A stretch of 64,000 nt of DNA from a virus: positions 71,655 through 135,654 of IMG/VR virus record IMGVR_UViG_3300023074_000001; one strand, 5' to 3'. Shown here piece by piece: positions 1-64,000 of the stretch. Made by a program: the position numbers and the translations under genes. Within the stretch, counting starts at the first letter, position 1. Each line of letters opens with the position of its first letter. A model generated the notes under the pieces. The model worked only from the letters and a program-made list of their open reading frames with translations. It had not been told where the DNA came from and did not search any database.

Positions 1-4
1 CACA

Positions 5-67
5 GCCCCGGCTAACAACCGGATTCTGGCTAGTGGTTAGGGCAGGTTCAAATCCTGCTAGGGGTAC
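5..67 (+). ncRNA. tRNA-like element (T-arm plus possible acceptor stem, no clear D-arm); may be truncated by the window edge
   Basis: GCAGG-TTCAAAT-CCTGC T-arm followed by TAGGGGT, partly complementary to GCCCCGG at 5-11; CTAAC/GTTAG inner stem. Confidence 0.35.
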
Positions 68-176
68 TTTTTAGACGTACAGTCTGCTATAGTCGCGGGT
101 AGCCTTGTAATGACTGTGCCAGGGTGTTGACCAACCTAGGATAAGGTTGATGCCTTGAAATTGCCGCGGCCTAAAC

Positions 177-205
177 TTGCAAAATCAGTTTTCACCTGTT
201 AGGGT
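177..205 (+). promoter_or_regulatory. housekeeping-sigma-type early promoter
   Basis: TTGCAA(177-182)-17 bp-TAGGGT(200-205); near-duplicate of the promoter at 292-320. Confidence 0.7.
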
Positions 206-211
206 TACGTA

Positions 212-295
212 GCAAGGCGAGGGATAACCGAAATGTAAGGTTGGTTATCTTAAACAACAGCTTAGGCTCTCAACCTAGACCGTGCCTCGCCTTGC
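212..295 (+). ncRNA. putative small structured RNA
   Basis: Starts about 6 nt after the -10 at 200-205; 11-bp perfect terminal stem GCAAGGCGAGG/CCTCGCCTTGC; inner GATAACC/GGTTATC and TAGG/CCTA hairpins. Confidence 0.55.
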
Positions 296-320
296 AAGAT
301 CAGCTTTCACCTGGTAGTGT
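292..320 (+). promoter_or_regulatory. early promoter
   Basis: TTGCAA-17-TAGTGT with extended TGn. Confidence 0.7.
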
Positions 321-356
321 TCTCCACATCAGCAACGACAAGCGGAAGGCAACACC

Positions 357-758
357 ATGAAGACTTACGCGGACTATCTCAACACCCTGACGGTCAAGGC
401 TCTGCGCGAGATTGTTTCCCAGTTTGGCTACAAGGGTACCTCTAAGTTCCTTAAGGCTAAGTTGGTTGAGATTGTTGACATGGAGGCCGGGGTCGCCTAC
501 GATGACGCGGTGAGTGAGAACCGTAAGCGCGTCGTGACCAAGATCGCTGCCGGTGCTTCGCTCAAGCTGGGAGGATTCGACTCCAGCGCATTCACCAATC
601 ACGTGCTGCCTATCGAGCGTGTGGAGCGTAAGGTGAACAACTACATGCGTCAGAACAACAGCGATAAGCTTACTCCGGCTCAGTGGCGGCGTACCCGCAA
701 GGCGATGCGTAAGGCTGGCATCAAGACCCTCAGTGAGTTGACTCTCACCTTCCCCTGA
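357..758 (+). CDS. early protein with N-terminal Rho-N-like (HeH) motif
   Basis: LNTLTVKALREIVSQFGYKGTSKFLKAKLVEIV resembles the Rho_N pattern; GGAAGG RBS; downstream of promoter. Confidence 0.7.
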   Translation: MKTYADYLNTLTVKALREIVSQFGYKGTSKFLKAKLVEIVDMEAGVAYDDAVSENRKRVVTKIAAGASLKLGGFDSSAFTNHVLPIERVERKVNNYMRQNNSDKLTPAQWRRTRKAMRKAGIKTLSELTLTFP

Positions 759-785
759 TCTATCTTGACAGAATAGGAAACTGAC

Positions 786-977
786 GTGAAAATCACTCAG
801 ATGCTCTTTCCTGTCCCCACTCCTGCCCTCTACGTCGGTAGTATGGAAGAGTGGCATGGGGATGTTACGGTGACCGGCCCCTATCCTCACTTTGGCGGAG
901 ATCGCTGGCGAGTAGAGCTTCCTTGCGGTGAGGTGCTATGGTGTCCAAACCGTAGTTCGTTCGTCACCAACGATTGA
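786..977 (+). CDS. hypothetical protein
   Basis: GTG start with AGGA RBS, co-oriented with neighbours. Confidence 0.55.
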   Translation: MKITQMLFPVPTPALYVGSMEEWHGDVTVTGPYPHFGGDRWRVELPCGEVLWCPNRSSFVTND

Positions 978-984
978 GCTATCC

Positions 985-1039
985 TGTGACCTAGACCACA
1001 CACCCTCATTTGCCTCACGGTAAAGGTGTGTGGTAGTGT
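985..1039 (+). promoter_or_regulatory. early promoter with upstream TGTGA-N6-(T/C)CACA box
   Basis: TGTGA-CCTAGA-CCACA(985-1000), 9 bp, TTGCCT-18-TAGTGT; ACCACACACC/GGTGTGTGGT inverted repeat around the -35. Confidence 0.65.
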
Positions 1040-1074
1040 TCTCCCATCAAGTCAGAACGAGTTAGGGAGTCACC

Positions 1075-1983
1075 ATGACGGATACGCGAGCACACACCTT
1101 TGACTGCGACTGCACCAGCTGCAACGCTCAGGATGCCGCTACTCCGGTTGGTATGGATCTCTTCCGCAAGCCGACTGCCATCCGTAATATCACTCCGGTA
1201 ACGACTCAGACGACCGGGCCGGTTCGTCACCTGAAAGCTGGTCAGCGAGTCGGTAACGGTCGGGTTCGCAAGATCAGCGACAAACAGGAGTGGTACATCA
1301 ATAAGCTGATCAATGAGCGTGACCTGACTGACCTCAAGATCCTTTCGAATCAGACCATAGACCCGGATGAGATTCCCTACATGGGGTTGCCTGCCGCTAA
1401 GGCTCTCATCGAGAAGTTGCTCGGAATGCCCTTCAAGGGAACTGATTCCCCCGTTCCCGCTAAGCAGGCTATTCCGGGTTCCCCCAAACAGCAGAAACTC
1501 ATTTCCGATCTCGCAACCGAGCGTAATCTGTCAGAATCAGATCTCGCGGCAATGGTCAAGATCTTCCCTAACGCAAGCAACCTGATTACGGCGCTGTTCA
1601 AGCTGCCTAAGCCCAACAAAGCTGATATGCTCAAAGAGGAAATCGCTAAGGCTACCGACAACGACGAATACATTCCGACCAAAATCATTCCTGGTTTCTA
1701 CAAGGACAACAACAACGATGTGTGGAAAGTACAATTCAATAAGGCACAGACGGGAATGTACGCTCTGCTGCGCATTACCCCTAAGAAGTACGAATACACA
1801 CCGGGTGCTATCAACAGCATCACTCCTGAGATGTTCGTCAGTCTCAATCCTCTCGATATCACGCTGGAGGAAGCTAAGGCATACGGTCGTAAGACTGGCT
1901 CCTGTTACATGTGTGGTCGGGAGCTGACCAAGCAGGAAAGCATTGATGCTGGTATCGGACCTATCTGTGCCGGTAAGTTCTGA
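1075..1983 (+). CDS. DUF6011-like zinc-binding phage protein
   Basis: C-terminal CYMCGRELT..SIDAGIGPIC motif; N-terminal HxxxCxCxxC; GGGAG RBS. Confidence 0.75.
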   Translation: MTDTRAHTFDCDCTSCNAQDAATPVGMDLFRKPTAIRNITPVTTQTTGPVRHLKAGQRVGNGRVRKISDKQEWYINKLINERDLTDLKILSNQTIDPDEIPYMGLPAAKALIEKLLGMPFKGTDSPVPAKQAIPGSPKQQKLISDLATERNLSESDLAAMVKIFPNASNLITALFKLPKPNKADMLKEEIAKATDNDEYIPTKIIPGFYKDNNNDVWKVQFNKAQTGMYALLRITPKKYEYTPGAINSITPEMFVSLNPLDITLEEAKAYGRKTGSCYMCGRELTKQESIDAGIGPICAGKF

Positions 1984-2798
1984 CAGAATAGGAATGGGAG
2001 GCAATGTCAATAAGCCCTCCCATTCTGCTAGAATCAGATATCAGAGGTGACTATCATAATGTACAAAGGATTAGCTCAAGAGATCACTATGTATAGCGAG
2101 GCTTGTAGCGAGGGAAGGATTACGGTAGAGCAATACTATTCATTGGTAGATCTGGCTATCGAATGGCATAAGCTGTTGGAGTCAGCACCTATACCGCGTT
2201 TTGTTCTTACTGCTCTAGCAAGGATTAATCACCGCAATTTCCGTCGCAGCCTTTCCCCAACCGTCCCTCAATCGCCTTCCACAAACCACTCTCCATCCTG
2301 ATCCTCCCTTCACACTCCCCTTTAGCTGTTCTATAACACTCTCCACAACGAGTTACTGCGAGTAATAAAATAAAAACTGAGAGTGATGTCCAATATGATC
2401 TTGATACCTACACAGACACAACTCACTAGAGAGCCCGTTTAAGGCACCTGAGAGCCAATCTGAGCAATGTTTACCCCCTACCCTATGTCTCAGGTAGCAA
2501 AGGCTCTAATTAGCTCTCTAAAACCCTCTCTGAGCCGTTTGACATACTGGCTTTACTCGACTAGTGTTGGCACCATGGTTATTCGATGCATGTGGCTGGC
2601 ATATGACATAGCCTTTCTGATCAACAATCTGCGCACATATGCCGTTCTCGGCTATGGATCTGGCGTATGTTTACGGAAAAGCGTTGACTCTCTGTGTATG
2701 CTACTGTCTTAATGTACCTACATCCTCGCCAGGTCAGAGCGTTTTGGGATGGCACCTCACACCTATAGACTAAGCCAGATGCTCACTCAAAGTAGTTG

Positions 2799-2827
2799 TT
2801 GACAACTTCAGCAGGCTCGACTAGTGT
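2799..2827 (+). promoter_or_regulatory. early promoter
   Basis: TTGACA-17-TAGTGT. Confidence 0.75.
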
Positions 2828-2862
2828 TCTTCCTATCAGCACAACGACCTAAGGGAGTCATC

Positions 2863-3060
2863 ATGAAGCTCAAGACGTGGGACATGATCGAACTGTTCGG
2901 TACCACTCACGTTCGCATCCCGCAGAGCACGATGGCGGTTTGTGAGGCTACCCTCAACCCCAACATTGAGGTAACCGTGATCGACAACATCCGTCAGAGC
3001 ATCACGTGTGACCGTTGTCTCACTACTCTCCAGAGTCTCCAGATTCCCACTAGCGTGTGA
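2863..3060 (+). CDS. small Cys/His-containing hypothetical protein
   Basis: ATG at 2863 with AAGGGAG RBS; H..C..CDRC motif. Confidence 0.65.
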   Translation: MKLKTWDMIELFGTTHVRIPQSTMAVCEATLNPNIEVTVIDNIRQSITCDRCLTTLQSLQIPTSV

Positions 3061-3109
3061 CCTAGTTCACAGGATGGGGGTTGCAAGATCGGCCCCCATC
3101 CACTAGGGT
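3056..3109 (+). promoter_or_regulatory. early promoter with perfect TGTGA-N6-TCACA box
   Basis: TGTGA-CCTAGT-TCACA(3056-3071), 9 bp, TTGCAA-17-TAGGGT; GGATGGGGG/CCCCCATCC inverted repeat. Confidence 0.7.
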
Positions 3110-3116
3110 TTGTGTT

Positions 3117-3258
3117 GTAAGGCAAGCGGGACGCGGTAGGCGACACAAACACCGGTAAGCAGAAGCAAGGCACAGGATGTCTTGGGGATGTAATCGGTGA
3201 AGAAAGCCTAGTAGTTCTCGAAAAGCAGATGATCGCTACTTTCCTCCGCTTGCCTTAC
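3117..3258 (+). ncRNA. putative small structured RNA
   Basis: 13-bp perfect terminal stem GTAAGGCAAGCGG/CCGCTTGCCTTAC beginning just after a -10 element; no credible ORF. Confidence 0.55.
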
Positions 3259-3278
3259 CAGACAACCTCTGATAGTGT
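3250..3278 (+). promoter_or_regulatory. early promoter
   Basis: TTGCCT-17-TAGTGT. Confidence 0.65.
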
Positions 3279-3283
3279 TTCTC

Positions 3284-3344
3284 TCAGAATCAGATACCGA
3301 CGTAACCGCGCAATGCGGGCTAACACAACTGGTGAAGATTCTGA
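3284..3344 (+). ncRNA. putative small structured RNA
   Basis: TCAGAATC/GATTCTGA terminal stem with inner CCGC-GCAAT-GCGG hairpin, between two promoters. Confidence 0.45.
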
Positions 3345-3354
3345 CAGATTCAAC

Positions 3355-3383
3355 TTGCACGGCAACCGCAAGCCTGGTAGTGT
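3355..3383 (+). promoter_or_regulatory. early promoter
   Basis: TTGCAC-17-TAGTGT with extended TGn. Confidence 0.7.
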
Positions 3384-3421
3384 TCTCCATATCAGCAAGT
3401 CAACGAGCTAGGGAGTGCATC

Positions 3422-4111
3422 ATGTCGGAAGCCCTGAAGACCTACTACAGCCTCAGCGCGAAGCTCCCCCGCACCAACTCGGTTCGTGCTGCCGCCGCCA
3501 GCTTGGTCCAGTCTTCCGCCATGGGCACCAACGAGGAGGTCATCCGCAAGGCGAACGGCTGGCTCCTCCAGGAAATCTTGGAAATGGGCTTGACGACCGA
3601 TGACGGCTCGACTAGTGTTGACCACAACAGCAACGACAACGCCTCGGAGGACACCATGTACGCCGACACCCTGAACTCGAAGAACTACACCGTCAAGGCT
3701 CTGAAGGAGATCGCTAAGCGGATGGGGCTCAAGCGGTACTCGGCGCTCCGTAAGGCTGACCTGGCGAACCTGATCGCGGAGAACATCGAGATTCCGGTGA
3801 TCCTGAGCACCGAGGTTGAGGCTGACATCGTGCCGATCAGCGAGATCATGGAGGCGGTCAAGGCTGAGCTTGCCGCTAGCACCCCCGTTAAGGCTCCTCA
3901 GATGGCCGCTACCGAGACAGATGCGGATGAGGATGCTCCCCTGACGGTAGAGGAGATCGTGACCGCCTACACGAACATGAAGCGCACGTGGAACCGTGCA
4001 ACCGGCAAGCTTGCCCTGAGCCTGATGACCAAGCTGATCAAGATGCGCACTGAGGTCAAGGCCATGGGGTTCAACCCGGTGGCCGTGGGTATGGGTTACT
4101 CGGTAGCGTGA
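3422..4111 (+). CDS. early protein with internal Rho-N-like domain
   Basis: YTVKALKEIAKRMGLKRYSALRKADLANLI; ATG at 3422 with GGGAG RBS; high-GC codon usage. Confidence 0.75.
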   Translation: MSEALKTYYSLSAKLPRTNSVRAAAASLVQSSAMGTNEEVIRKANGWLLQEILEMGLTTDDGSTSVDHNSNDNASEDTMYADTLNSKNYTVKALKEIAKRMGLKRYSALRKADLANLIAENIEIPVILSTEVEADIVPISEIMEAVKAELAASTPVKAPQMAATETDADEDAPLTVEEIVTAYTNMKRTWNRATGKLALSLMTKLIKMRTEVKAMGFNPVAVGMGYSVA

Positions 4112-4161
4112 CATACCTCACAGGATAGGGGTTGCATACGGTAGCCCCTACCTACTAGGGT
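4107..4161 (+). promoter_or_regulatory. early promoter with CGTGA-N6-TCACA box
   Basis: CGTGA-CATACC-TCACA(4107-4122), 9 bp, TTGCAT-18-TAGGGT. Confidence 0.65.
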
Positions 4162-4201
4162 AGTACCTAGATAGCTTACCTACACAGAATGGATACCCAC
4201 C

Positions 4202-4591
4202 ATGATCGCACGTATCATCGCCCTACTGCTCACCCTACTGGTAGCGGGTACCGTAGCCACCGCATGTAGCACCCCTGAGAGTGCCGTACAGACCATGGTC
4301 AGTGTCACCCCTACTGCTACCCCTAGCCTGCCTGTGTGTGTGGTGGAGGATGGTGCAGGGCAGGCACTGTGTATGTGGGATGCGCACAGGGCAGGCAATG
4401 GCATGGGTACTGATGTGGTCAGTGGTGACTGTGCTCTCACTCTCACACACGATGACATGACACAGGGCATGTGCCTCAACGTGCATCACGATGGGGTTGA
4501 CGGGCCTGATGCGGTACGGGAATGCAATGACATTTACGAGCAGGCTAAGGGCAAAGTCAATTTGCTCGAATGTTATCGGGCAATGCTTTGA
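4202..4591 (+). CDS. putative lipoprotein, Cys-rich
   Basis: Hydrophobic signal ending in ATA-C lipobox; PVCVVEDG..C.WDA...GNG.G motif. Confidence 0.7.
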   Translation: MIARIIALLLTLLVAGTVATACSTPESAVQTMVSVTPTATPSLPVCVVEDGAGQALCMWDAHRAGNGMGTDVVSGDCALTLTHDDMTQGMCLNVHHDGVDGPDAVRECNDIYEQAKGKVNLLECYRAML

Positions 4592-4611
4592 CAATAAAAG
4601 AATGGTAATGC

Positions 4612-4670
4612 AATTGCACCGGAAAAGGGGAATGCGAAAAACACTCCTCAATTCCGGTGCAATTTTTTTT
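4612..4670 (+). terminator. inverted repeat plus T-run ending the early region
   Basis: AATTGCACCGGAA / TTCCGGTGCAATT followed by a T-run. Confidence 0.55.
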
Positions 4671-4768
4671 ATGCCCGCGACAGCTGTTGGGATTTTTATA
4701 GTTAATTCCTACTAAACCGATAGGATATCCTCTGAGTTCTCCACAACTAATATAATACAGAACAGGGA

Positions 4769-4851
4769 GTTTCCAAGGAAACCAACCCTAAAATCTGCTG
4801 GAAACCTCAAGGAAACTCCCCTGGAAACGTTCTGGAAACCACCTTGGAAAC
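4769..4851. repeat. clt-like array of GGAAAC direct repeats (candidate TraB recognition sequences)
   Basis: GGAAAC at 4777, 4800, 4811, 4823, 4834, 4846 (spacing 23,11,12,11,12) plus inverted GTTTCC at 4769; abuts the traB-like stop codon. Confidence 0.75.
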
Positions 4852-6870
4852 TTAGCCTAAATAGCGCCAGAATCCTTCCGGTGTCTTCTCCAGTCTACCC
4901 TCTGACTGCATAGCGGTGAGCCTCTTACTGACCCATGATTTACCTCTGTCTGCCGTCATGGATTCCTGTATTTCCTTGTTGACGAAGGTAGTCTTTCCTT
5001 CGGCTTTCCAGGACTCCAGAATATTGTAAACCTCCGCAATAGCTGAAGCAGTCTCATAAGGATCTGTACCTAAATTCCCAGTAGTTTGCGCCTTGGTAGG
5101 AATTACTTGAGTAGGTTGTGCGGGACTCAAGTCTATAGTTTCTAGATCCTCCAATGTCAATACTTGCGTATCAGGTGCTACCGGCCAATCCTTTGTGGTG
5201 TCTCTGAATCCTCTGTTGGATCTCATTTCCTGCCAGGAGGTACTACCCGCAGCTACACTATCTCTATAAGCCTGGTAATCCAAACCTAATGCATCAGCGG
5301 TAATATTGTCCATAGGATACTCAGGATATGAATCCACATGCTGCTCTAGATTTCTTACATCTATCCAGTCACTAAGAAGCTGATGAGACGCTAGTCTCTG
5401 ATCTATCCCAGCAGCCTCTAGATAGAAATGGCCGGGGAATCTATCCTGCCATAAATGCGGGCTAGCTCCCGATGAACGAGCATACTCCGATAACCCGAAC
5501 TCAGCATCTCTTTTAGCTTTGACGCCGAAACACATATTACCGCCGAGGTTATAGCGAGCTGAGGTATTGATACGGTCAGCAGTAGCACGCTGAAGACTAA
5601 GCACAATAGTTATTCCAGCAGAACGAGCAGCCTCTAGAAGTTCGATCAAATCATTGACCTTAGCAAAACGAGCAGCCTCCTCCAGATGGAAAATCAAGAA
5701 GTTAAGACCGCAACCTGACTCCCAATGAGATAATCCTATGCTGGTAAGGTAATTAGTACGAGCCTCAACAGCATTGATGACAGCATCAATCTGTTTCAGA
5801 CAATCATCCTCGGTCCAGGCGAACCAAGCCAGCTTAGAAGCCAGAGGCCCCCCTGTCTGCATACCTTTAGCAGGATCTCCATAGATGACAGACACCTCAC
5901 TACGAGCCAATACGGTACCATAAATAGCCTGCCAAGCCTTTGACTTACCTGTTCCTGGCATTCCTACAGTAAGGAAATGCTGAGATGAGCCTCCATCTTT
6001 TCCAGCAATATAGATGACACCACGCTGACCTGTGTCATAAGTAGCGAATCCTACAGGAGCAACAATCGATTGACCAGGGTATTCTGGCCCCAGCCAAGGA
6101 TTCTTAGTCTTAAAAGGATTCTCATCGAGAATAGTAATATCTACTTCACCTTCGATACCGGAATCTGTTTCTGAAACGTGTACTAGAGTACGAGGCTTAC
6201 CAGCTATTTGAGCCATCTCGATAGCCTTACTCTTAGCATCCTCTATTCTTTTACCTAAGCTAAGTTTCATACGGTAGACAGCACCATTACTGGTTTTGTA
6301 GCTCTTTTCCTTGTTGATATGGGTAGATTCACCCAGACCGATAGCAGCAAAGGGATTCTCACTTTTAGTGCTGTTCTCGTTGTCTTCACCTCTGTAGGCC
6401 CACCTGCGAATACACCAGGATAAACCTAGAACAGCTCCACCGTACATGAAAGTATAGACCGTAGGCATACCGAACATCCACTCACCGAGATCCTGCCATA
6501 CTGCAATAATCATCCATACGTGTACTAATACAGAAGTAACAGCAGCATGTACAGAAATGAAGTGATGAAATTGGTCTCTAGGTCGAAAAAGTTTCCAGGC
6601 TAATGCTGATAAAATCAGCATACTAACAACAATAATAATTGTCAGTACCTGACTAGCATCTACTGCGGAGGTATCCCCCCAATTCACCTGTGCCCATACA
6701 CCTAATCTACTGATAACAGCCATGAGAAAAGCTAAACCCGCCCCGATGAGCATAGCAATATACGGTAAAGCTTTACCGAACAGTGCGTATTCATCATCGT
6801 AGCGGGTTACGTTAATGTTTCTTGTTGCCACAGCGACTCCTGTCTTATTGTCCTCTACTCTAGAGAGCAT
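4852..6870 (-). CDS. traB: FtsK/SpoIIIE-family conjugative DNA translocase, Streptomyces plasmid/AICE TraB-like
   Basis: N-terminal TM helices; Walker A GMPGTGKS; Walker B FHLEEA; ARSAGITIVLSLQR; C-terminal wHTH (RGKSWVSKRL..MQSEGRLE..PEGFWR); start at 6870 inferred from promoter TTGCAC-18-TATGCT 7 nt upstream. Confidence 0.85.
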   Translation of the reverse strand: MLSRVEDNKTGVAVATRNINVTRYDDEYALFGKALPYIAMLIGAGLAFLMAVISRLGVWAQVNWGDTSAVDASQVLTIIIVVSMLILSALAWKLFRPRDQFHHFISVHAAVTSVLVHVWMIIAVWQDLGEWMFGMPTVYTFMYGGAVLGLSWCIRRWAYRGEDNENSTKSENPFAAIGLGESTHINKEKSYKTSNGAVYRMKLSLGKRIEDAKSKAIEMAQIAGKPRTLVHVSETDSGIEGEVDITILDENPFKTKNPWLGPEYPGQSIVAPVGFATYDTGQRGVIYIAGKDGGSSQHFLTVGMPGTGKSKAWQAIYGTVLARSEVSVIYGDPAKGMQTGGPLASKLAWFAWTEDDCLKQIDAVINAVEARTNYLTSIGLSHWESGCGLNFLIFHLEEAARFAKVNDLIELLEAARSAGITIVLSLQRATADRINTSARYNLGGNMCFGVKAKRDAEFGLSEYARSSGASPHLWQDRFPGHFYLEAAGIDQRLASHQLLSDWIDVRNLEQHVDSYPEYPMDNITADALGLDYQAYRDSVAAGSTSWQEMRSNRGFRDTTKDWPVAPDTQVLTLEDLETIDLSPAQPTQVIPTKAQTTGNLGTDPYETASAIAEVYNILESWKAEGKTTFVNKEIQESMTADRGKSWVSKRLTAMQSEGRLEKTPEGFWRYLG

Positions 6871-6907
6871 AAGAGTCAGCATAGCACGATTATTTCTTAG
6901 TGTGCAA

Positions 6908-7096
6908 CTATCTGTCTTTGCGAGAATCCCAGGCCACGGAAGCTATAAGCCCACAAATTACCCCAGAGGGTAGGATTCCTATTAAGGTAAAAAACCAATA
7001 AAAGGAATCCGTTAGACCAAGGTAGATGCAGAAGCCTATGACTATCGCAAAAATGCAAGTCAAAATAGAGAACCCTGCGAATATTAAGTTTTCCAT
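6908..7096 (-). CDS. small two-TM membrane protein (possible Spd-type accessory)
   Basis: MENLIFAGF.. 62 aa with two hydrophobic segments; coupled to the upstream gene. Confidence 0.6.
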   Translation of the reverse strand: MENLIFAGFSILTCIFAIVIGFCIYLGLTDSFYWFFTLIGILPSGVICGLIASVAWDSRKDR

Positions 7097-7097
7097 G

Positions 7098-7979
7098 TTA
7101 CACTTTCTGTCTGGCTCTATGTACAGCCTTGTACATAGAGCCGTATTGAATGTCCGAACCCTTGACAATTCTTGCCCAGGACAAAATAGTATTGATGTCC
7201 AGTTGACCATTCTGTACACAGATCTCTGCGATTTTTGCCAAGGACATGGTTGGCTCTCTGGGAAGCCAGTCGGGAAGGATGACTAGTTCACCCTCGTACA
7301 CAACATCATCGATGTCTTGTTCTGTTCTTGGCATGACAAGTTCTGTCTTTTCAACAATCTGTACATTGTTAGTCGCTGTCTCAGACATGTCCAGCTGTGG
7401 GATGTCTATAATGTCTTCTTGTACGACAGCCTTCCCAACAAAAATGGCATGTCTATCCTCAGGAATGTCAAGCTTGTCAGCGGCATCTACCAGGCGTTTC
7501 TGCATAGAAATACTCATCAACTGCCATGTTTGTTTACGATACCTAACCCATGTCAATATTCCCACTCTTGGCAATCTTGGCACTAGTGTACCAGCTGTGC
7601 GGCGTTGCTGCCTTGTCATGAAGGACAACATGACCTTCAACATGACACCCGCAATAACAGGAGCAGCCCCAAACATGACCATGCCAACAATTCCGTAGTC
7701 ATTGACTAGAGCATGTTGTACATTGATGTAAACACTTGTCAGGACAAAAGTAAATGCCCACAACTCAGGCCAGACACCGCTGTCGTCTGTCTTGGCATAT
7801 TCAATAGCCATCATGCCAAGCCAAATGGCACCCAGGTCAAATGCTAAGGATACACCGGCGGACAAAAGCCAAGGAAGGTCAAACCCATTAGTTGCCAAGT
7901 CGGTCATAGAATACCAAGACATAGACAAAGCAATGACAACAACTACAGCAAATAAAATCCAGTGATACCATCTGATCAT
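7098..7979 (-). CDS. DUF2637/Spd-like membrane protein with C-terminal putative DNA-binding domain
   Basis: Four TM segments with ALSMSW..L, LAFDLGA, S.YINV.HA and AAPV motifs typical of actinomycete plasmid spread proteins; helical basic C-terminus. Confidence 0.7.
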   Translation of the reverse strand: MIRWYHWILFAVVVVIALSMSWYSMTDLATNGFDLPWLLSAGVSLAFDLGAIWLGMMAIEYAKTDDSGVWPELWAFTFVLTSVYINVQHALVNDYGIVGMVMFGAAPVIAGVMLKVMLSFMTRQQRRTAGTLVPRLPRVGILTWVRYRKQTWQLMSISMQKRLVDAADKLDIPEDRHAIFVGKAVVQEDIIDIPQLDMSETATNNVQIVEKTELVMPRTEQDIDDVVYEGELVILPDWLPREPTMSLAKIAEICVQNGQLDINTILSWARIVKGSDIQYGSMYKAVHRARQKV

Positions 7980-7988
7980 GCGGACTCC

Positions 7989-8333
7989 CTAATAACTATC
8001 ATTTTGCGCTAGAGCTACACCTCGATCTACACCTTCGGCATATGCCTTGTCCAATTCTGTTTCTAGTTCTGTTATTCTCTCTTCAAGGTCTTGGATTTGC
8101 TGATCGTATTCTTCTTCCATCTGCTCCTGCATAGAAGCCTCGCCATCTTCAACACCGAGTTGATAAGCAGTATCACGCTCATTATCGATTCTGTCAGAAT
8201 ACTGAGCAACAAGTACTTCTAGCTTTTCCAGCAGCCATTTACGATCAATACTTAATGGCTCTGACGGATTTTCATCTATCAGAGCCATAACGTCTTCTGC
8301 AAATTTATAAGCAGTATTATCTTGAGTAGTCAT
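7989..8333 (-). CDS. acidic coiled-coil protein (leaderless)
   Basis: Heptad pattern; TTGACA-17-TATGCT promoter 6 nt before the ATG. Confidence 0.7.
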   Translation of the reverse strand: MTTQDNTAYKFAEDVMALIDENPSEPLSIDRKWLLEKLEVLVAQYSDRIDNERDTAYQLGVEDGEASMQEQMEEEYDQQIQDLEERITELETELDKAYAEGVDRGVALAQNDSY

Positions 8334-8364
8334 CTAGCCAGCATAGTGTTCAATGGGGGCTATG

Positions 8365-9456
8365 TCAAGCCTGAAAAGATTTCATAGCGTCTAAACTCAT
8401 AGCAGCAGACGTAGGAGGTACTATTTGAGGCTGAGGTTCTACTATTGCTCCCGCAAATGCCTCACCAACAATGGAAAAAGCCATTTCTAGGCTCCTCATG
8501 GGGTCGTTAAGGGCTAACTTAGTCTGCAACTCCCACATAATCTTCATAGCCTTCAATAATTGCCCCAAATTAAGCTTACTAGCCAGCATTTGACGCTCAG
8601 CAAGAGCATTTCCTTCGTAACAGGAGGTAATTCCCGCCTTCAGCAGCATAATATCCTTGATAGTTTCGATGATTCTGTCTGCAATTTCATCAGAATTAAC
8701 GTAATAAGCAGTCTCTTCGAGCTTTTTCAAGGCCGAAATAGGGCCTCCTACGGCACTCAGCAACAATGTTGGCCCAAAATCAATATTCCCGTGAAGAAGG
8801 TTGTATTGCTCTACAGAAGTAATTTCTGCTAACCACACCTGCTCCAAAAGCATTAAACTCTCTCTAAATGAGCCCTCAGAGCGCTGGGCTATGAGATTAA
8901 CAAGAGAATCATCGATATTAATACCCTCTTGCTCGATAACATAGGTCAAACGGCTTTTCAAATCCTCTAATGAGGCTCTTTTGAAGAAATATCTATCGCA
9001 TCTATGCCTGATAGCAGGCTCAAGTGCCTGAGGTTCTGTCGTGCAAAGAATAATTATTACATTTTTAGGAGGAAACTCCAACAAATGCAACAAAGCATCA
9101 AATGCTTGGTCGCTGATGGAGTGTACCTCATCGATAATAACTACTTTATTTCCTGCTGAGGAGTAGTTGAGGTTCCTTTTCAACTCTCGAATAGCGTCTA
9201 CGGAGCCGTTGGAGGCTGCATCGATCTCGATGACTGCTGGATGCCTGCCTTCATGTACCTCCTGCGCGCCCTCAGAATTAATCTGAGAGGCTACGATGCG
9301 TGCCATGCTAGTCTTACCTACCCCCGATGGGCCGGTAAATAATAAAACCTGTGAGAGCTTGTCTTTAGCAATCATGGCAGACAGAATAGCGGCAGTAGCG
9401 TGCTGACCTACGACATCCTTAAACTCTTTTGGCCTGTACTTCAAGGCTAGTGTCAT
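8365..9456 (-). CDS. dnaX: DNA polymerase III gamma/tau-like clamp loader subunit
   Basis: LALKYRP..F.DVVGQ; GPSGVGKT; IEIDAAS; IIDEVH; LEFPP; CTTE. Confidence 0.92.
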   Translation of the reverse strand: MTLALKYRPKEFKDVVGQHATAAILSAMIAKDKLSQVLLFTGPSGVGKTSMARIVASQINSEGAQEVHEGRHPAVIEIDAASNGSVDAIRELKRNLNYSSAGNKVVIIDEVHSISDQAFDALLHLLEFPPKNVIIILCTTEPQALEPAIRHRCDRYFFKRASLEDLKSRLTYVIEQEGINIDDSLVNLIAQRSEGSFRESLMLLEQVWLAEITSVEQYNLLHGNIDFGPTLLLSAVGGPISALKKLEETAYYVNSDEIADRIIETIKDIMLLKAGITSCYEGNALAERQMLASKLNLGQLLKAMKIMWELQTKLALNDPMRSLEMAFSIVGEAFAGAIVEPQPQIVPPTSAAMSLDAMKSFQA

Positions 9457-9478
9457 TTAAATCTCCTAAAATGAAGAA

Positions 9479-9502
9479 AGCTCTACTCAATTGAGTAGAG
9501 CT
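9479..9502 (-). terminator. palindromic hairpin terminator
   Basis: AGCTCTACTCAATTGAGTAGAGCT followed by TTCTTC on the minus strand. Confidence 0.55.
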
Positions 9503-9506
9503 ACTA

Positions 9507-9656
9507 TCACTTCTGCTTGGTTTCAATATCCTTTGCAGATACCTTGCGATCCTTATTACCAGAATAACCATTGCCTGTCTGCGGGCCACCATGACGAGGA
9601 ATATGCCCATCCTTTGTCTTAGCGGTCTTCAACTGATCCTTGTGCTTACCAGCCAC
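9507..9656 (-). CDS. 49-aa basic microprotein (MAGKHKDQLK...)
   Basis: GTG with GAAAGG RBS; manually translated; ends just before the terminator. Confidence 0.5.
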   Translation of the reverse strand: MAGKHKDQLKTAKTKDGHIPRHGGPQTGNGYSGNKDRKVSAKDIETKQK

Positions 9657-9802
9657 TTAATTACCTTTCGTTGTACCGGCTACCTGGAGTGGTGTTATTT
9701 GTGTTTTTAGGCTCTGTAGCCTTACTTCCTTTGCTTTGCCTGGTAATTCCCCCAGGCAAACTAACTCCACAATAATTAGATTTCTTACGTTTAACGCCCA
9801 TG

Positions 9803-9913
9803 TTCCGCGACCAGGATTCGAACCTGTACCTCTAGATTATCAGTCTAGTATGCTAACCCATTAGGCTTACTTAAGGCTCCGGCGACCTCGTTTTCAGCTT
9901 ACATCATCGCGGA
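9803..9913 (-). tRNA. tRNA-Ile(GAT)-like gene with about 38 nt extra in the D-loop
   Basis: Acceptor TCCGCGA/TCGCGGA; anticodon arm CTAGA-CTGATAA-TCTAG; T-loop TTCGAAT; 111 nt total. Confidence 0.7.
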
Positions 9914-9920
9914 TAGAATT

Positions 9921-10162
9921 GCTAGCCATGGTGCCTTCCTGCTAGCTGTAGACCTTACAAGACCCGATCTCGTATGTCTACTGTCTGCGGCCAGACAACA
10001 GAGCGTCCTTAAAGACGGGTGTTATACATTCCATAATGTCGGGTAGTATGTTCAGGACTCATCCCTACCTGAACTGTGCGGGCCTCCTACTCGGCCTTCC
10101 GCTTCGGTGGACAGTTTAAAGTTTTATTGAAAGGTCGTCATGAACTGACAATTTATCGACCT
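9921..10162 (-). ncRNA. putative multi-hairpin structured RNA
   Basis: Successive stems AGGTCG/CGACCT, GTTCAGG/CCTGAAC, TGTCTG/CAGACA, GTAGAC/GTCTAC, GCTAGC/GCTAGC; no ORF in the track. Confidence 0.45.
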
Positions 10163-10164
10163 CG

Positions 10165-10244
10165 TGGAATCAGCGGAATTCGAACCCACATCTCCGGCAT
10201 TAAATCCGGCGTTTTATCCTTTTACACTTTTAAACTATGACCCC
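10165..10244 (-). tRNA. aberrant tRNA (enlarged D-loop, anticodon loop one nt short; possible TAA anticodon)
   Basis: GGGGTCA/TGATTCC acceptor; GTGGG-TTCGAAT-TCCGC T-arm; CCGG-ATTTAATG-CCGG anticodon arm. Confidence 0.55.
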
Positions 10245-10335
10245 AGGTACTAGTTTTATATGAATACACAACCTTTTAAGGGCATGTAACTCTGGACTTT
10301 ACGTGTATCTTCGTAAAACTAGCAAAAACGGAGCG

Positions 10336-10473
10336 TGCCAGGTAGAGGAATCGAACCCCATAGACCTTGCAAGGTCAGCGTACGTCATTACTTCGCGCGA
10401 ACTAGTAAGAGCGGTATGCAGCCTATGCACCTTGTAGGTTCTTGATACTCAAAAGTATCCCACCAGGCCCGGC
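10336..10473 (-). ncRNA. 138-nt tRNA-like RNA with branched anticodon domain
   Basis: GCCGGG/CCTGGC acceptor; GGGG-TTCGATT-CCTC T-arm; GACC-TTGCAA-GGTC arm; extra hairpins GATAC/GTATC, GTGCA/TGCAT, TTACT/AGTAA. Confidence 0.55.
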
Positions 10474-10485
10474 TAGATTTGTTAA

Positions 10486-10659
10486 TTAGTGCATGGTTTT
10501 TACATGATAGTAAAGGGCATCCTTGGCGGCCTTACGAGAGTTTTTATTGTAAGCCAAGTTAATCGTCAGGCCACATTGAGGGCATCTTGCAGCCCATCTT
10601 TTTTGCTTTCTTGTCCAATAATCAGAATAAGCTCGTTTAATAATAGTGCAGTCAGACAT
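10486..10659 (-). CDS. 57-aa C2H2-like zinc-finger microprotein
   Basis: Manual translation MSDCTIIK..RCPQCG..YHVKTMH; AAAGGA RBS. Confidence 0.6.
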   Translation of the reverse strand: MSDCTIIKRAYSDYWTRKQKRWAARCPQCGLTINLAYNKNSRKAAKDALYYHVKTMH

Positions 10660-10839
10660 AATGTTTCCTTTTTAGTTTAGTATCAGGCTCGTCACCTACC
10701 TGACATGGTTGCCCTCCTATTACCGCGCAACTTCTCTTCTCGCACCAAATGAACGCGATATCTCAGACGCATTCGGCTGTAGCCTTGTTCACTAATGCCT
10801 TATGAGGGCAGTCAAACATGGAGATATACTCGGCTTAAG

Positions 10840-10910
10840 CTGACCCACAAGGATTCGAACCTCGATAGACAGTGCCAAAAACTGTCGTCCTGCCGTTAGA
10901 CGATGGGTCA
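10840..10910 (-). tRNA. tRNA-Gln(TTG)
   Basis: Full cloverleaf: TGACCCA/TGGGTCA; ACAGT-TTTTGGC-ACTGT; TTCGAAT. Confidence 0.93.
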
Positions 10911-11113
10911 TCGTATTCTTAATCCCAGGTCGCATCTATTTTCATAGAATTACCTCTCATCATTTACACTCACACTGCTTCCAATGAAAGTTAGTGCCCA
11001 GACCTAAAGCAGGGCAACCCTTTTTATGCTTTAACTGATGAGTCCTAGCGGTACTCATGGGTCGTTTTGCTCCATCAGATTCTACTGCTGCTGGCCCCTT
11101 ACTCTTTTTCACG

Positions 11114-11185
11114 CTGCCTACCCAGGATTCGAACCTGGACTAAGAGAGTCAGAGTCTCTTGTGCTGCCAATTACACAAATAGGCA
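11114..11185 (-). tRNA. tRNA-Gln(CTG)
   Basis: TGCCTAT/GTAGGCA; AGAGA-CTCTGAC-TCTCT; CCAGG-TTCGAAT-CCTGG. Confidence 0.93.
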
Positions 11186-11273
11186 TTGCAGTTAATTTGT
11201 TTTTCAGAGATCCTGTTGGTTAAGGGGCGTGCCCGATTATCTCTGTCGGTTAAATTAACAAATATCCGAGGCG

Positions 11274-11346
11274 TGCCACAGATGGGATTCGAACCCACAA
11301 CAAACAGTTTAGGAAACTGCTACTCTATCCTTTGAGCTACTGCGGC
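11274..11346 (-). tRNA. tRNA-Arg(CCT)
   Basis: GCCGCAG/CTGTGGC; GCAGT-TTCCTAA-ACTGT; GTGGG-TTCGAAT-CCCAT. Confidence 0.93.
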
Positions 11347-11349
11347 AAG

Positions 11350-11433
11350 TGTGAGGGAACCTGAACAAGAAGGGTAATCTCAACCACATTCCGGCTGCCA
11401 TCCTAAGGTCAGCGAAGTCCTTGCTCCCTCACA
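11350..11433 (-). ncRNA. putative structured RNA at the 5' end of the tRNA transcript
   Basis: TGTGAGGGA/TCCCTCACA terminal stem starting about 6 nt after the -10; inner GAGCAAGGA/TTCTTGTTC. Confidence 0.5.
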
Positions 11434-11439
11434 TCAACT

Positions 11440-11468
11440 ACATTACATCATCTTGCTGCACTTGTCAA
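11440..11468 (-). promoter_or_regulatory. promoter for the tRNA/ncRNA cluster
   Basis: TTGACA-17-TAATGT on the minus strand. Confidence 0.75.
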
Positions 11469-12202
11469 CCTTGACGCACATGAGTTAACACTGTATCCCA
11501 GAAATCTTCAGGAGGTAGAGTATTATAAGGATTGTAGTCCTCACCCAGAGCGTCTGGCGTTAGGTAAATTAAACCAGCTCTACGCCTGCGTGTCAAGGCC
11601 AGGACATCATCTAGGTGAGTTACACCATACACTATATGCCAGAATCGACTTGAGGGATAGTTAATCTGCCATGGCGCAGGTGTATGACTTGCATAATCTG
11701 CTTCTGAGCCTTCAAAAGTAGAAATAGCATCACCAGCAAGCATATAAGATTCATCAGGAATGGTACCACAGTTCAAAATTACTGTATTTGCTCCTGATGA
11801 CCCATTGTTTAAATCACCGATCCTGTTACGCAAATCAACATAGAATGGCTGCTTACTCTTTTCTGAAGAGACCTCATCGAAGAAAATTCCATCTACTTTG
11901 TACCAGTTGATGTACTTAACTACTTCAGCCATAATAGCTGTCTTGGTTTTGTTCGTGTAAGAAGTAGTTACATAACCAACTATCTTAATGCCAGCCGCCT
12001 GAGCACGTTTGACTTGAGTAGCCCATTCAGCAGACTTTGTAGTTCCAGGGCTTGATGCAGGATTTAGCACAGCATATTTTACATAGGGTGCATCAGTTTG
12101 CATACGTTCCCATTCTGCATCTGGATTATTTTGCATCCAGGTAGCATAGAAATAGGCAGGAACTGCAATTCTTTGTACGGCATCACCGTATTCAGTCGTC
12201 AT
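11465..12202 (-). CDS. spherulin-4/Sph3-like glycoside hydrolase (GH135-like)
   Basis: VPAYFY; VLNPASSPG; GYV.T.Y; VDGIFFDE; ILNCGT; TFEG; HIVYGV motifs. Confidence 0.85.
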   Translation of the reverse strand: MTTEYGDAVQRIAVPAYFYATWMQNNPDAEWERMQTDAPYVKYAVLNPASSPGTTKSAEWATQVKRAQAAGIKIVGYVTTSYTNKTKTAIMAEVVKYINWYKVDGIFFDEVSSEKSKQPFYVDLRNRIGDLNNGSSGANTVILNCGTIPDESYMLAGDAISTFEGSEADYASHTPAPWQINYPSSRFWHIVYGVTHLDDVLALTRRRRAGLIYLTPDALGEDYNPYNTLPPEDFWDTVLTHVRQG

Positions 12203-12214
12203 GGTATCTCCACT

Positions 12215-13285
12215 TCAAATAAAGGGCGCAGCAGCATAAATAGTTTTCAGACCATCAAGACCTGCCTGCTTAGGGTTAAGTGTTCCCCAGCCATCGTTGG
12301 AATTAAAATAATTAAGCAACACAAACTTACCTGTAGTTGATTCCCTATTAATTCTTTGGATTGCTGCTGGAACTGTTTTAATCCACGTAGCCTGGTCATT
12401 GAGGCTCATGGGAGTACCCCATTCTGCCACAATGATGCCCTTAGATTTAGCTATAGGCCCAAGATCCTGGTCTATCCACACCTTAGCTCTGTTAAAAATC
12501 TCATAAGCTGTATGGCTAGCAACTCTACGGTAACAATTGAATTGCATATAACCAAGTTTAGCCACCAGCGCCTCAGGATGAATTCTTTTATAGGCTGCCC
12601 TGTTGATGCCATTAGCGTTATAGCCTGCCATACCCACTGTGAAAGTGATATTAGCAGGAATGCCATAGTTCCTAAAGTAGTCAATCATATAATGAGCTGC
12701 ATCTACAGCTCTATAGTCTGACTGCTCCCACGTATAGTTAACTCCAGCTTCGCTAGTACCTGATTCATGATCTGTATCAAATTCAGAAGCTATTTGCACA
12801 TTTACTTTACCAGATAACGTTTTCAACTGTGCGGCTGCGCGATGAAGTAATCCATCTAGCTGTCCTGCTAGCATTTGACCATACCCATAAGCCTTAGGAG
12901 AACCTAATTGCTTTTGAATAATCATTGCTGGTGCAGGAACGGTATAGGTTCTGCCCTCTACGGTAAAAGTCTGTGCATTCTGATTAGCTGCCCCGTAATG
13001 CTTAAGCTCTAACACATAGTTACCCAGCATACCACGATTAGCAGTAAAATCTTTTAAGTAATCTTTACCGTAACCAGGAAATGTATTACCGTCAGCAAGC
13101 GAGCGATACTGAGTAAATCCTTTTAGATTCATTGCCTGATTGATAGTATCAGCTCTCATGTCTCCGTTACCAGAAACATAATAGCCTCCACCTACTACAA
13201 CTTCAGGTGTCTGTTCAACAATTTCTACACTCTTAGTTGCCGCATTACCAGCTTTGTCTTTTACAGTAACATTTACTGTCAGCAT
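12215..13285 (-). CDS. putative glycoside hydrolase (GH26-like TIM barrel) with short Ig-like N-terminus
   Basis: G.LDG.L; SEFD; IVAEWG; NYFN motifs. Confidence 0.55.
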   Translation of the reverse strand: MLTVNVTVKDKAGNAATKSVEIVEQTPEVVVGGGYYVSGNGDMRADTINQAMNLKGFTQYRSLADGNTFPGYGKDYLKDFTANRGMLGNYVLELKHYGAANQNAQTFTVEGRTYTVPAPAMIIQKQLGSPKAYGYGQMLAGQLDGLLHRAAAQLKTLSGKVNVQIASEFDTDHESGTSEAGVNYTWEQSDYRAVDAAHYMIDYFRNYGIPANITFTVGMAGYNANGINRAAYKRIHPEALVAKLGYMQFNCYRRVASHTAYEIFNRAKVWIDQDLGPIAKSKGIIVAEWGTPMSLNDQATWIKTVPAAIQRINRESTTGKFVLLNYFNSNDGWGTLNPKQAGLDGLKTIYAAAPFI

Positions 13286-13294
13286 TTAATCACC

Positions 13295-13570
13295 TCACAC
13301 AACAAAGAAGTGATTTGGCATTGCTGGGTCTTGAGTTACTGTAGCGCCAGATGCAGTAGCAGTATAAGTTAGTGGATCGCTTTGAACAATTTCAACAGTT
13401 TGAGGAGCTGATGTGTTTCCACCAGTATCCTTTACTGTTAAAGTAACAGTTACAGTAACGCTATCAGCGTCTACCGCATCGATAAAGAGTTCTGCTGCTT
13501 CACCTGGAAGTTTGTAACCCTTATTGCCTGCGTACTTAACTGTTACTCCGCGAATAATTGGGTTTGCCAT
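13295..13570 (-). CDS. small beta-rich (Ig-like) protein
   Basis: VTLTVKDTGGNT..VEIVQ is similar to the N-terminus of the next gene; GAGGA RBS; CCGAT motif upstream. Confidence 0.65.
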   Translation of the reverse strand: MANPIIRGVTVKYAGNKGYKLPGEAAELFIDAVDADSVTVTVTLTVKDTGGNTSAPQTVEIVQSDPLTYTATASGATVTQDPAMPNHFFVV

Positions 13571-13631
13571 GAAAAAATCCTCTCTAGAAAATACCTTCAA
13601 CTTGTTGTATCGGGTACCTCCAGAGAGGATT

Positions 13632-14015
13632 TCAGTACATTTCCCACAAAGCGGAATGACGATTTTGATAACTTTTTACATCGTAATCTTCCATGTCTTC
13701 AGGATCGAGCTTAAGCATATCCTGACGAGCCTTACGCCATTTTGCTCGATTCGCTCCCTCCATAAGATTACGAATTTCTTTTCCGCGAGGAGGACGAGCA
13801 TAAAAACCATTATTCCAGCCATAGTAACTTACGTCATAAGCACAGGAGCCTCTACGCTGCCAGTAGAAGATGTTAGGCTTTTCAACATCATCAATATCAC
13901 AGATGATGTAGCCGTCTTCATCTTTTTTGGTGTGATCGTGGTATTCTTTAATTTCAGGAGAATCCTTACGCAAGGCTTTTACCCAGCTAGGATCTGTCTT
14001 ATCAGTTTTACTCAT
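13632..14015 (-). CDS. hypothetical protein
   Basis: Open frame with GAAAGGA RBS; MSKTDKT.P.WV N-terminus. Confidence 0.7.
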   Translation of the reverse strand: MSKTDKTDPSWVKALRKDSPEIKEYHDHTKKDEDGYIICDIDDVEKPNIFYWQRRGSCAYDVSYYGWNNGFYARPPRGKEIRNLMEGANRAKWRKARQDMLKLDPEDMEDYDVKSYQNRHSALWEMY

Positions 14016-14088
14016 GAGTTCCTTTCATATGCAGTACTTCTGCACCTAAAGTATTCTCATGGCTACCTCCTTGAATATATGCTAATTG

Positions 14089-14161
14089 AGCCCTACGAAG
14101 GAATCGAACCCTCATCTACTCCGTACGAAGGAGTTATTCTGTACCGTTAAAATAGTAGGGC
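14089..14161 (-). tRNA. tRNA-Thr(CGT)
   Basis: GCCCTAC/GTAGGGC; ACTCC-TTCGTAC-GGAGT; GAGGG-TTCGATT-CCTTC. Confidence 0.88.
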
Positions 14162-14371
14162 TTGTGCGTGCTCGGCTGCGTTGGGTCCTTGCCAGCTAAA
14201 AAGGTTTTCCACTTCAAGACCGCGAATCTTGAGAGTACCTTACCGCGTGGTTGTATGATCTCTCGACAACTCCTCTGTCCCATCTGTCGAGAATGCGAAA
14301 AGTATTTAACAAAGGGTATACTTTTCACTACTACTCTATCTGATCCTCATACGACTTAGACCAACAATGCG

Positions 14372-14446
14372 AGCCTCCAGTAGGATTCGAACCCACGGCC
14401 TGCGCATTACAAGTGCGCCGCTCTGACCAAACTGAGCTATGGAGGC
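14372..14446 (-). tRNA. tRNA-Thr(TGT)
   Basis: GCCTCCA/TGGAGGC; GCGCA-CTTGTAA-TGCGC; TTCGAAT. Confidence 0.95.
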
Positions 14447-14475
14447 TGGTAGCCCACCGAAGTGAGCTTGGTTTA

Positions 14476-14604
14476 TTACTTCTTCTTTTTCTTGTCCTCA
14501 TACACACCACGAGCTGCGTCACCAGCAAGAATAGCTCCACCTACGGCGGCGGCACCCTTCAGGCCAGTCTTGATAGCTTCACGACGAGTAGTTTCCTTTG
14601 CCAC
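14476..14604 (-). CDS. 42-aa peptide resembling a twin-arginine signal peptide
   Basis: MAKETTRREAIKTGLKGAAAVGGAILAGDAARGVYEDKKKKK; TAGGAG RBS; TTGCAA-17-TAGAGT promoter upstream. Confidence 0.6.
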   Translation of the reverse strand: MAKETTRREAIKTGLKGAAAVGGAILAGDAARGVYEDKKKKK

Positions 14605-14638
14605 GTTTTACTCCTAATTAGTTTGTCTTGCTGACAAG

Positions 14639-15067
14639 TTATACTCTAGCACGCCAGACTTGGCGTTGCAAGTTACGTTCCTTACGTTGTTGCTGCGCTA
14701 CGTACAGCGGAAGCCTACCATGGTTCTTGGTGTTGTGTACATAGTTGTAAACTGGTTTATTCCACTTGATAACTATCTCTTCGAGAAGATCGAGCCAGAA
14801 ATCAGGAAGCTTGACTTTACAGACAACTCTAATTTCAGGAGAAAGATCAGACCACGGCTGAGCCTTACCTACCTTACCACGGTAGCCCGCTCCCATGTGC
14901 TGATTATACCGAGCAATCAGCTCCTGTCTAGTCTGTCCTGCATAACCCCACCAGATACGATGACCTGTGTACGGGTACTCTAACATAGAAAAAGCATAGA
15001 TGAAACCTGGCCTGAAAATAATATACCTATACAGCCAGTTTCTTAATTTCTTAGGTAAATGTTTCAT
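14639..15067 (-). CDS. GIY-YIG-like nuclease domain protein
   Basis: GFIY..GYAGQT..L..R..QH..E..I...P.YN. Confidence 0.6.
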   Translation of the reverse strand: MKHLPKKLRNWLYRYIIFRPGFIYAFSMLEYPYTGHRIWWGYAGQTRQELIARYNQHMGAGYRGKVGKAQPWSDLSPEIRVVCKVKLPDFWLDLLEEIVIKWNKPVYNYVHNTKNHGRLPLYVAQQQRKERNLQRQVWRARV

Positions 15068-15088
15068 CTATGCTTTCTCGTTATCGTC

Positions 15089-17152
15089 TCACCTGATGGG
15101 ACATGCTCCTGTAGCACATTCCTCATCGGTTGAATCCTCTACTACCTTGATACCTGTAGCCGCATCAAACTCTTCTTTAGTAAGTCGAGTATACGGTGCC
15201 TGCTCTCGGGTACCATCCACCATTATAGTAGTTCCCTTCAAGGTTGGCAAGTACTTCTTGATTATAGTCATCGCTTCATCTACTGAATATTTACCTTCAG
15301 GAACATTAGCAGTATAAGAAACTGCGTTATCTACATAGTTAGTCTGGTACATCTCCTGGAAAGCCAGCATGTCATCTAAGGTCAGCTCATCTTGAGATTC
15401 AACAATGTCCTCAGCGTTAAAGCCTAGGTTTTCCACTTCTTCGACTAGCTTTTCCTTAACCAGAGAAACTACAACCATAGTATTAGCAGAGTAAACACTA
15501 GGCTCTACACGATAGCCCTGATCGATATACTCTTGTAGCTTTTCCTTATGATTAATAGTAGAGAACTGAATACGACGCTCATAGTACTTAGCATAGATGC
15601 TCTGCGCGCCCTCAGGTGCACCCACTAGCTTAGCAATACTGCCTGTAGGAGCCATAGTAGTATTTTTCACCGGAGCCGGAATGCGGAGCTGGAATGAATA
15701 ATCCAAAGCTTCCTGCTTTACTACTTCATACATCTGACGAAGCAGGTTAGGGTAGAAATTACCTTTAGGAGCCTGACTATACTTGATGCCAAGCTTATTC
15801 AAGAATCCTTGTACGCCAAAATGGCCTACGCCGATTCGTCTGTTTTTATTTACCATGTCCTGTTGTTTGGGATCAGCTTTATCACCAAAGGATGCACGGA
15901 TAAGGAAACGAGTCATAAGCTGGTGAGCCTGAATCATTCCTTGAATATCGTAGAAGCCGCCGTGCTCTTTCTTCGGCGCAAAGGCGTCCATATTTACGTG
16001 ACCGAGAATACAGGCTTCCCACTCTTGAAGAGTAATTTCGCCACAAGGATTGGTACATACTACTTCTGCTATTTCACCATGCTGGGAAAGTGAGTGATTC
16101 CAGAAACCGGGCTCTCCATTATCGAGCATTCCTCTAACCGCAGCTTTATAAACTAATTTAGCTTGCATAGATTGAGGAGAATTACCGGAACCTTCTTCGG
16201 CAACATACTCAATAAACTGATCATCGATTACTACAGAAATGTTGGTAGTCCAGTGCTTACCAGAATCCTTTTTGCAGTTGATGAATTCAAAAATGTAAGG
16301 ATCATCCCATGCAACCATAGACATACGAGCTGATCTGCGGTTTCCACCAGATACGACACACATAGCCATCGAATGATCGATTTCCATCATATCAATAGGG
16401 TTAAGCTTCTCACCAGTAGAGGCTCGCTTATTGATGATTTCAGAAATTTCCTGCATCATAACAGCAAAAGGCAATGGACCTGATGCTGTACCACCAAACG
16501 ATACTAGAGGGCGACCCTCCTCGCGTACACCTGTAACATTGTATACGCGATCGTAATGCTTTACGTCATCGATAAAATATGTGTTAATAAGATCACACAA
16601 ACCTTCGGACCAACCTTCACGGCTATCTCCGATCTGAAATGCTCCTGCCCACTCATGAGAGAACTCTGTAGAAATAATACCAGCAGCTAGCATTTTCTCA
16701 TAATCAGGGTGGCTAGGATCGCAGACAATATGAACCTTCAATTCACGCTTAGGAGCCTCGTATCTATCAATATACTTAGTAGAGTAGTTAGTGCCTACTC
16801 CTCCACCCTCCATTAGGCGCATGAAAGTAAAATCGAAATGATCGGTTAATTTCGCATTCCAGTGGCTGACGTGGCAGTTGAATAAAAACTGGCGTCCCTG
16901 GACACCTGAGGCCCACAGATGACGCCCTCCAGGGATGATCTGGAAGTTGTCCATCATCTCCTTGAGCATATCATATTCGAGCTGAACCTTATCGTTCCAT
17001 TTATCAGGACTACCATAGACTAAACCTAGATTACCCTTGATGACACGATCTGTTGTCTGGAACCAAGTTTCCTTACTTCCATCAGGATTAGTCCTCGCAT
17101 AAGACCTATCAAAAACTACTTCTCCACTCGGACCCCAATTAGGTTTATTCAT
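15089..17152 (-). CDS. nrdJ: class II (adenosylcobalamin) ribonucleotide reductase
   Basis: PGGRHLW; LFNC; EGGGVG; GGTASGP; TNPCGEI; APTGS; C-terminal ECATGACPIR; no small subunit nearby. Confidence 0.92.
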   Translation of the reverse strand: MNKPNWGPSGEVVFDRSYARTNPDGSKETWFQTTDRVIKGNLGLVYGSPDKWNDKVQLEYDMLKEMMDNFQIIPGGRHLWASGVQGRQFLFNCHVSHWNAKLTDHFDFTFMRLMEGGGVGTNYSTKYIDRYEAPKRELKVHIVCDPSHPDYEKMLAAGIISTEFSHEWAGAFQIGDSREGWSEGLCDLINTYFIDDVKHYDRVYNVTGVREEGRPLVSFGGTASGPLPFAVMMQEISEIINKRASTGEKLNPIDMMEIDHSMAMCVVSGGNRRSARMSMVAWDDPYIFEFINCKKDSGKHWTTNISVVIDDQFIEYVAEEGSGNSPQSMQAKLVYKAAVRGMLDNGEPGFWNHSLSQHGEIAEVVCTNPCGEITLQEWEACILGHVNMDAFAPKKEHGGFYDIQGMIQAHQLMTRFLIRASFGDKADPKQQDMVNKNRRIGVGHFGVQGFLNKLGIKYSQAPKGNFYPNLLRQMYEVVKQEALDYSFQLRIPAPVKNTTMAPTGSIAKLVGAPEGAQSIYAKYYERRIQFSTINHKEKLQEYIDQGYRVEPSVYSANTMVVVSLVKEKLVEEVENLGFNAEDIVESQDELTLDDMLAFQEMYQTNYVDNAVSYTANVPEGKYSVDEAMTIIKKYLPTLKGTTIMVDGTREQAPYTRLTKEEFDAATGIKVVEDSTDEECATGACPIR

Positions 17153-17274
17153 GTAAAACTCCCTGATAGATAGAAGAAGACCCCAACAGAAACCTGTTGA
17201 GGCCAACGTTAGTTGTTATTATTGAATCGGACCTTGACACGAACTTTCAGCGTCAAATCCAAGAATGTGGGATA

Positions 17275-17517
17275 CTACTTTTTGTTGATGTTAGCGAACA
17301 CTCCAGGCCAAAATAGTGTAGCAGTAATAAAGATTACTAGTTTAGGGTTTTTTACTTTTAGCCCCAACAACTGAATAAGTTTTTCTTGCTCTTGCCTGTC
17401 CTCAGAATGCTCAAGACACTCTTTTTCAGTAAGAGAAAAAGATAACATTGTGATTCCTGCAAGTATGAGGCCAACAGCAAGATACATTGCTAGGGCTAAG
17501 CTTAGAGTAGTCAGCAA
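17275..17517 (-). CDS. small membrane protein
   Basis: Two hydrophobic segments, YLAVG..FWP pattern. Confidence 0.55.
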   Translation of the reverse strand: MLTTLSLALAMYLAVGLILAGITMLSFSLTEKECLEHSEDRQEQEKLIQLLGLKVKNPKLVIFITATLFWPGVFANINKK

Positions 17518-17523
17518 GGAAAA

Positions 17524-17703
17524 TTACTTTCCGTCTCGGGTTCGGGTACCATCATCGTTAATAAGCGCATGATTACTTCTTGTGCCACGTTTGTGATCGA
17601 TTACATCAAAATCACCGTTAGGATAACTGATCTGAGTCTTATTTTTCGTTACGGTGATTTCAGTACCATTAGGTCCCTTGTAAATCTTTTTTCTAGAAAA
17701 CAT
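17524..17703 (-). CDS. 59-aa hypothetical protein (MFSRKKIYKGPNG...)
   Basis: Manual translation; GAAAG upstream; co-oriented with neighbours. Confidence 0.45.
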   Translation of the reverse strand: MFSRKKIYKGPNGTEITVTKNKTQISYPNGDFDVIDHKRGTRSNHALINDDGTRTRDGK

Positions 17704-18018
17704 AAAGTTATCTTTCTCGTTAATTTTTATAAGTTTGAGGGCTCAAGGTGTCCTCGATATCCTCTCCCGTATGCAACACCGCCTATGCGGACCAACATCT
17801 TGTTCGAGAAGATCACCCACAGTTACCTTGAGCTTTACCCTGGTCGCGGCACTCTGTTCCCACCAGGATTCGGTTAGATGGCCTTTGAGTGTTTATCCAT
17901 CCATAGCTTAATCCGAAAGCGTCTAAATACTAGCCACGACGGGGAATCCTTGTCTGCTAGCATTCGGTTCGACCTTAACCCCGTTTCCCCAACGAGTCAG
18001 TCGGCTACACCGAAAGCG

Positions 18019-18090
18019 TGCCTACCGGAGGTTTCGATCCCCCGACTCCTGGACTTCACTCAGGTACGTTCCCTATTACGCTAGGTAGGC
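18019..18090 (-). tRNA. tRNA-Phe(GAA), atypical T-loop
   Basis: GCCTACC/GGTAGGC; CCTG-AGTGAAGTC-CAGG; T-loop ATCGAAA. Confidence 0.75.
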
Positions 18091-18102
18091 ATTATTACTG
18101 CG

Positions 18103-18177
18103 TCCTCGCAGATGGATTTGAACCATCGACCGTTCGTGTATCAGACGAATGCTCTAACCAGACCGAGCTATACGAGG
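18103..18177 (-). tRNA. tRNA-Ile(GAT)
   Basis: CCTCGTA/TGCGAGG; TTCGT-CTGATAC-ACGAA; GATGG-TTCAAAT-CCATC. Confidence 0.93.
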
Positions 18178-18247
18178 TTGTTATCTTTTAGGCCCAGAGG
18201 GAGATGAAGGTGTTGCTGGTCTGGGTTTAGAAGTATTATCTTTCACG

Positions 18248-18320
18248 CTCTCACAATAGGATTCGAACCTATAACCTTGGAGTTAACAGCTCCCTGCTCA
18301 GCCAATTGAGCTATGCGAGA
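18248..18320 (-). tRNA. tRNA-Asn(GTT)
   Basis: TCTCGCA/TGTGAGA; GGAG-CTGTTAA-CTCC; ATAGG-TTCGAAT-CCTAT. Confidence 0.93.
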
Positions 18321-18356
18321 TTGATGTAAGGACTTACTTGATTTGCCTTACTGTGT

Positions 18357-18385
18357 ACTCTACTCGTCTTACCTTTAATTGTCAA
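18357..18385 (-). promoter_or_regulatory. promoter for the Asn-Ile-Phe tRNA cluster
   Basis: TTGACA-17-TAGAGT on the minus strand. Confidence 0.75.
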
Positions 18386-18753
18386 CCCCTGCTTGAAACA
18401 TTTATCAAGCTATCGGGCTACTGTGGTATCCATCGTGTTTGTACATCTATTACTCTAACAGATCCTCGTGCTGGTGTCAAATTTCCCTGGGCTTAGGCAT
18501 AGTGCCGGTACGGTGACACCAACTTTGATGCTTCTCGCCTGCTCGTGCTAGGCAAGTTGAACATAAATCATTTGGATTCATTTCTTCTTCCTTCGCTCAA
18601 GGGCTTTTCTAATCATTCGCTCCTGAAGTTCGGGAGAACCTCTTAGCATAGCCTTGGAGGCTGCTTTACTATCTCCCTTTTTGACAGCCGCAGCATACTC
18701 ATCTAATACACCAAGATCGTTAATAGCTTTTTCAGCTTCATGCCAGCCCATAT

Positions 18754-19140
18754 TCAATCAGGCCAAACTAGCTGAGGTTCGATTACTTCTACCTTACCAT
18801 CTTTTACTCGAAGACGCCAGATGTCAGGTACATTAGAATCATGACCTTCACCGATAATATGCAAAAAGCCTGTATACTGCCTCTTTGGTCCTAGCAAATC
18901 TACTAGCGCTTGCAAGTCTTCGATAAGAGTATACGCCTTATATGGGTCGTCGGTCGAAGGAAGAATTGAATCAATTTCGTCTTCAGGATAGGCGACATCC
19001 CCAAAGCTTTCAAGTTGCACATCTTTATCAACATAGTTCTGATTAGGTTCGTTGATAACGAACCCTGAATCTTTTACTTCTGCGTATGTTATAGCGGGGC
19101 TAAAGACAATCCTGCCACTGACTCTAGATAAATATCCCAT
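18754..19140 (-). CDS. actinophage-type hypothetical protein (DUF6205-like)
   Basis: MGYLSRV.G.I.F.P..GEG..DIWRL.VKDG..PQLVWP. Confidence 0.7.
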   Translation of the reverse strand: MGYLSRVSGRIVFSPAITYAEVKDSGFVINEPNQNYVDKDVQLESFGDVAYPEDEIDSILPSTDDPYKAYTLIEDLQALVDLLGPKRQYTGFLHIIGEGHDSNVPDIWRLRVKDGKVEVIEPQLVWPD

Positions 19141-19463
19141 TACTGTTCCATGAACCCCATTCTATCAAACTGCTGATCATCCATGATTTCACCCTCGCCA
19201 TCAGCATAGACTACAACCCAACACCCAGGATCGACCTCCTGATCATCTCCCCAAGCCTCAAACTGAAGAACATAATAACCTGGGTTGGCATGGGTCTTTC
19301 CTGAGTAATTATTAAAATAAGACTCAACATGACTTCGATAAACGCATGGGTCACCATCGAGATCATCTTCTACAATACCTTTGAGGAGCCACTTCATCTG
19401 CTGGATATTTTCTCCATCCCAGCGAACAGCTCGGACATGGATAGTTGTTACAAAATCAAACAC
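19140..19463 (-). CDS. hypothetical protein
   Basis: V.AV.WDGEN motif; coupled to neighbours. Confidence 0.65.
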   Translation of the reverse strand: MFDFVTTIHVRAVRWDGENIQQMKWLLKGIVEDDLDGDPCVYRSHVESYFNNYSGKTHANPGYYVLQFEAWGDDQEVDPGCWVVVYADGEGEIMDDQQFDRMGFMEQ

Positions 19464-19664
19464 TTAAGCTCCTTCAATTTCGCCTGGGTGGCCTGGACAC
19501 CACGTATTGCCTTCGTTTACTTGATGATTATCGTGAGCTAATGCAGGTCTGACCAGATGTTCAGGCCAAAACTTTATACTTCGCTCAGCAAACTCACACC
19601 AAGGCCATGGTTGCCCAGGCCAGGGCCACTTTTCTTCATACTGCACAATTGCTTTTGCCATCAA
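19464..19664 (-). CDS. hypothetical protein
   Basis: Start overlaps the Pnkp stop; C..H..H..WCPG. Confidence 0.55.
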   Translation of the reverse strand: MMAKAIVQYEEKWPWPGQPWPWCEFAERSIKFWPEHLVRPALAHDNHQVNEGNTWCPGHPGEIEGA

Positions 19665-20578
19665 AAATCACCAGGAGCGACCTGGAAAGTATTCAGACCC
19701 AGCTTGCGCCACATACGGACAACCTGGTCACGGTCATCCAGCACGTACTTGACATGAAACTTATCTCGTACGTGAGTATTGAACAGTTCGTGCTTTACCA
19801 GGTCATCTCTACGGTTGTCACCTTCTGCTCGCATAAACAGGTGAAAATTGTGACCCAGTTCCTTGATCAGCCATGTGTTCGTCACATCGTAGCACGAACC
19901 ATCGCGACCTGACATGACAACAATAGCGTGTCCTGCCAGAACAGCGCTGTTTACAGCATCAATTACTGCTGCAACAGGAGTATCCTCGCCGACTCGCTTC
20001 CAGTCGTACGGAGAACGATCAGACATTTTAGCCAGGGTACCATCAATGTCAACAATAACAACAGAAGGCAGCTCAGTAGGATTGCTGTACGGTTCGACTA
20101 CCAGTTCAGGAACATCAGGAATAGGCAGAGGTAGGCTACGACCCTTGATGTAGCGATCATGCATCCCTCGGATAACCTTTTCACCGACAGCCTGACTCAA
20201 GTTACTTTCTCCTGCATTCCTGCGAGCTTCGTCACGGTGCAGGCATTCTTCCAGAGACACATCAGTGAAATCCTGGAAAACAATTTCGGCATCATGCTTA
20301 CGAGCAATCAACATCAGAGTTTTGACGCCGCGAGCAAAAAAATTGGTGTCATCGACGACAACATTGTGACCTGCGGCTAGAGCCTTGTCAACTGCACCAT
20401 GCTGAGCTGCGGTAACCATGTCCTCCTGAGGAGGAGACAGTACCGGCTTACCGAACATCATCTGTCGGAAATCATCACGGTTGCACCGGATGAAACTTGG
20501 GTCCGATTCTACCAGCTTACGCGCCCAGGTGCTCTTGCCAGAAGCAGGAAGACCTCGGGTCAGGATCATCTTTGTCAT
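19661..20578 (-). CDS. pnk: polynucleotide 5'-kinase/3'-phosphatase (T4 PseT-like), leaderless
   Basis: GLPASGKST; NRDDFR; VDIDGT; SGR; DDRDQV; TTGACA-17-TAGGCT 7 nt before the ATG. Confidence 0.93.
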   Translation of the reverse strand: MTKMILTRGLPASGKSTWARKLVESDPSFIRCNRDDFRQMMFGKPVLSPPQEDMVTAAQHGAVDKALAAGHNVVVDDTNFFARGVKTLMLIARKHDAEIVFQDFTDVSLEECLHRDEARRNAGESNLSQAVGEKVIRGMHDRYIKGRSLPLPIPDVPELVVEPYSNPTELPSVVIVDIDGTLAKMSDRSPYDWKRVGEDTPVAAVIDAVNSAVLAGHAIVVMSGRDGSCYDVTNTWLIKELGHNFHLFMRAEGDNRRDDLVKHELFNTHVRDKFHVKYVLDDRDQVVRMWRKLGLNTFQVAPGDF

Positions 20579-20662
20579 GTTCAGTAGCCTAACTCATGTG
20601 GGCTGTGTTGTCAACCTCGACCGATTAATGCCTATAAACTATCTTTGTAAGGAGGAGTAACC

Positions 20663-21688
20663 ATGTCAAATGGTGACTTAGACGACGAACCCCTTGAAAG
20701 ATCAGACTCGTCTGCCAGAATTGTGTGGCGTAGACTTATGCGCTATAACAATTCTGGATTAGGTAGTAAGGGACCTCAAGGAGATGCTGGCCCTCAAGGA
20801 GCAACTGGCCCTAAAGGTGATAAGGGTACGGCAGGAAAAGATGGAACTAATGGGGCTACGGGCCTGGATGGCTCTGATGGAAAATCTGCATTCGATATTG
20901 CTAAAATGCATGGATTTGCTGGAAGTGAAGCCCAATGGGTTGAATCACTTCAAGGTGAACAAGGAACTACAGGGCCTAAGGGTAGCACAGGTGCTACCGG
21001 CGCGAAAGGTGATAAGGGAGACCAAGGAGATCCTGGTCCTCGCGGCGCGCAGGGTGATCAAGGTATTCAAGGCGAACAAGGCTTGATGGGCCCAGTAGGG
21101 CCTGTAGGCTTACAGGGTACACCAGGTTTAACTGGTCCGCAAGGTATTCAAGGAATAAAAGGTGATAAGGGTGATCCCGGCGCAGCAGGATTAATAGGTG
21201 CTCCCGGCTTGAAAGGTGACCAGGGAATTCAAGGACCTAAAGGCGATACCGGAGCTACTGGATCTCAAGGAGTTCAGGGTCCTCAAGGATTAAAGGGTGA
21301 CCAAGGTATTCAAGGCCCTAAGGGTGACATAGGCCCGCAGGGTATTCAAGGAATAAAGGGCGATCAGGGCGTAACGGGAGCTACAGGAGCCACCGGAGCA
21401 AAAGGTGATACTGGAAATAATGCCACAGTGCAATTAGAAGTTGGAGCTGCCGCTATTCCTGCACTATTGTTGGGTGCCTCAACTACTGTCAACGTTACAT
21501 TGTCTGGCACATTTCCAGACACTAATTACCAGGTTAAGCCGGTAGCTATTGCGGGTACTAGCATTCTCAGTATGATTCAGATAACTAACATAGTAAAATC
21601 CGTTGGCTCTGTATCGGTAACAATCAAAGCCAACGGATTAGCGTCTGGGGCGGGAGTTCTTATTGTTAATGCCTACAGAAGTGCGTAG
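20663..21688 (+). CDS. collagen-like fibre protein
   Basis: Long Gly-X-Y repeats; GKSAFDIA..GF.G.E..W..SL.G motif; AGGAGG RBS. Confidence 0.88.
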   Translation: MSNGDLDDEPLERSDSSARIVWRRLMRYNNSGLGSKGPQGDAGPQGATGPKGDKGTAGKDGTNGATGLDGSDGKSAFDIAKMHGFAGSEAQWVESLQGEQGTTGPKGSTGATGAKGDKGDQGDPGPRGAQGDQGIQGEQGLMGPVGPVGLQGTPGLTGPQGIQGIKGDKGDPGAAGLIGAPGLKGDQGIQGPKGDTGATGSQGVQGPQGLKGDQGIQGPKGDIGPQGIQGIKGDQGVTGATGATGAKGDTGNNATVQLEVGAAAIPALLLGASTTVNVTLSGTFPDTNYQVKPVAIAGTSILSMIQITNIVKSVGSVSVTIKANGLASGAGVLIVNAYRSA

Positions 21689-21901
21689 GTTTTCAGGAAT
21701 ACCACGCCTGTTCAGTTCTGCATCGATAGCTAGAGCAAACCATAAAGTAGTCTGTCCTGCTTGTGACGGAGGAGCCGCACCCTTTTCTCCTGCCGTATGA
21801 AATGTGTTGTTATCAAGGGATTCAGCAACTTTATCGAATCCCTTGATAACATTGTTCCATGTAGTAATCAGTGTTGCTGTATCAGTATTGATAAAGTTCA
21901 T
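21638..21901 (-). CDS. hypothetical protein
   Basis: GGAAGG RBS; start overlaps the upstream gene. Confidence 0.5.
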   Translation of the reverse strand: MNFINTDTATLITTWNNVIKGFDKVAESLDNNTFHTAGEKGAAPPSQAGQTTLWFALAIDAELNRRGIPENLRTSVGINNKNSRPRR

Positions 21902-22544
21902 GGCGCACCTTCCTCAGCCAATTATCAATTGGTACAGGATTAGGAACCTCTGGCAATACACACGGTGCGTTGTTAAACATTTCTTTGTACAGAGCTAAGG
22001 TGTCTGTGGCAAGTTGTAGATTACCCGCTGCAATCTCTTCACCAAAATCGATGAACTTCTGCGGCTCAGCTAGTCTCACAGAATAGGTTCCTGTCGTATA
22101 CAACTCATAACCCTGATGCAGCAGACGAAACATATGACGTGCCTGCTTCGGCTTGCTAGACGCAGTTAGCTCTTTAAGTTGTTCAGTAGCATAACCTATA
22201 TAGGAGTTGCGTACGTACTTGCGAGATAAAAAGTTATTTCTCAGTTCTACAAGTTCTGTACCTAAAACTGTGCGAACGTTATAATCTTTAATCCACAGCA
22301 AATCTAGGACGGTAGGATTGCACTTGAGAGCGAGCCTGCAATACTTGCCTACTTCATGATAAGTAGTGTCAGGATTCTTGAAAACAAAAGATTCCTGAAC
22401 TGTACCCATACCATGAAACATTATAGTAGGGGCCGCGTAAATCCCAAGGAAATCTTCGTCGGAATGTTCATTATGGAGCCCGAAGGCTCGGGAGCCAACA
22501 CGAGCTTTTAACAACGTGTTGGCTCCCGGGTTAACTATCATCAT
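21882..22544 (-). CDS. DNA polymerase beta superfamily nucleotidyltransferase (Nuc-transf/RlaP-like)
   Basis: GSRAFGL...SDED..G; CNP; GYA; H.FRLL. Confidence 0.85.
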   Translation of the reverse strand: MMIVNPGANTLLKARVGSRAFGLHNEHSDEDFLGIYAAPTIMFHGMGTVQESFVFKNPDTTYHEVGKYCRLALKCNPTVLDLLWIKDYNVRTVLGTELVELRNNFLSRKYVRNSYIGYATEQLKELTASSKPKQARHMFRLLHQGYELYTTGTYSVRLAEPQKFIDFGEEIAAGNLQLATDTLALYKEMFNNAPCVLPEVPNPVPIDNWLRKVRHELYQY

Positions 22545-22697
22545 GCTATTAGTTCCTTAATATGCCCACACCGGCATTCATAAATTTTAATATCGATAGT
22601 AGGCGGCATAAACGGGTAAAAGAAAAGTAGAGTCAAGTACTTAAGGGGATTAGCCTTTGACTCTACTTTCACAAACTTATGCCAATGAATATGAAAC

Positions 22698-23786
22698 TTA
22701 GTCGGCATCGTTGGACACCTTTACAGGAGAATAATCATGCTTAGGCTTACAACGACGCAACCACTCTGGACGAATGTTCTTACCATCGTAAAGATTAAAC
22801 AGAGCCCAAGCATAGTTATGATCCTTTGCCTTCATAGCAAATTCCTTCTTGCTCGGGTTGACTCCAATTTCAGTAAGAATTCGATCATAGCTGATGCAGC
22901 AATACTCTACAAACTCATCAACCTCAGTATCAATGTCGTCCTGAACTCCGCGAACAAAGCCGTGGAACTCATCCGGTACCTTCTCGATAAGTTCATCAAC
23001 AGTACCATCTACCATAGCCTGCCACACAGAACGAGCATTCAGTCCTGTAACAATACGGTGAAGTGCGATGTAATCCTCCTGCTTAATCTTGACACGAACA
23101 TCATGATTGTACAGGTTGACAACAAAGCCTTCCTTACCTGCGCGTGGAGGTGCCTCTAGTGCCTCTCGAAAAGTAGTGTACGGAAAAGACTCAGCCTTAG
23201 GTCCGGGCCAACTCCAATCCAGTACACCAGCATCCCAGTTGTCGCCGGTTGAGATATCTACTGAAGCCAGAAGAATTAAATCATCCATGTCGCCGTAATC
23301 ACACACAATACGGTTCTCGGGATAGATAATTTCAAACAACAGAGTAATACCCTTAGGAGGAACATAATTTGCGTACTTGGTACGGAACAACTTAGTAGCA
23401 TGGATAGCCTGCTCGGAAGCGAAACTACCGCGAGTAGCAATAGCGTATTCACCACTCAGAGGTTCACGATACAAAATACCCAGGGAACCATCCATCTTGT
23501 CAGAAACAACAGCAGGCTCATCAAGATCGATAGTAGGACAACCTACCTGGCCGTAGTTGAAGAACTTAGGTAGCGGACGAGCAACAATCCAATTGAAGGC
23601 ATCCACAATAAGCCCACGACAATTCATGGTGACCTTATTCCAAACACCGTCGAATGCTGCTTTTTCGGTGTAGTTAAGGATAAACAGTTCAGGATTGTCA
23701 GGGTGAGTATTAACACGGACATAGCCCTGCTCAAGCATGTTAGCAAATGCATCCTCTCGAAAGAGGATGTTAGTGTGATCCTTCAT
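22698..23786 (-). CDS. RNA ligase (T4 Rnl1-like)
   Basis: CRGLI; PKFFN; K(M)DGS motif I; ATRGSF; FEII; EGFVV; VKIK. Confidence 0.92.
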   Translation of the reverse strand: MKDHTNILFREDAFANMLEQGYVRVNTHPDNPELFILNYTEKAAFDGVWNKVTMNCRGLIVDAFNWIVARPLPKFFNYGQVGCPTIDLDEPAVVSDKMDGSLGILYREPLSGEYAIATRGSFASEQAIHATKLFRTKYANYVPPKGITLLFEIIYPENRIVCDYGDMDDLILLASVDISTGDNWDAGVLDWSWPGPKAESFPYTTFREALEAPPRAGKEGFVVNLYNHDVRVKIKQEDYIALHRIVTGLNARSVWQAMVDGTVDELIEKVPDEFHGFVRGVQDDIDTEVDEFVEYCCISYDRILTEIGVNPSKKEFAMKAKDHNYAWALFNLYDGKNIRPEWLRRCKPKHDYSPVKVSNDAD

Positions 23787-23797
23787 GGTGTTACTCC

Positions 23798-24106
23798 TCA
23801 CCTAGCGATTTGTGTACCAAGCACCACCCAACGAAGGTCATCGCCTGTGAGTGTTACTAGGTCTGAATGTCTACGGTCATCTTGACCCTGTTCGATGCTT
23901 ACTCCGGCAGAGCCTACCACAACAGGTGTGAATCTCCAAACGCCGTCCTCATCGCGTCGAACTCGCAGAAGCGTACCATCTGATACTGCCAGAATCAAGC
24001 TGTCTGAGGGGGTGTCAAGATAAACATTGAACTCCTCTGCGGGAAAGCTCGTCCCGTCAATCTCAATAAGATCATCGCTTGCACCATAAATTGTTAATTC
24101 ATCCAT
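23798..24106 (-). CDS. hypothetical protein
   Basis: IYGASDDLIEIDG motif; in operon context. Confidence 0.7.
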   Translation of the reverse strand: MDELTIYGASDDLIEIDGTSFPAEEFNVYLDTPSDSLILAVSDGTLLRVRRDEDGVWRFTPVVVGSAGVSIEQGQDDRRHSDLVTLTGDDLRWVVLGTQIAR

Positions 24107-24302
24107 CAGTTCCCAATCTTATTACTGTGTGAGTTCCTTCACTGATCCACCGGTTTACTTGCGTATCACCGTAAAAGGGGCAAGCCCAGCCTTCAGTACC
24201 TATCCAGTATTCTTCAAAATCTCGATAGCCAACTTCACGACGCTTCTTAATGTAGGCCATTTTATTAGAGGCAACCACAGTACCTACAGGATATTCACTC
24301 AT
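24099..24302 (-). CDS. hypothetical protein
   Basis: Coupled to neighbours. Confidence 0.55.
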   Translation of the reverse strand: MSEYPVGTVVASNKMAYIKKRREVGYRDFEEYWIGTEGWACPFYGDTQVNRWISEGTHTVIRLGTDG

Positions 24303-24560
24303 TGGTAAACTTCTTCGCCTCCTTGAAAAGGTGCTGAAACGGAGCTAGCAACTCCATTTTTACAGTTGGCACATGCTTATAATCGTAGCGAATAGCAAAA
24401 TAAAGTAGGGTCAAACCTATAGGAAATACGGTCAAAAAGTAAATTAAGGTTTCCATGCCATGAGTTTAACACACCAGAAGTTGCTGGTCAACTAGCTTTA
24501 TGTCTCTAGTTCATATAGTGAAATTGCCGATAACCTCTTATGAATTAATAAGGAGGCAAG

Positions 24561-24905
24561 ATGGAAGAAACACTATACGAAGGATTAGCCATAGGCGGGC
24601 CTATGGATGGTCGTGAAATAGAGAGTCGATTCCCGGGCGGCGTACTGTTTATCAGTAAGGCGACAAATAAGTGCTGGCTTTATGACTACTATGCAGAATC
24701 TGCAAGATACATTGCACGTCCTGCAAGTTATGATGCTGTATGGGATCAAATGGGCGACGAACAGAAAATGAAGGTTCTTCAGGAAACTGTTCTTTCCGGC
24801 GTAGATCCTACCAGAGAATTAGATTATGAATCTCGTCTTGCAGCAGCAGAAAGCTTCAACACCGAGGTTCGAGCCTTACCTGATGAGGCTAGGGAGGTTG
24901 TATAA
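24561..24905 (+). CDS. hypothetical protein (GGP.DG motif)
   Basis: AAGGAGG RBS; GCCGATAA upstream. Confidence 0.7.
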   Translation: MEETLYEGLAIGGPMDGREIESRFPGGVLFISKATNKCWLYDYYAESARYIARPASYDAVWDQMGDEQKMKVLQETVLSGVDPTRELDYESRLAAAESFNTEVRALPDEAREVV

Positions 24906-25768
24906 TGGCTACCTTATCCACATCAAGTATCAACTGGCTTGCTGATCAGTGGGAGGCTGCGTATGGCTCAGCAGTACTATCTGGAATAGTTGGTGATTTA
25001 GCTCACAAATCCAGGGGTGGTTATCATATCTCCCGCCAGGATCAGGGCTCATCTAACTACAGTGTAACACGAGCAGATGACCGTAGTGGTCCTAGCGATA
25101 GGGCTGCCGCTATTGATATGACCATGAGTACCGCTGACATGATCAGATGTCATAAACGCCTGAGAGCAATCTGGGAAAATCGTTCCAGCGACCCTCGCAT
25201 GAAATATATTAATGCGTGGAATGGCTGGGATGGTCAAGGAGATGCGGGTCGTTATGATGTTGTTACAGGATCAGTCAGTTTTGCTACCGCAGACCACAAG
25301 TGGCACATTCATTTAGAAATTCGCCGTAGATATGTTAACGATATGAATGCTATGAGGGCAATTCTATCTATGCTGAAAGGCGAGACAAGTTTAGTAGCAG
25401 GAGATGATGACGATATGGCTCTAACAGACGCAGAAATTAGTAAGGTAGCTACCGCAGTATGGGCTAAGGCTCTTAATATTGAAACAGATTCAAAGAAGCC
25501 TGACAACCCTCAGCCAGCAGGAGGTATTCTACGATACATCTCCTCTGAGCACCACACTATTATGGATCAGAATAGAGATATTCTTGCCAAACTTGGTACA
25601 GATAACGTAGATGAATCAGCTATCGCCAGTGCTATAGCCGGTAATGCAGGATTTGTTAATGCACTAGCTCAAGCAGTATCAGCTAAGCTTCCTACCGGCG
25701 TGCAAGTAACAGCAGCAGAACTAACAGCTGCATTGAAGACAGCATTTCGTGAAGGCGTAGCAAGTTAA
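24905..25768 (+). CDS. putative endolysin (zinc peptidase, M15-like)
   Basis: GIVGD.AH...GGYH; AAID; HKWHIH; DDDDM linker and helical C-terminus. Confidence 0.75.
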   Translation: MATLSTSSINWLADQWEAAYGSAVLSGIVGDLAHKSRGGYHISRQDQGSSNYSVTRADDRSGPSDRAAAIDMTMSTADMIRCHKRLRAIWENRSSDPRMKYINAWNGWDGQGDAGRYDVVTGSVSFATADHKWHIHLEIRRRYVNDMNAMRAILSMLKGETSLVAGDDDDMALTDAEISKVATAVWAKALNIETDSKKPDNPQPAGGILRYISSEHHTIMDQNRDILAKLGTDNVDESAIASAIAGNAGFVNALAQAVSAKLPTGVQVTAAELTAALKTAFREGVAS

Positions 25769-25836
25769 GATAATATGTTAAAGCTCTAATCTGCTATAAT
25801 ACAGTAGGTTAGAGCTTTTTCTTTATAAGGAGTAAT

Positions 25837-26544
25837 ATGCAATTAAACGATGATGAATATGAACTGACTATGTACGTACCTACAAAAGGTAGACCTGAAA
25901 ATGCATTGAGACTCCAGGACGCCTTCGACAAAACTACTACTGCAATAAGCAGGATCGTGTTCATTAACTCCGATAACGATCAGGAACTTGATCGTTATCA
26001 TGGGCTAGAAAATACCGTACTAGTTTCCCCTGCTGTTCCTGGCTTTGTCAATCCTCTGAACTTAGGGTTCAAACAGGACAGCAATAATGTCTATAGTTAT
26101 GCCGTAGGGTTTATGGGCGATGATCATCTTCCACGTACAAGAGGCTGGGATGAAAGATTTCTAGAAGCCTTAAAAATTCCTGGTTTTGTTTATGGAAATG
26201 ACAAGTTCCAAGAATCTAAAATTCCAACTCAGGTAGCCATGACTTCTGACATTCCTCGAACATTAGGATTCATGACCTTGCCACAATTAAGTCATCTGTA
26301 TGCGGATAACTGGTGGCTGGCTGTAGGAGAAGCCTTGGGCAGAATTACTTATCTTGATGATGTAGTTATTGAACATATGCATCCTGCGGCTGGTAAAGCC
26401 TCCAACGATAAGGGCTACGAATTCTCAAGTTCATTTTCACTAGATTTACAAGACCGAAGTATCTATTACAGTTACCTTAACTCAGGTTTAGATACCGATG
26501 TTAAAAAAATTAAGAGCATGTTAAAAAGAACAGGAAAACTATGA
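25837..26544 (+). CDS. glycosyltransferase (GT-A/GT2-like)
   Basis: VPTKGRP; FMGDDH; H.YAD; IEH.HP. Confidence 0.85.
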   Translation: MQLNDDEYELTMYVPTKGRPENALRLQDAFDKTTTAISRIVFINSDNDQELDRYHGLENTVLVSPAVPGFVNPLNLGFKQDSNNVYSYAVGFMGDDHLPRTRGWDERFLEALKIPGFVYGNDKFQESKIPTQVAMTSDIPRTLGFMTLPQLSHLYADNWWLAVGEALGRITYLDDVVIEHMHPAAGKASNDKGYEFSSSFSLDLQDRSIYYSYLNSGLDTDVKKIKSMLKRTGKL

Positions 26545-27245
26545 ACAGAGATTTAGTTTTTACCGCCTACAATCGTCCTGAGTACCTTCAACAGACTATA
26601 TCAAGCTGGAACAATGTTCGCAACCTGGATCGATGGAATACTACTTTCTACATAGAACCATCTGAGGAACAAGAACTTGTATCCAGTATTGCCATGAACT
26701 TGAGCACTACAGTTACTACGCGAATTAATTCTGAGAGATTAGGTGTGTTAGTTAATCCTTGGAATGCTATCAATACATCGTTTGAGAATGGTTCTGATTT
26801 TGTAGTATTAGCAGAAGATGATGTTATCGTTAGTCAAGATATCTTAGAATACTTTGAATGGACCTCGGTAGAGTATGAAACTGCAAAAAGCATTCTTGTT
26901 ATCAATGCATTCTCTAAGCTAGGTGGTAAGGCTAATCAAATTACGCAGGACCCGCAATTCAGCCCTCTGATCTGGGGGGTAAGTCGTAAAAACTGGGAAA
27001 CTTATCTACGAGATACCTGGGATAAGGATTACTCCTCAGGAAAAGCTGACGGTTCTGAGGCTGGCTGGGATTGGAATATCAACAGAATACTCGCATCCTA
27101 TGCTATGTATACTATCAAGCCTATGCAAAGTAGATCAAACCATATAGGATTGTTTGGAACGCATATGACCCCCGACCTCATGGAATCAAGTCAGGGACAA
27201 GATTTTACTGAAATCAGGGGTCGTCAGCGTTACAACGAAGTTTAA
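26541..27245 (+). CDS. glycosyltransferase (GT-A fold)
   Basis: TAYNRPEYL; LAEDDV; GWDW; SR.NHIG..G.H. Confidence 0.85.
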   Translation: MNRDLVFTAYNRPEYLQQTISSWNNVRNLDRWNTTFYIEPSEEQELVSSIAMNLSTTVTTRINSERLGVLVNPWNAINTSFENGSDFVVLAEDDVIVSQDILEYFEWTSVEYETAKSILVINAFSKLGGKANQITQDPQFSPLIWGVSRKNWETYLRDTWDKDYSSGKADGSEAGWDWNINRILASYAMYTIKPMQSRSNHIGLFGTHMTPDLMESSQGQDFTEIRGRQRYNEV

Positions 27246-27248
27246 GTT

Positions 27249-27899
27249 TTACAGCGGAGGCTGGGCATCAGGTAATGATACTGGTGTGCCAGCCTTTTGC
27301 GTACCCAGAACATATGCTCCTGCGATAGCGGAGTTCAGACGAGGGTCTGTAGCATACACCAAGTCTCCTGGAGTTACATCCATAGGCATTCTGCCATCAT
27401 CGAACAATCTGAAACCTAGCGGGTTAGGATGCCAGTTACCTTTAATGTACTTTCCTCCACCGTTGACTAGATAATCAGCAAGCTGACTACAAATCTGATG
27501 ACCAAACTTCTGAATAGCTCTCTTCAAGAAAAATGAAGGAACACCCCAATGCTTGAGAGCTAGATAAAGATAATCAGCAAAGCTGTATTTAATTCCTCCA
27601 GGACGGGCAATTAACTCCCGTGCAGTCTGGACTACCAGTTGCCTTTGTTCGTCGCTCAGCGGCAATCTGGAGTACATTACATCGGTCTTGTACTCGCGAT
27701 CCAGTGGAGCGAATCTAGCTCCTCCTGGCATCGCCTCAATTACTGTGTCATCATCCATGACTACGAACACATGTGTGAATCTGTTAGAGTCACCTGTAAG
27801 TGCCTGACCTAGATTTACCCACCATCCGGTGAATCCTGTAATTCTCGTGAATCCTAAGTCTCCAGGCTTGAGATTCATACGATCTGCTATTACTCCCAT
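27249..27899 (-). CDS. permuted papain-like (NlpC/P60, YaeF/YiiX-type) amidase
   Basis: LKPGD; THVFV; IEA.PGG; ICSQL; TPGDL. Confidence 0.75.
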   Translation of the reverse strand: MGVIADRMNLKPGDLGFTRITGFTGWWVNLGQALTGDSNRFTHVFVVMDDDTVIEAMPGGARFAPLDREYKTDVMYSRLPLSDEQRQLVVQTARELIARPGGIKYSFADYLYLALKHWGVPSFFLKRAIQKFGHQICSQLADYLVNGGGKYIKGNWHPNPLGFRLFDDGRMPMDVTPGDLVYATDPRLNSAIAGAYVLGTQKAGTPVSLPDAQPPL

Positions 27900-27938
27900 A
27901 ACTACTTCCTCTCCTAAAATCTACTAGAAGTATCGGAG

Positions 27939-27967
27939 GATCGAAGTGTAGGTAAGTATCTTCCCCT
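27939..27967. repeat. dispersed 23-24 bp repeat (copies at 28396-28419 and inverted at 58886-58908)
   Basis: AAGTGTAGGTAAGTATCT core identical in three intergenic sites. Confidence 0.85.
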
Positions 27968-28362
27968 TAGAAGGGGCGCTCTCTATCCTCAGACAGTTCC
28001 TCTAAGATTGCTTCATCAATGTAGGCAGCATTAGCATCTTCTTGTGCCTGACGATAACGTTCTAGTTTAAGTCTCTGCTTTTCAATTGAAAGAAGTTGTG
28101 CGTCAACAGCATTTTCAACTGAGCCGTATCGAGTCACACTAGCCTTAGCTCCTCGTGCTAAGCTTCTAGCACTTGTAGATTTGAGTTTATCTTTATTATC
28201 GATCCACCACTGACAAGTAACTCTGACGTGGTATAGTGTTTCTAGATCAGCTTCAGTAAGTTCATGCTGGGCGATCGAGAAAAAGCTAGCCCTGAGTTGA
28301 TTCACCCAGGCTATCTGCTTGTCTGTTCCTGTACGTAGATCAGGTAGGGATGTAAGATTCAT
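27967..28362 (-). CDS. hypothetical protein (leaderless)
   Basis: LP.L.GT.KQI.W...LR..WWIDN motif; TTGGAA-17-TAGACT 6 nt before the ATG. Confidence 0.7.
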   Translation of the reverse strand: MNLTSLPDLRTGTDKQIAWVNQLRASFFSIAQHELTEADLETLYHVRVTCQWWIDNKDKLKSTSARSLARGAKASVTRYGSVENAVDAQLLSIEKQRLKLERYRQAQEDANAAYIDEAILEELSEDRERPF

Positions 28363-28563
28363 GACTTGAGTCTAGCAAACATGCTACAATATTCCAAGTG
28401 TAGGTAAGTATCTTCCCCTGGGGATTTGACATCCTCCTAGATATGAGTTAAGCTTATACATGTAACCCACGAAAGAGTTTTTAGTAAAGGCCCCGGAGTA
28501 GCTACCGGGGTCTCGCCTTTTTTGTAGGGTGCCAAGGCGATTACTGAAAATGAAAGGAATATT

Positions 28564-29484
28564 GTGGGAAGCAAGGTAGATAAGTCTAAGGCTTATTCCT
28601 GGGTTGCGTACATGTTGACGCATCAACCAGAAGAGATGGCGAAGTTGCTTCGATATGGCACCCCATCTGACAGATTAATCAAAATTGCTGAACAGCCTTT
28701 CATCATGACTCTTTCTGATGGTCGTAGGATTCCTGTGTTTTTCCCAGAATCGCTCAACAAATCTTCCGGTCAGAAACTTCTTTACACTACAGCTAAGGCT
28801 GTATCTCAGTACATTCGTACGGCACCTATCCAGGCTTTCTACCTTTACGAGGACATCAAGAAGAACTTTGTCGTTCGTCGTAAAGATACTCGTGAAAACT
28901 ATCTTCAGGTTGCTGAAGCAGTTTGTCATCGTGCAGCCTCAGAATACAAGCATGAGGTTCTTTTCTCCTTCGATTCCATTATTGCCTGGGTGAAATCTGT
29001 CTACGGCAAAGAATTAGGTTATGTCACTATCCGTAGGGCATTGGAAACTCTAGAGGCTCAGAACTTCTTAAGAGTCAATGAGTGGGGCAGAAGAGGAATA
29101 AGAAACAGAGCTACTAAGATTGAACTTATCACCCACCCTAAGGAATATATACTTACCTACACTTCAAAAATAGACTCATGGTTGGATTCTGCTGTTCACG
29201 GCATGATGGCTGTTTATCGTAGAGAATCCACTACCAGGCAGGATGTGCTTGAGGCTCAGATTCATCATTATGCTGAGCAGGTAGTTAATGAGGATTCCCG
29301 ATATGCTGAAGGCAGAAGACTTTTTGCATCAGTTACGACAGAAAAGGAATTAGAGGATGAAACAACTAACATTGATAGACTTCTGGGCGAGCTGGTGTCA
29401 ACCATGCAAGAAGCTGAGCCCGATAGTGGACGAATTAGCACTGAATTTCTCAGACTCCTTGAGTCTACTAAAAATAGATGCTGA
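28564..29484 (+). CDS. putative winged-HTH DNA-binding protein
   Basis: LGYVTIRRALETLEAQNFL wHTH-like segment; GAAAGGA RBS; TTGACA-17-TAAGCT promoter at 28426-28454. Confidence 0.6.
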   Translation: MGSKVDKSKAYSWVAYMLTHQPEEMAKLLRYGTPSDRLIKIAEQPFIMTLSDGRRIPVFFPESLNKSSGQKLLYTTAKAVSQYIRTAPIQAFYLYEDIKKNFVVRRKDTRENYLQVAEAVCHRAASEYKHEVLFSFDSIIAWVKSVYGKELGYVTIRRALETLEAQNFLRVNEWGRRGIRNRATKIELITHPKEYILTYTSKIDSWLDSAVHGMMAVYRRESTTRQDVLEAQIHHYAEQVVNEDSRYAEGRRLFASVTTEKELEDETTNIDRLLGELVSTMQEAEPDSGRISTEFLRLLESTKNRC

Positions 29485-29647
29485 TCATCCTGCTAGTAGT
29501 GATTTACTAGAGAAGTATGAGGTAAAATCTATCCCCACTCTGATTCTGCTAGATGAGAATGATGAATATCTAGATAGAGTAGTAGGATTAAAGTCCAAGA
29601 CTGATTTGACTCTGTGGATCGAAGAATATCTAGGTATTTTGTTTTGA
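29357..29647 (+). CDS. thioredoxin
   Basis: DFWASWCQPCK; VKSIPT. Confidence 0.9.
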   Translation: MKQLTLIDFWASWCQPCKKLSPIVDELALNFSDSLSLLKIDADHPASSDLLEKYEVKSIPTLILLDENDEYLDRVVGLKSKTDLTLWIEEYLGILF

Positions 29648-29811
29648 TAAGAGAATATATCAAATTTTATACTCGGTGTGAGATCTGTGAAATGCGTCGC
29701 TGTAGTGTTTGGGCGGTATTTGGTAATAAACCAGTAAGCCCAGCCATAGCAGTTATGCATAGAGGATTTCAAATTAGCAACCGATATTTTCAGTAAAAGG
29801 AGGTATCGACT

Positions 29812-30246
29812 ATGACAAACATGGGTCCAGAGTTCTTAGAATCAGCATTCGAACTGGGGGACGAGGGTGTTCCGATGAAGTACACACTACTTCATACTGC
29901 TATTATGCAGAAGATGCTCGAAGAAGCTAAAAATGTTCCGATGACGACTGCTAATTATATTCTCATCGAACGTATAGCTACTAACTACATCATCATCAAG
30001 ATGCGCGAAGCAGCAGGATTTGATATGATCAACCCTATTGCTCAGGATAAACAGAACACCTATTTACTTTCCGTTCTGGCACAATTCCAGAAGATGCTGG
30101 CTAAGGCTACTGCTCAAGAGGACCGTGAGGCTACTCTACGCGAGGTTCGTGATATAATCGCCAAGGTATTTAAGGCATCTAGCAATCCTGCAAAAGAAGA
30201 AGTATTGCAGGATCTTATTCAAGAGTTCAAGAAGGTTGGCATTTAA
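29812..30246 (+). CDS. hypothetical protein, possible terminase small subunit
   Basis: Helical 144 aa; upstream of terL; AGGAGG RBS. Confidence 0.5.
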   Translation: MTNMGPEFLESAFELGDEGVPMKYTLLHTAIMQKMLEEAKNVPMTTANYILIERIATNYIIIKMREAAGFDMINPIAQDKQNTYLLSVLAQFQKMLAKATAQEDREATLREVRDIIAKVFKASSNPAKEEVLQDLIQEFKKVGI

Positions 30247-30431
30247 TGCATTGTACTTGTTCAAGGTCCCACTTTACACCTCGCAGGTGGAATTCGCCGG
30301 ATGGACGTACTACGTTCAGGATGAATCAACATGGCATGACAGATATGTCTCCGGGGCCGAATCATGATTTCTTTAAATGGTTGTACAGCACCGAACAAGA
30401 TTGTACAACTGAGATATCCAAGAAAGACTGA
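30246..30431 (+). CDS. hypothetical protein
   Basis: TAATG coupling to the upstream gene. Confidence 0.4.
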   Translation: MHCTCSRSHFTPRRWNSPDGRTTFRMNQHGMTDMSPGPNHDFFKWLYSTEQDCTTEISKKD

Positions 30432-30516
30432 GATAGGGCGATCTGGCTTAGCGGCTGGGTCGCCTTATTTTTGTTTTACCGATAACACAGTAAGATTTGA
30501 AAGTAAGGAGATTATT

Positions 30517-31050
30517 GTGTTAACACAAGGCGATGACGAGCTGATTCTGCACCTAGCAGGATGCTCACTTGCGCGTACACCCGGGAAAAACAACTGGGTT
30601 GAGGAAGACGCCGTAGGTGGTCTTCCAGAATACATTTGTCGTATTGCTAGAGCTGTTCACCGCGATGGAAGTCATTCCATTTCTCAGTCCATTGCTATTG
30701 CAGTAGGCAGAGTTAAAACATGGGCTCGTGGTGGAGGCGGAGTAACCGCTAAAACTCGTGCGCAAGCAGCAAAGGCATTAGCTCAATGGGAATCTAAGAA
30801 GAAAGCAGCAAAATTAGACAACAAGGTAAAGACTTCTGATTCTAGTACAATCGATACTGCCCTGACAGATCATCAGCTAGAGATGGCGGGGCTCATTCCA
30901 TGCACTGAGAAAACTAATCGTAGTTTGCTGGAAAATGTCAAATTAGCTTATGAATTAAAAGAAGAAAAACTAGCCATTTTAACTTCTCTGGCAGACAAGC
31001 CTCACCTGCTGGCGTTATCAAAACAACAATTAACTGAGGGCTCGCAATGA
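30517..31050 (+). CDS. hypothetical head-associated protein
   Basis: NWVE..GGLP.YI..IA.A..IA.AV..VK.WA motif; GTG with AAGGAG RBS. Confidence 0.65.
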   Translation: MLTQGDDELILHLAGCSLARTPGKNNWVEEDAVGGLPEYICRIARAVHRDGSHSISQSIAIAVGRVKTWARGGGGVTAKTRAQAAKALAQWESKKKAAKLDNKVKTSDSSTIDTALTDHQLEMAGLIPCTEKTNRSLLENVKLAYELKEEKLAILTSLADKPHLLALSKQQLTEGSQ

Positions 31051-32876
31051 GCCTCTCTGATCTACTGGTCGGAGCATTCGATGACAACCCTAAGTCAGGA
31101 CTTGATGACATCTTTGCCGAGGAACCAGTTAGTCTAGATATTTTTGTCAGAGATAAGAAGTTCATGGGTGCAGGAGATGCGTGGGCATTATCTCCTGTGC
31201 AATTTGAGGCTGTAAAGTATGCTGAACGAATTTTCTATCCTGATCTTTATCCTTTGATGGGAGAATACTTTGATCCTTACTGGGCTGAACCTATCAGAAT
31301 GGTTAACTTCGTTAATCTTCAGTGGGGAAAGGGCTCAGGTAAGGGTCACGTCTGTAGAACTATTTCTCTTCGTGTAGCTTATTTACTTCTGTGCCTGCGT
31401 TCTCCTCAGGAATATTTTGGTATGCCAGCTCAGGACTCTATTCACCTACTTAATGTTGCTATGAATGCACAGCAGGCACAAAGAGCATTCTTCGATCCTG
31501 TAGAAAAACTAGTACGCACCTCTCCATGGTTTAGAGATAAGGCTGCACCTACTCGCGGCGCTATTGTTTATGCTAAAAACATCGAAGCTATTTCAGGTCA
31601 CTCAGAAGCAGAATCTCAGGAAGGTCTTAACCTTCTTCTAGGTGTAGCTGACGAGGTTGATGGATTCAAGTCAAAGGAGGAGGTAAGAGGAAATACTACA
31701 GGAAGGGTTCCGCAGAATACTGTAGAGGGTATTCTAGATATGATGAGAACATCTTCTTCTACACGTTTTCCTGTAACATTTAAGAACGTACGTATCTCCT
31801 ACCCTAGGTACCTTGGTTCCGCAATTCAGCGTTTAACTCAGCAGTCTAGAGACGACATCGAGAAGAGAGGCGAGAAGTCTCGTCACTATGTATCTGGCCC
31901 CCTACCTACCTGGGTTGTCAACCCGAACTTCAAGAGATTCGAAAAGGTTTCTGTGCCTGGCACTGATGAATTGGTACCGGAGATTTATCGTGAGGATTAT
32001 GAAGAAGATGTTTCTATGGCGAAGGCTAAGTATGAGTGTAAGCCATCAAAGGCATCTAACCCATTCTTCCGTAATGAGTTTCTTGTTCGTAGATCCTTTA
32101 CGCCAACATTACATCAGCCTGTAGAAATTCAATACTATAAGCAAGGCAACAGTTGGGAAGTTAAATATCACTTCTCTGATGATTTAAAGCCCATCAAGGG
32201 TGCTCAATATGCTATGCACGGTGATTTAGCTGTAACCGCTGACCGTGCTGGAATAGCTATGGCTCACGTTGTACGCAAGGAGGAGTTCGAGTCCACCGTA
32301 ACATTAGAAAATGGTGAAACTACTTCTATCAGAGAGATGCGTCCTATTGTTAAGGTAGACTTTGTTTTCAGCTTCGAATCAGCTAAGGGTGAAAACCCTC
32401 CACGTGAGATCCAGATTCGCTGGGCACGTGAATTGGCTTATGAGCTGAAAAAGAGGGGGTTCAGGATAAAGCGATTTACCTTCGATGGATTCGAGTCACG
32501 CGACTCTATGCAAATTCTAGAGAAGTCTGGAATCGAATCAAGTAAGGTATCTACGGATAGGTCTAATGAGCCCTGGAGAAACCTGATGGATGTTATGTAC
32601 GATGGCAGGCTTATTGCTCAGCATAGGGATCTTCTGGTAGATGAATTGCTAGGTTTGACTATTCTTCCGAACGGTAAAGTTGACCATCCTAGAATGGGAT
32701 CTAAAGATGAAGCTGATGCATTAGCTTGTGCAGTTTTTGGAGCTGTTGAGCAAGGTGGACGAGAAAATGAAGCCGGAGAAACAGCTTTTTATACTCCAGC
32801 ACAGTTTTTTATGGGTCCAAGAGTAGAATTACCTATGGGTATGTCACATACTTTGATGCATCAACAAGAAATTTGA
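31047..32876 (+). CDS. terL: terminase large subunit
   Basis: GKGSGK; ADEVDGF; HGDLA; TFDGF; VDHP..GSKD.ADA. Confidence 0.92.
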   Translation: MSLSDLLVGAFDDNPKSGLDDIFAEEPVSLDIFVRDKKFMGAGDAWALSPVQFEAVKYAERIFYPDLYPLMGEYFDPYWAEPIRMVNFVNLQWGKGSGKGHVCRTISLRVAYLLLCLRSPQEYFGMPAQDSIHLLNVAMNAQQAQRAFFDPVEKLVRTSPWFRDKAAPTRGAIVYAKNIEAISGHSEAESQEGLNLLLGVADEVDGFKSKEEVRGNTTGRVPQNTVEGILDMMRTSSSTRFPVTFKNVRISYPRYLGSAIQRLTQQSRDDIEKRGEKSRHYVSGPLPTWVVNPNFKRFEKVSVPGTDELVPEIYREDYEEDVSMAKAKYECKPSKASNPFFRNEFLVRRSFTPTLHQPVEIQYYKQGNSWEVKYHFSDDLKPIKGAQYAMHGDLAVTADRAGIAMAHVVRKEEFESTVTLENGETTSIREMRPIVKVDFVFSFESAKGENPPREIQIRWARELAYELKKRGFRIKRFTFDGFESRDSMQILEKSGIESSKVSTDRSNEPWRNLMDVMYDGRLIAQHRDLLVDELLGLTILPNGKVDHPRMGSKDEADALACAVFGAVEQGGRENEAGETAFYTPAQFFMGPRVELPMGMSHTLMHQQEI

Positions 32877-32922
32877 GTTTCCTCCTGCCGATGATTAAAA
32901 AAGAAATCGGCAGGAGGAAAAC

Positions 32923-34707
32923 ATGGCAAGAGACGACATGGCAACACCTAAACCTCGTCCTCTAATAGAGCGAGGCTTTAGTGACTACATGCCTTTCACG
33001 GAACCTTATGAAGGTTCTCATTTAGTTTATAAACCATCTGAGGTTAGTATTGACCAATTGGTCAGAATGCGACAGACAGATGGTCAGGCACGCGCATTGT
33101 ATCGATTAGTAACACTTCCTATTAGGGCAGCATTGCAGAATGCTACATTCGTACCCGCAGATAATGTAGAGGGCGGCGAGGAGGAAGCTGAGTTTGTCGA
33201 TCAATTATTCAACCTTCCTCCTAATGCTGGTGGAATGAGTGTGCCCTTTACTCGCGTAGTAGCTCAGATGCTTCAGGCAATCTTTGATGGTTACGCTCCT
33301 TTTGAAATGGTTTATTTCCAGCCCGCAATTGGGCCGTTAAAGGGTAAGTGGACCCTGAAGAAGATGAACTACTTACCAGCTAACACAGTAAAGTTTTTAG
33401 TAACTGAGGATGGTAGCTTTGATGGATTCAGACAGATTACTCAAAAGCCCGGCGGTAAGATCCTTGATGTTAAGATTCCTAGAGATGCTTGTGTATATTA
33501 TGCCGCCCAAGAGGAAGAAAACCGTTTCTATGGGTTATCTTATTTCCAAAGTGCGTACTATCATTACGACAAGAAAGTTAAACTCTACTACTTAATGCAT
33601 CTGGCTGCACAGCGTTCTGCCGTAGGAACCCGTGTCGGAACGGTCCCTGAGGATCACTCAACAGATGAATTAAATGCTTTCCGTGCAGGTCTATCTGACT
33701 TAGGTGTAGCTCAGTGGATGACAAAGCCTGAGGGTTATGAGGTGGAGTTGCTTAAGGAAGGTGGTTCATTCGACTTCTTGTCTTATATTAATCATCACAA
33801 TTCTCAAATGTCTAAATCTATTCTTGCTGCATTCTTTGATGAAAACCAGGGTACAGGTGGAGATGCATCCTTAGTAGATTTTGGTAAGCAGACTGACTCC
33901 TTGTTCGTCATGATGCTCCAGACTATTATGACAGAAATTGCTTCTATCATAAATCATTACATCATTCCTCGCTTCGTAGACTGGAATTACAACTCCAGTA
34001 AGTATCCTGAGTTTCGTTGGGGACCATTCACCGACGACCAAAAAGATGCTATTCAAGATGTCTTCAAGGCTATTGCTGGCATTCAGGGTGGAAACTTCAC
34101 CAAGGAGTTTGCTCGTGAAATCGAGAAGAAGGTTTCTTCCGAGTTTGGTCTTGAAATTGATTATGAAACCATCGAAGAGGAGGAGAAGGCAGCTGAAATG
34201 GCGTCTGCCGTAGATGCTGGAGGGGAGTTATCTCCTGAGGGTGAAATTTCTCCAGAGAATACTATTCCGACAGAGTTCTTACCGGAAGGATTCGCCTTGT
34301 CTAATGTTGAGTTAGCAGGAATCCGTAAAGTTAATTCACAAGAAGGTGTTCGTCGTTATGGTTTACCCATTGGAACTCCGCTAGGTACAGGCCAAGGAGG
34401 AGCACCACAGCCTAGAAGTTCTTCGATAGCTCCAGCTAAGGGAACTATTCAGAAATCAAGTGACCCGAGAGTTTCACAAGGCAAGGATACTACTCCAGTA
34501 AAGGGTAAGGCTGAGGAGAAAGAAGCTGTTCAAAGAATTCTGACACACCCTAGTCCAAAACTGAAGAACGCTAAGGTTCTTGTTTACTCTAATGGTACTG
34601 TGCAGATCCAATTCCCTGACGGAACTAAATCTGCAAAAATAGCTATTGACTGGAGACTGTTCCGCTCTAAGGGTTGGACAGCCTCTATTACCAGGGAGAA
34701 AGATTAA
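32923..34707 (+). CDS. portal protein (DUF935-like) with C-terminal extension
   Basis: Follows terL; DGYAPFEMV; YGLS; HHNSQMSKSIL; IPRFVDWN..YP. Confidence 0.88.
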   Translation: MARDDMATPKPRPLIERGFSDYMPFTEPYEGSHLVYKPSEVSIDQLVRMRQTDGQARALYRLVTLPIRAALQNATFVPADNVEGGEEEAEFVDQLFNLPPNAGGMSVPFTRVVAQMLQAIFDGYAPFEMVYFQPAIGPLKGKWTLKKMNYLPANTVKFLVTEDGSFDGFRQITQKPGGKILDVKIPRDACVYYAAQEEENRFYGLSYFQSAYYHYDKKVKLYYLMHLAAQRSAVGTRVGTVPEDHSTDELNAFRAGLSDLGVAQWMTKPEGYEVELLKEGGSFDFLSYINHHNSQMSKSILAAFFDENQGTGGDASLVDFGKQTDSLFVMMLQTIMTEIASIINHYIIPRFVDWNYNSSKYPEFRWGPFTDDQKDAIQDVFKAIAGIQGGNFTKEFAREIEKKVSSEFGLEIDYETIEEEEKAAEMASAVDAGGELSPEGEISPENTIPTEFLPEGFALSNVELAGIRKVNSQEGVRRYGLPIGTPLGTGQGGAPQPRSSSIAPAKGTIQKSSDPRVSQGKDTTPVKGKAEEKEAVQRILTHPSPKLKNAKVLVYSNGTVQIQFPDGTKSAKIAIDWRLFRSKGWTASITREKD

Positions 34708-34709
34708 AA

Positions 34710-35018
34710 ATGAATCAATTCACATTAGAGATGCGCGACGCCTTAGTATCTCTTGGTGATAAAGTAATTACTTTTGAGGCCAAGGAGCCTGAGTTTGTGC
34801 AACTTGCAGGCAAGCAATTGAAACCTGGTAGATACGGAAGGGCTAGGGGATACGCCAAAGCATTCCTCATAGTAGACGCATCAGGAACAGCGTTCTATCA
34901 GAACAAGCAAGGAGAGATCAGCAATAGATTAACAACCAAGGCGTTTCTAACCCACTGGGATGCTGGAATGTCTACTTATCTTGGTAAAATTAATGCCGAT
35001 TTAAATGTCGAACAGTAA
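34710..35018 (+). CDS. hypothetical head-region protein
   Basis: Directly follows the portal stop. Confidence 0.6.
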   Translation: MNQFTLEMRDALVSLGDKVITFEAKEPEFVQLAGKQLKPGRYGRARGYAKAFLIVDASGTAFYQNKQGEISNRLTTKAFLTHWDAGMSTYLGKINADLNVEQ

Positions 35019-35034
35019 CTAGCGGAGGAATAAT

Positions 35035-36174
35035 ATGAGTAATGATTTAGTAATCATTCCTAGTAGGGACGGAGAAGCTTATAACGAGATTGAAAGTACT
35101 GTTGAATTATCTCGCAAGGCTTCCGGCACCCTATTCAGGAAACACATTCTTACTAAGGGTGAGCTTATTCATCCTGTAACAAAGTCACGTATCCAAATCG
35201 ATGATGCTTTCGTCACCAAACTCAAGGCTAACTTTGATAACAAGGTTTGTCCTATCGTACAGGTGCCTTTGGCAAATGACTCGAATCAGCATGTAGAAGA
35301 TCCTGACAGAAATGTCGGAGAGGTTATCGATATCGAAGTCAAGGATAATAGAGTTTATGCTGTTATCGATGCCCGCAGGAATGCTGAGCGTTTCAAGGAT
35401 AAAACTTACATAGGTGCATCAGCAATGTTGTCTCTTGACTATGAGGATACTAGTACAGGAAAGAAGTCTGGTCCTACTCTTTGCCATGTTGCGGTGACGA
35501 ATCGTCCCTACATTACAAACTTAGAAGATTATGAAGAAATTATAAAGGCGTCTGCCGATAATTCAGAAGAAGCGGTTCTTCTGACTGAGCCGACTGTCGA
35601 AGACAATCAAGGTTCCGAGAAAGAACCAGAAGAAGTAGAGGGGCACACAAAGATGACTAAAGACGAGCTTCTTGCAGCTCTGAAGAATGAGCACGGCATT
35701 GATGTTGCTGCTCTACAAGCAGATGCAGAAAAGCCAAAGGACACACCAGTAACAGATGTTACTGCTGAATTGTCTAACAAACTAGTTGCCGCACTTACTG
35801 ATGCAGGAGTAGTAAAGCTATCCTCAGATAATTCTGACGCTAACGTTGAGCAAGTAGTTGGCGCAGTAGTAGAGCTGGCAAATGATAATGTAGCTTTAAC
35901 TAGCCGTATTGGTGCGCTTGAATTGTCTAACAAGACAATTATTGCCAAGGCTGAAGTAGCTACAAAGGTTCGAGAGGGTTTCATCGAGCCAGCCCAGGAA
36001 GATGCCATGGTTGAACTATTCTTAACCAACCAAGATCTGTATGCCAAGTTACTTCCTGCTGAGCCTAAGGTAGAACTTAGTGTGCAGCGTGGAAGCTCTA
36101 CTGGAGCTGACGACAAAAAGGTTGAGCTTGACGTAGACGCCGAAGTCGCCCGCATCCTTGGGCTAAATGCCTAA
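35035..36174 (+). CDS. prohead protease/scaffold (Mu gpI-like)
   Basis: H..; YIGAS; L.HVAVTNRPYI; acidic linker and helical scaffold C-terminus. Confidence 0.85.
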   Translation: MSNDLVIIPSRDGEAYNEIESTVELSRKASGTLFRKHILTKGELIHPVTKSRIQIDDAFVTKLKANFDNKVCPIVQVPLANDSNQHVEDPDRNVGEVIDIEVKDNRVYAVIDARRNAERFKDKTYIGASAMLSLDYEDTSTGKKSGPTLCHVAVTNRPYITNLEDYEEIIKASADNSEEAVLLTEPTVEDNQGSEKEPEEVEGHTKMTKDELLAALKNEHGIDVAALQADAEKPKDTPVTDVTAELSNKLVAALTDAGVVKLSSDNSDANVEQVVGAVVELANDNVALTSRIGALELSNKTIIAKAEVATKVREGFIEPAQEDAMVELFLTNQDLYAKLLPAEPKVELSVQRGSSTGADDKKVELDVDAEVARILGLNA

Positions 36175-36206
36175 AATAGGAATTAATTCAGAAAGAGGTT
36201 AAAAAT

Positions 36207-36599
36207 ATGGCAACGGATTCTTTTGAGAGAATTCCTTCACCTGGCTATTCTAGTCCTACACATTCTTATGCTCCAACAGAGATTCTTTACTCTACTGCTG
36301 GATTTACTCAGAAGGGTGTAACACTAGCTGCCAACCAAGGAATTCTACCAGCAGGTACAGTACTAGCACAGAATACTGTAACCAAGCGCTATGTAGTTTA
36401 CACTAACGGCGGCTCTAACGGAGCTGGTACTCCGGTAGGTATTCTTCGTCGCGCAGTAGACACACGTACAGGTGAGCAGCAGGGTAATATTGTTATTCAG
36501 GGTATCCTGAAGCTTTCCCTAGTTTCTGGAGCTGATTCAAACGCTATTACTACTTTGAACGCAGCTACTAACGCAGCTATGGGCACCTTCAAGTTCTGA
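36207..36599 (+). CDS. head decoration protein (lambda gpD-like)
   Basis: VTL....IL.AGTVL..Y..G...PVGIL motif. Confidence 0.8.
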   Translation: MATDSFERIPSPGYSSPTHSYAPTEILYSTAGFTQKGVTLAANQGILPAGTVLAQNTVTKRYVVYTNGGSNGAGTPVGILRRAVDTRTGEQQGNIVIQGILKLSLVSGADSNAITTLNAATNAAMGTFKF

Positions 36600-36620
36600 C
36601 CTTTATGTAGTTTATCTGAT

Positions 36621-36650
36621 AAAACCACTTCCAATTGGAAGTGGTTTTTT
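36621..36650 (+). terminator. intrinsic terminator
   Basis: AAAACCACTTCC-AATT-GGAAGTGGTTTTTT. Confidence 0.8.
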
Positions 36651-36691
36651 CTTTATGTCGATATTTAATTTGGAAAGGAAGGAGGTTCTTA

Positions 36692-37015
36692 ATGCGAGAC
36701 TCAACAACCTCAGCCCCGTTATTGGTAGAGCAAAAACTTCTTCAACTTATTGCAGATGGCATTACACCAGATATGGTAGAGCAATCTATTCAAGACTATA
36801 TTTCTGAGCATGGGGTGGTTCCTGGCTTTACCTATCAAAGATTGAATGATCCTGCCTCTAACTGGATTATAGATCATAACCTCAATAAATATCCTCAAAT
36901 TACTTTACTTGATGATGAGGGCAACATGATCGAGGCCGATGTTTTCTATAACAATGTAAACCAGGTTACTGTTGTTTTTGCAGAACCAATTTCTGGTAAG
37001 GCGGTATTGATATGA
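36692..37015 (+). CDS. minor virion protein
   Basis: W.IDHNL.KYP..V.F..P.SG.A.L motif. Confidence 0.7.
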   Translation: MRDSTTSAPLLVEQKLLQLIADGITPDMVEQSIQDYISEHGVVPGFTYQRLNDPASNWIIDHNLNKYPQITLLDDEGNMIEADVFYNNVNQVTVVFAEPISGKAVLI

Positions 37016-37953
37016 CTACCAAATATCTTGGTACAGGTAAAAACTTTGGTAACCAAAGACTTATAGCTATTGCAGATCCTCAGGCTGATACTGATGCTAT
37101 CAACTTGCAATCAGCCCGTAGATTAGTTCAAGGTGTTACTAACCGTAAGGAAGCTGTTCGTGTAGCGGCATTAACTAACATTACTATCGCTACTCCTGGA
37201 ACAGCTATCGATGGAGTAACACTGTCTAACGGGGATCGTGTACTTCTTACTGCGCAATCAACAGGAAGCCAGAACGGTATCTATGACTTTAACGGATCAG
37301 CTTCTCCTCTAACACGATCAGCAGACGCAGATAGCGACGCAGAAGTAAAACCAGGTACTCAAGTATTCGTATCTGAGGGTACAGCCAGTGGGAACTCCAG
37401 TTATCAATTAACTACAGATGGCCCTATTGTTGTTGGTACTACTACATTAACCTGGGCACAGACAGGCGCAGGATCAACCTACACCGCAGGTAATGGTCTT
37501 ACTTTGACAGGATCATCTTTTGCAGTTACTGCAAAAACTAACGGTGGAATTGTTGTTGATGGCACCGGAGTATCTGTATTAGCTGCTGGCGGTCTAACTG
37601 TCGGAGCTACTGGTGTTGTTATTGCATCAGGTGCCGCAGGTAATGGTTTGACTTTAACTTCTGGTGTATTGGCCGTAGGCGCGGGAACAGGTATTAGTGT
37701 ATCTGCGGATGCTATTGCTATCGATACCGCAGTTGTTGTCAGGAAATATTCTGCATCTATAGGTAACGGTGCATCGACAGCTATTGCTGTATCTCATGCT
37801 TTAGGAACTCGTGACATTACTTGGTCGGTATATGATTCAGCAACATATGAGTTTGTAGAAGTTGATGGAGTAGCCACAGATACCAACACACTAACACTAA
37901 CGTTTGCTACTGCGCCAGTAGCAAGCGCATACAGGGTGGTTGTTCATGGCTAA
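37012..37953 (+). CDS. head/tail fibre protein
   Basis: IDGVTL..GDRVLL..Q.....NGIY; TAGNGL repeats; H.LGTRD. Confidence 0.8.
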   Translation: MTTKYLGTGKNFGNQRLIAIADPQADTDAINLQSARRLVQGVTNRKEAVRVAALTNITIATPGTAIDGVTLSNGDRVLLTAQSTGSQNGIYDFNGSASPLTRSADADSDAEVKPGTQVFVSEGTASGNSSYQLTTDGPIVVGTTTLTWAQTGAGSTYTAGNGLTLTGSSFAVTAKTNGGIVVDGTGVSVLAAGGLTVGATGVVIASGAAGNGLTLTSGVLAVGAGTGISVSADAIAIDTAVVVRKYSASIGNGASTAIAVSHALGTRDITWSVYDSATYEFVEVDGVATDTNTLTLTFATAPVASAYRVVVHG

Positions 37954-38635
37954 GTTTCTTAATAGATTTCGTCTACCCTCAGTAACAGGAGATCCTTCTA
38001 CTCCGGATGATGGCGAAATGTGGTACAACTCTACGCTGAATACTTTTCGATTGAAGCCTAATAGTTCTTATCCTATGCCTATAGGCGCAGGGACAAGATT
38101 TGCTGATTATGCCTTTGGTACATGGTACATGGCCCAGAACGGTGCAGCTAACACCGCTAACGCTAACGTCAGCAGGGCATTTACTAATCCATTTGTTTTA
38201 CCGAGAAAGGCAACTCTATCAGGTATAGCTTATGAAATTTCTACGGCATGGGGTACAACAGGTAATACACGTCTAGGTTTATACAACGATGATGGTGGTA
38301 GATTGCCTACAGCCTTAGTAGCTGATTATGGAACGGTGACTGCTACCGCAGGAATTAAAGCTATTTCTGTTTCTACAGTATTGAACCCTGGAATGTATTG
38401 GATAGTAGTTGTCAACCAAGGTGGCGCAGGATCTCCGACAGGACAATTCAGATCTGTCGGTGGTGAACACGAATTTATAGGAGACCCCGGCTCGACTCCA
38501 AGCTCCTCATTTTTTAATGGATCTTTAAATTGCTACTACAGCGATACAGGTTTTACTGGAGCATTACCTTCAACTTTTGGAACAGTCGCCGGAATTACGC
38601 TAGGTCCAAGATTTGCTGTGAGATTTTCAGCTTAA
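37946..38635 (+). CDS. minor virion protein
   Basis: P.DGEMWYN; RLGLY.D..G.P..L..D.G; L.PG.YW. Confidence 0.7.
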   Translation: MAKFLNRFRLPSVTGDPSTPDDGEMWYNSTLNTFRLKPNSSYPMPIGAGTRFADYAFGTWYMAQNGAANTANANVSRAFTNPFVLPRKATLSGIAYEISTAWGTTGNTRLGLYNDDGGRLPTALVADYGTVTATAGIKAISVSTVLNPGMYWIVVVNQGGAGSPTGQFRSVGGEHEFIGDPGSTPSSSFFNGSLNCYYSDTGFTGALPSTFGTVAGITLGPRFAVRFSA

Positions 38636-38807
38636 TTGAAAAGGTTTTAAACTTTAGCAAAAAGTTTTGCCGATAAGTAACTAAGAATACAAAAAGATAG
38701 ACCAGCTAGTTGAGCCATATGTGGCGGCGCAGGTCGGGCCTTATCAGGGTCGCTGAACTATTTTGGGAATGCAAATAACTGCGGCCCCTGATAACTAAGG
38801 AGACATC

Positions 38808-39806
38808 GTGCCAGATATTAGCTTACTAGAGCCTTTGGTTCTGTTGGGCGTCGTAGAAAAACTCCCAGCTCCTCAGAATATGATTCTGTTGAACAGCACA
38901 CCAAAGCGCCAGGTTCCTACTCAGACAGTTACCTGGGATATTATTCGTGGTTCTCGCCAGATGGCAAAGCCTAACGTACCGAACTCTGAAGCCCACATCG
39001 TAGGTCGTCTAGGCCGCGAGCAGGCATCTGCTAGTTTGCTATACGTACGTGAAAAGAAGGTTTTCGAACCTACTACACTTATGTGGCTTCGTGAGGTTGG
39101 AACCGTTAACGGTAAGATTAACGCAGAGCGTGAAATTACCCGTGAACTTCAGGACTTGAACAACCGTATTGATGCATTCGTAGAGTATACTCTATGGAAG
39201 GCTCTTAGCGGCAACCTTGTACTAGACTTCCCAGATGTTCAGGCAAGTATTGACTACAAGTTCCCAGCAGACCACAAGGTTACTGCTGCGGTTTCTTGGG
39301 CATCAGCTACACCTATCCAGATCGTTGAGAACATTGCAGCTTGGAAGAAGCTTATTCTTAACCATGGTAAGGTAGCTGCAAATAAGGCTTACGCTACACA
39401 GAACACCCTAGACCGTATTATCCACTCATTCGTAGCTAATGGATCAACCCCAGGTTATCTTCTTTCTGATAGAATGCGTGACCAGTACTACACTAACGGT
39501 ACTATCCCAGGATTCCTAGGACTTGACTGGTCTCCAGTTGAGCACGTATATGAGACAGACGCAGGAGACCAGATCGGTTACTTGGCTGATGATACTCTTA
39601 TCCTAGGTAACTTCGATGCCAACCGTCCTATGGAAGTTCTAGAAGGCCCTACCGCAGACTTCTCAGCTCCTAACAACTTCATTGGTCGTTACACAAAGAG
39701 CTGGTTCGAGCCAGACCCATCAGGTCGTCAGGTTCTTATTGAGTACAACTTCCTACCCATTATAACTCGTCCTGAGCAATTTATTGTGGCTGACTTGACC
39801 CCATAA
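38808..39806 (+). CDS. major capsid protein (lambda E-like)
   Basis: 332 aa; W.ALSG; IDY; DPSG..LP...P; AAGGAG RBS; followed by a terminator. Confidence 0.88.
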   Translation: MPDISLLEPLVLLGVVEKLPAPQNMILLNSTPKRQVPTQTVTWDIIRGSRQMAKPNVPNSEAHIVGRLGREQASASLLYVREKKVFEPTTLMWLREVGTVNGKINAEREITRELQDLNNRIDAFVEYTLWKALSGNLVLDFPDVQASIDYKFPADHKVTAAVSWASATPIQIVENIAAWKKLILNHGKVAANKAYATQNTLDRIIHSFVANGSTPGYLLSDRMRDQYYTNGTIPGFLGLDWSPVEHVYETDAGDQIGYLADDTLILGNFDANRPMEVLEGPTADFSAPNNFIGRYTKSWFEPDPSGRQVLIEYNFLPIITRPEQFIVADLTP

Positions 39807-39837
39807 GTCCGATTTGACTTAGGTCGGAACAACTGAT

Positions 39838-39872
39838 AAAGTAGGCCAAGATTAATCTTGGCCTACTTTTTT
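39838..39872 (+). terminator. intrinsic terminator
   Basis: AAAGTAGGCCAAGA-TTAA-TCTTGGCCTACTTTTTT. Confidence 0.85.
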
Positions 39873-39959
39873 GTGCCTAGACGCCAGACAACTAGATGTG
39901 CTATGCTAGACCGAATGCTCACATAAGAAACGAGCAACATAAACTAAGGACTTTACACA

Positions 39960-41270
39960 TTGAAGATTGAATGGACGTATGAGAATATTCAAAGTCTTCT
40001 CAACGCAAACACAGACGAAGAAATTCAACTTGCTTTTCCAGGAGCCAATCTAGAAACACTTAAGCGTCGTAAGCGTGAGTTTAAGAATAACGGAACGGTT
40101 TATCAGTTGACCGAAGAAATTGCTGATGAAGATACTTCTGAGGGAAGTATTTCCCTTACTGGTGATTCTGGTGTAATTAAGACTGGTGCTGTTGCCGAAC
40201 CCATTACTGATTGGACAGACACCATCAAGCTTTGGGGTCTTGATCCTGAAGTATTTGAGGTTATTCAACCAGTAACAATGAAGGCTTGGGGTAAAAAAGG
40301 AGATTTTAGGTACAGCTATGCTGCCAGGATTCAAAAGAAAGCAGATGCTCCAGCACCTATTGAGGACACCTTAGACATCGAAGGGTGGAGGCAATCTTTA
40401 CAAAGTGTTCAATTTACTCCTCAGCCACAAAAGAAAGATGGTTTAAGTTACCTTATTATGGTAGCTGATCCTCAGCTAGGTAAGCCTGGAACACAGGAAT
40501 CTTTGGATAACTGGCGTAGAGGTATTTCTGGGCATGAAGATAGAATTATCAATCTCATTAATTCTGGTTATCCTATCGAGCGAATTGCTCTAGCTTTCAT
40601 GGGTGATGAGCATGAGGGTGCCGTAGGTAATTACGCCTCTCAGCCTTATGAGATCGAACTTAACTATTCTGATCAAATTACTCTTGATTTTGATATGCGT
40701 ACCTGGAGCATTAAAGAACTACTTGATCACGATCTGCCGCTGTCTATTGCGTCTGTACCGTCTAATCATGGTGAGCACACAAGGTTCGGAAGTAATAAGG
40801 TTCTGACAAGTATCTATGACAACTCTTCCACTATGGTTGCAAAGCTTGTTAAGCAGGTATTTAACAGTGCTGATGCAGCTAATACTATTCATTGGGACAT
40901 TGCTACTGACAGACAGGATGCTAATCTTGAACTGTCTGGTATTAAGGTGAACTTTACTCACGGACACATTGCTAATGGCTCAGGATCTAAGACTGGTGGA
41001 GTAAGTTCTAAGAGTGCTATTGAGAAGCAGATTCTTGGACGTACCGAAGAAATGGTAGATATGAGATTGTTTGTCTCAGCTCATTACCATCACTTTAATG
41101 TTATTGAGGACCGAGGCCGTACCTTCTTCGGCTGTCCTGCGCTAGAGGCTGAGAAATCCTCTCAGTGGTTCTACGACTCATCTGGTGTGTGGTCCAAGCC
41201 AGGCATGTTGGGAATGGTAGTTGGAGAGCACGCAGATAGGCGAGGTTGGACTGAACTAGCAATAATTTAA
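39960..41270 (+). CDS. calcineurin-like metallophosphoesterase
   Basis: ADPQLGK; MGD..E; SNHGE; THGH; AHYHH. Confidence 0.8.
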   Translation: MKIEWTYENIQSLLNANTDEEIQLAFPGANLETLKRRKREFKNNGTVYQLTEEIADEDTSEGSISLTGDSGVIKTGAVAEPITDWTDTIKLWGLDPEVFEVIQPVTMKAWGKKGDFRYSYAARIQKKADAPAPIEDTLDIEGWRQSLQSVQFTPQPQKKDGLSYLIMVADPQLGKPGTQESLDNWRRGISGHEDRIINLINSGYPIERIALAFMGDEHEGAVGNYASQPYEIELNYSDQITLDFDMRTWSIKELLDHDLPLSIASVPSNHGEHTRFGSNKVLTSIYDNSSTMVAKLVKQVFNSADAANTIHWDIATDRQDANLELSGIKVNFTHGHIANGSGSKTGGVSSKSAIEKQILGRTEEMVDMRLFVSAHYHHFNVIEDRGRTFFGCPALEAEKSSQWFYDSSGVWSKPGMLGMVVGEHADRRGWTELAII

Positions 41271-41313
41271 TATCTACACACTTACAGCCGATTTAAAGGT
41301 AGTAGGTGAATTG

Positions 41314-41349
41314 AAAGCCAGGTCACTTACAAAGTGACCTGGCTTTTTT
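41314..41349 (+). terminator. intrinsic terminator-like hairpin
   Basis: AAAGCCAGGTCACTT-AC-AAAGTGACCTGGCTTTTTT. Confidence 0.7.
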
Positions 41350-41400
41350 GCATCCTGACAAATTAATGGCAATCCCATAGTCACTAGGAGGATTTGCGGG

Positions 41401-41829
41401 ATGATTAATGTTGTTTCTAGAAAGCTAGGTAAACGAGGAGCATCCTGCCTCTGGTTTGGGATTGTCTTCATAGTTATTGGCTTGTCTTTTGTTATAGGAG
41501 ATCCATCGCCGACCTTGCAATTAAACCTGCAATTTCTTTCCAGTGTACTACCTCTAGAAGTATGGGGTAGCCTATGGACCTTAGGAGGAGTTGTATTTTT
41601 GGTAGCTGCGTTATGGAAACGTTTAGAACTCATCGCATTCATGGTTGGAATTGCTATCACAGCTAATTGGGGTGTTGGCTATGCGATTCAAGCTGCTTTA
41701 GGAGAATCATCACGCGGGTGGGTCAGCGCATCGATCTACGGGTTTTTTGCGGCACTCATTCTCTTGATCTCGACATGGGCAGAGCCAATTGCAGATGTCG
41801 AGATGGGAGAAGGGGACAATGGATCTTAA
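41401..41829 (+). CDS. four-TM membrane protein (holin-like)
   Basis: Four hydrophobic segments; paired with a TM-coiled-coil gene. Confidence 0.65.
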   Translation: MINVVSRKLGKRGASCLWFGIVFIVIGLSFVIGDPSPTLQLNLQFLSSVLPLEVWGSLWTLGGVVFLVAALWKRLELIAFMVGIAITANWGVGYAIQAALGESSRGWVSASIYGFFAALILLISTWAEPIADVEMGEGDNGS

Positions 41830-42190
41830 TATAGTAGTCGTTGCACTAATCAGTTTGGGTGGTCCAATTTTCCTGTACTTCCAAAATAAGTCAAATAATA
41901 AAAGACTTCAGGTTAACGATAAAAATGTTATAGCATTAGAAAAAGAAAAACTAGATGGTTTAGTGCTGGACAGAGCTAAAACTCTATACGAGGGAATGAT
42001 TTCTCAACTTGAGGCTCAAGCTTCCAAACTTAGAGCGGTAATAGACGATTTAGAAAAAGATCTTGCTGAAGAGAGAGAAGATAACGTTAGGTTACGTCAG
42101 CGTATTCGAGAACTTGAAATGAAAGTCGCTGATCTAGAAGACCAGCGATATAAACTTAAGGTACAGCTAGATAGATTGAATAATTCTTAA
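41819..42190 (+). CDS. membrane-anchored coiled-coil protein
   Basis: N-terminal TM then heptad repeats. Confidence 0.7.
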   Translation: MDLNIVVVALISLGGPIFLYFQNKSNNKRLQVNDKNVIALEKEKLDGLVLDRAKTLYEGMISQLEAQASKLRAVIDDLEKDLAEEREDNVRLRQRIRELEMKVADLEDQRYKLKVQLDRLNNS

Positions 42191-42211
42191 TGTGTGAAAG
42201 AGGTGGGTTTT

Positions 42212-42787
42212 GTGGCAGGAGCAAAGGCTAAGAAGTCTGCACCAAAAGTAGATGAGCCAGTAGTAAATCAAGAGAATCCAGGTACATCAGAAACAGAACG
42301 TCCCTCTACGGAGGAGAGCACCGAGGCATATGTGCCTAAGATGGCACCAGCTAATAAGGTAGATGAGACTGTTGAAAACCAGGAAAGCCCTGGAACCCAT
42401 GAAGCAGTTAATCGTCAACCCGAGCCTCTGATTGTAGAGGATTCTGCTGGCATTAAGTATGACCTTAGTAAGACTCCTCAGCCGGAGTTAGTTCAAGAGG
42501 ATAGATCCGCTGAGCAGAATCGTATTCGCCAAACAGAGGGTGCTCTAAATGCAGCCGACTGGCGCGAGGAGGATTCTGATTCTGACAAAATCTATGTAGA
42601 GGTTGAGTTTGTAGACTCTGGTTTTACTGTTGCTCGTAAGGTTTGGAAAGTTGGAGAGGTTCTCAAAGTAGAGGATACCGAAGAACTCCGCAGAGACAGT
42701 GATGATGGTGAGGGTAACCTCTGGTATGACCAGAGTGCTGATCAGCAGCGTAAGCGTTATGGACGAGTATTCTTCGAAAAGAGGTAA
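42212..42787 (+). CDS. acidic hypothetical protein
   Basis: GTG with GAGGTG RBS; in the neck module. Confidence 0.65.
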   Translation: MAGAKAKKSAPKVDEPVVNQENPGTSETERPSTEESTEAYVPKMAPANKVDETVENQESPGTHEAVNRQPEPLIVEDSAGIKYDLSKTPQPELVQEDRSAEQNRIRQTEGALNAADWREEDSDSDKIYVEVEFVDSGFTVARKVWKVGEVLKVEDTEELRRDSDDGEGNLWYDQSADQQRKRYGRVFFEKR

Positions 42788-42793
42788 GTAGCG

Positions 42794-43324
42794 ATGAGTT
42801 TAGTGCCACCTACAGTAATAGATTTCTCTACCTTTACAGGTAGGGCTAGTAATACTTTTGGCCCATTTGCGTATGAGGCACTAACTCAGGCAACTTTACT
42901 ATTTTATCTCGCCTCAGGTATCGAGGAATACCCAGAAGATTTACAGTTAGCTAGACTTGCAAAATACGGAATACTTGATATGGCTGACAAAATTTACTTG
43001 AGTCAGCCATACAAGGAAGCTTCTATTTCTCCCTTCCAATCAGAGACTATAGGATCATATTCCTACAGCAGGTTAACTCAAGCTGTGAAAAAGGGAGACT
43101 CTACTGGTGTTATGTGGTTTGATATGGCAGTAAACAAACTTAAGGCCGGTGGCACAGGAATAGGTGCTTCAGGTTCTATTCAAGGTATGGAGTGGGATGG
43201 GATTGAACATTCTGCTGAAGGGCGTAATAGAATTTCTGGTGGTGGCTTTAGTAGAGACAGATTTAGAAACTCTTGGGATATTGATACCATAGAAGAAGTA
43301 GTCCATCACCACCCTATTGTTTAA
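42794..43324 (+). CDS. head-to-tail adaptor
   Basis: QSETIGSYSYS motif. Confidence 0.8.
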   Translation: MSLVPPTVIDFSTFTGRASNTFGPFAYEALTQATLLFYLASGIEEYPEDLQLARLAKYGILDMADKIYLSQPYKEASISPFQSETIGSYSYSRLTQAVKKGDSTGVMWFDMAVNKLKAGGTGIGASGSIQGMEWDGIEHSAEGRNRISGGGFSRDRFRNSWDIDTIEEVVHHHPIV

Positions 43325-43334
43325 GGAATCACTT

Positions 43335-43751
43335 ATGCGTCATCTTTTTCCTACTCGCGTCGAAATACTTGAGGCTACTACAGATATTGTAGATGGAGCT
43401 AGAGTACAGGCATGGGCAAAATCTAGCGCTAAGTTTGACAATACCCTTCCTCCCGGAGAAATGCTTTGCAGACTGGACCTTATTTTCCTTAGACCGGGAA
43501 AGGATCAGCCAGCTCCTATCGTTGCTGGCCGTACCCCCGATCGAACAGGAATCATGTTTTGCAGCAATACTCCAGCACTTAAGGGTGGGCAAATAATTAA
43601 ATGTGTTCAAGGGCCTAATACTGGTGCCTCCTTTTTGCTGAAGATGCGTCCCGATGAGGCACAGGGTTTTAGCGCCGCCCATCACATTGAGGTACAGGTA
43701 TTTGAAATAGCTCAAGCAGGTTTGCACTATCCTTCAGGGGCACCTCAATGA
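43335..43751 (+). CDS. head-to-tail stopper
   Basis: Position; HHIEV C-terminal motif. Confidence 0.7.
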   Translation: MRHLFPTRVEILEATTDIVDGARVQAWAKSSAKFDNTLPPGEMLCRLDLIFLRPGKDQPAPIVAGRTPDRTGIMFCSNTPALKGGQIIKCVQGPNTGASFLLKMRPDEAQGFSAAHHIEVQVFEIAQAGLHYPSGAPQ

Positions 43752-44110
43752 TTAAACTACAATTATTAACAGACGGCATTACAGCAGAAATAGATAGATT
43801 GTCTGATGGACCGACAGCTAAAGACTTACTTCATTTTGAGGCAGTACTGCAACGCCAATTCGCAGCTACTCAAGTTAAGGTTCACAAGATTACTCGATCT
43901 CTGGCTACGTCTGGAAAGATGTCTAGCGATATGAAGGGTAACAGCTGGCAAGCTGAAATTACTTATGGTGGTCCGTCAAGTGGAGTTCATAATCCTGTAG
44001 ATTATGCTGAGTACGAACGAGAACGTGATGGCTCTCACGACTTCTTTAGTCCACTAGAAGGTATGAGTCATGAATATGTTGCGGCCATGGAAGCATTTTT
44101 GAGAGGATAA
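43748..44110 (+). CDS. neck/tail completion protein (HK97 gp10-like)
   Basis: T..L..SG; DYA.YE; H.F..P; position. Confidence 0.65.
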   Translation: MIKLQLLTDGITAEIDRLSDGPTAKDLLHFEAVLQRQFAATQVKVHKITRSLATSGKMSSDMKGNSWQAEITYGGPSSGVHNPVDYAEYERERDGSHDFFSPLEGMSHEYVAAMEAFLRG

Positions 44111-44113
44111 TTT

Positions 44114-44590
44114 ATGGAAGTGTTACAGGGTGCCGCAGTGAAATATTTAAAGAGCCTGCCAGAAGTTGTCCAGGCTGTCGGTAAACTTACTACTAGCCAG
44201 ACTCCCTTTATTTTTAGAGATGAAATGCTTGTTAACTTAGAGGACCACCAATACCAAGCTGTCAGCGCTCTCGTAGTAGAGGACGGCGGCCCACTAGCCA
44301 ATCCTACCCTTACCAGATTTAGGCTAAGGCGTCTCTCTATCTCGATCTGGGCCAACGGTACAAGAGACGTAGATGGAAATTTAATAGCGGCCAGTAGCGT
44401 AGAAAACAAGATTTTTTCAACTTATGAAGTACTGGATAAATACTTACACAGAACTGATCCTGCACCCGTATTGTGGAACACCTTGACTACCTATGCTTGT
44501 GAGAGAATAGGTGACATCAGTAAACCTATTTCTGTTATAGATGGAGATGGCATTAAGCTAGCTACCGTTTACTATTCTGTTTTGATTTAA
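44114..44590 (+). CDS. tail terminator
   Basis: Position and size; .I.IWA motif. Confidence 0.6.
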   Translation: MEVLQGAAVKYLKSLPEVVQAVGKLTTSQTPFIFRDEMLVNLEDHQYQAVSALVVEDGGPLANPTLTRFRLRRLSISIWANGTRDVDGNLIAASSVENKIFSTYEVLDKYLHRTDPAPVLWNTLTTYACERIGDISKPISVIDGDGIKLATVYYSVLI

Positions 44591-44639
44591 CTACCGATAA
44601 AGCACGTATACATATCTAGATCCCGAGAGGACAAGAAAT

Positions 44640-45755
44640 ATGGTACGTGTTTTATTGAAGGCTCCTATGTCTGTCTATACAGGTTATGGAAATGACGGTA
44701 TAGGAATAGCTAGAGCGCTAATAAATAATGGCGTAGATGTCTATCTACAGCCTACTCATGTGGATGCTCCGCTTCCAGAAGATATAGCGCTACTTCTGAC
44801 TAAGCGTCTAGTAGCTCCATTTGATGTAATGATCAATCATGTTGATCCAGCTCAATTAGGAATACTCAAGCAGGAGAAGGCTGCTTGCTCAATAACTATT
44901 GGATGGACAATGTGGGAATACGATAGCCTAGCCAACCTTAAGGGTAAATCTAAGTTACGTAAGGCGTTACAAAATTATGATCTCATTCTAGGGTACGATC
45001 AAATAGCTATTGATGCCTTTAAGCCCTATTTAGGTAATACTGTAGGTGGAGTATTACAAGGTGGGTATCTTCCAGATAAGTGGCTGAAGATAGAACGAGA
45101 CTGGTTCAGTCCTCGATTCGGCTTCGCTATGTGTGGAGTCCTGTCTGACAGAAAAGACCCGTTCGTATCTATCATGGCCTTTAAGGAATTGAAGGAGGAG
45201 TATCCAGAGGAGTTTGAACCAGCAGAATTACATTTAAAGACTACTGTACCCGGCCTTCATTCCATGATGGAGCAATGGGTACCTAAACTACGAGTTCATT
45301 ATGACTCCTGGCCCGAAGATGTATTGAAAGAGTTTTATGGTGCTCAGCATGTATTGCTCGCCCCTTCGCGCGGCGAAGGAAAAAACATGCCAGCTCTAGA
45401 GTTTCAATCTACAGGCGGCGCAGTTATTGCGACTAATTGGGGTGGACATACCGGGTGGCTTTCTTCTGAATATGCTTATCCTCTTGACTATGCTCTTATG
45501 CCTTTAGATGACAATCCTAGAGTAAGAAATGCTCGTGCAGACAAAGATCATATGAAGGCTCTTATGCTACATACTTTTAGAAATAGAGCCGAAGTAAAGC
45601 ATAAAGCAGAATTAGCTGCTGAAGTTATCCCGCAGACGATGAGCTGGGATAAGAAAATAAATACTCTTTTCGAAAAGTTGCCTGAATGGCTTCCTGAGAC
45701 AGGAACAAAGGTTTATCAAAAATTTCTCATGTCAGGAGACAACAGTGGAGTATAA
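44640..45755 (+). CDS. GT-B (GT4-like) glycosyltransferase
   Basis: TGYG; TMWE; RKD; PSRGEG..MP.LE...G..VIAT..GG. Confidence 0.88.
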   Translation: MVRVLLKAPMSVYTGYGNDGIGIARALINNGVDVYLQPTHVDAPLPEDIALLLTKRLVAPFDVMINHVDPAQLGILKQEKAACSITIGWTMWEYDSLANLKGKSKLRKALQNYDLILGYDQIAIDAFKPYLGNTVGGVLQGGYLPDKWLKIERDWFSPRFGFAMCGVLSDRKDPFVSIMAFKELKEEYPEEFEPAELHLKTTVPGLHSMMEQWVPKLRVHYDSWPEDVLKEFYGAQHVLLAPSRGEGKNMPALEFQSTGGAVIATNWGGHTGWLSSEYAYPLDYALMPLDDNPRVRNARADKDHMKALMLHTFRNRAEVKHKAELAAEVIPQTMSWDKKINTLFEKLPEWLPETGTKVYQKFLMSGDNSGV

Positions 45756-46026
45756 CGATAATTCAAATTTTAGATTACCTAAGTATTCTGAGCGTGATCC
45801 TGCATATGTTAAAGATGGTATAGAAGTTAGATGTCCTGGGAAGTTTAAAAAGCTTTTTCTTGTCCTGCTACAAGAACATATGCCTGAACCAGGAATGCTT
45901 ATGGAAATAGCCTGTGCTGATTGTGCTAAACACGCAAGAGCTAACGGTGCTCCAGGGACTAAAAGATTCCTTCATTACTATGATAGTTCTGGAATCTGCG
46001 TCGCTAACAAGGTAACAGCTTACTAA
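45745..46026 (+). CDS. small Cys-containing protein
   Basis: EVRCP..EIAC.DC..H.Y. Confidence 0.6.
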   Translation: MEYNDNSNFRLPKYSERDPAYVKDGIEVRCPGKFKKLFLVLLQEHMPEPGMLMEIACADCAKHARANGAPGTKRFLHYYDSSGICVANKVTAY

Positions 46027-46103
46027 AAAATATTGCCGATTAGTCTAGAGAGAACAATACCTAGGGCCATGTAAGGTTCCTAGATTTAGATAAGGAGTAT
46101 TAC

Positions 46104-46661
46104 ATGGCGGGAACAAATTTCGAAGGCTTCTCAATTTCACATGCAGCTATTCTTAATGGTGCTACTGGTGTTGAAGAAGAATTCGGTGATATCTACGGTG
46201 TACGTTCAGGTACTATTGCTGCTGATACAGGTAACTACGATAACACAGGTGACGACTACGTATTGTCATCTTGGTTCTGGCTGAACTTCGCTACCGTTAC
46301 TGTTGAAGCTGGCTATCTACCGTTCAAGACTATTGCACTTCTTTCAGGTGCAACCCTAACTTCATCAGGAGCAGGTGCAGGAACAACCTATTCAATGGGT
46401 CTATGGGAAGATGATTCTGTAAACCAGCCAGCTCGTCCTATGCTTATTAGAATTCCATCTAAAGACAGTGATGGTCTGGTTCGTGTTATGGACTTCATTC
46501 TTTACAAGGTTATCTTCGGTCCTATCAACTTTACTGGCCCATCTTACAAGTCTGGTTTACTGCTTAACTACACAGGTCGAGCAGTTATCTCAGATAAAGA
46601 CGAAAAGGGTGCTGTACTGACTAAGCGTGCTATTGGTCGTGTAGTTAACCGCGCAGCATAA
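46104..46661 (+). CDS. major tail (tube) protein
   Basis: Position before the chaperone and TMP; TAAGGAG RBS; beta-rich. Confidence 0.8.
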   Translation: MAGTNFEGFSISHAAILNGATGVEEEFGDIYGVRSGTIAADTGNYDNTGDDYVLSSWFWLNFATVTVEAGYLPFKTIALLSGATLTSSGAGAGTTYSMGLWEDDSVNQPARPMLIRIPSKDSDGLVRVMDFILYKVIFGPINFTGPSYKSGLLLNYTGRAVISDKDEKGAVLTKRAIGRVVNRAA

Positions 46662-46701
46662 AATAAATAAAAACTAAGTCCAAGAAGACCAGGAGTCAAT
46701 A

Positions 46702-47247
46702 ATGGCAAAAGCAGCATCTCAAAAAGACGTAGAAGTAATAATTTATGATGGAGAAGTAGTCACTCTAGAGTCAGGTACTCAAGTAAGGCTACTTCCTCTC
46801 AAGGCTCGTCAATTCTTTAAACTTCTTCGTATTGTTACACACGGCGCTAGTGGTTTACTTCTTAATGTAAAGTTCTCAGGTGACGATACCCCTGAGGAGT
46901 TTGGCGCTAAGCTAGCTGCGGTACTGGGTATGGCTATTCCCGATGCAGCAGAAGAAGTTTTCGATTTCCTTCTCTCTATGGTTGAACCTGTTGAGTTCAA
47001 GACGGGTAGGAAACTTACCAAAGAAGAGAAGGAAAAGAACGAGAAACTTAATGAGGATCTATTCTATGAATTAGACAATCCTGAGCTAGAAGATGTTGTT
47101 ACTCTTCTCGAAGCTATCGTAAAGCGAGAAGCAGAGGATCTTCAAGCATTGGGAAAACGTCTAATGTCTCTGTTCAATCTAGCGAACAAGACAGGTCAAA
47201 TTCCAGAGGAAATGATCGAGAAGAAGGAAGTAGCCTCAGCAACGTAA
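46702..47247 (+). CDS. tail assembly chaperone (G)
   Basis: Position; G GGA AAA slippery site at 47151-47157. Confidence 0.8.
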   Translation: MAKAASQKDVEVIIYDGEVVTLESGTQVRLLPLKARQFFKLLRIVTHGASGLLLNVKFSGDDTPEEFGAKLAAVLGMAIPDAAEEVFDFLLSMVEPVEFKTGRKLTKEEKEKNEKLNEDLFYELDNPELEDVVTLLEAIVKREAEDLQALGKRLMSLFNLANKTGQIPEEMIEKKEVASAT

Positions 47248-47705
47248 TTCCTAGCATTCCAGGATTAGATCTAGTCGGACCTATTTCAAGAGTATTTCAT
47301 CTCATCAGTTCAACGTATGGTTGGACTGATGAGATGATTCTTGAATACACGTTGAAACGTATACGTCAAATTATTGCGGTCATCTCTGAAGATAAAATTG
47401 CCCGCAGTAAAGAGGAAAAACTAATGCTATCCTGGCAAACAAGAAGTTTAGCCATGGTTATGGCTGCGTCAGGAGGAAATCCCAGCGAGGACGTTATGAA
47501 GTTTGCTGCTAACTTGACGATAGATAATGAAGAATACCAAGCATTTAATAATGTAGCAGAAATACAAAATACGCCTAAGCCTCCTGTTCACGCAATTACG
47601 CAGGAGGAAGAAGCTGAAAAAAACTTTAATAATGCTGCGGATAAGAACAATCTCGAAATGATGGGATTGTTTGGTATGAAGTTAGCAGAAGGTAAGCCAG
47701 GTTAA
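47151..47705 (+). CDS. tail assembly chaperone -1 frameshift extension (GT)
   Basis: The -1 frame from GGGAAAA is open and in frame with ORF 47334-47705 (YGWTDE.I). Confidence 0.8.
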   Translation, partial: GKTSNVSVQSSEQDRSNSRGNDREEGSSLSNVIPSIPGLDLVGPISRVFHLISSTYGWTDEMILEYTLKRIRQIIAVISEDKIARSKEEKLMLSWQTRSLAMVMAASGGNPSEDVMKFAANLTIDNEEYQAFNNVAEIQNTPKPPVHAITQEEEAEKNFNNAADKNNLEMMGLFGMKLAEGKPG

Positions 47706-47728
47706 AATATACCCAGGAGGTAAACACG

Positions 47729-50700
47729 ATGACATCCCCCGGTGGAGAACACATCAGTCGTTATCGTGCTCTTGGTGAGTTTGATAATCTTATCCGTGAA
47801 GCTAATAAAGCTAAGCGAGCGCTTCGTGAGCTACGAGAAGAAGAAGCTAAGTTAAACGCACAATCTTTATCTGATGATAAAAAGATAACAGCATCTAAGC
47901 TGGAGCGTGCAAAAGCTGAAAAGTCTAGTACTGATTCTGCTAAAAAAGCTACTGCTGATTTAAATCGTGGCGACCAAGCAGGTAAGTCTGGTGAGGATGC
48001 CGGAACATCATATACTCGTGGCCTTGGTAGAGGTATTGATAAAGGCAGGCAGTCACCAGAGAATCGTCGCTTTCTAGATGCAGCAACTCAAGCATTAAAG
48101 GGTGCCTTTGAAAAAGCAGGTACTGACTCTGGTACATCGTTTCAAGGAAACTTCGGGAAAGCATTAAGAGGTTCAGGCGGAAGCTCATCACCTCTTAATG
48201 CTGCTATGACTCAGAAGCTTCGTGAGTTACGTGAGCAAGCTGGTCCTGCTGGTCAGGATACAGGTAATCGTTATGTTATGGGTTTCGCTAGTAAAATTAG
48301 AGACCTCAATAACATTCTTCCACTATTAGGTCAAGATAAGCTTGACCTAAATGTAGACATAACTGATGCACAACAATCGATGAAGGCGCTTGAGTTTGAG
48401 CTTAAGCGTCTATCTCATGTTACCGCTGAACCTCGTGTTCGTATTGACGCTAGTCGCGCACTAGATAATTTACGTGCCATCCAAAAGCTGTTCAAGGATG
48501 AAGTAGCTGAGGACATCATCAAGGAGTCAAGACGTATTCAAGATGAGCTAAAGGTTATCGACAATCTGCCATCTGGTAAGGCTTTTAAGTTCTGGACTCT
48601 TACTGCACTTAGCGATATGAGTCGAGTATTCAAGGAAGCCGACAGAGGCACCTCGGTATTCCAAAGGCTACGTCAGTCTATTGCTGCATCAGGTTCAGGT
48701 GGCGGCGGCAATTATTTCAAGACTTTGATTTCTGGGTTCGATGATCTTTCTGGAGCCAGTTCCAGAGTTCTTCAGAGATTAGGTCGAGTTTCCGGTGAAC
48801 TCTACCGTATGCCTGGAGTTATTGCTGTACTTCTATCTACTATTCCCGCATTAATTAGCGGTCTAGGTGGTCTGGTAGGTGCCGCAGGTAGTGTAGGTAG
48901 CGCATTAGGTTCATTGTCTGGATTCCTTGCGGCAGCACCTGGTCTGTCATTTGCATTTATTGGATCAATAGGCGCTATGTCCGCAACTATAGGTGGGCTA
49001 TCTGATGTATTCAAGAATGCACAGAGGGCAGCCGACGCAGAAGCTGAGGCAAAAGAAAAGTCCCGACTTGGTACAGAGAAGGCTCTTACAGCTGCGCAGA
49101 AATATAAACTAAGTCTTGAATCTTTATCACCTGCTACTGAAGAGGTAACCTTAGCTCTTGTAAAGTTTTCTGAGAAATACGGAGAAGTTCAAAAAAGAGT
49201 TGGCGAAAACTTCTTCAAGGAGATTGCAAAAGATACAGGAAAGCTTAATGAAGTACTTCCTATTTTAGAAAAGTTCTTTGGCAAATCCGCTACTGCTTTA
49301 GGTAAGTTAGCTGACGAAGCTTTAAGAATGATTACTTCAGGACCGTTTAAGCGTGATTTCGGTATCATCGCCGAGAATAATGCTGGATATATTCAAGATA
49401 TGGGTAAAGCAGGTTTGTCTCTTGTTACTTCTTTGAAGAACATAGCTATTGCTGCTGGACCGTTTACTGCTTGGGTAACAGGAGCCTTGAGAGAAGGTGC
49501 GGAGACCTTTGCTGATTGGTCAGCTCAGGCACGCTCAGATGGAACTATTCAAGAATTCCTAGACGAAACTACAGAGTCTGGAAAGATTCTATGGCAGATT
49601 CTTAAGGATCTAGGTAATGTTATTAACTCATTTTTCCAGGCGACAGTAGACGAAGGACAGAGTTATCTTCAAAATCTACAGGACATCACTAGTGGTTGGG
49701 CAGATGTAGCTAAGGCGCAAGAGGGGGCTAATTCTCCTCTACGCACCTGGCTAGTACAAATACGCCCAATTATGGCATCTTTGGGTGAATTAATTTCTGC
49801 ATTGGCTAAGGGTATTGGTGGACTAGCCAGTAATCAAGACAATATCAAGACCATGATTGATTTGCTTGATACGTTGCGTACGAAGGTTCTTCCACCTATT
49901 CTTGATATTCTTCAGCATCTTAATGATTCTGGAATTGCTGTTACGGTAACAGAAGCTATTGGAACATTGCTAGAAGCTATTGCTAAATTCTTGGATAGCG
50001 GCGCTACTACAGCGTTGTCTGTCTTTGTTACAGTACTAGCTAATTTTGCTGAACTAATTTTTAGTTTTGCTAGTTTACCCGTCATCAGTGATATTCTAGG
50101 TGGTTTAGCTTCAGCTATTGCTACCCTAGCTGCGGTATCTATTGTGGCAAGATTTACAGGTCTATTCAAGCTGTGGGACTTCTTTACATGGATGGTACGT
50201 AATAAGGGTAACCTCTCTGGAGCATTCGCTGATGCCGCACGTGGAGCCGCCGGATTATCTCAAGTTGGTGGACAACAGGCGTTACCTTCAAGGGTTCCTT
50301 CACCAGTAACTAGTGTCGGGTCAGACGACTTTATTGTTAATCAGACTAGGGCTACCGAAAAGCTAGGCGAGGCATCTCGCAGGGCTTCTGTTCAGACAGG
50401 TGCATTCAGTAGAACATTATCAGCTATTAGAGTTGCTGGCAATACAGCTCGTACGGCGCTATCTAGTCTATCAGGATTTATAGGCGGCCCCTGGGGTATT
50501 GCTTTAATTGGAGCAACGGTTGCTATTAGTGCAATTACCAGTAAGCTATCTGATAACAAGAGAGAAGCCGAAGATACTAAGACTGCATTCTTAGCCTTGA
50601 AGGGTGCCTACGGAGAGTTAAAAGAAGGTAATACGGAAAGTATCAGTAGCTTGGCTGAAACTGACGAAAAACTGAAAGAGATTATAAACTCAGCTGATAA

Positions 50701-52603
50701 GTATGGGTTAAGTCTTACTGACGTTGCTGGAGCACTGAATAATCAAGAACAAAATCTAAGTAGGTTCAACGCTCAAATTGATACTCAAATTAATGCATTA
50801 GTCAGTGCTAGAGATGCTCAAATTGAATATGCTCGATCAACTGGTGATACTACTGGTGCATTCCAGGCAGATATTGATGTTGTTCAAAAGCAGATTGATA
50901 CTGTTCAAGCATATAAGGACCAGGTTAACTCTACTGCTAAGGCTCAGAATAGACAGAACGAGATCCTTCAAGATTCTACTAAGCTGACAAGAACTTATCA
51001 GCAGAGACTTGCTGGCCTTACTCAGGAGCAGGTTGAAAACTCAGTAAGAGCAGGCGAGATGGATGGAAAAATTCGTCTACTTTCCGGTGCCTTGGATACT
51101 ATGTCTAGTGCTACCTCGTCCGCGAGAGATCGTTCACGTGCATTAGCTAATATCATTTCTCATGAGACTGGAGAGATGGAATCAGCTAATGAGGCAGCCG
51201 AAAACTTTGCTGGTCAAATGCTTAATCTACAAGACGCAGTTAAGGCTAACGGTCGTACTTTAAGTATTCATACTCGTGAGGGCTTGAGAAACCGTGATGC
51301 GCTAGAAGATGCTGCAAAGGCTACTCGTGATCTGTATCTTGAGGATATTGCTTCAGGTCGTCCTATGGACGAATCTATCAAGAGGCATAAAGAGAGAATT
51401 ACTGAGCTTAGAAAAGAAGCGAAGGACCTTAAGTTAAATAAGAAGGAAACTGAAAATCTTATTAAGACTTACGGTGATGTTCCTGATAGCGTAAAGACTG
51501 ATATTCAGTCTGACAATAAGGGATTCGCGCAAGTTTATGCAGATTTAATGAAGCTCCAGGTTATGCAGAAGGCATTGCAAGAAGGTAAGTCTCTAGGTGA
51601 GGCTCAGAAATCTTGGAATGCTGAATCCAGTAAACTTTATCAGCGTTATATTCCACCTAAGGGAGATGGTCCAGGATTCAAGGAAGGCGGCCCTGTTTGG
51701 GGTGCAGGTACTAGGACATCTGACTCTATTAGAGCTTGGTTGTCTAACGGTGAGTTTGTTCAGCCTACAGATGCAGTTGAGCATTACGGAATGCCCATCA
51801 TGGAGGCATTACGTACTAAGAAGCTGGATAAGTCTGCGCTGAATGAAGCATTACCTGATGACAATATGTCAAACTTTAAATCAGGTGGTCACGCACACAG
51901 TACCAATTGTGCTGCTTGTGAATCAGGTGGACATAAGTTTGCCAAGGGTGGTACACCAACTTGGCCTTTCATAGTTACCCCAAAGGGCACAAAGATCGAC
52001 AAGAATTGGGTTAACGAAGGGGCCATGGGTGATATTGGTTCAGGTGTTGGTGGTGGAGGTTATAAGTGGCAGATGGCGGTACTGAGAAAGCAGTTCCCAG
52101 GGTTGCCTTTGATTTCTGGGTTCCGTCCTGGATCTAGAACTCTTTCTGGTAACAGGTCTTATCACTCTGTAGGTAGAGCTGTTGACTTACCTCCACGCCG
52201 TGATGTTGCTGCGTGGATTAGGGCGACTTATGGGTCTAGGACTAAGGAACTTATTACTCCTTATAACGATCTCAACTTACACAACGGTAAGCCACACCGC
52301 TATACTGGAGCTATTTGGAACCAGCACAATTTCGCTGGTGGAAACGCTCACGATCACTGGGCATTCAAGCAGGGTGGTTTGGTTGATCTTATGAATATGA
52401 TGGGAATGGATAATCTTGCTCCGCAGAAGCAGGCACCGTTACCAACTACTCCAAGGTCTCTTTCTCCTGCTGCTAGCTCTGTAGTCAACAACTCAACAAA
52501 CCAGGCAAGGACATTTGGCGATGTTATTATCAACAACCCAATGCCTGAGCGTGCAGGAGATTCAATTCGTGATTCATTGTATCGTACACAGATGCTATTA
52601 TAA
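47729..52603 (+). CDS. tape measure protein with C-terminal peptidoglycan peptidase-like domain
   Basis: 1624 aa helical; GT.TSDSI.A.LSNGEFV; SGFRPG..SYH..GRAVD..HDH. Confidence 0.92.
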   Translation: MTSPGGEHISRYRALGEFDNLIREANKAKRALRELREEEAKLNAQSLSDDKKITASKLERAKAEKSSTDSAKKATADLNRGDQAGKSGEDAGTSYTRGLGRGIDKGRQSPENRRFLDAATQALKGAFEKAGTDSGTSFQGNFGKALRGSGGSSSPLNAAMTQKLRELREQAGPAGQDTGNRYVMGFASKIRDLNNILPLLGQDKLDLNVDITDAQQSMKALEFELKRLSHVTAEPRVRIDASRALDNLRAIQKLFKDEVAEDIIKESRRIQDELKVIDNLPSGKAFKFWTLTALSDMSRVFKEADRGTSVFQRLRQSIAASGSGGGGNYFKTLISGFDDLSGASSRVLQRLGRVSGELYRMPGVIAVLLSTIPALISGLGGLVGAAGSVGSALGSLSGFLAAAPGLSFAFIGSIGAMSATIGGLSDVFKNAQRAADAEAEAKEKSRLGTEKALTAAQKYKLSLESLSPATEEVTLALVKFSEKYGEVQKRVGENFFKEIAKDTGKLNEVLPILEKFFGKSATALGKLADEALRMITSGPFKRDFGIIAENNAGYIQDMGKAGLSLVTSLKNIAIAAGPFTAWVTGALREGAETFADWSAQARSDGTIQEFLDETTESGKILWQILKDLGNVINSFFQATVDEGQSYLQNLQDITSGWADVAKAQEGANSPLRTWLVQIRPIMASLGELISALAKGIGGLASNQDNIKTMIDLLDTLRTKVLPPILDILQHLNDSGIAVTVTEAIGTLLEAIAKFLDSGATTALSVFVTVLANFAELIFSFASLPVISDILGGLASAIATLAAVSIVARFTGLFKLWDFFTWMVRNKGNLSGAFADAARGAAGLSQVGGQQALPSRVPSPVTSVGSDDFIVNQTRATEKLGEASRRASVQTGAFSRTLSAIRVAGNTARTALSSLSGFIGGPWGIALIGATVAISAITSKLSDNKREAEDTKTAFLALKGAYGELKEGNTESISSLAETDEKLKEIINSADKYGLSLTDVAGALNNQEQNLSRFNAQIDTQINALVSARDAQIEYARSTGDTTGAFQADIDVVQKQIDTVQAYKDQVNSTAKAQNRQNEILQDSTKLTRTYQQRLAGLTQEQVENSVRAGEMDGKIRLLSGALDTMSSATSSARDRSRALANIISHETGEMESANEAAENFAGQMLNLQDAVKANGRTLSIHTREGLRNRDALEDAAKATRDLYLEDIASGRPMDESIKRHKERITELRKEAKDLKLNKKETENLIKTYGDVPDSVKTDIQSDNKGFAQVYADLMKLQVMQKALQEGKSLGEAQKSWNAESSKLYQRYIPPKGDGPGFKEGGPVWGAGTRTSDSIRAWLSNGEFVQPTDAVEHYGMPIMEALRTKKLDKSALNEALPDDNMSNFKSGGHAHSTNCAACESGGHKFAKGGTPTWPFIVTPKGTKIDKNWVNEGAMGDIGSGVGGGGYKWQMAVLRKQFPGLPLISGFRPGSRTLSGNRSYHSVGRAVDLPPRRDVAAWIRATYGSRTKELITPYNDLNLHNGKPHRYTGAIWNQHNFAGGNAHDHWAFKQGGLVDLMNMMGMDNLAPQKQAPLPTTPRSLSPAASSVVNNSTNQARTFGDVIINNPMPERAGDSIRDSLYRTQMLL

Positions 52604-52618
52604 GAGGGGAGGATAAAG

Positions 52619-53464
52619 ATGTCTAATTCAAGCGATGAGTATTGGGAGATTAACGGAGTATCGTTAAATCAGTATTGCTGGGCCATCAAGACCTTAGGTG
52701 GTTCTAGATTAGCTGTACCTAAGTTGCGAGGAGATAATACACTTTATCCTTTCCGCGATGGTAGAGCTTTTAGATCTAAGCTGGCTGACTCTAGGATAAT
52801 AACGTTGGCAATGTTCGTAGCCGGAATTGACCCCGCTACGAACAATCCTAGAACCAACGGAAACCAAGATGTGCAATTCAACGATAACTGGAGAACGTTA
52901 CAGAAGCTTTTCTGGTCTCCGTCTCAACAGTTAACTTTAACTCGTAGATGGTGGCAGGGTGCAGCATCTCCTGTATTGAAGGAGGCTACTGCTTTATGTG
53001 AACTAGCAGGAACCATGGACCCTACTATGACAGGAAGAACTAGAGCTGATTTTGCAGTTGACCTACTGCTCTCAGACCCCTATTTCTACGGCCCTGAATT
53101 AACGGTGAATTTAGTTCCGGGCGTCCCCCTAGTAGTGAACAACCCAGGAGATATAGATGTTTATTCAACAATTAAAATACAATTAAACGGTGAACTTGTT
53201 TCTCCTGTAATTACTAACCAGACTGTTCAACCTAATGTATGGGTACGTATCAATACTGCTGTAATAGCTAATCCTGTTAATGTTGATGTAGGGCAATTTA
53301 CTGTAACCAATAGTTTCGACAATACGAATCTTGTAGGAGCAACTACTCATTCAGGAGATAGAGCTTGGTTGAAATTAGCGCCCGGCAATAACACCTTGAA
53401 ACTTACGTCGATAGGTAACAGTACAGGAAATGCCGTTCTAAAGTATAAGCCAGCTTATATTTGA
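52619..53464 (+). CDS. distal tail protein (Dit)
   Basis: Follows TMP; DPYFYG; L.PG.N. Confidence 0.8.
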   Translation: MSNSSDEYWEINGVSLNQYCWAIKTLGGSRLAVPKLRGDNTLYPFRDGRAFRSKLADSRIITLAMFVAGIDPATNNPRTNGNQDVQFNDNWRTLQKLFWSPSQQLTLTRRWWQGAASPVLKEATALCELAGTMDPTMTGRTRADFAVDLLLSDPYFYGPELTVNLVPGVPLVVNNPGDIDVYSTIKIQLNGELVSPVITNQTVQPNVWVRINTAVIANPVNVDVGQFTVTNSFDNTNLVGATTHSGDRAWLKLAPGNNTLKLTSIGNSTGNAVLKYKPAYI

Positions 53465-53483
53465 TCCCCTTGGAGGATAATAA

Positions 53484-54296
53484 ATGAGGTACTATTCTAA
53501 TGTAGCTGTTCTAACTACATTATCTAACGTAGGTGGAATTTCAACTGGAGCAGTTGAAATAACCCCAGCATCAACAACAGGATTCCCTTCCCAATACCCC
53601 TATACTTTACGCCTTGAGCCTGATACTTCCAACGAAGAATTAGTTACAGTAACGGGGCCTAAGGGCGGCGCACCAGGAACATTAATCATTACTCGTGCAT
53701 CCGACGGCACTACAGCAAAAACACATGCTGCTGGATCTCCTATTGTTCATGGAGTATCAGCTCGTGATTTTCAGGAGCCTCAGAATCACATTGCCCTGAC
53801 TACTGTCGCATCCGTTCATGGATTGCCCCAGGCTGCATGGGAGGATGAGTTTACTATCTATAAGGATGTAGATCAGTCTTACAGTTCTGATACGTCGTTA
53901 AACAACGATACTGTTCTTAAATTTAATGCTGAAGCTAATACAAAATATCGAGTTGAACTCTATGCTATGGCATCTGGCTCTGGCGGTAATATTGTATTGG
54001 CGTGGACTGTTCCATCTGGTGCTGGAGGATTGCGTGCAGTACTCGGCCCCGCCGCTAACTCGTCTAATCGTGACGATACTAACGTAAGAGTTGGCGCTCA
54101 CCAGATGAACACAGTAATTTCTTACGGTCTTAATTCTGAAGCAAACTATGTATGTATCCAGGAGAGGTTCGTTGTCTCTATTGCTGCTACTTCAGGTGTG
54201 GTTCAACTTCAGCACGCTCAGCAAGTAACTAATGGATCTAACACAACAATGCGTGCAGCGTCATATATGGTAGTCAGAAAACTTGTAAACAACTAA
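53484..54296 (+). CDS. minor tail protein
   Basis: EELV.VT..R..DGT.A..H.AG; C-terminal domain paralogous to 58975-60054. Confidence 0.75.
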   Translation: MRYYSNVAVLTTLSNVGGISTGAVEITPASTTGFPSQYPYTLRLEPDTSNEELVTVTGPKGGAPGTLIITRASDGTTAKTHAAGSPIVHGVSARDFQEPQNHIALTTVASVHGLPQAAWEDEFTIYKDVDQSYSSDTSLNNDTVLKFNAEANTKYRVELYAMASGSGGNIVLAWTVPSGAGGLRAVLGPAANSSNRDDTNVRVGAHQMNTVISYGLNSEANYVCIQERFVVSIAATSGVVQLQHAQQVTNGSNTTMRAASYMVVRKLVNN

Positions 54297-54311
54297 TAGG
54301 AGTGTAAGACC

Positions 54312-57300
54312 ATGAGTCTAGCGTCACTGCCTCACAAAATTCCTTTCAGTATTGGAGGATTAGTACGCCCCGGAGAAACTAAAGCATATGGCTTTACGGG
54401 TGTATTACCAAAAAGACTCCCCTTTACTTTAAGTGCATTAGTTCCTATCCCAGCTATTCCTTACGGAAGCCTGGGCTGGGAGCTTATCTGTCGTAGGTAT
54501 GATGACTTTCAGACTGAATTATTGAGAACCAATGACTTTACTGCGCTTACCTTTTCCCGTGAACTTAGTGCTCTGGGTGCAGCATCATTTTCTCTCAATT
54601 TAGATCATCCATTATTTCAACAAGCATTGAATACTGGTGCCTCTATTGAAGATTTATTTGATTACGAAAATTTATGGGAAATTAGATTCGATGGTAAAAT
54701 CCGTTTCCAAGTGTTAGGTACAGCTGTTGTTGATTCTCAGATTAATGAAGTTGAACAACGTACCGCTACTGTTTCTGGGTCCGGTATAGCTAAGGTACTG
54801 GAGTGGGCTACTGTTTATCCAGTAGGATTCCCTGATAACATTCTCACCAAATTAGAAACACTCAATGATCCTTTCACCAGTGAATCACTGAACACCGAGG
54901 TGTGGTCGAACACCAGCGTATCCTCTGGAATTGTTATGACAAGTCTTGGTGCTCGCAAGCAAGCTGATGCAGATATAGATAAATTAACAGAAGAATACAA
55001 AACTATTAATGAGCAGTTAACGGCAGCTACTGCTTCCTACAATGCTGAAAAAGCTACCTACGCCGCCGTCATGAAGGATAAAACTTCTACGGCTAACGAG
55101 AAAAAAGAAGCACTCAAGCAGTTAAACGAAGCTAAAATAGCCGAAGCTAAATTAGCTCAGCAAAAAACGCAAAATTTGGTTGATACCGCTCAAGCTACTC
55201 AACGTAAAAACTTCGCTACCGGTAGCACTGTGTATCAAGATGATTCTTACGGGCACCTAAAGCTTACTAGAGGTAGCGCAGGTATAACATATCTAGAATC
55301 TAAAGATTATGATTTTGCCAGTTCTGGCGTAGCTGTTGGTGTTGAGCCAGCACCATCAAGATCAGGTTACGATGGACAGGCTCATACTATTATTAGAGTA
55401 AGCCATAACCCTAATGCGGGGTTTGTCAATAATCTTGTACCTGACAAGAACACCAGTAGAGACTTTGCTAGATTGTACACTACAAGAATTAACGACAATC
55501 TTAGACTGGTTGCAGAATGCACTAGTAATAATGTGACTGTTAATGAAGACTGGGAATATGATGTAAATGCTCAGAGGTATTGGAGAATCCGTGATGACAA
55601 CGGATTTATGATTTTTGATACTTCTGCGGATAATACATTATGGACTGAGCGCTTCCGTTGTGAATACAGTTGGCCTACAGCTACTGTAGTATTCCAGTTT
55701 GGGCTAGAAATTATTGGAGAAGTAGGCATCGGGTTCCCGCTGTCTGCGTATATCTTTAAACTAAACGATTCTACTATTCCTGCTGTGGAGCCAGCCATGG
55801 CTTTATTTCAGCAACTACTGGCTAGTGCTCAAAGTAGAGGAACTATTCCATTTGTCAAAACAGCATTCACAGATTCACTAGACTCTCGTGGTCTGGTTTG
55901 GATAGGTGAGCCGGTTGTTGATGTGGCTGAGGGTACAAAGCTATCTGACGCCTTAAAAACACTTTCAGATATTCAGCAGGCTGATTGGTTTATGGACAAT
56001 GACTTCAATCTAAAGGTATTCCAGAGAACTAAAGAAGACGTTACTATTCCACCAGTCTTTTTCACCAAAGAAGATGTTGTATTTAATGAAGCAGGATCGC
56101 AGTTAGCTAAGGAAAGAACTAGAACAAGAGATACTATTGCTAATGCAATTATAGGTAAGAACTCAGTAGGCAGCTACGCATACATAGAGGATTCTTCTTC
56201 TCAGACTAAGTATCAGAGAAGAGAAGCCTTTATTTCTGCTGGAAACTCAGAGAACTTGGAAAGTTTAGCTTTAGTACTTGATGCAACTCTAGAAGAAGTA
56301 AAAAATGAGAAAACTTCTTGGCGAGTAAATGTTGCAGCCGATCAGCCGGGCAGAAGAGTATTCGAAGATTACGATATAGGTGACTGGATTTCTATAGAAA
56401 ATATAGATTCTGCTAAAAACATTACTGTGGCTCAGTGGAGAGTTATCGGCATTGCAGTCAGCATTACTTCAGATTCTATTACTACTGTGGAATTGACATT
56501 ACAATCAAGAATGCAGCTTCTTGCAGAAAGATTAAAGGCACAAGTTGAAAGTATGTCAGCCTCAAGCATCTCAGGATCAACTACACTGGGAAGCTCAGTC
56601 AGTGCTGCTACATTAATTCAGCAAGCAACCTTAGCAGGATTAAGAGATGTTATTATTCCTAATCCTGTAGAGGGAGATGTACTTACTTATGCTAATGGAT
56701 TCTGGACACCTGTAGCCCCTGGTGATAAAACTATTCCAAATACCCCCGAGTTCACTACTGTATACAGTAACGTGTATTATCCTGCTGATGGTGTATCAGT
56801 AAAGGCACAAGCTCAAATTTCTTGGAACTTACCTACCAATACTGATGGTTCCATGATTAGTGACGGACATCACTTTGAGCTACGTTACAAGCCTGATGTC
56901 AGTGCTGATTATCCTGCATTATGGGAAGAAGCTGAAGATTATCTTTGGGAAGATTTGTACACCTGGGGACAACCTACTATTCCACCTATCACTAATTCTG
57001 GGTGGCAGGTTATGTATGTCGGATGGGACGAGACATCTACAGTAATTCAGGAATTAAGTCCTGGAGTTAATTATGAAATCCAGATTCGTGCAGTAGACTC
57101 GTCAACTCCTCAGCATTTCTCCGAGTGGTCTCCTATTTATGTATTCTCAGCCAACAAGGATACTATTGCTCCTCCTATGCCTGCTCCACCTGTAGTGGCC
57201 TCAAGCCTATTAGGCATTCAAGTAATTCATTACTTAGGACAATTCTCTGGCGGGCAATTCAACCTGCCTCCAGATATGTCTTATTTAGAGGTTCACGTAG

Positions 57301-58868
57301 GAGGACCATCATTTTATCCAGATGATTCTACTCGCATAGGTAAAATCATTGCTGATCAAGGAATGATTCGTTCAGGCACCCCCGTTATTCAAACATTCAA
57401 CTTGGAAAGTACAGATAATATTTGGGTAAGAGTAGTAGCCGTAGATAAAGCTGGAAACAAATCAGGACCATCTCCTGCCGTTACTTCAACTATTGCGTTG
57501 ATCGATGATGCACACATCAGTGATCTGACAGCATCTAAGATTACGGCCGGAACCATCAATGCATCCATTATTCTCGGTGGAGTGATCCGTACAGCGGAGT
57601 CCGGCGCTCGCGCAGAGATGAACTTTGAGGGCTTCAGGATTTATTCTGAGGATGATGATCCTACAGTTGCACTACTGGGTAACCCTGGAAGTAATGGTAA
57701 CTTTTTATTAATTAAAGATTTAGAAGATCCATCTATTACCTTAGCAGGAATCGATGGAACAGGAAGAGGCTCATTCCAAGATATTACGGTATCAGACAGT
57801 GTTACTATTCAAGGAGAAGACTTACTTGATGAAATCATTTACCCTAGGGCCAAGGGTGTTATTTCTATTGGTACTTGGAATAGTCCTGTCGTTGCGGGAG
57901 GTGTAGGAATTGAAAGAGGATTCTTAGAGATCAGTTTCATTGCGGAGGAATCAAGAACTTATATGATCTTCGGCATTACTGAGTGGGAATCTACCTCCAA
58001 TACTGACAGATTGGTTCTTCGTCTTTATGATTCAGGAGATCTAGATCCTACTATGACACTTGGTACCCATATTCAACAGGCTATCAATGTCGGTGCCCCC
58101 ACTGCCGGAGGTAATGCTACCGCGCACATTACTCACGCGGGAACATTCACACCAGGACTACATAGAGTCCTTATGACATTCTTTGCCTACAACGGTGTAG
58201 CTACTGTGGCACCTGATACTAATGCATCGAGTTTAATTTGGGTAGAAGATGTAGGTCTACCTAAAACTGATACTGTAATTGTTAACGATGGTGGTGTAGA
58301 TGCATATCTTGCTCCTTCTACACCGGATTCAAAACCAGCTCCTCCTAAACCTAAGGTTGAATACACCAAAACTTATTCTTGTACATGGTCTGGAACCTAT
58401 CGCTCTAATGGAGATTATTCATCATCTCATGGTAACACCATGGTACAAGGTGACTCCGGGGCTGACAACTGGTTAAATGATGCGCGAGCACTGTGTGGAT
58501 TTAATTATGCTCAAATTATCAAGGACACTAAGGGTGCAACTATAAAGGCTTGCTATGTCACCTTGTACGCTAACCACTGGTATTGGAATGATGGAGGAAC
58601 CGCGAGGATCGGGACTCATAGTTATACAGGTAGACCTGGTTCATGGTCAGGCTCCCGTGTGGATGAGCAAAGAATCACATCAGCCAATTGGCCTAAGCCA
58701 GGTAAGAGAAAAGTTAATCTTGGAACCTCTGTGGGTAATGACTTCAAGTCTGGTGCAGCAAAGGGTATTGCCCTAGGACCAACTACGGGTTCTAAAACTC
58801 AATATGGAAAGTTCAACGGTAATGGTCAAGCTAATGAACCTGTACTGACTATAGTGTACGTGAAGTGA
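54312..58868 (+). CDS. large minor tail/baseplate hub protein with FN3-like domains
   Basis: DYDIGD; LSPGVNYEIQIRAVD; VRVVAVDKAGNKS; LTASKITAGTI. Confidence 0.85.
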   Translation: MSLASLPHKIPFSIGGLVRPGETKAYGFTGVLPKRLPFTLSALVPIPAIPYGSLGWELICRRYDDFQTELLRTNDFTALTFSRELSALGAASFSLNLDHPLFQQALNTGASIEDLFDYENLWEIRFDGKIRFQVLGTAVVDSQINEVEQRTATVSGSGIAKVLEWATVYPVGFPDNILTKLETLNDPFTSESLNTEVWSNTSVSSGIVMTSLGARKQADADIDKLTEEYKTINEQLTAATASYNAEKATYAAVMKDKTSTANEKKEALKQLNEAKIAEAKLAQQKTQNLVDTAQATQRKNFATGSTVYQDDSYGHLKLTRGSAGITYLESKDYDFASSGVAVGVEPAPSRSGYDGQAHTIIRVSHNPNAGFVNNLVPDKNTSRDFARLYTTRINDNLRLVAECTSNNVTVNEDWEYDVNAQRYWRIRDDNGFMIFDTSADNTLWTERFRCEYSWPTATVVFQFGLEIIGEVGIGFPLSAYIFKLNDSTIPAVEPAMALFQQLLASAQSRGTIPFVKTAFTDSLDSRGLVWIGEPVVDVAEGTKLSDALKTLSDIQQADWFMDNDFNLKVFQRTKEDVTIPPVFFTKEDVVFNEAGSQLAKERTRTRDTIANAIIGKNSVGSYAYIEDSSSQTKYQRREAFISAGNSENLESLALVLDATLEEVKNEKTSWRVNVAADQPGRRVFEDYDIGDWISIENIDSAKNITVAQWRVIGIAVSITSDSITTVELTLQSRMQLLAERLKAQVESMSASSISGSTTLGSSVSAATLIQQATLAGLRDVIIPNPVEGDVLTYANGFWTPVAPGDKTIPNTPEFTTVYSNVYYPADGVSVKAQAQISWNLPTNTDGSMISDGHHFELRYKPDVSADYPALWEEAEDYLWEDLYTWGQPTIPPITNSGWQVMYVGWDETSTVIQELSPGVNYEIQIRAVDSSTPQHFSEWSPIYVFSANKDTIAPPMPAPPVVASSLLGIQVIHYLGQFSGGQFNLPPDMSYLEVHVGGPSFYPDDSTRIGKIIADQGMIRSGTPVIQTFNLESTDNIWVRVVAVDKAGNKSGPSPAVTSTIALIDDAHISDLTASKITAGTINASIILGGVIRTAESGARAEMNFEGFRIYSEDDDPTVALLGNPGSNGNFLLIKDLEDPSITLAGIDGTGRGSFQDITVSDSVTIQGEDLLDEIIYPRAKGVISIGTWNSPVVAGGVGIERGFLEISFIAEESRTYMIFGITEWESTSNTDRLVLRLYDSGDLDPTMTLGTHIQQAINVGAPTAGGNATAHITHAGTFTPGLHRVLMTFFAYNGVATVAPDTNASSLIWVEDVGLPKTDTVIVNDGGVDAYLAPSTPDSKPAPPKPKVEYTKTYSCTWSGTYRSNGDYSSSHGNTMVQGDSGADNWLNDARALCGFNYAQIIKDTKGATIKACYVTLYANHWYWNDGGTARIGTHSYTGRPGSWSGSRVDEQRITSANWPKPGKRKVNLGTSVGNDFKSGAAKGIALGPTTGSKTQYGKFNGNGQANEPVLTIVYVK

Positions 58869-58974
58869 TCCCCGTTCCCAGGGACAGATACTTACCTACA
58901 CTTCGATCAGCAGGTCACAGACTAGGTAACCGATACAAGAGTAAGACTTGAAAATAACCCAGGAGGTACTAGTA

Positions 58975-60054
58975 ATGTCAGCTACCACTCCAAGAGTAGG
59001 ATTCTACCTACCTGAAGATGATGGAAGTGAGCCAGTAAATGTAGCAACAGATCTAAACGATAATCTTGAGAAAATTGATGCGACGATAGGATTCGTTCCT
59101 GCCCTGGAAGCTACTCCACCATCGAACACCTTCAACGGGATGGGTCGATACAACACTGACTCCGGGAAAGTATCCTTTTTAAAGGCTGCTACGTGGACTC
59201 AGATTCTTGCTGAAGGTGCTACATTCCTTAGCAATATCCTTATGGGTGCAGCTAACAGAATTGGTATAGGAACAACCACTCCAGCCGCTATTGTTGACGT
59301 AGCAGTAACTAATACTGCTACGGTTCCACTGTTAAGGTATAAGGCATCAGGTGAAGCTTATCCCCGAGTTCAGGTAGATAATAATGGTATTAGATTGGGT
59401 GGAGGATCACTAACCCCAGAGACACGAATTTATCGCCCAGCACCCGATCAGTTGAGCATTACTGGTGGAGTAAACGTTGAGACTAATCTTAACGTTGCTG
59501 GATATCTTGGTGTTAACTCTATGGATATCTCAGGCAACCTTGGTATTGGTGGTGTAATCTATACCGACTTACATGTCAATGGAGATTTCTCAGCGGGCGG
59601 CACAGGATATATTGCTACTATTAGAAAACTTGTTGACACGACTAGAACTAGTACTACAACATTAGCTAATGATCCAGAGTTATTCGTCAACCTAGACGCT
59701 AACAGTGTTTATATGATTGAGACTTATCTTATTATTTCTGGTTCTAACGCCGGTGACTTCCAGTATTCATGGACCGGTCCTACAGGTTCTTCAGGATTAA
59801 GATGGTCGTTAGGCCCATCAGCGGCAAGCACTAACCGTGAAGACACAACTATGCGATCAGGTATTCATCAGCTGACTACTGCTGTTATTGTAGGTGTTCA
59901 CTCTGATGCCTCCTTCTCGGGTGCGCAAGATACTATGGTTATTACGACAACTACAGCAGGTCAACTAATTTTGAAGTATGCTCAAGGAACATCAAGCGCG
60001 ACAGCAACTACATTGCGCGCAGGCTCATTGATGCAAATAAGAAAAGTTGCATAA
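58975..60054 (+). CDS. minor tail fibre protein
   Basis: T.R.G...P..D.N.N..KID; IGIGTTTP; C-terminal domain shared with 53484. Confidence 0.75.
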   Translation: MSATTPRVGFYLPEDDGSEPVNVATDLNDNLEKIDATIGFVPALEATPPSNTFNGMGRYNTDSGKVSFLKAATWTQILAEGATFLSNILMGAANRIGIGTTTPAAIVDVAVTNTATVPLLRYKASGEAYPRVQVDNNGIRLGGGSLTPETRIYRPAPDQLSITGGVNVETNLNVAGYLGVNSMDISGNLGIGGVIYTDLHVNGDFSAGGTGYIATIRKLVDTTRTSTTTLANDPELFVNLDANSVYMIETYLIISGSNAGDFQYSWTGPTGSSGLRWSLGPSAASTNREDTTMRSGIHQLTTAVIVGVHSDASFSGAQDTMVITTTTAGQLILKYAQGTSSATATTLRAGSLMQIRKVA

Positions 60055-60116
60055 TGTGTGAAGATCAGTTACAATGAGATAAGTAAAGACTTATCTCCAA
60101 GAGGGAGGAAAATAGT

Positions 60117-60446
60117 ATGGGTACATTAGCACTTATTGCTGCTGTAGTTAAGAAGTTTGTTGACTTCGTTCGTCAACTACGCGGTAGAGATACCAGTGCA
60201 GTAGTTACTCAGTTGCTGGCATGGGTTTTGGGTGTAGTTGCGGTTTATCTAGCTGCTCACGTAGACTTCGCCTCAGCAGTTGAGTTTGCCAATATGTCAC
60301 TTGACGACATGAGCCTTTGGACTCAGACTGTTCTAGGTGTACTCGTTGGTTCCGTAGGTTCTGTAGCAAAAGATGGTCTAAAGGCATTGGATAATTCTCA
60401 GACCGAAGCAGCACCTAAGTTGGTCCCAGGACCAACAGAAAGATAA
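60117..60446 (+). CDS. holin-like membrane protein
   Basis: Hydrophobic segments; GGAGG RBS; at the end of the tail module. Confidence 0.6.
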   Translation: MGTLALIAAVVKKFVDFVRQLRGRDTSAVVTQLLAWVLGVVAVYLAAHVDFASAVEFANMSLDDMSLWTQTVLGVLVGSVGSVAKDGLKALDNSQTEAAPKLVPGPTER

Positions 60447-60455
60447 GGCATTTGT

Positions 60456-60644
60456 ATGACGAGCCGATTCCACGAAACACCTGAACTAGACTTTGGCATG
60501 TATAGTCAGTTAGTTGCTGATGCGCTACTTGCTTTCCAGCAGGATGTCGCCTATGCTATTCAGGTGGTGGAATCGGCTCGGTCTATTACTGAGAAAAAGT
60601 CTGCCTCAGCTAAGCGATCTAAATCCAAGATATTAAGGAGTTAA
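60456..60644 (+). CDS. hypothetical protein
   Basis: Fills the gap between co-oriented genes. Confidence 0.4.
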   Translation: MTSRFHETPELDFGMYSQLVADALLAFQQDVAYAIQVVESARSITEKKSASAKRSKSKILRS

Positions 60645-60645
60645 T

Positions 60646-62256
60646 GTGCTATTTGAGGCAAATAAGTTACCAACTGATAAGCGAGATCGACTAGCTCGAA
60701 AAATTAGAAGTATTAAAGATATCAATTTACCAGAATTAAAATACTTCAATAGTCTTCCTTGCGAAAATCATGTGACTCCTGATCCCCTCTGTCAAAAGTG
60801 CGGGATCATTTTTCGTAAGCATCAAAAAGTAGGAGTCGCATGGCTGTATTCCGCAGGAATAGGACTGTTAGCTGATAGTGTTGGTACAGGTAAAACTATC
60901 CAGGCAGCTGGAACCGCCGCAGTAATAAAGCAAGCTGGTGAATTATCTGATGGATCAAAGATTCTTGTTGTATGTCGTCCTAGTGCGGTGCCTCAGTGGG
61001 AGCAGCAACTTAACCGTTTGTTGATAGACACTAAAGTTATCGTAGGCGACGGGGTTCGTAAAAAAAGAATTGCTAAGTACATGGCTGATGACTGGGAAAT
61101 CTGTGTCATGGGCTATCAAATGCTTATCAACGATCTAGAGCAACTAGATCTCGCCTTTAATTTCCAGGCAGTATTCGTCGATGACGTTGACCCACTCCGT
61201 AACGGTGATACCGCTACAGCCTACGCCGTTAATCGTATTAGCCGCAGGGCACCTCATATCTACATTCTTACCGGTACCCCGCTACAGAAAAAGCTACAAG
61301 ATCTTTACAATGTTCTTCAGCCGCTAGGAGCTAGAAACATTCTAGGCTCACCTATTACTTTTGAACGTAGATATTTGCAGAAGGAACTTATCGAAGAATC
61401 TAGCGGTACTGGGAAAACTAGCATCAGGCGAAAGGTAGTAGGATATAGAAACCTGGATGAGTTCAAGGAAAAAATTGCTCATCTTACTCTTCGCCGTACA
61501 GCAGAAGATATCGATGACGTAACGTTACCTGCGGTTATCCCCAACAATATTTTTCTGGAGCTGTATCCTGCTCAAACAGAGAAATACAAAGAATTGCAGC
61601 GCGGCGTCTTAAGAATTATCAAGGCAGAGGGTGAGCAAGTTAAGCACGCAACTGCTGTCTCTAAGTTTAACTACGGTGCTCAGATCTGTGGCGGGCTGGC
61701 TGTTGTGGGAGAGGAGGACAGACCTCGAACCTCGGTAAAACTAGATTGGGTCGAAGAGAAATTAGTAGGAGATCTAAATGAAGAAAAAGTAGTTATCTTC
61801 ATTAATTTTAGAAATGGAGTAACAGCACTTCAGAATAGATTAGATAGGCAGGGGATTCGTTACGTTACTATTTCAGGGGCTAACCGCAATAATGCTGACA
61901 GGTTTGCCGCACAGCAACGGTTCTGGGAAGACCCGAGTTGTAGAGTGCTTATAGGTACTACATCTATCGAGCAGTCTTTGAATCTACAGATTGCTCGACA
62001 CCTGATTAACGTAGACATGATTATGAATCCTTCCCGTATGGAGCAGTTAGCGGGTAGAATCAGAAGAGATGGATCAAGTCATAGTTCTATCTATGTACAT
62101 AACCTCCTGACTGTAGACACACAGGAAGAAAGATATTTACCTGCCCTAGAGCGCGAACAGGCATTGATCGATCACATATGGGATTCTCAGAGTGAATTGT
62201 TCAATGCCTTGAGCCCTCTAGCCTTACTTACCATGATTGGAGGTACGACTAGGTGA
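60646..62256 (+). CDS. SNF2-family helicase
   Basis: LAD.VGTGKT; TGTP; LRRT; SLNLQ; Q..GRI.R (variant Walker B VDDVD). Confidence 0.88.
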   Translation: MLFEANKLPTDKRDRLARKIRSIKDINLPELKYFNSLPCENHVTPDPLCQKCGIIFRKHQKVGVAWLYSAGIGLLADSVGTGKTIQAAGTAAVIKQAGELSDGSKILVVCRPSAVPQWEQQLNRLLIDTKVIVGDGVRKKRIAKYMADDWEICVMGYQMLINDLEQLDLAFNFQAVFVDDVDPLRNGDTATAYAVNRISRRAPHIYILTGTPLQKKLQDLYNVLQPLGARNILGSPITFERRYLQKELIEESSGTGKTSIRRKVVGYRNLDEFKEKIAHLTLRRTAEDIDDVTLPAVIPNNIFLELYPAQTEKYKELQRGVLRIIKAEGEQVKHATAVSKFNYGAQICGGLAVVGEEDRPRTSVKLDWVEEKLVGDLNEEKVVIFINFRNGVTALQNRLDRQGIRYVTISGANRNNADRFAAQQRFWEDPSCRVLIGTTSIEQSLNLQIARHLINVDMIMNPSRMEQLAGRIRRDGSSHSSIYVHNLLTVDTQEERYLPALEREQALIDHIWDSQSELFNALSPLALLTMIGGTTR

Positions 62257-62972
62257 ATTATGACAGAGATTTCCTTATACTTGAACATTTGGATTTGGCG
62301 AAAAAGGTAGCTGTTAAAGAATGGAGAACAGCCACCCATGCTCTTGAGCGAGATGAGATGATCGCATTAGCTAATCTAGGTTTAGTTGACGCAGCGAACA
62401 GGTGGGAAAAGTATTGTGCTAAAAACAATTACGATCCTTCGGCGACTCAGTATTTTAAGGTATTTGCTAGCCTGAGAATCAGAGGTACTATACGAGACCA
62501 CATTCGTCAGGTAGACTGGGCTACAAGAACTCTTCGAAGCAAATCTAAGAAGCTCAAGGACGCGGGGCAAGATGACGGAGTACCTATTGCAGAATTAGCC
62601 TTAAAGACAGATATGACTGAGGCTGAAATAGCAAAGGTAAACGCAAAACTAGCCTCTCGACCCGTGAGTTTAGATTCTCAGATTCTTACAGCTTCAGAAC
62701 ATGGCGACTCCCCTGCCCATCAAATAAAAACTAAAGAGGACACTGAGGGCGCAGCATTTGCTAAGTCTTTGATGAGTGTGTTTGTCACTACTGTTAAAGC
62801 TTTACCTCAAGAAACACAACTTGTCATTAGCCTGTATTATTACAGTAAATTAGACATGAAGAGAATTTCAGAGCTATTAGGTATGCCTGAAATAAAAATA
62901 TCACAGCTACATGCTAGCGGTGTAGTAGCCGTTAAAGATGCATTGACATTCGCCGCCACAGAGAAAGATTAA
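62253..62972 (+). CDS. RNA polymerase sigma factor, FliA/WhiG (sigma28) family
   Basis: GLVDAA; F..FA..RIRG.I.D..R..DW..R..R; PVSLD; LP.....VI.LYY......ISELLG.....ISQLH. Confidence 0.9.
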   Translation: MNYDRDFLILEHLDLAKKVAVKEWRTATHALERDEMIALANLGLVDAANRWEKYCAKNNYDPSATQYFKVFASLRIRGTIRDHIRQVDWATRTLRSKSKKLKDAGQDDGVPIAELALKTDMTEAEIAKVNAKLASRPVSLDSQILTASEHGDSPAHQIKTKEDTEGAAFAKSLMSVFVTTVKALPQETQLVISLYYYSKLDMKRISELLGMPEIKISQLHASGVVAVKDALTFAATEKD

Positions 62973-62978
62973 TACTAC

Positions 62979-63431
62979 ATGCTGTTGAACATTAAATATA
63001 AGGCTCTCGATCCTAAAGCAGTAACACCGCAGTATTCTAAATACGGTGATGCGGGAGCAGATCTCTATTCTGTTGATTACGGAATACTGGAACCGAAAGA
63101 ACGTAGACTAATAAATACTGGTATAGCCCTGGAAATTCCTTTCGGTTGGGCAGGATTTATTCATCCTCGCTCAGGTCTTGCAAACTCGTATGGAATTACT
63201 GTAGTCAACTCCCCTGGAACCGTGGATTCAGGGTACCGTGGACCTATTATGATAAATCTGCTTAATACAGGGATAGCTCCATACACCTTTTGTGTTGGAG
63301 ATAGAATTGCTCAGATTATTTTTCAGCAAGTAGACACCGCATATTTTGAGCAAGTAGAAGAACTATCAGAAACTGTTAGAGGGTCCGGCGGGCATGGCTC
63401 TACCGGAGGTTTTGATGTCGGCAGGGTTTAA
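62979..63431 (+). CDS. dut: dUTPase
   Basis: AGADL; PRSGL; GTVDSGYRG; GDRIAQ; RG.GG.GSTG. Confidence 0.95.
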   Translation: MLLNIKYKALDPKAVTPQYSKYGDAGADLYSVDYGILEPKERRLINTGIALEIPFGWAGFIHPRSGLANSYGITVVNSPGTVDSGYRGPIMINLLNTGIAPYTFCVGDRIAQIIFQQVDTAYFEQVEELSETVRGSGGHGSTGGFDVGRV

Positions 63432-63687
63432 ATCAAAGCCGCCTCAGGCACGAACCTTTCACAGGCCATCAGCAGATGTTACTGCTGTAACTCGCCAGTG
63501 GCGTACTGTAGCTGTTCAAGATCTTAAGCCTGGTGATCTAGTAGCCCATCGAGGGTTAGTCATTTCTGTCAAAACTACACCTAAGGATGCAAAAATTGCA
63601 CTTGAAGTAGGTAATCCTATGTCAAAAACATTCTTCATGAACTACGGAGATCGATTGTTTGCCTTCGTTGAAAAGGAGCCTGAGTGA
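63415..63687 (+). CDS. hypothetical protein
   Basis: GGAGG RBS; DLKPGDLV motif. Confidence 0.6.
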   Translation: MSAGFKSKPPQARTFHRPSADVTAVTRQWRTVAVQDLKPGDLVAHRGLVISVKTTPKDAKIALEVGNPMSKTFFMNYGDRLFAFVEKEPE

Positions 63688-64000
63688 GTCGTACATCTTT
63701 AGAGCATAGTAAGATAGTTCTAGCGGCAATCATCCCCGATCGAGACGATCTATTGAGTAGGGCGATGACTCAGTTGACTGAGGTTCATTTTCCTGATCCC
63801 CAGTACAAAAATATTTTCCTCTTGCTTGAGCGTTATCTAGAAACTACAGGAGCGGTATTAACACGTGAAGCCCTTCTAGACACATTAGGCAGAAACAAAG
63901 TTGATGCTGGCAAAATTGCTCTTTATGAGGAAACCTACAAAAACTTACTCTCCTATAAAGTTGAGGATTCCGAGTTTCGCTGGAGTATGGATCAGCTAAA
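63684..64000 (+). CDS. DnaB-like helicase N-terminus (partial, runs off the window)
   Basis: Manual translation MSRTSLEHSKIVLAAII..LTEVHF.DPQYKNIF..; AAGGAG RBS. Confidence 0.55.
   Translation, partial: MSRTSLEHSKIVLAAIIPDRDDLLSRAMTQLTEVHFPDPQYKNIFLLLERYLETTGAVLTREALLDTLGRNKVDAGKIALYEETYKNLLSYKVEDSEFRWSMDQL

What the first reader, a model, noticed from the sequence alone, without database searches (positions are those of the whole stretch)
9803..11435. tRNA transcript interleaved with several unexplained structured RNAs
Seen: one promoter (11440-11468) heads 1.6 kb in which nearly every spacer between tRNAs has stems: 11350-11433, 11191-11259 (GTTAATTT/AAATTAAC, CAGAGAT/ATCTCTG), about 10920-11100, about 10685-10820 (TGCCCTC/GAGGGCA), 10250-10322 (CTAGTTTTA/TAAAACTAG) and 9921-10162 (at least six hairpins). 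Inference: tRNA processing could release a set of novel phage ncRNAs, such as decoys for anti-phage nucleases or sensors, antitoxin mimics or ribozymes.
Basis: partly seen in the sequence, partly recalled or inferred. Interest (0 to 1): 0.72.

Follow-up and report, generated by a model that had tools for sequence, protein, structure and literature searches.

The report
Phage tRNA operon carrying novel RNAs
A soil phage's tRNA operon also carries about nine conserved, folded RNA genes of unknown function, several from families not yet catalogued, packed end to end with the tRNAs so that tRNA processing should cut them free.

Summary
The observation largely holds, and the core of the interpretation (new phage ncRNAs released by tRNA processing) is supported by comparison with relatives, not by expression data.

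On the minus strand, a conserved TTGACA-17-TAATGT promoter (11468-11440) heads about 2.0 kb that ends at a strong terminator (9502-9479). Only three canonical tRNAs lie inside (Arg-CCT, Gln-CTG, Gln-TTG).

In related soil phages the "spacers" are discrete modules:
- They have sharp borders and appear in shuffled order.
- They are 71-92% identical in DNA, while the neighbouring clamp-loader gene is 55-64% identical (31-45% at third codon positions).

Five modules show base-pair covariation beyond shuffled and slid controls:
- leader A
- D, which has a kissing-loop pseudoknot
- I
- two odd tRNA-like genes, G and J

H, E, B and F have thinner support. C (10911-11112) has none.

Three small ORFs (57, 46 and 49 aa) also lie in the unit. 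No Rfam family other than tRNA matches.

Function is unknown. My best guess is that these are stable protein-binding or decoy RNAs in the phage's RNA-conflict toolkit, since the genome also encodes Ro60 and an Rnl1-type ligase.

No RNA-seq run was available. The same stretch was noted before in this scan, on this genome only.

The parts
11440..11468 (-). Promoter: TTGACA (11468-11463), 17 nt, TAATGT (11445-11440). The -35 hexamer overlaps the TGA stop of the upstream Spherulin4-family gene.
   Evidence: Sequence. The -35 hexamer is conserved in 9 of 11 relatives in alignment A3. The generic scan did not call it.
11351..11432 (-). Module A. An 82-nt structured 5' leader that starts at about the predicted transcription start and ends 4 nt before tRNA-Arg. 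It has a 10-bp closing stem and invariant internal motifs (CUUAGGAUG, GGUUG, GUUCAGG).
   Evidence: nhmmer finds it in 13 loci. On 12 sequences, 97.3% of cells are paired and 6 pairs changed on both sides; 1 of 500 shuffles reached that. z = -3.0. It is 83-92% identical to the relatives.
11273..11346 (-). tRNA-Arg (CCT), canonical.
   Evidence: ARAGORN. Rfam 65.1 bits.
11186..11272 (-). Module B. Nested hairpin with an outer stem GUUAAUUU/AAAUUAAC and an inner stem CAGAGAU/AUCUCUG.
   Evidence: z = -3.3 for 11191-11259. The only homologue is in L061, with one compensatory and one wobble-compatible change among 11 differences.
11113..11185 (-). tRNA-Gln (CTG), canonical.
10911..11112 (-). Spacer C. 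A 202-nt stretch with no support as an RNA gene. It sits where relatives carry inserted ORFs or almost nothing (12 to 543 nt).
   Evidence: No homologue. z = -1.1. Spacer lengths in relatives come and their ORFs.
10839..10910 (-). tRNA-Gln (TTG), canonical.
10676..10838 (-). Module D. About 140-160 nt with four nested helices, a 7-bp loop-loop (kissing) pseudoknot AUAUCUC/GAGAUAU, and a 3' hairpin with a conserved purine-rich loop.
   Evidence: On 12 distinct sequences, 97.6% of cells are paired and 10 pairs changed on both sides; 0 of 500 shuffles reached that, and slid controls gave 28-40% paired. The pseudoknot is complementary in 12 of 12 sequences, with 6 different 5'-strand variants. The covariance model R1 finds it only in the close family.
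10486..10659 (-). orf57. A small Cys/His-rich protein with a Shine-Dalgarno-like AGGA upstream. In relatives it lies directly upstream of module E.
   Evidence: ORF list. tblastn homologues lie directly upstream of E in L068 and L003. No Pfam family.
10335..10476 (-). Module E. A 142-nt tRNA-shaped RNA with an acceptor-like stem and a canonical T arm enclosing about 105 nt of other hairpins.
   Evidence: nhmmer finds it in L003, L068 and L065. No Rfam tRNA hit. z = -0.3.
10246..10334 (-). Module F. A long hairpin whose outer stem includes CUAGUUUUA/UAAAACUAG.
   Evidence: z = -2.3 to -2.7. Full-length homologue in L003 with a compensatory C-G to A-U change, and a partial one in L064.
10164..10245 (-). 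Module G. An odd tRNA-like gene with a G3:U70 pair and A73, a conserved 17-nt D loop, a 4-bp anticodon stem, and an anticodon loop that varies in sequence and length between relatives.
   Evidence: Rfam tRNA 39.9 bits; ARAGORN does not call it. On 9 sequences, 94.2% of cells are paired and 7 pairs changed on both sides; 1 of 500 shuffles reached that. Loop variation is seen.
10027..10163 (-). Module H. A 5' hairpin (GAGGUCG/CGACCUU), an A/U-rich linker, a middle hairpin, and a 3' hairpin UCAGG-UAGGGAUGAGU-CCUGA that resembles the 3' end of D.
   Evidence: nhmmer finds it in L072/L074 and L060. 23 pairs are predicted, 5 with changes on both sides, on only 3 sequences. It is a weak hit to the D model, E = 0.1-0.8. 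z = -0.6.
9914..10026 (-). Module I. Four hairpins in a row.
   Evidence: On 6 sequences, 91.3% of cells are paired and 10 pairs changed on both sides; 0 of 500 shuffles reached that. z = -3.2.
9803..9913 (-). Module J. A tRNA-like gene (anticodon GAU here) with about 40 extra nt in the D-loop region, including a covarying hairpin with a CCGGA loop. The anticodon is GAU, GUG or GUU in relatives.
   Evidence: Rfam gives a partial tRNA hit of 27.8 bits. On 8 sequences, 91.8% of cells are paired and 12 pairs changed on both sides; 0 of 500 shuffles reached that. Alignment.
9661..9801 (-). orf46. A small basic protein whose ATG starts 2 nt after J's discriminator base.
   Evidence: tblastn homologues in 8 loci, 45-57% identity, E down to 1e-10.
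9507..9656 (-). orf49. A small basic ORF. Its reality is uncertain.
   Evidence: ORF list. No tblastn hit in relatives.
9479..9502 (-). Intrinsic terminator: a 10-bp stem followed by a T-rich tail. It lies upstream of the clamp-loader gene.
   Evidence: The region aligns with L062 and L060.

Best explanation
This is a polycistronic tRNA-ncRNA operon of a large soil phage.

CONTENT. One host-type promoter drives:
- a structured leader (A);
- three ordinary tRNAs;
- three tRNA-scaffolded RNAs (E, G, J);
- at least three free-standing structured RNAs (D, H, I, and possibly B and F);
- two or three small protein genes.

GENE-LIKE MODULES. Each RNA module behaves as a separate gene. It has sharp borders, is kept under purifying selection on sequence and base pairs, and moves, is lost or is gained independently among relatives, as tRNA genes do in arrays.

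PROCESSING (inferred). The modules abut tRNA or tRNA-like ends, and none of the tRNAs encodes CCA. RNase P cutting at tRNA 5' ends, and RNase Z-type cutting after the discriminator base, would therefore excise the modules as discrete RNAs. The hairpin at their 3' ends would then guard against exonucleases.

FUNCTION (guess). The released RNAs act in trans as stable protein-binding RNAs, as decoys, sponges or scaffolds, in the phage's RNA-level conflict with the host. They would work alongside the phage's own Ro60, Rnl1-type RNA ligase and 33 tRNAs.

STATUS. Shown: conservation, covariation, modularity, non-coding character, absence from Rfam. Inferred: co-transcription and processing. Guess: function.
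For: - SELECTION. Module identity to relatives is 71-92%, against 55-64% for the adjacent clamp-loader gene and 31-45% at its third codon positions.
- COVARIATION beyond 500 shuffles and +/-1-3 column slides: D, J, A, G, I.
- D PSEUDOKNOT. It is complementary in 12 of 12 sequences, with 6 variants of the 5' strand.
- MODULARITY. The order differs between loci. Examples are D-G-H-J in L060 and L072, E-D-J in L068, F-J...E...I in L003, and I-G...J in L062.
- ABUTMENT. Examples: L073 Gln 2813-2885 | D 2885-3024 | Gln 3025-3101; L062 Gln 3347-3419 | D 3419-3560 | tRNA 3560-3633.
- NON-CODING. There are stops in the sense frames of nearly all module copies.
- NOT IN Rfam. No family except tRNA at E <= 10.
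- PROMOTER AND TERMINATOR.
- RNA TOOLKIT. Ro60/TROVE ORF, Rnl1-type ligase and 33 tRNAs are in the same genome. Ro60 is also in a relative.
- PRECEDENT. T4 makes RNAC and RNAD, described as of yet unknown functions (PMC9697503, passages read). That these two genes lie in T4's tRNA cluster is my recollection; the passages I read did not say it.
Against: - No RNA data. No listed sequencing run is RNA, so co-transcription, processing and accumulation are unproven.
- Single-sequence folding energy is not better than shuffles for E, G, H, J and C.
- H, E, B and F rest on 2-4 sequences.
- C has no support at all.
- D is not flanked by tRNAs everywhere: there are 69- and 91-nt gaps upstream in L066 and L059, and an ORF downstream in the window.
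- The shuffle control does not correct for phylogeny, and the alignments are small (6-12 sequences).
- Nothing ties any module to a binding partner.
Confidence: 0.6

Rival explanations
1. The modules are cis-acting parts of tRNA precursors. They would be leaders and trailers that guide or time RNase P, Z or E processing, or control transcription of the array. On this view they are not trans-acting RNAs.
For: A is the 5' leader of the operon. D and H end in a conserved hairpin 5-8 nt before the next tRNA-like 5' end. All modules touch tRNA(-like) genes.
Against: - The same module sits next to different partners. D follows Gln-TTG, Gln-CTG or E, and precedes G, a CUA tRNA, Gln-TTG, J or an ORF.
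- A 140-nt RNA with four helices and a kissing loop is far more than a processing signal needs.
- Relatives process the same tRNAs with spacers of 12 nt (L059).
Confidence: 0.2
2. Some modules, H above all, are Y-RNA-like partners of the phage's own Ro60. They would tether or gate it, as bacterial YrlA/YrlB RNAs do.
For: - The genome encodes a 559-aa TROVE/Ro60 ORF, and so does a relative.
- H starts with GAGGUCGAU in the window, AAGGUCGAAG in L072 and GAGGUCGAUG in L060.
- That is close to the motif GNCGAAN0-1G found near the 5' end of YrlA RNAs (PMC4201824, passages read).
- It is also close to GAGUCGAA-type motifs upstream of this phage's Ro60 gene.
- G, J and E are tRNA mimics, as YrlA is.
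Against: - The exact motif is present in only 1 of 3 H copies.
- In A the motif occurs in 6 of 12 copies and not near the 5' end.
- The operon lies about 48 kb from the Ro60 gene and on the other strand. Published YrlA genes lie within 4 kb and on the same strand (PMC4201824).
- No Rfam Y RNA family matched at E <= 10.
- H's stem is a local hairpin, not a pairing of the RNA's two ends.
Confidence: 0.15
3. One or more modules (A or D) are self-cleaving ribozymes. They would cut the precursor themselves, replacing or adding to RNase P and Z.
For: There are many invariant unpaired nucleotides inside covarying helices in A and D. D has a pseudoknot. Both sit exactly at processing borders.
Against: No hit to any ribozyme family in Rfam 15 at E <= 10. 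The flanking tRNAs already provide processing sites. There is no biochemical test.
Confidence: 0.07
4. The spacers are neutral debris: decayed tRNA genes, or scars of mobile-element insertions in a recombination hotspot.
For: - Relatives carry HNH endonuclease genes and other ORFs between the same tRNAs.
- Spacer lengths vary from 12 to 543 nt.
- C has no homologue and no excess stability.
- L065 carries an I/E hybrid.
Against: For A, D, G, I and J, nucleotide identity is far above that of the neighbouring gene's silent sites, and compensatory changes keep the helices. Debris would show neither.
Confidence: 0.05

Closest known systems
Phage T4 small RNAs RNAC and RNAD (stable RNA species 1 and 2; their place in T4's tRNA gene cluster is my recollection)
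   Same: They are small non-tRNA RNAs of a virulent phage and still have no known function (PMC9697503, passages read: 'RNAs of yet unknown functions'). That they are co-transcribed and co-processed with T4's tRNAs is recalled, not read.
   Different: T4 has two such RNAs; here there are at least six non-tRNA or chimeric modules. Sequence likeness to T4 was not tested. The modules here are shuffled between relatives and include a pseudoknotted 140-nt RNA and tRNA-scaffold chimeras. Expression is shown for T4 but not here.
Bacterial and phage YrlA/YrlB Y RNAs (Ro60 partners that mimic tRNA)
   Same: They are tRNA-like domains joined to other RNA elements, they occur in genomes that encode Ro60, and they are substrates of tRNA enzymes such as RNase P (PMC4201824, abstract and passages read). 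This phage encodes Ro60.
   Different: In E, G and J the RNA ends lie in the acceptor stem, as in a real tRNA, not in a Ro-binding stem. The genes are 48 kb from the Ro60 gene. The 5' motif is at best approximate. No Rfam Y RNA hit.
GOLLD and ROOL large ornate RNAs
   Same: They are structured RNAs of unknown function. GOLLD is often located near tRNAs and in prophages (PMC5737381, passage read).
   Different: Those RNAs are 580-800 nt single RNAs, whereas these are 80-160-nt modules. There was no Rfam match to either.
Phage tRNAs that escape or neutralise tRNA-targeting defences (anticodon nucleases, PARIS, retrons)
   Same: Phage tRNA arrays serve as counter-defence, and anticodon-loop changes matter there (PMC10264068, PMC11464382, PMC11555353; search listings and abstract openings only). 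G and J keep their body but vary their anticodon loops between relatives.
   Different: Those are functional, canonical tRNAs. G has a 4-bp anticodon stem with a loop of 7-8 nt (6-nt if A:G closes it), and J carries a 40-nt insert. No defence system is known for the unknown host.

Membership tests
tRNA (Rfam RF00005) | Cloverleaf scoring at or above the Rfam gathering score of 29 bits | tested here: inconclusive
   G scores 39.9 bits and passes. J scores 27.8 bits on model positions 8-63 only and fails. E, A, D, H, I, B, F and C give no hit. ARAGORN calls none of G, J or E.
tRNA (Rfam RF00005) | A 5-bp anticodon stem with a 7-nt loop (U33, purine 37) | tested here: inconclusive
   J has it (CUGAUAA). 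G does not. It has a 4-bp stem and, in the window, the loop AUUUAAUG, and the loop's length and sequence vary between relatives. E has no anticodon arm.
Y RNA / YrlA | A match to an Rfam Y RNA model | tested here: not met
   No Y RNA family at E <= 10 in 9400-11800. The authors' own Infernal models are in supplements that I could not see.
Y RNA / YrlA | GNCGAAN0-1G motif near the 5' end | tested here: inconclusive
   H matches exactly in 1 of 3 copies (L072) and is one base off in the other 2. A matches in 6 of 12 copies, but in mid-molecule.
Y RNA / YrlA | Gene within about 4 kb of the Ro60 gene, on the same strand | tested here: not met
   Ro60 lies at genome 33846-34715 on the + strand. The operon lies at genome 81454-83094 on the - strand.
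tmRNA | tRNA-Ala-like ends (G3:U70) enclosing pseudoknots and a tag reading frame | tested here: not met
   ARAGORN finds no tmRNA. The only Rfam tmRNA hit is an 11-nt match of 7.1 bits. G has G3:U70 but is a plain 80-nt cloverleaf. E's acceptor has no G3:U70.
Known self-cleaving ribozymes (hammerhead, twister, pistol, hatchet, HDV-like and others in Rfam) | A match to the family model | tested here: not met
   None at E <= 10.
Known self-cleaving ribozymes (hammerhead, twister, pistol, hatchet, HDV-like and others in Rfam) | Site-specific self-cleavage | not testable with these tools
   This needs in-vitro transcription and a cleavage assay.
Stable RNAs of phage tRNA clusters (T4 RNAC/RNAD type; a functional class, not a homology family) | Encoded inside a phage tRNA transcription unit, between or beside tRNA genes | tested here: met
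Stable RNAs of phage tRNA clusters (T4 RNAC/RNAD type; a functional class, not a homology family) | Accumulates as a discrete processed RNA during infection | not testable with these tools
   No RNA run holds the stretch.
GOLLD / ROOL | A match to the Rfam model | tested here: not met
   No hit.

The most novel reading that the evidence does not exclude
This phage family runs an RNA arsenal from one operon. tRNA punctuation would release several new RNA classes, each aimed at a different host or phage RNA-binding protein.
- G would be an alanine-accepting tRNA mimic (G3:U70, A73). Its fast-changing, non-decoding anticodon loop would serve as bait for host anticodon nucleases.
- J and E would use the tRNA body as a natural scaffold to display aptamer-like inserts.
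- H would load the phage's Ro60.
- D, with its kissing-loop core and invariant unpaired bases, would be a new catalytic or sensor RNA.
Probability: 0.15. Interest if true: 0.88.

Novelty: new variant of a known kind. Interest (0 to 1): 0.66.

Why it matters
The general idea is old: phage tRNA clusters can also carry small stable RNAs. T4's RNAC and RNAD are the standing example, and their function is still unknown.

Here the idea appears in an extreme and comparative form. At least five covariation-supported RNA families absent from Rfam, three of them built on a tRNA scaffold, behave as mobile gene cassettes in a family of about 135-kb soil phages.

This offers three things:
- new structured-RNA classes, including a kissing-loop RNA, for biochemical study;
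- natural examples of the tRNA-scaffold principle used in RNA engineering;
- a tractable set of candidates for RNA-based counter-defence, in phages that also carry Ro60, RNA ligase and 33 tRNAs.

It also warns annotators that "spacers" in phage tRNA arrays can be genes.

Tried and rejected
- EXPRESSION. The look-up of sequencing runs listed 7 runs, none on record as RNA (no RNA holder listed).
- Read laying on X2, X3, X6 and X7 gave DNA contigs only. It showed closer relatives; for example, one 8569-nt contig covers 9457-10335 with 81 differences. The list of differences was cut (122 not shown) and the sequences cannot be fetched, so I could not use them for covariation.
The many Logan/JGI relatives (120 listed of 2986 hits) could therefore not be fetched. 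Alignments stayed at 3-12 sequences.
- Direct DNA search of the phage collection found only tRNA matches.
- The search for related loci with the Spherulin4-family protein found nothing. With the whole clamp-loader alignment it used generic motifs and gave mostly distant phages.
- A viral scan for module A found only two contigs that I already held.
- A D-core pattern gave 45 hits in genome contigs and 4 in viral contigs. None of the 48 new loci matched model R1 at E <= 1, so they are chance hits. The fourth viral hit was the known L081.
- No paralogues of A, D, E, H or I exist elsewhere in the genome.
- C as a remnant of the ORFs that relatives carry at that place: tblastx found nothing below E = 0.3.
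- Small-protein reading of the modules: rejected because of stops in the sense frames.
- Stop-codon recoding, considered because relatives carry a CUA tRNA: ORFs of at least 80 aa cover 88% of the window under table 11, so there is no sign of it.
- The D pseudoknot could not be entered in the count of structure pairs, because a gap puts three registers into the alignment. I tested it per sequence in a script instead.
- Literature searches turned up no description of these modules. That covers only the held library and my search terms.
- Supplements are closed. The YrlA covariance models and the phage list of PMC4201824 may bear on H.


Full report
WHERE AND WHAT.
- The window is the right-hand 64 kb of a 135,654-bp IMG/VR virus record with direct terminal repeats.
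- The finding lies on the minus strand, between a Spherulin4-family gene (11465-12202) and a DnaX-like clamp-loader gene (8365-9456).
- ARAGORN calls three tRNAs in the span: Arg-CCT 11273-11346, Gln-CTG 11113-11185 and Gln-TTG 10839-10910.
- Rfam adds an odd 80-nt tRNA at 10165-10244 (39.9 bits) and a sub-threshold partial hit at 9811-9863 (27.8 bits).
- With permissive settings (E <= 10) no other Rfam family gives a believable match in 9400-11800.

PROMOTER AND TERMINATOR.
- The generic scan missed it, because TAATGT matches TATAAT at only three positions.
- The -35 hexamer is conserved in 9 of 11 relatives.
- TTGACA-17-TAnnnT fits the actinobacterial housekeeping promoter as I recall it.
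- A strong terminator (10-bp stem, T-rich tail) lies at 9502-9479.
- The unit is thus about 2.0 kb. It also holds ORFs of 57, 46 and 49 aa.

RELATIVES.
- DNA search of named phages found only tRNA matches.
- The nearest named phage by clamp loader is Microbacterium phage Magritte, at 39.5% identity.
I did not test that.
- A protein search showed a large family of clamp loaders at 50-87% identity, many on contigs of about 130-140 kb.
- I therefore built an alignment of the family-specific C-terminal domain and scanned the metagenome contigs, which gave 19 loci.
- All loci with enough upstream DNA carry the array Arg-CCT, Gln-CTG, Gln-TTG upstream of the clamp loader.

THE SPACERS ARE MODULES.
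- blastn and iterated nhmmer of the window's inter-tRNA stretches against all loci gave blocks with sharp borders. I named them A to J.

| Module | Loci with a match |
|---|---|
| A (leader) | 13 |
| D | 14 |
| G | 11 |
| J | 9 |
| I | 6 |
| E | 3 |
| H | 3 |
| B | 1 |
| F | 1, plus a partial |
| C | 0 |

- After dropping duplicate loci (L063 = L062, L074/L081 = L072, L067 near L062), the alignments hold 12 (A), 12 (D), 9 (G), 8 (J), 6 (I), 4 (E) and 3 (H) sequences including the window.
- The order of blocks differs between genomes:
  - window: D-orf57-E-F-G-H-I-J
  - L060 and L072: D-G-H-J
  - L068: E-D-J
  - L003: F-J...E...I
  - L062: D-tRNA(CUA)-I-G...J
- Larger gaps in relatives hold ORFs, among them two HNH-type endonucleases. 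The array is thus a mosaic of cassettes.

SELECTION.
- Against the window, module identity is 83-92% (A), 71-84% (D), 81-89% (G), 75-82% (J) and 72-80% (I).
- The adjacent clamp-loader gene is 55-64% identical in DNA, and 31-45% at third codon positions, in the same genomes.
- Sense-strand frames of the modules carry stops in nearly all copies.

STRUCTURE.
Counts of pairs on MAFFT alignments, with 500 column shuffles and slid-partner controls:

| Module | Cells paired | Pairs changed on both sides | Shuffles reaching that | Paired in slid controls |
|---|---|---|---|---|
| D | 97.6% | 10 | 0/500 | 28-40% |
| J | 91.8% | 12 | 0/500 | 26-45% |
| A | 97.3% | 6 | 1/500 | 43-56% |
| G | 94.2% | 7 | 1/500 | 34-58% |
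| I | 91.3% | 10 | 0/500 | 31-44% |

- The shuffle control ignores phylogeny and the sets are small, so these counts are strong hints rather than proof.
- D also has a loop-loop pseudoknot between the loops of its first and second hairpins. The two 7-mers are complementary in 12 of 12 sequences, with six different 5'-strand variants (for example AUAUCUC/GAGAUAU, GUACUCC/GGAGUAC, ACACCAU/AUGGUGU).
- Three alignment registers kept the pseudoknot out of the counting tool.
- Single-sequence folding energies are mixed:
  - C -1.1, J -1.0, H -0.6, G -0.5, E -0.3
  - the three true tRNAs: -3.4, -1.9, -1.8
  - four coding controls: +1.0 to -1.2
Covariation does.

- Those at 11191-11259 and 10250-10322 are in the MFE folds. 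Each is backed by one compensatory change in the single relative that has the module.
- TGCCCTC/GAGGGCA in D is not conserved. In relatives the 5' part makes a local hairpin (UGCC/GGCA, CCCC/GGGG, UCCC/GGGA, GCCC/GGGC), or is absent.
- Nothing supports 10920-11100.

ODD tRNA-LIKE GENES.
- G keeps a cloverleaf with G3:U70 and A73 in all 8 full-length copies. By established knowledge these are the alanine identity set.
- G has a conserved 17-nt D loop and a 4-bp anticodon stem. Its loop changes in sequence and length between relatives.
- J has covarying acceptor, anticodon and T arms. It carries about 40 extra nucleotides in the D-loop region, with a covarying hairpin (loop CCGGA). Its anticodon is GAU, GUG or GUU.
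- E keeps only an acceptor-like stem and a T arm around about 105 nt of other hairpins.
- A 57-aa Cys/His-rich ORF sits directly upstream of E in all three genomes that have a full E.

PUNCTUATION.
- D begins within 2 nt of a tRNA or tRNA-like 3' end in 9 of 11 assessable loci. The exceptions are L066 (69 nt) and L059 (91 nt); L065 cannot be judged.
- D ends within 5 nt of a tRNA-like 5' end in 8 of 12. The exceptions are the window (an ORF follows), L076, L059 and L071 (coordinates).
- In L073 and L062, D exactly fills the gap between two tRNAs.
- No tRNA here encodes CCA.
- D and H end in a similar hairpin (UCAGR-UAGGGA(A)UGAGU-YCUGA) 5-8 nt before the next gene.
- From this I infer release by RNase P and an RNase Z-type cut. 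It is not shown.

SPREAD.
- The covariance model of D found 14 copies, all in the close family. It found none in 24 loci of more distant phages.
- It found none among 48 loci picked by a D-core pattern from prokaryote genomes and viral contigs.
- A, D, E, H and I are single-copy in the genome.

CONTEXT AND FUNCTION.
- The genome encodes a TROVE/Ro60 ORF, an Rnl1-type RNA ligase inside this window at about 23250-23624 and 33 ARAGORN tRNAs.
- One relative has Ro60 and another has the ligase.
- H's 5' end resembles the YrlA motif GNCGAAN0-1G (PMC4201824) and the motifs upstream of this phage's Ro60 gene. It matches exactly in only 1 of 3 copies, and the gene is 48 kb from Ro60.
- I therefore rank [quoted passage not shown] first, and cis-acting processing elements second. 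Ro60 partners and ribozymes are narrower options.
- No RNA run was available.

COMPARISON AND NOVELTY.
- The nearest precedent is T4's RNAC and RNAD, still of unknown function (PMC9697503). Their position in the tRNA cluster is my recollection.
- YrlA Y RNAs and GOLLD (near tRNAs in prophages, PMC5737381) are the other neighbours.
- None of them is a homologue by the tests run.
- My five literature searches showed no description of these modules.
- I class the finding as a new variant of a known kind, with several RNA families that are new to Rfam.

Noticed in passing
L062 3560-3633, L063 3560-3633, L067 549-623: Some relatives carry a tRNA with anticodon CUA (amber-reading; ARAGORN labels it Pyl) in the same array, directly after module D. 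Its acceptor stem has G3-C70, so it is not a copy of G. In the window, ORFs of at least 80 aa cover 88% under table 11, so I see no sign of recoding there.
   Followed up: partly
window 10164-10245 and its homologues (alignments A6, A15): The odd tRNA G keeps G3:U70 and A73, the alanine identity set, in every full-length copy. Its anticodon loop reads differently in almost every relative; possible readings include UUA, CUA, UCA, UUG and UAU, in loops of 7-8 nt (6 if an A:G pair closes the stem). It looks like an alanine-chargeable body with a loop that is either under diversifying pressure or not used for decoding.
   Followed up: partly
window 10486-10659; L068 3553-3687; L003 3929-4066: A 57-aa Cys/His-rich ORF (CxxC ... 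HxxxxxH) lies directly upstream of module E in all three genomes with a full-length E. This suggests a protein-RNA pair. It has no Pfam family.
   Followed up: partly
window 9799-9803: The ATG of the conserved 46-aa basic ORF starts 2 nt after the discriminator base of tRNA-like J. A cut at the tRNA 3' end would therefore leave an almost leaderless mRNA. The same close spacing is seen in L076 but not in L072.
   Followed up: partly
L003 2953-3416; L076 2337-2879; L062/L066/L064 between the two Gln tRNAs; L071 2499-3770; L072 1096-2406: Relatives carry ORFs inserted between the same tRNA genes: two HNH-type endonucleases (134 and 162 aa), a 100-143-aa protein, and a 283-367-aa secreted hydrolase-like protein. 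The array is an insertion hotspot.
   Followed up: partly
L065 439-576: This is a hybrid module with the 5' half of I and the 3' half of E. I and E share short sequence blocks, so they may be paralogues that recombine.
   Followed up: no
L059 3790-3815: In L059 the 5' acceptor strand of G is replaced by three tandem copies of the D-loop motif AAAGCGUAA. This copy is probably broken.
   Followed up: no
L062 2662-2732, L060 and L073 at the same place; L059 3143-3195 and L066 2536-2588: There are two further cassettes not present in the window. One is a hairpin module of about 65 nt between leader A and tRNA-Arg in three relatives. The other is a 56-nt insert inside leader A in two others.
   Followed up: no
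window about 23250-23624 (-); genome 33846-34715 (+): An Rnl1-type RNA ligase gene lies inside this window. A 559-aa Ro60/TROVE ORF lies elsewhere in the genome, with GAGUCGAA-type Y-RNA-like motifs and T arms just upstream of it.
   Followed up: partly
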